A DNA stretch of 17,213 nucleotides from a virus. Its lineage: Duplodnaviria > Heunggongvirae > Uroviricota > Caudoviricetes. This document shows, in pieces, positions 1 through 17,213 of the stretch. The stretch spans positions 1 through 17,213 of IMG/VR virus record IMGVR_UViG_2681813004_000008, one strand, 5' to 3'. Both the position numbers and the translations under genes were made by a program. Every line of letters begins with the position of its first letter. Position 1 is the first letter of the stretch. The notes beneath the pieces are model-generated. The model was not told where the DNA came from, made no database searches, and saw nothing but the letters and a program-made list of their open reading frames with translations.

Positions 1-8091: not shown

Positions 8092-8322
8092 ATGAACCCA
8101 GCCATCAAAACAGCGATCAATATCGTTGGTTCACAAAAGAAACTAGGCGCTGCCTGCGAAGTTTCACAGCAGGCCGTCTATAAGTGGCTTCACAACAAAG
8201 CAAAGGTATCCCCTGAACATGTCGGCAGCATTGTTACGGCTACTGGTGGAGTAGTGAAGGCATACCAGATTCGCCCGGATCTTCCGAAGTTGTTTCCACA
8301 CACTGAAAAGAACGCAGCTTAA
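8092..8322 (+). CDS. cro: Cro-like HTH regulator, 76 aa
   Basis: Small HTH protein (GSQKKLGAACEVSQQAVYKW) divergent from cI; GGAGG ribosome-binding site 5 nt upstream. Confidence 0.8.
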   Translation: MNPAIKTAINIVGSQKKLGAACEVSQQAVYKWLHNKAKVSPEHVGSIVTATGGVVKAYQIRPDLPKLFPHTEKNAA

Positions 8323-8334
8323 ATTTCCATTTCA

Positions 8335-8347
8335 CGCTCTTTAACAA
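8335..8347 (+). promoter_or_regulatory. boxA-like element (nutR position)
   Basis: CGCTCTTTAACAA lies 13 nt downstream of the cro stop and matches the boxA consensus of lambdoid nut sites and rrn leaders. Confidence 0.45.
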
Positions 8348-8391
8348 TAAGCAATCAACTTAACAGTCAATTCAAACTAAAGGAGTCAATT

Positions 8392-8931
8392 ATGCAACCA
8401 CTTACATACCAACAGACTAGCGGATTTAGCCCGACTGCGGTGATAAATCGTTCTCAAACAAAACAAGCTCCAGGCCACGAAAAAATCCGTGATGCCGTCC
8501 GCGCCTGGTCGGCTGTAGATAATCAGGATGTCGTTGCCGCACTCATTGTGAATGAGTATCGGGAGCAGGGCGGCGGCACCATCGATTTCCCTGATGATGT
8601 CAGCCGTGCACGCCAGAAGCTGTTCCGCTTCCTCGATAACAAATTCGATTCTGAAAAATACAGAAATAACGTGCGTGAACTGACCCCGGCAATTCTGGCG
8701 GTACTACCGCTGGAATATCGCGGTTACCTAGTTGAGCAGGATAGCTTCATGGCTCGGCTGGCTGAAATGGAAAAGGAACTCAGTGAGGCAAAGCAGGCGG
8801 TCATTCTCAACGCACCACGCCACCAGAAACTGAAGGAGATGAGTGAAGGCATTGTGTCGATGTTTCGAGTGGACCCGGATCTGGCTGGTCCACTGATGGC
8901 AATGGTCACCACCATGCTGGGGGCAATATGA
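8392..8931 (+). CDS. Phage early regulatory protein in the cII position (YdaT-like?), 179 aa
   Basis: ORF directly downstream of cro/nutR with a good ribosome-binding site (AAAGGAG); assignment by position and vague family resemblance only. Confidence 0.45.
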   Translation: MQPLTYQQTSGFSPTAVINRSQTKQAPGHEKIRDAVRAWSAVDNQDVVAALIVNEYREQGGGTIDFPDDVSRARQKLFRFLDNKFDSEKYRNNVRELTPAILAVLPLEYRGYLVEQDSFMARLAEMEKELSEAKQAVILNAPRHQKLKEMSEGIVSMFRVDPDLAGPLMAMVTTMLGAI

Positions 8932-9017
8932 CAGGTTCAGAAATGGCGAAAGCCGGTCTGCTGGAACAGAACCGACTTTCAGGTGCAAATCGTAACACAC
9001 TCATTGCGGGAGGAATT

Positions 9018-9908
9018 ATGGCAAACACTGCTGAGATATTCAATTTTCCAGTGCCGGATGCGGCACAAAAGGAGCCGCGCGTGGCAGATCTCGATGATGG
9101 TTATACGCGCATTGCAAACGAGTTGCTGGAAGCTGTGATGCTGGCCGGATTAACACAGCACCAGCTTCTGGTCTTTCTGGCTGTCATGCGCAAAACATAT
9201 GGCTTTAATAAAAAACTGGATTGGGTTAGCAACGAGCAACTTTCCGAATTAACCGGGATATTGCCGCACAAGTGTTCTGCTGCAAAAAGTGTTCTGGTAA
9301 AGCGTGGGATTTTTATTCAGAGCGGGCGGAATACCGGCATTAATAATGTGGTCAGTGAATGGTCAACATTACCCGAATCAGGTAAGAAAAATAAAGTTTA
9401 CCTGAAAGAGGTAAATTTACCCAAATCAGGTAAAGGCGTTTACCCGAATCAGGTAAACACAAAAGACAAACTAACAAAAGACAATATAAAACCTTTTTCG
9501 TCCGAGAATTCTGGCGAATCCTCTGACCAACCAGAAAACGATCTTCCTGTGGTGAAACCGGATGCTGCAATTCAGAGCGGCAGCAAGTGGGGGACAGCAG
9601 AAGACCTGACCGCCGCAGAGTGGATGTTTGACATGGTGAAGACCATCGCGCCATCAGCCAGAAAACCGAATTTTGCTGGGTGGGCTAACGATATCCGCCT
9701 GATGCGTGAACGTGACGGACGTAACCACCGCGATATGTGCGTGCTGTTCCGCTGGGCATGCCAGGACAACTTCTGGTCCGGTAACGTGCTAAGTCCGGCC
9801 AAACTCCGCGACAAGTGGACCCAACTCGAAATCAACCGTAACAAGCAACAGGCTGGCGTGACAGCTAGCAAACCAATGGGCATGCCAGGACAACTTCTGG
9901 TCCGGTAA
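9018..9908 (+). CDS. O: Replication initiator O (lambda-type C-terminal domain) with aberrant C-terminus from a frameshifting tandem duplication
   Basis: From MANTAEIFNF... with GGAGG ribosome-binding site; segment AEWMFDMVKTIAPSARKPNFAGWANDIRLMRERDGRNHRDMCVLFRWACQDNFWSGNVLSPAKLRDKWTQLEINRNKQQAGVTASKP matches lambda O as recalled, but the ORF ends ...MGMPGQLLVR after a 124-bp duplication. Confidence 0.85.
   Translation: MANTAEIFNFPVPDAAQKEPRVADLDDGYTRIANELLEAVMLAGLTQHQLLVFLAVMRKTYGFNKKLDWVSNEQLSELTGILPHKCSAAKSVLVKRGIFIQSGRNTGINNVVSEWSTLPESGKKNKVYLKEVNLPKSGKGVYPNQVNTKDKLTKDNIKPFSSENSGESSDQPENDLPVVKPDAAIQSGSKWGTAEDLTAAEWMFDMVKTIAPSARKPNFAGWANDIRLMRERDGRNHRDMCVLFRWACQDNFWSGNVLSPAKLRDKWTQLEINRNKQQAGVTASKPMGMPGQLLVR
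9369..9500 (+). other. Replication origin inside O: four about 19-bp iterons plus an AT-rich region
   Basis: Iterons TTACCCGAATCAGGTAA (9369), TTTACCTGAAAGAGGTAAA (9397), TTTACCCAAATCAGGTAAA (9416), TTTACCCGAATCAGGTAAA (9439), each with TACC...GGTA dyad symmetry, followed by an A-rich tract (9458-9500). Confidence 0.75.
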
Positions 9909-9999
9909 CGTGCTAAGTCCGGCCAAACTCCGCGACAAGTGGACCCAACTCGAAATCAACCGTAACAAGCAACAGGCTGGCGTGACAGCTGGAAAACCA
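9752..9999 (+). repeat. Tandem direct duplication, 2 x 124 bp, in the 3' end of O
   Basis: 9752-9875 and 9876-9999 are identical except for two mismatches near the 3' end (AGCAAACCAA vs GGAAAACCAA). Confidence 0.9.
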
Positions 10000-10043
10000 A
10001 AACTCGACCTGACAAACACTGACTGGATTTACGGGGTGGATCT

Positions 10044-10745
10044 ATGAAAAACATCGCCGCACAGATGGTTAACTTTGACCGTGAGCAGATGCGTCGGATC
10101 GCCAACAACATGCCGGAACAGTACGACGAAAAGCCGCAGGTACAGCAGGTAGCGCAGATAATCAACGGTGTATTCAGCCAGTTACTGGCAACTTTCCCGG
10201 CGAGCCTGGCTAATCGTGACCAGAACGAACTGAACGAAATCCGCCGCCAGTGGGTTCTGGCTTTCCGGGAAAACGGGATCACCACGATGGAACAGGTGAG
10301 CGCCGGAATGCGTGTTGCCCGTCGGCAGAATAGACCATTTCTGCCATCACCCGGGCAGTTTGTTGCATGGTGCCGGGAAGAAGCATCCGTTACCGCCGGG
10401 CTGCCAAACGTCAGCGAGCTGGTTGATATGGTTTACGAGTATTGCCGGAAGCGTGGCCTGTATCCGGATGCAGAGTCTTATCCGTGGAAATCAAACGCGC
10501 ACTACTGGCTGGTTACCAACCTGTATCAGAACATGCGGGCCAATGCGCTGACTGACGCGGAATTACGACGCAAGGCTGCCGATGAACTGACCTGTATGAC
10601 AGCGCGAATTAACCGTGGTGAGGCGATACCTGAACCAGTAAAACAACTTCCTGTCATGGGCGGCAGACCTCTAAATCTATTACAGGCGCTGGCGAAGATC
10701 GCAGAAATTAAAGCTAAGTTCGGACTGAAAGGAGCAAGTGTATGA
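10044..10745 (+). CDS. P: Replication protein P (DnaB helicase loader), 233 aa
   Basis: MKNIAAQMVNFDREQMRRIANNMPEQYDEKPQVQQVAQIINGVFSQLLATFPASLANRDQ... near-identical to lambda P as recalled. Confidence 0.93.
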   Translation: MKNIAAQMVNFDREQMRRIANNMPEQYDEKPQVQQVAQIINGVFSQLLATFPASLANRDQNELNEIRRQWVLAFRENGITTMEQVSAGMRVARRQNRPFLPSPGQFVAWCREEASVTAGLPNVSELVDMVYEYCRKRGLYPDAESYPWKSNAHYWLVTNLYQNMRANALTDAELRRKAADELTCMTARINRGEAIPEPVKQLPVMGGRPLNLLQALAKIAEIKAKFGLKGASV

Positions 10746-11044
10746 CGGGCAAAGAGGCAATTATTCATTACCTGGGGACGCATAAGAGCTTCTGTGCACA
10801 GGACGTTGCCGCGGTAACAGGCGCAACCGTAACCAGCATAAATCAGGCTGCGGCTAAAATGGCGCGGGCAGGAATCCTGGTCGTTGATGGTAAGGTCTGG
10901 CGAACGGTGTATTACCGGTTCGCTACCAGAGAAGAACGGGAAGGAAAGGTGAGCACGAATCTGATTTTTAAGGAGTGTCGCCAGAGTGCCGCGATGAAAC
11001 GGGTACTGAGGGTATATAAAAGAACATCAATGGGAACACAATGA
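10742..11044 (+). CDS. ren: Ren-like protein (rex exclusion escape), 100 aa
   Basis: MTGKEAIIHYLGTHKSFCAQDVAAVTGATVTSINQAAAKMARAGILVVDGKVWRTVYYRFATREEREGK matches lambda Ren; start overlaps the P stop. Confidence 0.8.
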   Translation: MTGKEAIIHYLGTHKSFCAQDVAAVTGATVTSINQAAAKMARAGILVVDGKVWRTVYYRFATREEREGKVSTNLIFKECRQSAAMKRVLRVYKRTSMGTQ

Positions 11045-11111
11045 TGAAACAGGTGAGTTGAGTTCAAACTGTAGTACAATTCTCTCCAGTTTGAACAGGA
11101 AAGAATATGCT

Positions 11112-11444
11112 ATGAACCCTTATATTTATCTTGGTGGTGCAATACTTGCAGAGGTCATTGGTACAACCTTAATGAAGTTTTCAGAAGGTTTTACACGGTT
11201 ATGGCCATCTGTTGGTACAATTATTTGTTATTGTGCATCATTCTGGTTATTAGCTCAGACGCTGGCTTATATTCCTACAGGGATTGCTTATGCTATCTGG
11301 TCAGGAGTCGGTATTGTCCTGATTAGCTTACTGTCATGGGGATTTTTCGGCCAACGGCTGGACCTGCCAGCCATTATAGGCATGATGTTGATTTGTGCCG
11401 GTGTGTTGGTTATTAATTTATTGTCACGAAGCACACCACATTAA
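11112..11444 (+). CDS. emrE: Small multidrug resistance efflux transporter EmrE, 110 aa
   Basis: MNPYIYLGGAILAEVIGTTLMKFSEGFTRLWPSVGTIICYCASFWLLAQTLAYIPTGIAYAIWSGVGIVLISLL... ; four-helix SMR protein with the conserved membrane Glu. Confidence 0.93.
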   Translation: MNPYIYLGGAILAEVIGTTLMKFSEGFTRLWPSVGTIICYCASFWLLAQTLAYIPTGIAYAIWSGVGIVLISLLSWGFFGQRLDLPAIIGMMLICAGVLVINLLSRSTPH

Positions 11445-11474
11445 AATAATTTGTTTCTAAACGACTAAAATATG

Positions 11475-11505
11475 GAGGCTCTTATATTTATATGAGCCTC
11501 GTTTT
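11475..11505 (+). terminator. Rho-independent terminator after emrE
   Basis: GAGGCTC-(12 nt loop)-GAGCCTC hairpin followed by GTTTT. Confidence 0.6.
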
Positions 11506-11698
11506 ATGCTTTTTGTTAATGTCTTTATTTTTTATGTATTCTTTTGTGCTTTCAAGATTATGGCGTAAGAAAATTGCAATACGATTATTGTTGTATATTC
11601 AAGATAATGTGACCTTAATTGTCTTTTTAAATAAAAATTAAACAAAAATTATATCCCACCACTAAGGTTTATAAAAGCATACGTTAGCAGGTGTCACC

Positions 11699-13225
11699 AT
11701 GAAAAAAGCCATAGCATATATGCGATTTTCATCACCAGGTCAGATGTCTGGCGACTCATTAAACCGACAGAGAAGACTTATTGCTGAATGGTTAAAGGTA
11801 AATAGTGATTATTATCTTGATACCATAACATATGAAGATTTAGGATTAAGTGCATTCAAAGGAAAGCATGCACAATCAGGAGCTTTTTCGGAATTTTTAG
11901 ATGCTATAGAGCATGGTTATATATTGCCAGGAACTACATTGTTAGTTGAAAGTCTGGACAGACTTTCAAGAGAAAACGTCGGTGAAGCGATTGAACGTCT
12001 GAAATTGATTTTGAATCACGGTATTGATGTTATAACTCTTTGCGACAATACAGTCTATAATATTGACTCTTTGAATGAGCCATATTCATTAATAAAAGCC
12101 ATACTTATAGCACAAAGGGCAAATGAAGAAAGCGAGATAAAGTCAAGTCGGGTTAAATTATCATGGAAGAAAAAACGGCAGGATGCACTGGAATCAGGTA
12201 CGATTATGACGGCGTCTTGTCCGAGATGGCTCTCCTTAGATGACAAAAGAACGGCTTTTGTTCCAGACCCCGACAGGGTGAAAACTATTGAGCTAATTTT
12301 TAAACTCAGGATGGAAAGGCGCTCATTGAATGCAATAGCCAAGTATTTAAATGATCATGCTGTAAAGAATTTCTCAGGAAAAGAAAGTGCATGGGGACCT
12401 TCTGTAATTGAAAAATTATTAGCGAATAAAACTCTGATAGGTATATGCGTACCTTCATATCGTGCAAGAGGGAAAGGGATAAGTGAAATCGCTGGCTATT
12501 ATCCCAGAGTCATATCAGATGATTTGTTTTACGCTGTACAGGAAATTCGGTTGGCACCTTTTGGTATTAGCAATAGTAGCAAGAATCCTATGCTAATAAA
12601 TCTACTTCGAACAGTTATGAAGTGTGAGGCTTGTGGTAATACCATGATTGTTCATGCGGTATCTGGAAGTTTGCATGGCTATTATGTTTGTCCGATGAGA
12701 AGATTACATCGATGTGACAGGCCATCAATAAAAAGAGATTTGGTTGATTATAATATCATTAATGAATTGCTTTTTAATTGTAGCAAAATTCAACCAGTTG
12801 AAAACAAGAAAGATGCTAATGAAACTTTAGAGTTAAAAATTATTGAGCTTCAGATGAAAATTAATAATTTAATCGTTGCATTGTCTGTCGCGCCTGAAGT
12901 TACCGCTATAGCAGAGAAAATAAGACTATTAGATAAGGAATTACGAAGGGCTTCGGTATCATTGAAAACTTTGAAGAGTAAAGGTGTAAATTCATTCAGT
13001 GATTTTTATGCTATTGACTTAACCAGTAAAAATGGACGAGAGTTATGCCGTACACTTGCCTATAAAACATTCGAAAAAATCATAATTAATACGGATAATA
13101 AAACCTGTGATATCTATTTTATGAATGGCATTGTTTTTAAACACTATCCTTTAATGAAAGTAATATCCGCCCAGCAGGCGATAAGTGCTCTCAAATATAT
13201 GGTTGATGGTGAGATTTATTTCTAA
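11699..13225 (+). CDS. ybcK: Large serine recombinase (resolvase/invertase N-domain + recombinase domain + zinc ribbon), 508 aa
   Basis: N-terminal AIAYMRFSSPGQ (catalytic Ser region), central recombinase region and CEACG...C cysteine cluster; matches DLP12 YbcK in size and position. Confidence 0.85.
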   Translation: MKKAIAYMRFSSPGQMSGDSLNRQRRLIAEWLKVNSDYYLDTITYEDLGLSAFKGKHAQSGAFSEFLDAIEHGYILPGTTLLVESLDRLSRENVGEAIERLKLILNHGIDVITLCDNTVYNIDSLNEPYSLIKAILIAQRANEESEIKSSRVKLSWKKKRQDALESGTIMTASCPRWLSLDDKRTAFVPDPDRVKTIELIFKLRMERRSLNAIAKYLNDHAVKNFSGKESAWGPSVIEKLLANKTLIGICVPSYRARGKGISEIAGYYPRVISDDLFYAVQEIRLAPFGISNSSKNPMLINLLRTVMKCEACGNTMIVHAVSGSLHGYYVCPMRRLHRCDRPSIKRDLVDYNIINELLFNCSKIQPVENKKDANETLELKIIELQMKINNLIVALSVAPEVTAIAEKIRLLDKELRRASVSLKTLKSKGVNSFSDFYAIDLTSKNGRELCRTLAYKTFEKIIINTDNKTCDIYFMNGIVFKHYPLMKVISAQQAISALKYMVDGEIYF

Positions 13226-13689
13226 ATAATGATCTCGGATTTTAAGTTATGCTATGGTGATAAAGTGCAAGACAGAATTAATTATCTTTGACGAAACTTA
13301 ATGGGTAATTACTTTGTTTGCTCCCACAAGCGAGTTTTGTACGGCTGTATTGGGGTAGTAAATGAGCTATACAATCTTAATCATTTGTTAGGTGAGAACT
13401 CTTGGTCGCAGATTCAAATACTGAAAATACGTGACAAATTATTATGAGCAAAATGGTGTATGTCACGTATTTTGAATGGTAGGTTAAAAAATAACACCGA
13501 CTTTCGTAGGTATTACTAATAATAAAGCAGAGTTTTTAGATAGTATCAATGTGCTTTGTGTATATTGTGGCAAATAATTGGGTTGGGGGTACAATTGTGA
13601 TTGCTTTTGCATGAACATTGCGCCTTTATGCATAATGAGATAAAGGAATATCAAATAAAATAACGATAGGTCATAACAAAGAGGTTTTT

Positions 13690-14241
13690 ATGAAAACACT
13701 TATCGTTTCAACTGTATTGGCATTCATAACATTTTCTGCGCAGGCTGCAGCATTTCAGGTCACTAGTAATGAAATAAAAACAGGAGAGCAACTTACAACG
13801 TCTCATGTCTTTTCTGGATTTGGGTGTGAAGGTGGTAATACATCGCCCTCATTAACCTGGTCTGGTGTTCCTGAAGGTACCAAAAGCTTTGCCGTAACTG
13901 TATATGATCCAGATGCACCTACAGGCAGTGGCTGGTGGCATTGGACTGTTGTTAATATTCCAGCAACAGTAACATATTTGCCCGTTGATGCAGGGAGACG
14001 TGATGGAACAAAACTGCCGACTGGTGCTGTTCAAGGCCGAAATGATTTTGGCTATGCTGGGTTTGGTGGCGCATGTCCTCCTAAAGGAGATAAACCACAT
14101 CATTACCAGTTTAAAGTATGGGCTCTAAAAACTGAAAAGATTCCTGTAGATTCTAACTCCAGCGGAGCGTTAGTTGGTTATATGCTTAATGCTAATAAAA
14201 TCGCAACCGCTGAGATAACACCAGTTTATGAGATAAAGTAG
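13690..14241 (+). CDS. ybcL: Secreted PEBP/Raf-kinase-inhibitor-like protein (YbcL/UPF0098 family), 183 aa
   Basis: N-terminal signal peptide MKTLIVSTVLAFITFSAQAAA; PEBP motifs YDPDAP and GGACPPKG...HHYQF. Confidence 0.85.
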   Translation: MKTLIVSTVLAFITFSAQAAAFQVTSNEIKTGEQLTTSHVFSGFGCEGGNTSPSLTWSGVPEGTKSFAVTVYDPDAPTGSGWWHWTVVNIPATVTYLPVDAGRRDGTKLPTGAVQGRNDFGYAGFGGACPPKGDKPHHYQFKVWALKTEKIPVDSNSSGALVGYMLNANKIATAEITPVYEIK

Positions 14242-14250
14242 GGTGAGAGT

Positions 14251-15048
14251 ATGCTGGCAAGAGGTAAGACTAACTTAAAGATCGAAGAAATACGGATGCA
14301 TAAACATCATGAGATTCATAGGGTTAAGCCTCTTATGCCAGCTTTGTGTCGTATCCGTCAGGGAAAGAAAGTTATCAATTGGGAGACGCATACTTTAACT
14401 GTTGATAATAATCAAATAATATTATTTCCTTGTGGTTATGAATTTTATATTGAGAATTATCCTGAAGCAGGGCTTTATCTTGCAGAAATGCTTTACTTAC
14501 CCATTGATTTAATTGAGAGTTTCCAAAAACTTTATACGGTAACTGATCAAATACGTAACAAAACAAGTTTCTTTTTACCTCAGAATCCTGAGTTAATATA
14601 TTGTTGGGAGCAACTAAAAACATCTGTTTCCCGAGGCTTCTCAACTAAAATTCAGGAGCACTTAGCAATGGGCGTTCTACTTTCGTTAGGAGTGAATCAT
14701 GTTAATCATTTACTTTTATCATATAGTAAACAATCATTGATAAGTCGTTGTTATAACCTGCTGCTATCCGAACCCGGCACAAAATGGACAGCAAACAAGG
14801 TTGCTCGATATCTCTACATTTCTGTTTCTACATTACATCGCCGTCTAGCAAGCGAGGGGGTAAGTTTCCAAAGTATACTGGACGATGTGAGGTTAAATAA
14901 TGCGTTGTCTGCTATACAAACGACGGTAAAACCTATAAGCGAGATTGCCAGAGAAAATGGTTATAAGTGTCCTTCTCGTTTTACTGAAAGATTTCATAAT
15001 CGTTTTAATATAACACCAAGAGAGATAAGAAAAGCTTCCAGAGAGTAA
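14251..15048 (+). CDS. ybcM: AraC/XylS-family transcriptional regulator, 265 aa
   Basis: C-terminal double HTH ([36 protein letters not shown]...[19 protein letters not shown]). Confidence 0.85.
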
Positions 15049-15112
15049 AAGTGTTTTAAGAAGGAGCAATTCTATCGATTTTGATTTTGGGAAATCAACA
15101 CGGCATAATTAT

Positions 15113-15141
15113 GTCACCGGAGCCTGAACAACTCCGGTGAC
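15113..15141 (+). other. Perfect 10-bp GC-rich stem-loop (terminator or regulatory hairpin) between ybcM and ylcH
   Basis: GTCACCGGAG-cctgaacaa-CTCCGGTGAC; no T-tract follows on the plus strand. Confidence 0.45.
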
Positions 15142-15164
15142 TTCTGCGCTAAACGGGGACGTTT

Positions 15165-15266
15165 ATGCGCACATACAATCCAAACTCTCTTCTCCCTTCA
15201 CAGATGCAGAAATGCACCTGCAATTCTTTGCATCTAGCGTTTGACCTCTGCGGAGGTGAAGCGTGA
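15165..15266 (+). CDS. ylcH: Small protein YlcH-like (33 aa)
   Basis: ATG...[33 protein letters not shown]; stop overlaps the GTG start of ybcN. Below the 60-aa cutoff of the supplied ORF track. Confidence 0.45.
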
Positions 15267-15718
15267 ACCTCTCACAAGACGGCATCAAATTACATCGCGG
15301 CAACTTCACCGCTATCGGTCGGCAGATCCAGCCTTATCTGGAGGAGGGCAAATGCTTTCGCATGGTGCTTAAACCGTGGCGTGAGAAACGCAGTCTTTCC
15401 CAGAATGCACTCAGCCACATGTGGTACAGCGAAATCAGTGAATACCTCATCAGCAGGGGTAAAACGTTCGCCACTCCAGCTTGGGTAAAAGATGCTCTCA
15501 AACACACATATCTCGGTTATGAAACCAAAGACCTGGTTGATGTCGTAACCGGTGATATCACCACTATCCAGTCGTTACGCCATACCTCCGATCTTGATAC
15601 CGGAGAGATGTATGTCTTCCTGTGTAAGGTTGAAGCCTGGGCGGTGAATATTGGCTGCCACCTGACTATTCCGCAGAGCTGCGAGTTCCAGCTGCTCCGC
15701 GACAAGCAGGAGGCGTAA
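15263..15718 (+). CDS. ybcN: NinB/YbcN-family protein, 151 aa
   Basis: GTG start after [16 protein letters not shown] motif shared with lambda NinB (Orf); conserved nin-region position. Confidence 0.8.
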
Positions 15719-15888
15719 TGGCTACACCGCTTATTCGTGTCATGAACGGACACATCTACAGAGTATCAAATCGTCGTAAGCGTAAGCCTGAGCTGAAGCC
15801 ATCCGAAATACCAACACTGCTCGGATATACCGCTAGCCTGGTTGATAAAAAATGGTTGCGACTGGCAGCAAGGAGGAATCATGGCTGA
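15718..15888 (+). CDS. ninE: NinE-like small protein, 56 aa
   Basis: [56 protein letters not shown]; start overlaps ybcN stop (TAATG). Not in the supplied ORF track. Confidence 0.75.
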   Translation: MATPLIRVMNGHIYRVSNRRKRKPELKPSEIPTLLGYTASLVDKKWLRLAARRNHG

Positions 15889-16171
15889 TTTGAGAAAAGC
15901 AGCGCGTGGTCGGGAATGCCAGGTAAGAATCCCTGGCGTATGTAATGGCAATTCTGAAACGTCTGTACTGGCACATATCCGGCTGGCTGGATTGTGCGGT
16001 ACCGGTATCAAACCGCCAGACCTGATTGCCACCATTGCATGTTCTGCCTGCCACGACGAAATCGACCGCCGCACACATTTTGTCGATGCTGCATATGCAA
16101 AAGAATGCGCGCTGGAAGGTATGGCGAGAACACAGGTTATCTGGCTGAAAGAGGGGGTTATTAAGGCGTGA
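15881..16171 (+). CDS. ybcO: YbcO-like (DUF1364) putative zinc-binding nuclease, 96 aa
   Basis: [24 protein letters not shown]...[11 protein letters not shown] with cysteine/histidine cluster; AGGAGG ribosome-binding site; overlaps ninE stop. Confidence 0.8.
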
Positions 16172-16530
16172 ATACCTACAGTATCACATTACCCTGGCCT
16201 CCGAGCAATAATCGCTATTACCGCCATAATCGCGGGCGCACGCACGTCAGTGCAGAGGGGCAGGCATACCGCGATAACGTCGCCCGAATCATTAAAAACG
16301 CAATGCTGGATATCGGCCTGGCTATGCCTGTGAAAATCCGCATTGAGTGCCACATGCCGGATCGCCGTCGCCGTGACCTGGATAATCTGCAAAAAGCCGC
16401 TTTTGACGCACTCACCAAAGCAGGTTTCTGGCTGGATGATGCTCAGGTCGTTGATTACCGCGTTGTGAAGATGCCTGTTACCAAAGGTGGGAGGCTGGAA
16501 CTGACCATCACCGAAATGGGGAATGAATGA
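16168..16530 (+). CDS. rusA: Holliday-junction resolvase RusA, 120 aa
   Basis: (GTG start) [46 protein letters not shown]...[30 protein letters not shown] matches RusA. Confidence 0.93.
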
Positions 16531-16667
16531 TGTTTGAGTTTTATATGGCAGAACTTCTTCGCCACCGCTGGGGGCATCTGCGCTTATATCGTTTCCCCGG
16601 TTCTGTTTTGACCGATTACCGAATACTGAAGAATTACGCCAAAACCCTGACAGGAGCAGGAGTATGA
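16527..16667 (+). CDS. ylcG: Small protein YlcG-like (46 aa)
   Basis: [46 protein letters not shown]; overlaps the rusA stop. Confidence 0.55.
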
Positions 16668-16752
16668 AGTCAGAGATAACAATCAACTAATACTGTTTTG
16701 TTGATTTTTGCTTGTAATTGGCGTTCTGGTCTGATTTTTGTGGAGTAAGTTG

Positions 16753-17106
16753 ATGCGTGATATTCAGATGGTTCTTGAGCGTTGGGGAGCGTGGGCGGCT
16801 AATAATCATGAAGATGTGACCTGGTCGTCCATTGCCGCCGGTTTTAAGGGATTAATTACTTCAAAAGTAAAATCTCGCCCGCAATGTTGTGACGATGACG
16901 CGATGATTATTTGCGGGTGCATGGCCCGTCTGAAAAAGAACAACAGCGATTTGCACGATTTATTAGTAGATTATTATGTAGTCGGTATGACATTCATGTC
17001 ACTGGCAGGTAAGCATTGCTGCTCTGATGGTTATATCGGGAAAAGGTTACAGAAGGCTGAGGGCATAATTGAAGGGATGTTAATGGCATTAGATATCCGG
17101 TTAGAG
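16753..17106 (+). pseudogene. quuD: Q-like late antiterminator (QuuD type), 3' end replaced by IS1
   Basis: [90 protein letters not shown]... ; the frame continues into IS1 at 17107 and ends with an IS1-encoded tail. Confidence 0.75.
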
Positions 17107-17213
17107 GGTAATGACTCCAACTTACTGATAGTGTTTTATGTTCAGATAATGCCCGATGACCTTGTCATGCAGCTCCACCGATTTTGAGAACGACAGTGAC
17201 TTCCGTCCCAGCC
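17107..17213 (-). mobile_element. IS1 partial copy, inverted relative to the copy at 1-137; window ends inside the element
   Basis: GGTAATGACTCCAACTTACTGAT terminus at 17107-17129; 17178-17213 is the reverse complement of 30-65 with one mismatch, and three differences from the left copy overall. Confidence 0.88.
17122..17213 (-). CDS. insB: IS1 transposase InsB, 3' end only (5' partial)
   Basis: Reverse complement encodes ...[15 protein letters not shown], stop at 17122-17124. Confidence 0.8.

Follow-up and report, generated by a model that had tools for sequence, protein, structure and literature searches.

The closest described relatives of the locus analysed here are the replication genes O and P of phage lambda. 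In lambda O, origin binding reportedly belongs to the N-terminal part and recruitment of P-DnaB to the C-terminal part (Furth and Dove 1978; Wickner and Zahn 1986). Initiators of this type consist of an N-terminal Phage_rep_O domain, with iterons and an A+T-rich tract lying inside the gene, and of a continuous C-terminal domain with a conserved tail, the stop codon of which overlaps the start of P. The number of iterons is six in Stx phages and four in lambda, for which three are enough (PMC7466680). Other prophages relevant to the comparison are DLP12 of Escherichia coli K-12 and its relatives at the argU tRNA-Arg site, among them the R1 prophage and PhiR34_1. A further group comprises the O, P or ori mutants which survive “replicative killing” by a trapped lambda prophage, described by the Hayes laboratory. 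Cells die when the replication of a cryptic O-P prophage is induced, whereas inactivation of the O-P module abolishes the killing upon induction and rescues them (PMC3640518).

The window, that is, the whole stretch of DNA analysed (17,213 bp), was identified by exact-protein look-up as the whole contig AOTC01000315.1 of the draft E. coli assembly GCA_001447405.1. Its content is the early half of a lambdoid prophage at the DLP12 site. The order starts with tRNA-Arg(tct), an intD-type integrase, the exo-bet-gam-kil region, and a Ser/Thr kinase and PP2C phosphatase pair; it proceeds with a cI-like repressor, YdaS/YdaT-like genes, O, P, and ren and ends with the DLP12 cargo (emrE, ybcK, ybcL, ybcM, ybcN, ninE, ybcO, rusA, ylcG, and quuD). 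Attachment site, intD, and cargo are the same as in DLP12 and its relatives. Two of these, the E. coli R1 prophage (99.6% identity) and the isolated phage PhiR34_1 (98.8%), have a single-copy, intact O. What sets the element apart from these relatives is the presence of IS1 in fimZ and Q, the fusion of bet to exo, the iteron number (four instead of five), and the O duplication described below. Because IS1 interrupts Q, the prophage looks defective regardless of O.

Some features of this context deserve mention in their own right. On the minus strand (3278-4672), bet (RecT domain) is fused in frame to exo (YqaJ domain), giving a protein of 464 aa. The fusion corresponds to a 68-bp deletion compared with E. 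coli R1, with the joint near 3884-3892 and flanked by CATGC (8/9 bases, GTGYCATGC). Apart from this contig, at least three assemblies carry the identical fusion, one of them in a prophage whose integrase and insertion site differ (L006); the fusion is therefore an allele in circulation rather than an error. The kinase and phosphatase pair, also on the minus strand (5737-7202), separates the kil region from the repressor gene; its kinase is of the eukaryote-like Ser/Thr type, and this protein is very widespread, being listed in 1,313 blocks of the collection.

O and P make up an ordinary O-P module of the lambda kind within a DLP12-type prophage. As in lambda, O begins with a Phage_rep_O domain (PF04492, E = 9e-34, residues 21-115), iterons and an A+T-rich tract are present within the gene, and P belongs to PF06992. 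At the DNA level, the C-terminal half of O and P are about 95-97% identical to the genes of lambda-type and Stx phages, and the stretch from about 9457 to 10745 shows 95-98% identity to lambda-type and Stx-type prophages. The specificity of the iterons (TTACCCGAATCAGGTAA type) and of the N-terminal domain differs from that of lambda, and YdaS-like and YdaT-like genes (8092-8931) sit where lambda has cro and cII. The continuous C-terminal domain is a further difference: in relatives of this prophage the P start overlaps the O stop (ATGA), whereas O as written in the window is without its last 15 residues and without the overlap. No solved structure of O was found. The coordinates of the features are collected in Table 1.

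Table 1. Features of the window and segments of its comparison with the sister contig AAVRZO010000105.1.
Feature	Positions	Strand	Description
IS1 end at contig terminus	1..137		Inserted in fimZ; contig break at repeat
tRNA-Arg(tct) attachment site and intD-type integrase	546..1801		Place the element at the DLP12 prophage site
Origin iterons inside O	9369..9456		Four 17-bp inverted-repeat sites (TTACCYRAAxxAGGTAA), then A+T-rich stretch
Frameshifted O gene	9018..9908	+	296 aa = 286 native residues + MGMPGQLLVR; N-terminal Phage_rep_O domain intact
Copy 1 of 124-bp unit	9753..9876	+	Foreign-type T at 9854, resident/sister-type AGC at 9867-9869
Copy 2 of 124-bp unit	9877..10000	+	Foreign-type T at 9978 and GGA at 9991-9993; sequence beyond also foreign-type
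Orphaned native O 3' end	9910..10047	+	45 codons; GTG two bases past the frameshifted O stop; ends ...KLDLTNTDWIYGVDL and stop
Replication protein P	10044..10745	+	233 aa, PF06992; exact allele on AOTC01000315.1 only
IS1 end at other contig terminus	17107..17213		Interrupts Q antiterminator gene (quuD-like, 16753-17106) at 17106/17107
Window vs sister	138-9676		Two SNPs (5448, 5567)
Window vs sister	9677-10709	+	20 SNPs and duplication
Window vs sister	10710-14796		No differences

The O gene starts with an ATG at 9018 which is preceded by GGAGG. An upstream in-frame ATG at 8928 is also open (326 aa), and the ydaT stop overlaps it. For this reason, RefSeq annotates O in some cases from the long start (339, 331 or 326 aa) and in others from the lambda-like one at 9018 (309, 301 or 296 aa). 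Most relatives, including R1 and PhiR34_1, have five iterons; a 24-bp unit (about 9408-9416) is missing both in the window and in the sister contig, and the intact O protein with four iterons is known from only about five contigs. In view of the iteron numbers of other phages, the loss of one iteron is probably tolerated.

A tandem duplication of 124 bp is written in the deposited contig. Tandem Repeats Finder returned a single array (9753-10000; score 482) of 2.0 copies with a period of 124, which match at 98% and are free of indels, and the base-by-base comparison gave 114 identical bases (9753-9866 and 9877-9990), two mismatches at 9867/9991 (A/G) and 9869/9993 (C/A), and then seven identical bases. 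The copies therefore match at 122 of 124 positions, a similarity far above chance. The initial annotation had reported two 124-bp copies with two differences, and the self-comparison bears this out for 9753-9876 and 9877-10000; the register originally given, one base earlier (9752-9875 and 9876-9999), introduces a third mismatch at 9752/9876. The junction between 9876 and 9877 is blunt and has no microhomology, with C at 9752 against A at 9876 and T at 9877 against A at 10001. Slipped-strand mispairing, in which a short direct repeat is expected at the unit boundaries, was rejected since not one base is common at the junction.

Because 124 = 3x41+1, the O frame enters copy 2 shifted by one base. 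Copy 1 is read in the native frame, and a stop is met in copy 2 at 9906-9908, so that the frameshifted protein ends in ...ASKPMGMPGQLLVR, given longer as ...QQAGVTASKPMGMPGQLLVR, with the last 15 residues of O replaced by 10 others. The native end, ...AGKPKLDLTNTDWIYGVDL, is encoded out of frame in copy 2 and beyond, and its stop overlaps the P start within an ATGA at 10044-10047. As written, the P start is now 135 nt 3' of the frameshifted O stop instead of overlapping the stop of O. The new C-terminus and the native tail retained out of frame had both been recognised in the initial annotation, which had also concluded, from the role of the C-terminal domain in recruiting P-DnaB, that the prophage is probably replication-defective. 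This conclusion needs qualifying, as the domain as a whole is not replaced, the change being confined to the last 15 residues. These residues, with the tail KLDLTNTDWIYGVDL, are almost invariant in natural alleles, whereas the linker preceding the tail varies. Given this near invariance, loss of function of the frameshifted O is plausible. Since the C-terminal part of lambda O recruits P-DnaB, loss of the tail would plausibly abolish initiation, if the duplication is real.

Relatives of the prophage were found via the rare bet-exo fusion protein. The nearest of them, the sister contig AAVRZO010000105.1 (L007), represents the same prophage and has the 68-bp bet-exo deletion and the 24-bp iteron loss in common with the window. 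Its O is continuous (331 aa) and overlaps P, and the protein is identical to the O of the window minus copy 2. By coordinate arithmetic, the sister contig starts at about 17103, within about 3 nt of the Q/IS1 junction, and the insertion in Q may thus be shared; the IS1 insertion in fimZ is not common to the two contigs. The two SNPs at 5448 and 5567 are 120 nt apart, in non-coding sequence between kil and the PP2C gene, and are private to the window, being absent from 11 of 11 relatives.

All the remaining differences between the two contigs fall in a segment of about 1 kb covering the 3' part of O and most of P (9677-10709). The 20 SNPs of this segment are mostly third-position and synonymous, with four amino acid changes in P and one in O, and for this reason they are genuine variants derived from another functional O-P allele. 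Sixteen of them match the lambda-type prophage of E. coli strain 144, and the combination of 9677T and 9734T, which occurs in only two of 5,426 genomes, is among these matches. Strain 144 was nevertheless rejected as the donor throughout, since there are 24 further sites at which the window agrees with the sister and not with strain 144. A single natural donor was not found among complete genomes: the best match reaches 98.0% and is the resident type itself, and for the P part the best value is 97.9%. At 10678-10681 (P codons 212-213), four substitutions turn CGTGCA into CTATTA and lead to R212L and A213L. No other instance of this change came up in complete E. coli genomes, GTDB representatives, IMG/VR contigs or JGI metagenomes, nor does the P protein as a whole (WP_058101622.1) occur outside AOTC01000315.1. 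As the four-base cluster occurs nowhere else in these collections, the foreign allele is an unsampled one.

The two mismatches between the copies lie in one codon (9867-9869/9991-9993), which is a natural hypervariable spot encoding Ser, Gly or Arg in the cluster members. The A...AGC state is found in the sister contig, R1, and JJ1887, and the T...GGA state in strain 144, NMBU-W12E19, and a prophage of O157:H7. The foreign T...GGA state continues from copy 2 into the sequence that follows it, and copy 1 joins the foreign T to the resident AGC. The combination of T with AGC is absent from all 18 fetched loci, and a 427-bp single-copy reconstruction carrying it matched no complete genome at 99% identity or more. 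Because copy 1 ends in the resident type and copy 2 in the foreign type, the repeat is the joint of two O alleles, distinguished by a Ser(AGC)/Gly(GGA) polymorphism, and not an aged duplication. Two origins had been proposed for the mismatches in the initial annotation; the recombination product of two alleles agrees with these natural states, and ageing does not.

The duplication was also looked for elsewhere. A 61-base junction probe found no full-length match and only half-matches in 5,426 complete E. coli genomes, and a degenerate 30-mer across the junction was absent from GTDB species representatives, IMG/VR, and JGI metagenomes. At the protein level, the junction peptide was compared with 5.8 billion protein clusters; the matches stop at the native part, and no representative carries the junction. 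Among about 15 billion proteins, the truncated O of 296 aa (WP_058101626.1) is listed for a single contig. In its single-copy form, the O-3'/P segment occurs in 3,229 of the 5,426 complete genomes, in up to five places per genome. Every relative compared encodes a single continuous O; in the comparison with prophages lacking the duplication, which had been proposed at the outset, R1, PhiR34_1, and the sister contig all proved to have a single-copy, intact gene.

Four explanations of the repeat have been weighed. A simple tandem duplication within one allele, later drifted by two point mutations, accounts for the small number of mismatches in 124 bp. Both changes, however, lie in one codon and exactly recreate the alternative natural allele, the flanks of copy 2 are foreign-type and the tip of copy 1 is resident-type, and the remainder of the contig is almost without drift from the sister. 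The differences are thus not random point changes, and drift was rejected as very improbable. Still less credible is a functional arrangement, either a programmed +1 frameshift giving a full O with an internal repeat of 41 residues or a two-piece O formed by reinitiation at GTG. The GTG at 9910 does lie just after the stop, and the tail ORF retains the ATGA overlap with P, but no slippery motif is present in 9877-9908, and the arrangement is not conserved, being unique to one contig whose relatives all have a continuous O; programmed frameshifting was rejected on these grounds. An assembly or gap-closure mis-join is on balance the probable origin of the joint, and we lean towards it over a real lesion. 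It is known that gap closers abut overlapping unmerged extension fronts, and false duplications of this kind are common. The O repeat resembles the false duplications seen at draft contig joins and gap closures in its two alleles in tandem, its blunt joint, its occurrence in one assembly, and its location in a segment that is multi-copy in many E. coli genomes, and we infer that it belongs with them. According to this explanation, the left arm would run to 9876 and end in the resident AGC, and the right arm would restart 124 bp back (9877 being equivalent to 9753) with the foreign GGA. Phasing of the 119-bp SNP-free stretch at 9735-9853 is beyond short (100-base) reads; two extensions meeting in the repeat would overlap by 124 bp, remain unmerged owing to the AGC/GGA conflict near one tip, and be abutted. 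The joint would then most likely have been made in software during contig building, the isolate itself would have one intact copy of O, like the sister strain, and the frameshift would not be biological; what the sequences show directly is that the repeat is a singleton, that it is made up of two alleles, that the junction is blunt, and that the sister O is intact. The mis-join is further favoured by the nature of the sequence, an entire contig of a draft assembly bounded by IS1 on either side, and by the confinement of the repeat to a single assembly when a near-identical sister with two SNPs outside 9677-10709 has one copy. All other differences are restricted to an O-3'/P stretch common to lambdoid prophages, each copy carries one natural state of the only strong polymorphism in the unit, the T and AGC combination is absent from the 18 fetched loci and its reconstruction matched no complete genome at 99% identity or more, the junction is free of microhomology, and copy 1 ends 7 nt past the polymorphic codon. 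A Logan contig of the same lineage (L009, SRR21284099), equivalent to 595-9526 of the window, points in the same direction. It ends 30 nt past the allele-specific site 9496, as is expected for k=31, the value of the Logan graph, if that genome holds a second O allele, and this suggests the presence of a second lambda-type O allele in that member of the lineage, in addition to the repetition of the O-3'/P segment in many E. coli genomes. The end of this contig also marks the place where short-read graphs break in the O gene. Against the mis-join, de Bruijn-graph assemblers cannot invent junction k-mers, and a gap closer, a scaffolder or an overlap-consensus step is needed. Moreover, the foreign variants are clean, mostly synonymous, and accompanied by the private P change at 10678-10681, so that the foreign allele is real DNA, which a real recombination could have imported. 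The existence of EIW6222063.1, an intact four-iteron O with the Gly allele in another assembly, likewise indicates that the prophage backbone recombines with Gly-type alleles in nature.

The main rival to the mis-join is a real duplication, which would have arisen in the cell when the resident DLP12-type prophage and a second lambdoid O-P module recombined in a single complex event; its chance is appreciable, though short of even. The mechanism would be template switching in recombination-dependent replication, and the same event would have installed the foreign segment of about 1 kb at 9677-10709. The conserved last 15 residues of O would be replaced and O uncoupled from P, and origin-dependent replication would probably be abolished in a prophage already without Q owing to IS1. 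This explanation agrees with the selection-filtered, mostly synonymous character of the foreign variants, of which 16 of 20 are as in strain 144 (9677T and 9734T included), and with the other decay in the lineage, namely, the bet-exo deletion, the iteron loss, and IS1 in Q. It also fits the contrast between a nearly invariant tail and a variable linker, and most assemblers do not create unsupported junctions. In addition, O-P knockout rescues cells from cryptic-prophage killing (PMC3640518); since in-situ O-P replication of a trapped prophage kills the host, an O lesion would be neutral or favoured. The more specific proposal of a real, single template switch between co-resident lambdoid prophages, kept because O loss protects the host, is doubtful. 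The mutants surviving replicative killing are alike in being defective prophages with an O-inactivating lesion, but they differ in that the lesion considered here is written in a contig sequence and may not exist in the cell. Several observations weigh against a real event: the repeat is a singleton in all collections searched, tandem duplications in E. coli do not usually have blunt junctions, a resident-type micro-patch (AGC) must precede the illegitimate switch back to the foreign template by 10-22 nt, and everything must fit within a divergence from the sister of two SNPs per about 14 kb. The initial annotation had named an assembly error as what would overturn the duplication as a mutation; the singleton status of the repeat, the repetition of O-P between prophages, and the single copy of the sister contig make such an error at least as likely as a real mutation.

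The favoured mis-join and the private inactivating mutation have different consequences, and neither a false duplication nor a lesion of this sort is new in kind. If the repeat is an artefact, the RefSeq protein WP_058101626.1 and the private P allele WP_058101622.1 would be mis-join products, and the O-P module common to prophages would be a trap for short-read assemblies and for the pseudogene calls derived from them. If the repeat is real, it would add to the inactivating lesions of a DLP12-type prophage already in decay. Its modest interest would then lie in a blunt two-allele recombination joint in a replication gene; such a captured joint would be non-homologous, like those that give rise to phage mosaics.

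Follow-up and report, generated by a model that had tools for sequence, protein, structure and literature searches.

The AT-rich block that separates ren from the nin genes in this prophage is already known, ordinary cargo, built from two pieces and not one mobile cassette. Specifically, we read it, with a probability of roughly 80%, as the annotated emrE-ylcJ-ybcK-ybcL-ybcM accessory ("moron") region of DLP12-type lambdoid prophages, in the form of a two-piece mosaic. The window, by which we mean the whole stretch of 17,213 nucleotides that was analysed, represents a DLP12-like lambdoid prophage at tRNA-Arg argU, next to intD. Its positions 10831 to 17106 share 99.4% identity, gene order and spacing with E. 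coli K-12 MG1655, and a prophage of strain C5 is 99.7% identical to the window. The genes, order, spacing and sequence of the K-12 DLP12 segment renD-emrE-ylcJ-ybcK-ybcL-ybcM-ylcH-ybcN (b0542-b0547) are all matched here, as are the argU integration site and intD, whereas the K-12 element carries IS3 in renD and large deletions, and the prophage in the window is less decayed, retaining its recombination genes, cI/cro, O, P and an uninterrupted ren. The features referred to below are as follows.

546-622: tRNA-Arg(tct) gene argU
638-1801, minus strand: integrase ORF, matching intD
10742-11044, plus strand: ren (100 aa), the left flank, annotated "protein ren" in the strain C5 prophage
11018-15079, plus strand: variable cargo slot as filled here, GC 0.363 (blastn breakpoints and composition)
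11112-11444, plus strand: emrE, small multidrug resistance (SMR) efflux pump of 110 aa with Glu14 (Pfam Multi_Drug_Res, 3.4e-35; RefSeq annotation of K-12 and C5)
11452-13534, plus strand: ylcJ-ybcK segment, 2083 bp, absent from CFT073-type emrE-ybcL-ybcM loci (blastn of the window against L021, L108 and L105)
11475-11505, plus strand: terminator-like hairpin after emrE, GAGGCTC-N12-GAGCCTC then GTTTTAT, overlapping the ylcJ start (read from the sequence)
11492-11641, plus strand: ylcJ, small protein of 49 aa (Pfam YlcJ, 2.4e-35; b4733 in K-12, ylcJ in C5)
11699-13225, plus strand: ybcK, large serine recombinase of 508 aa, apparently intact (Pfam Resolvase, 5e-19; Recombinase, 5e-14; Zn_ribbon_recom, 8e-8)
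13424-13473, no strand: perfect 13-bp inverted repeat AAAATACGTGACA-N24-TGTCACGTATTTT (repeat scan)
13535-13689, plus strand: conserved region upstream of ybcL (promoter), common to ybcK-less loci (alignment with CFT073, Shigella and E. albertii)
13690-14241, plus strand: ybcL, periplasmic PEBP/RKIP-family protein of 183 aa with signal peptide (Pfam PBP, 3.2e-42; annotation of K-12 and C5)
14251-15048, plus strand: ybcM, AraC-family regulator of 265 aa (Pfam HTH_18, 9.5e-17, residues 185-261; annotation of K-12 and C5)
15080-15262, plus strand: start of the conserved nin-side backbone, kept in Perceval, PhiR5_1 and PhiR30_1 whatever the cargo
15081-15109, plus strand: promoter-like TTGATT-17-CATAAT (match in a promoter-pattern scan)
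15113-15141: 10-bp hairpin GTCACCGGAG-N9-CTCCGGTGAC
15165-15266, plus strand: ylcH
15263-15718, plus strand: ybcN (NinB-like), the right flank (annotation of K-12 and C5; weak Pfam NinB match, 1.3e-4)

Much of the original prediction is borne out by composition and content. The block it had called AT-rich has a GC content of 0.365 (11058-15150), against 0.501 in the left flank and 0.487 in the right; ORFs and Pfam matches identify all four products that it had named, an emrE-type pump, a serine recombinase, a PEBP-like protein and an AraC regulator; and the block does lie between ren upstream and the NinB-like ybcN downstream. The direct succession of ren and the nin region in lambda has its like in ev243, a lambda-like phage in which the slot between the same flanks is empty and ninB begins 73 bp after ren.

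The limits of the slot were placed by the proposed comparison with phages lacking the block, using blastn against Perceval, PhiR5_1, PhiR30_1, MS6198 and ev243. On the left, homology to phages with other cargo or none runs into the 3' end of ren and stops there, at about 11004-11017; on the right, it resumes at 15079/15080 in three phages with three different cargoes (Perceval, PhiR5_1 and PhiR30_1). The slot holds Rha and small ORFs in PhiR5_1, an acyltransferase and a lipoprotein in PhiR30_1, the defence gene PD-lambda-1 in PhiR26_1, emrE-ybcK with an alpha/beta hydrolase in Perceval, and emrE-ybcK with a P22AR-C protein in MS6198. Homologous recombination in the conserved flanks would exchange cargo from phage to phage, which would explain why the breakpoints coincide while the contents differ. 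Related phages do not all have the block: of 5426 complete E. coli genomes, 671 contain 80% or more of it, and three isolated phages, PhiR68_2, PhiR34_1 and PhiR70_1, contain all of it. Its presence or absence among otherwise collinear lambdoid phages, its AT-richness, and a slot that is otherwise filled or empty agree with the view that it is acquired accessory cargo. As in a moron, we find extra DNA between conserved genes, absent from close relatives and of atypical composition, and the block resembles lysogenic-conversion cargo such as bor, lom and the EmrE and SitABCD of Perceval, which are likewise AT-rich extras between conserved phage modules, variable among relatives, and useful to the host rather than the phage. 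Unlike typical morons, it stacks several units in one slot and includes a recombinase gene, which is not the usual host-benefit cargo. Promoter-like matches numbered 17, which is no excess over the 15.3 expected from shuffles.

The perfect hairpin at which the block had been said to end is an exact 10-bp hairpin, and is real because it is conserved across phages, but it does not mark the end of the cargo, since it lies 33 bp inside the shared backbone. Its region folds with -27.1 kcal/mol (z = -2.8); by our estimate, chance alone would yield about 0.5 such 10-bp hairpins in some 4.7 kb of AT-rich DNA, so that the count is roughly at chance level.

One could also suppose, as had been suggested from the presence of the recombinase, that YbcK moves or once moved the whole block of about 4 kb as a single cassette, capable of integration or excision and bordered by att sites. 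Such a history would suit the AT-rich block, whose boundaries are sharp in the comparison and whose large serine recombinase is intact, and it would also suit an emrE-ybcLM copy in E. albertii with nearly identical outer limits (positions 11011 to 15153 of the window). Against it, a repeat scan of the block edges recovered no direct, inverted or att-like repeats, cargo without a recombinase has the same edges in other phages, and the copies in other genomic contexts are exactly those that lack ybcK. Furthermore, ybcK stands 680 bp and 1.85 kb from the edges, compared with about 100-700 bp for family members at prophage ends. The search revealed neither independent copies nor inversions of the block, nor the block with its recombinase at unrelated sites with precise, repeat-marked junctions, and all 80 of 80 viral contigs have it in one orientation. 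With no edge repeats, a composite build and generic slot edges, the single mobile or invertible cassette is not upheld, and we consider a YbcK-moved origin of the entire block very unlikely.

Of the genes outside the recombinase, emrE ends at 11444 as predicted, while the start that had been assigned at 11058 is an upstream TTG extension of the annotated ATG at 11112. EmrE has the length (110 aa) and Pfam domain of the SMR family, whose pumps have about 110 aa, four transmembrane helices and a membrane-embedded Glu14; here E14 is located within MNPYIYLGGAILAEV, and its dN/dS against CFT073 and E. albertii is 0.01-0.03. The following spacer, 11445-11698, which had been described as free of ORFs, in fact holds the annotated ylcJ; the terminator-like hairpin at 11475-11505 was missed by the hairpin scan, its loop being longer than 8 nt. 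For YbcL the assignment as a PEBP-family protein with a signal peptide stands: the N-terminus MKTLIVSTVLAFITFSAQA is signal-peptide-like, the K-12 annotation reads "periplasmic protein YbcL", and dN/dS is 0.06-0.09. YbcM has the C-terminal double helix-turn-helix domain characteristic of the AraC/XylS family, and has been found to bind upstream of ybcLM (a ChIP-exo site), with ybcLM autoregulation and an oxidative-stress phenotype (PMC8464067). In phage Perceval, EmrE is reported to be a moron that is transcribed in the LF82 lysogen, lysogen expression being reported only for this Perceval homologue of emrE (10.1101/2022.10.28.514194), and has been noted in lambda phages of the infant gut (PMC6969025); a Rho-dependent terminator has been described in the 5' leader of ybcK (PMC4150792). 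Taken from this published work, the block genes would serve the lysogen, through efflux and stress response, and not phage growth. A different function, that of an unrecognised anti-phage defence island, could be imagined from the defence genes that the slot holds in related phages, namely PD-lambda-1 in PhiR26_1, from the designation of ren itself as an exclusion protein in the records of such phages, and from a defence-like kinase/phosphatase pair that adjoins cI in the window. PADLOC, however, returned no match at E <= 0.01 for EmrE, YlcJ, YbcK, YbcL, YbcM or YbcN, and the published roles of EmrE, YbcL and YbcM are not in defence (PMC8464067, 10.1101/2022.10.28.514194, PMC6969025), making this a most improbable reading.

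Comparison with other genomes shows the block to be a mosaic of two units. In CFT073, emrE adjoins ybcL-ybcM directly, with no ybcK, and the three genes lie between fliE and an ompC-like porin gene, with yedK beyond; the same ybcK-less arrangement is found in all the listed matches of the 48%-coverage class, the Shigella copy included, and in E. albertii the three genes, again without ybcK, adjoin a P4-like integrase. Since emrE-ybcL-ybcM are contiguous without it elsewhere, the 2.1-kb ylcJ-ybcK segment (11452-13534) is an indel, the matching gap against E. albertii being 11446-13591. The CFT073-type chromosomal locus, which is far commoner than the full block, is homologous to the window in emrE (92% nt) and ybcL-ybcM (89% nt), and also keeps the ybcL promoter, ylcH and a trace of the quuD-nmpC junction, but is without ylcJ-ybcK and all phage backbone genes. 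The genes emrE-ylcJ-ybcK, in turn, occur with other downstream genes in Perceval, MS6198 and viral contigs. Their order and orientation are alike in 75 of 80 viral contigs (YbcK identity at least 97%); in two of the 80 the matches end at ylcJ (L049 ends at the ybcK stop) or start at ybcK. The downstream gap ranges from 324 to 3190 bp, and wherever the contig reached, in the contigs and genomes examined, ybcK had emrE and ylcJ upstream. The older unit would be emrE with ybcL-ybcM (an SMR pump, and a periplasmic PEBP protein with an AraC-type autoregulator), and the other the ylcJ-ybcK segment between emrE and ybcL. Within the block, this sub-segment alone behaves like a separate indel, and even here the search turned up no att site. 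Its junctions are fuzzy AT-rich DNA, with AATAAT microhomology only.

As to the direction of the indel, we lean slightly towards an insertion of ylcJ-ybcK into emrE-ybcLM. That ylcJ-ybcK is instead ancestral, and was deleted independently, or excised by YbcK, in the lineages with emrE-ybcL-ybcM only, is possible but rather unlikely. The two loci without ybcK are remnants of decayed prophages, with most phage genes gone, the AATAAT microhomology at the junction in CFT073 is compatible with a deletion, and the gap edges differ (11451/13535 in CFT073 and 11445/13592 in E. albertii), as expected for separate events. This history, however, demands two losses in place of one gain, if the tree runs from E. 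albertii over the fli locus to the DLP12 type, and both losses must have spared emrE and the ybcL promoter almost exactly.

YbcK itself is, judged from its sequence, an intact large serine recombinase; that it might be catalytically dead, which would have told against the original proposal, is not what the sequence suggests. The catalytic residues R9, S11, D87, R88 and R91 are invariant in alignments of 32 and 23 members, the zinc-ribbon cysteines C309, C312, C331 and C339 are conserved in both, and dN/dS is 0.09-0.12, indicating purifying selection. The protein combines the resolvase catalytic domain, Recombinase domain, zinc ribbon and coiled-coil C-terminal region of large serine recombinases, and shares with the integrases of that class (A118/LI, TP901-1, phiC31 and Bxb1) the serine-nucleophile catalytic domain, the Recombinase domain, the zinc ribbon and a C-terminal region containing a coiled coil, as well as the occurrence of family members at prophage ends. 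A family profile matches positions 190-477 to the C-terminal domain of A118 integrase (E = 3e-16), and also recovers the catalytic domain of TP901-1; the similarity to solved integrases appears only with this profile and not by direct sequence. Given a serine recombinase and the perfect 13-bp inverted repeat at 13424-13473, one could speculate that YbcK works as a DNA invertase, and that inversion of part of the block serves as a phase-variation switch. The large architecture (508 aa, zinc ribbon, A118-like C-terminal domain) is unlike that of small enzymes of the Hin/Gin type, however, and the repeat scan found no gene-sized segment flanked by inverted repeats. The stretch 13240-13660 is unbroken and collinear in 675 of 677 genomes, and the repeat has no counterpart beside ybcK in other arrangements, nor did the genomes examined contain recombinant forms, all of which, together with the single orientation in the viral contigs, leaves the switch scarcely credible.

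Genes of the YbcK family are found at prophage termini in Atlantibacter (adjoining ssrA), Yersinia, Erwinia and Ewingella, and probably in Kluyvera, and in three of the terminal cases sequence of the ssrA 3' end lies 100-540 bp downstream. Their position suggests that these relatives serve as the integrase of the enterobacterial prophages that they terminate, several of them adjoining ssrA. YbcK, unlike the large serine integrases, is internal to a prophage that integrates by a tyrosine integrase, with no attP or attB found; unlike its relatives, it has no ssrA-like sequence nearby, and no cognate att site was recognised beside ybcK among boundary repeats, ssrA-like sequence and the 13-bp inverted repeat. 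Since a tyrosine integrase of the phage itself already serves the argU site, ybcK is a surplus, orphan integrase gene.

The strength of the purifying selection on ybcK is nevertheless hard to square with a passenger that has no function. Family genes also occupy an internal position, between Q and the replication genes, in Pantoea L011 and contig L017, two lambdoid phages that are unrelated, which hints at a role there beyond that of a stranded integrase. A 229-bp duplication of the nin gene that is interrupted there flanks one of these two internal genes. YbcK-type recombinases could then be active, selected parts of lambdoid phages that integrate by a tyrosine integrase, either as mobilisers of a small cassette of the ylcJ-ybcK type into the early-right regions of phages or as an alternative means of integration, into ssrA for instance, as the terminal relatives appear to be. 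We hold this to be improbable, and keep it because ybcK is intact, its dN/dS is near 0.1, its segment is a discrete indel, and internal relatives exist in those two phages. If it were true, the 2.1-kb ylcJ-ybcK segment would be a mobile element living inside phages.

Judging from its gene content and from its identity to E. coli chromosomes and to DLP12, the window is a DLP12-type lambdoid prophage at argU that is less decayed than the DLP12 of K-12. Behind a tRNA-Arg(tct) gene come a tyrosine integrase ORF, genes for recombination, a repressor resembling cI, cro, O, P and ren; after these stand the cargo block, nin-type genes and rusA. Many E. coli chromosomes match the block region at 99.9% and are annotated there with ren, emrE, ylcJ, ybcK, ybcL, ybcM, a small ORF and ybcN, and the cryptic prophage DLP12 of K-12 MG1655 matches window 10831-17106 at 99.4% identity. 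The features concerned are the following.

546-622, tRNA-Arg(tct)
about 11018-15079, cargo block emrE-ylcJ-ybcK-ybcL-ybcM
11699-13225, ybcK, large serine recombinase of 508 aa
13424-13473, perfect 13-bp inverted repeat AAAATACGTGACA-N24-TGTCACGTATTTT, spanning 50 bp, 199 bp after the ybcK stop

The original prediction of an AT-rich island between ren and the nin genes is largely right, and the feature is real. GC content is 0.365 for 11058-15150 vs 0.50 and 0.49 in the flanks, the four ORFs belong to the families assigned to them (SMR pump; Resolvase, Recombinase and zinc ribbon; PEBP; AraC-type HTH), and the absence of an insert in lambda is borne out by ev243, a lambda-like phage closely related to the flanks, in which ninB lies 73 bp after ren. 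Some details need correction: emrE is present, with its true start at 11112 rather than 11058, and the spacer 11445-11698, described as ORF-free, contains ylcJ (49 aa), which has its own Pfam family and a K-12 locus tag. That these genes stand in this order and come from a prophage is textbook knowledge from the annotation of E. coli K-12, and earlier work had noted EmrE among phage cargo, so the block has little value as a discovery: it is an annotated DLP12 accessory region, already known, and the slot that holds it is of a kind known from phages.

Several of the gene products have been studied. EmrE is a characterised SMR pump, transcribed as a moron in the lysogen of phage Perceval (10.1101/2022.10.28.514194) and noted in infant-gut lambda phages (PMC6969025). 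YbcL is a periplasmic RKIP homologue, and YbcM binds upstream of ybcLM, with deletion of ybcM lowering survival of peroxide (PMC8464067). A Rho-dependent terminator in the ybcK leader, within the spacer 11445-11698, restricts transcription of the gene (PMC4150792); ybcK also lies within an Hfq/polyphosphate-bound region, and its overexpression is reported to give higher sabinene tolerance.

By comparison with related phages, we placed the left edge of the slot at about 11004-11017, in the final codons of ren, and the right edge at 15079/15080, where Perceval, PhiR5_1 and PhiR30_1, carrying three different cargoes, all regain homology. The phage collection holds 160 records that match region 9900-16600, and among these the whole block is found in three isolated phages (PhiR68_2, PhiR34_1 and PhiR70_1). 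The Perceval/4A7 group carries emrE-ybcK followed by an alpha/beta hydrolase on the reverse strand, strain MS6198 has a P22AR-C protein after emrE-ylcJ-ybcK, and the slot is occupied by Rha and small ORFs in PhiR5_1, by an acyltransferase and a lipoprotein in PhiR30_1 and by the defence gene PD-lambda-1 in PhiR26_1. Since the same flanks enclose unrelated cargoes, the comparison identifies ren-to-ylcH as a general cargo slot with edges independent of the serine recombinase. PADLOC defence models gave no match for any block protein.

The 10-bp hairpin at 15113-15141 is exact, as predicted; as the end of the block it is misplaced, lying inside the conserved backbone, 33 bp past the return of homology at 15079/15080, and it is kept in Perceval, PhiR5_1 and PhiR30_1. 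An intrinsic terminator was considered and rejected, as no T-run follows the stem and the terminator scan did not call it, and an Rfam search of the whole window returned only tRNA, with neither the hairpin nor the inverted repeat at 13424-13473 matching an RNA family. The conserved backbone at 15081-15141 opens with a small palindrome and a promoter-like TTGATT-17-CATAAT, followed by the hairpin, and most stem positions that differ in PhiR5_1 and PhiR30_1 could still pair via G-U if the plus strand is the RNA. A CCTGAACAAC motif resembling the hairpin loop is also found upstream of a nin gene in the lambdoid contig L017. One possibility for the 15081-15141 segment is a signal at the transcript level, placed before ylcH-ybcN. 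A 13-nt inverted repeat (11062-11096, 12/13 complementary, GTTCAAACTGTAG-N9-CTCCAGTTTGAAC), which Perceval shares, lies in the gap from the ren stop to the emrE start and is a possible regulatory element or terminator of emrE.

The island had also been proposed to be a once independently mobile or invertible cassette. For the block as a whole this reading is disfavoured and not supported: repeats at the block edges are restricted to short matches at chance level, and no orientation variants occur among 80 viral contigs. A 13-mer, ATTT[G/A]TTTCTAAA, found at 11449 and 13214 and thus bracketing ylcJ-ybcK, was discarded, about 50 such pairs being expected by chance in so AT-rich a stretch by our estimate. 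Across the contigs and genomes examined, ybcK is preceded by emrE and ylcJ in every case where the contig extends far enough, and the block copies in other genomic contexts are those without ybcK. The inverted repeat at 13424-13473 is attP-like in size, with about 0.04 occurrences expected by chance (our estimate); it sits in a stretch limited to the DLP12-type arrangement and is unbroken in 675/677 genomes. As the attP of YbcK it is rejected for now, being absent beside ybcK in Perceval- and MS6198-type phages and beside two distant homologues, and none of the 677 genomes has a junction inside it. In contig L017, a YbcK homologue (59% identity) and KGG and DinI genes are bracketed by a 229-bp direct duplication (7623-7851, 10609-10831; 82% nt, 97% aa) that repeats the 5' part of a DUF1367 nin gene, so that the gene is truncated upstream and intact downstream. 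This arrangement is suggestive of site-specific insertion. It is not proof, because long homologous duplications are neither required nor made by serine integrases, and phages recombining through shared homology would account for it just as well.

Comparison with other genomes indicates instead that the block is composite. In the spread listing of E. coli matches, a large class has 48% query coverage, in two pieces spanning only ~2.08 kb. CFT073 has the gene order fliE, emrE, ybcL, ybcM, ompC-like porin, yedK, without ylcJ or ybcK, and because it joins window 11036-11451 to 13535-15265 with 4 bp between, the extra DNA in the window is 11452-13534 (2083 bp). In E. albertii, emrE-ybcL-ybcM, covering window 11011-11445 and 13592-15153, adjoins a P4-like integrase elsewhere in the chromosome, and in a Plesiomonas genome ybcL-ybcM occur on their own. 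Scanning viral contigs with the family alignment recovered no copy below 97% identity, and thus describes E. coli variants and no distant contexts; emrE-ylcJ-ybcK stands in one order and orientation in 75 of these 80 contigs, and the remaining five either start at ybcK, without ylcJ-emrE matches (two), or end at or soon after it (three). Between ybcK and the backbone these contigs have 324 to 3190 bp. Purifying selection acts on all four genes (dN/dS 0.01-0.13). Since divergence grows from the DLP12 type to the fli locus and then to E. albertii, one insertion of ylcJ-ybcK would be slightly more parsimonious than two losses; we hold it only at a probability of about 0.55, because the AT-rich junctions are fuzzy and show no microhomology beyond AATAAT.

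The CFT073 locus (L021 9001-11217) retains, besides emrE-ybcL-ybcM, ylcH and a 67-bp trace of the post-quuD region, and adjoins an nmpC/ompC-like porin gene; from these retained parts and the porin neighbour it is recognisable as a DLP12-like prophage that has undergone extensive deletion, and in the listed CFT073-type E. coli genomes it is fixed behind fliE. Another E. coli prophage remnant (L018/L019) adjoins ybhC near the lambda att site and is rearranged, with an inverted gam-bet fragment joined to the end of P, then ren-emrE-ylcJ; its ybcK allele has lost 30 internal codons (478 aa, 91% identity).

YbcK has the full large-serine-recombinase architecture. A direct phmmer search against PDB sequences gave no match and a family profile was needed, by which the C-terminal 290 residues align to A118 integrase and the N-terminus to TP901-1. 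R9, S11, D87, R88 and R91 are invariant in the alignments; the four cysteines of the zinc ribbon show no variation in the 23-member alignment and almost none in the 32-member one. The possibility raised with the original prediction, that the recombinase is catalytically dead, is contradicted by the kept catalytic residues and a dN/dS of 0.09-0.12 between E. coli phage variants; by these sequence measures YbcK looks intact and its gene is not decaying. Homologues that share 40-61% identity with it are spread over the Enterobacterales, four of them at prophage ends by position (Atlantibacter, Yersinia, Erwinia, Ewingella), and the Kluyvera homologue is probably placed likewise. The Atlantibacter recombinase lies 540 bp from ssrA (L007 9531-10432), the Erwinia homologue adjoins lepA, and within 110-225 bp downstream of the recombinase there is a copy of the ssrA 3' end in Kluyvera (28 nt, L109 9680-9707) and in Yersinia (18 nt, L009 9737-9754). 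Because ssrA or its 3'-end copies adjoin terminal recombinases, this suggests a family of ssrA-directed prophage integrases, targeting the tmRNA gene. A search of the window for an ssrA-like attP gave no more than a chance match of 13 nt, within O, and nothing ssrA-like near ybcK. Two homologues are internal to lambdoid phages, between the replication genes and Q (Pantoea locus L011 and contig L017), and a further one belongs to a mobilisable island. A tyrosine integrase is present both in Perceval and in the prophage of the window, so YbcK is surplus to integration here.

Elsewhere in the window, a second AT-rich insert (5737-7202, minus strand, GC 0.357) lies directly downstream of the cI-like repressor, the position at which lambda has rexAB. 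It encodes a phosphatase of the PP2C type (247 aa) alongside a 241-aa Ser/Thr protein kinase that matches the PADLOC mad6, PD-T4-6 and Stk2 models (up to 3e-39). The prophage of strain C5, collinear in other respects, lacks this insert, and megablast against the phage collection gave no match to it. The two genes are probably a kinase-based exclusion or defence pair. At 3278-4672 (minus strand), a single 464-aa ORF fuses the RecT-domain protein Bet in frame to the YqaJ-domain protein Exo, the Exo part being without its first ~22 residues, and the best E. coli matches all have 68 more bases and separate bet and exo. The fusion is a rare deletion, one that probably disables the Red system of this prophage.

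With regard to the biology of these prophages, emrE-ybcL-ybcM appears to be an old unit outliving its phage, the stand-alone remnant being much commoner in E. coli than the full block. YbcK, as a conserved, intact integrase-family gene, poses a small testable question, and the slot, where related phages also house defence genes, is well worth searching for new cargo.

Follow-up and report, generated by a model that had tools for sequence, protein, structure and literature searches.

Two IS1 copies at the ends of a draft Escherichia coli/Shigella contig carrying fimZ, argU and the early half of a DLP12-type prophage

Organization of the locus

The window analysed in this work, a stretch of DNA of 17,213 bp, is the complete contig AOTC01000315.1 of the draft assembly GCA_001447405.1. 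The source is a short-read draft E. coli/Shigella genome, and each end of the contig lies inside an IS1 copy. Between these two elements, the interior (138-17106) is colinear with the IS1-free fimZ-argU-DLP12 locus of E. coli R1 at 99.6% identity, and the alignment ends exactly at the IS1 tips. The features of the window are as follows.

1-137, plus strand: left IS1 stub, comprising the 3' end of insB and the right inverted repeat (IRR); 137/137 identical to IS1A; cut at base 1 by the contig end
138-146, no strand assigned: the 9 bp adjoining the left IS1, CCATAATGA, read directly; one copy of the target duplication if the insertion is simple
138-303, minus strand: 5' fragment of fimZ, codons 1-55, identical to nt 1-166 of R1 fimZ (translation and R1 annotation)
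546-622, plus strand: tRNA-Arg(UCU) gene argU, the attachment site of DLP12-type prophages (ARAGORN)
638-16667, no strand assigned: early half of a DLP12-type lambdoid prophage (99.6% colinearity with R1; gene calls and Pfam families)
16753-17106, plus strand: quuD, codons 1-118 of 127 (PF06530; R1 quuD annotation)
16753-17187, plus strand: fusion ORF of QuuD residues 1-118 and 26 IS1-encoded residues, with its stop at 17185-17187 (translation)
17098-17106, no strand assigned: the 9 bp adjoining the right IS1, CGGTTAGAG, read directly; one copy of the target duplication if the insertion is simple
17107-17213, minus strand: right IS1 stub, comprising the IRR and the 3' end of insB; variant isoform; cut at 17213 by the contig end

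When the whole window was compared with 5,426 complete E. coli genomes, the best match was R1, which has neither IS1 copy, and the two copies together were found in 0 of the 5,426. The prophage is of the DLP12 type, as shown by the argU tRNA gene (546-622) beside intD (638-1801) and by the DLP12 gene order; in prophage-free relatives, the homology to the window stops at 624. The prophage runs from intD to quuD and is gene-for-gene colinear with R1, the order of the early half being intD, gam, the bet-exo fusion, kinase/phosphatase, repressor, O, P, ren, emrE, ybcK, ybcL, ybcM, ybcN, ninE, ybcO, rusA and ylcG. With DLP12, which lies at argU of E. coli K-12 and is fuller in R1, it has in common the attachment site, intD, the order through emrE, ybcK-ybcO, rusA, ylcG and quuD. 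Three features set the window prophage apart from R1: the IS1 in quuD, the joining of bet and exo by a 68-nt deletion and, in gene O, a tandem duplication of 124 bp. Its late half lies outside the window.

Several further details of the prophage were observed. The bet and exo genes form one 464-aa ORF with RecT and YqaJ domains (3278-4672, minus strand), which results, relative to R1, from the 68-nt deletion between short direct repeats (GTGCCATGC / GTGTCATGC); the identical fusion protein occurs on only 5 contigs of the collection, including L008, L009, L011 and the window contig itself. Between kil and the repressor, a PP2C-type phosphatase (247 aa) is encoded beside a Ser/Thr protein kinase (241 aa) at 5737-7202 on the minus strand; this moron-like pair is present in this version of DLP12 and in R1, and it is absent from L008. 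In gene O, the tandem duplication is imperfect and occupies 9753-10000, with 2 mismatches between the copies (9867 and 9869); it shifts the frame, so that the O protein has 326 aa and P begins after a gap of 135 nt. The duplicated segment is single-copy in R1 and in the close relative L009, and the patch that follows it (9978-10709) shows 17 substitutions relative to both of them. In the Logan assembly of SRR21284099, a break falls between 9526 and 10961. The region may reflect a genuine duplication or a patch of gene conversion, or else a mis-join caused by a second lambdoid O/P region in the genome; the suspicious tandem duplication at 9753-10000 implies that the contig assembly is not flawless.

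Identity and orientation of the IS1 stubs

IS1 is a multicopy element that inserts into genes and is known for its 9-bp duplications, adjacent deletions and inversions. A full element has 768 bp, with insA, insB' and a -1 frameshift; what the window contains is its last 137 nt on the left and 107 nt on the right, and the left inverted repeat (IRL) ends fall outside the window. The terminal repeat of IS1 (IRR GGTAATGACTCCAACTTATTGAT, IRL GGTGATGCTGCCAACTTACTGAT) was found in its IRR form at 115-137, as the reverse complement, and at 17107-17129, with a T19C change, and both stubs have high nucleotide identity to reference IS1 copies. The right stub opens with GGTAATGACTCCAACTTACTGAT, which is the IRR, and is the reverse complement of 31-137. 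A repeat search returned arms at 31-143 and 17101-17213 (113 nt, 96% complementary), in which the 6 nt of each arm that lie past the IS1 tip pair at 4/6 positions by chance. The transposase gene of the IS1A annotated in locus L003 has its 3' end at the GGTAATGAC end; therefore, both stubs are IRR ends, the two copies face each other, and both transposase genes read toward the interior. The C-terminal 39 (left) and 29 (right) residues of insB are intact and identical in both stubs. A preliminary description of this DNA had reported a second, inverted and non-identical IS1 at 17107-17213, and the IRR and insB 3' end found there, in the orientation opposite to that of the stub at 1-137, confirm this assignment.

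In an exact comparison, the two stubs are identical at 104/107 positions, and the differences lie 19, 55 and 91 nt from the IRR tip, where the right stub has C19, C55 and T91. The differences at 55 and 91 are synonymous in insB, while that at 19 lies past the insB stop and within the IRR, so that the terminal repeat itself reads TTACTGAT in one copy and TTATTGAT in the other; the three differences noted earlier, including that in the repeat, were thus recovered. Three complete E. coli genomes contain annotated IS1A copies to which the left stub is identical over 137/137 nt, although stub sequence at contig ends may mix reads from other IS1 copies and the left isoform is read from this contig alone. 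The right isoform matches the IS1A references at 104/107 positions, but many chromosomes and plasmids of complete E. coli genomes contain it at 107/107 (100%); with so many perfect matches, it is a genuine and common variant rather than noise from the assembly. Its first 28 nt are also confirmed by an independent assembly (L015). The earlier view that the copies are different isoforms therefore holds, the left being IS1A and the right a widespread variant. That the three differences are sequencing errors was considered and rejected, since many genomes contain the isoform exactly, two of the three changes are synonymous, and the change at position 19 recurs in an independent assembly. In their termini and insB 3' ends, the stubs match the IS1 elements (IS1A/IS1R type and iso-forms) of E. 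coli and Shigella chromosomes, and nothing about them is different in kind.

Short-read assemblers halt shortly inside any multicopy element. Because IS1 is multicopy, the assembler was unable to cross either element, and the contig stops 137 and 107 nt inside them. Both stubs are contig ends, and we infer that these are repeat-induced breaks, as are seen in short-read assemblies of IS-rich Enterobacteriaceae; the window likewise ends just inside a multicopy IS on both sides. Such breaks are an assembly effect and not a biological feature. In the related assemblies, the contigs break at the quuD::IS1 junction or within 3 nt of it. Since the window is the entire contig, the statement that it is bracketed by an inverted IS1 pair mainly reports where the assembly broke and does not hold as a description of genome architecture.

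The insertion in quuD

Intact QuuD has 127 aa, and IS1 enters the gene after codon 118. The Q antiterminator family PF06530 (Q21/QuuD type) aligns with residues 1-118 over profile positions 1-118 of 118 (E = 4.9e-53), and the same span is aligned in intact QuuD. Thus, IS1 sits exactly at the end of the conserved Q domain, and only the tail MDIVVNNSN gives way to 26 residues encoded by IS1. QuuD also distantly matches the solved Q protein chains 6P18 and 6JNX (E = 7.6e-07). The preliminary description was right to place an IS1 in the 3' end of the Q gene, but in stating that the element replaces this end it went too far, as only the last 9 codons are displaced and the Pfam Q domain is fully retained; its statement that the early half is cut off from the late genes is overstated as well. 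Judged from its sequence, the QuuD-IS1 fusion keeps a complete Q domain, and loss of the late-gene regulator is not established.

The exact QuuD-IS1 fusion product is on record for AOTC01000315.1 only. The junction, including the C19 variant, recurs in L015, a locus from the Logan assembly of SRR21284099 that matches the window over 10961-17134 at 100% identity. In addition, the contig of L014 (GCA_024934585.1) ends 3 nt before the quuD::IS1 junction, and a 118-aa "partial" QuuD is found on two further contigs, the longer of which is 39.6 kb. A 60-nt probe for the quuD::IS1 junction had no exact copy in complete E. coli genomes, and the inner junction gave 0 exact-pattern matches in species-representative genomes and JGI metagenomes. 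For a simple insertion, the far side of the quuD copy is predicted to consist of the IRL, CGGTTAGAG and ATGGATATCGTTGTTAATAAC (ATGGATATCG), followed by the porin gene and the essD/rrrD lysis genes; this predicted sequence likewise had 0 exact-pattern matches in the species-representative genomes and JGI metagenomes.

A neighbouring insertion is visible from both sides in E. coli DXMF6-3R. This strain has a simple IS1A insertion in quuD, at a site 5 bp further downstream; the element is flanked by a target duplication of its own, AGAGATGGA, and beyond it come the porin gene and essD. Compared with the copy in the window, it lies in the same gene and in the same orientation and likewise leaves the Q domain intact. 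On the other hand, it is a separate event, being of the IS1A isoform and having AGAGATGGA as its target, and both of its sides are visible.

The insertion in fimZ and neighbouring insertions

At the left junction, fimZ codons 1-55 read into the IS1 tip, giving a 56-aa product that ends in …IIMG and a stop codon. The fimZ::IS1 junction had no exact copy in complete E. coli genomes (60-nt probe), and its inner junction gave 0 exact-pattern matches in species-representative genomes and JGI metagenomes. A probe for the junction in the opposite orientation matched only IS1 ends with chance similarity in the flank, no record was found for a 77-aa product from an alternative FimZ' start, and a search of the literature on fimZ and IS1 returned nothing relevant. 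If the insertion is simple, the far side of the fimZ copy is predicted to read IRL (ATCAGTAAGTTGGCAGCATCACC, read outward), TCATTATGG and ATATTGATTTGCC (fimZ nt 167 onward), with sfmF next. From a simple insertion at codon 55, a C-terminal FimZ fragment of 156 aa is predicted, starting at M56 inside the putative duplication; this fragment is present on 94 contigs, a number similar to that of the contigs with N-terminal fragments of 47-56 aa. This suggests that insertions in the region of the fimZ codon-55 site are commonly simple.

In two other sources, L006 (GCA_002546515.1) and L007 (SRR17184625), IS1 is inserted at the identical fimZ nucleotide in the opposite orientation. The junctions (L006 9652-9724 and L007 8235-8255) correspond to window 137/138, and there the IRL end, GGTGATGCTGCC, abuts the 5' part of fimZ. 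Neither of the two has a prophage at argU, which is followed by envY, ybcH and nfrA. Both orientations of IS1 yield the same 56-aa product by coincidence, as GGTAA and GGTGA both contain a stop. The two junctions cannot be interconverted by recombination within the IS, and therefore the fimZ insertion in the window and those in L006 and L007 are independent.

Another type of junction is found in the complete E. coli genomes VE-V11-M and A37 (L018 and L019, 1870-2637), which share an IS1A-fimZ IRR junction located 18 bp from that of the window and in the orientation of the window. On the IRL side, an sfmD fragment is found in one of these genomes and the folD region in the other, and there are no matching 9-mers. 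These are nested IS1 adjacent deletions that removed part or all of the sfm fimbrial operon. Taken together, the insertions suggest that fimZ and the 3' end of quuD are local IS1 hot spots, with repeated independent insertions within 5-18 bp of each other. Local hot spots are a known property of IS1.

Two other contig ends in fimZ were observed. A Logan contig of SRR22600508 (L005 10160-10169) leaves fimZ at the nucleotide at which the window does and ends in …ATTATGGGGC, which fits neither IS1 end (GGT…) nor fimZ (GAT…); the divergence may reflect a different element or a contig-end error. The contig of L009 (GCA_014391625.1, 14370-14762) stops at codon 131 of a fimZ with the change H115Y, and this end may be yet another repeat insertion in fimZ.

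Origin of the two IS1 copies

The preliminary description compared the 9 bp next to each IS1 and concluded from their difference that a simple composite insertion could be discounted. The left 9-mer, CCATAATGA (138-146), was given correctly, whereas the right one was misread as CCGTTAGAG, since 17098-17106 reads CGGTTAGAG. The argument itself is invalid. The duplication made by a composite transposon lies outside the pair, and that of a single IS1 pairs its inner flank with its outer flank. The inner 9-mers of two different elements are thus never expected to match, and the comparison is silent on rearrangement. As the window holds only the inner flanks, the outer sides that would reveal a simple insertion at either copy lie beyond the contig.

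The best explanation, to which we give a probability of roughly 0.8, is that two separate IS1 insertions into a pre-existing locus are seen as stubs at the contig ends. According to this explanation, a copy of the IS1A type would have entered fimZ after codon 55 and a copy of the variant isoform would have entered quuD after codon 118, presumably at different times, the locus of fimZ', argU, the DLP12 early region and quuD' already being in place. Because the multicopy IS1 would stop the assembler at both elements, this alone would yield the apparent inverted pair. The relative L009 (GCA_014391625.1) bears on whether there were one or two events. Its prophage is 99.95% identical to that of the window over 138-9876 and has the same bet-exo fusion, and the start of its contig extrapolates to 3 nt before the quuD::IS1 junction. 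Its fimZ, on the other hand, is uninterrupted through codon 55 and continues for 227 nt past the left insertion site of the window. Hence, the quuD insertion appears to exist without the fimZ insertion in L009, where, as in L014, the quuD::IS1 junction is deduced from the position of the contig end. Together, the different isoforms, the recurrent quuD junction and the intact fimZ of L009 favour two separate transpositions. Independent insertion, one of the alternatives offered in the preliminary description, is accordingly preferred on the basis of the isoforms, the L015 junction and L009 fimZ, while IS1-mediated inversion or deletion, the others, on which this contig is silent either way, are less probable.

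Of these, an IS1-adjacent deletion at one or both sites is the more serious competitor, though a doubtful one. In this case, the inner junction would be original and the outer end would abut distant DNA; the 3' part of fimZ (possibly with the sfm genes), or the quuD tail and the DLP12 late genes, would be gone. The nested deletions of VE-V11-M and A37, which lie only 18 bp away in fimZ, are classic examples of such events, and the predicted far side of a simple quuD insertion was unmatched where scanned, in collections that would hardly contain it. However, the predicted FimZ C-terminal fragment occurs on 94 contigs, about as many as carry the N-terminal fragments, and in DXMF6-3R the neighbouring quuD insertion is a simple one, with the porin gene and essD beyond it.

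An inversion of the 17-kb segment by homologous recombination between the inverted IS1 copies, or a population that mixes both isomers, is a good deal less probable. Inverted repeats of approximately 768 bp with 97% identity, 17 kb apart, are by established knowledge a valid substrate for recombination, and it can be reasoned that an inversion would leave every junction between an IS end and its flank unchanged and would be invisible from inside the segment. Nevertheless, the relatives and the IS1-free genomes show the standard order only, which provides no positive evidence for a flip, and a short-read contig reports neither way.

Duplicative (replicative) inversion, in which the transposition of one IS1 onto a target 17 kb away made the second copy and the inverted pair together, is very improbable and was rejected. 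From the chemistry of transposition, it yields inverted copies with the same type of end, here the IRR, facing the segment, as is observed; however, any inverted pair has a 50% chance of having the IRR at both inner ends. Duplicative inversion is also expected to produce replicas, whereas the stubs differ at 3/107 positions and match two separate widespread isoforms. Furthermore, in L009 fimZ is intact at the left site, and the contig break at quuD is probably the same quuD::IS1 junction, so that this relative probably has the quuD copy only.

Finally, transport of the segment as the cargo of a Tn9-like IS1 composite transposon is suggested only by the presence of two IS1 copies around a segment with the drug-efflux gene emrE, and it can be dismissed almost outright, since the fimZ-argU-DLP12 locus in the interior is native, being colinear with that of IS1-free genomes and not set in a foreign context, the unit lies at another locus in 0 of 5,426 complete E. 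coli genomes, and the interior ends in broken genes with their 5' parts inward, which implies that the IS1 copies entered an existing locus.

Implications

Two lessons of method follow. Repeats at both ends of a complete draft contig are assembly breaks and not an architectural pair, and inner flanks cannot test target duplications.

A more eventful history is improbable, namely that the right IS1 is a deletion scar, with the DLP12 late region, appY and ompT lost, or that the 17-kb early region is actively inverting between the IS1 copies. If the deletion at the right IS1 were true, the strain would be an intermediate on the way to the "black hole" lacking ompT that Shigella and enteroinvasive E. 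coli typically have. In the relatives that encode the fimZ::IS1 product (L005-L007), the whole prophage is absent and envY directly follows argU.

Based on the results presented here, the window contains two ordinary IS1 insertions in a decaying prophage locus, which are already known in kind. Their biological weight is small, as IS1 in a cryptic prophage and in a fimbrial regulator is part of the routine genome decay of E. coli and Shigella. For specialists in insertion sequences, two minor points may be of interest, namely the closely spaced independent insertions in fimZ and at the 3' end of quuD, and the fimZ codon-55 site, where insertions in different strains share one nucleotide but differ in orientation.
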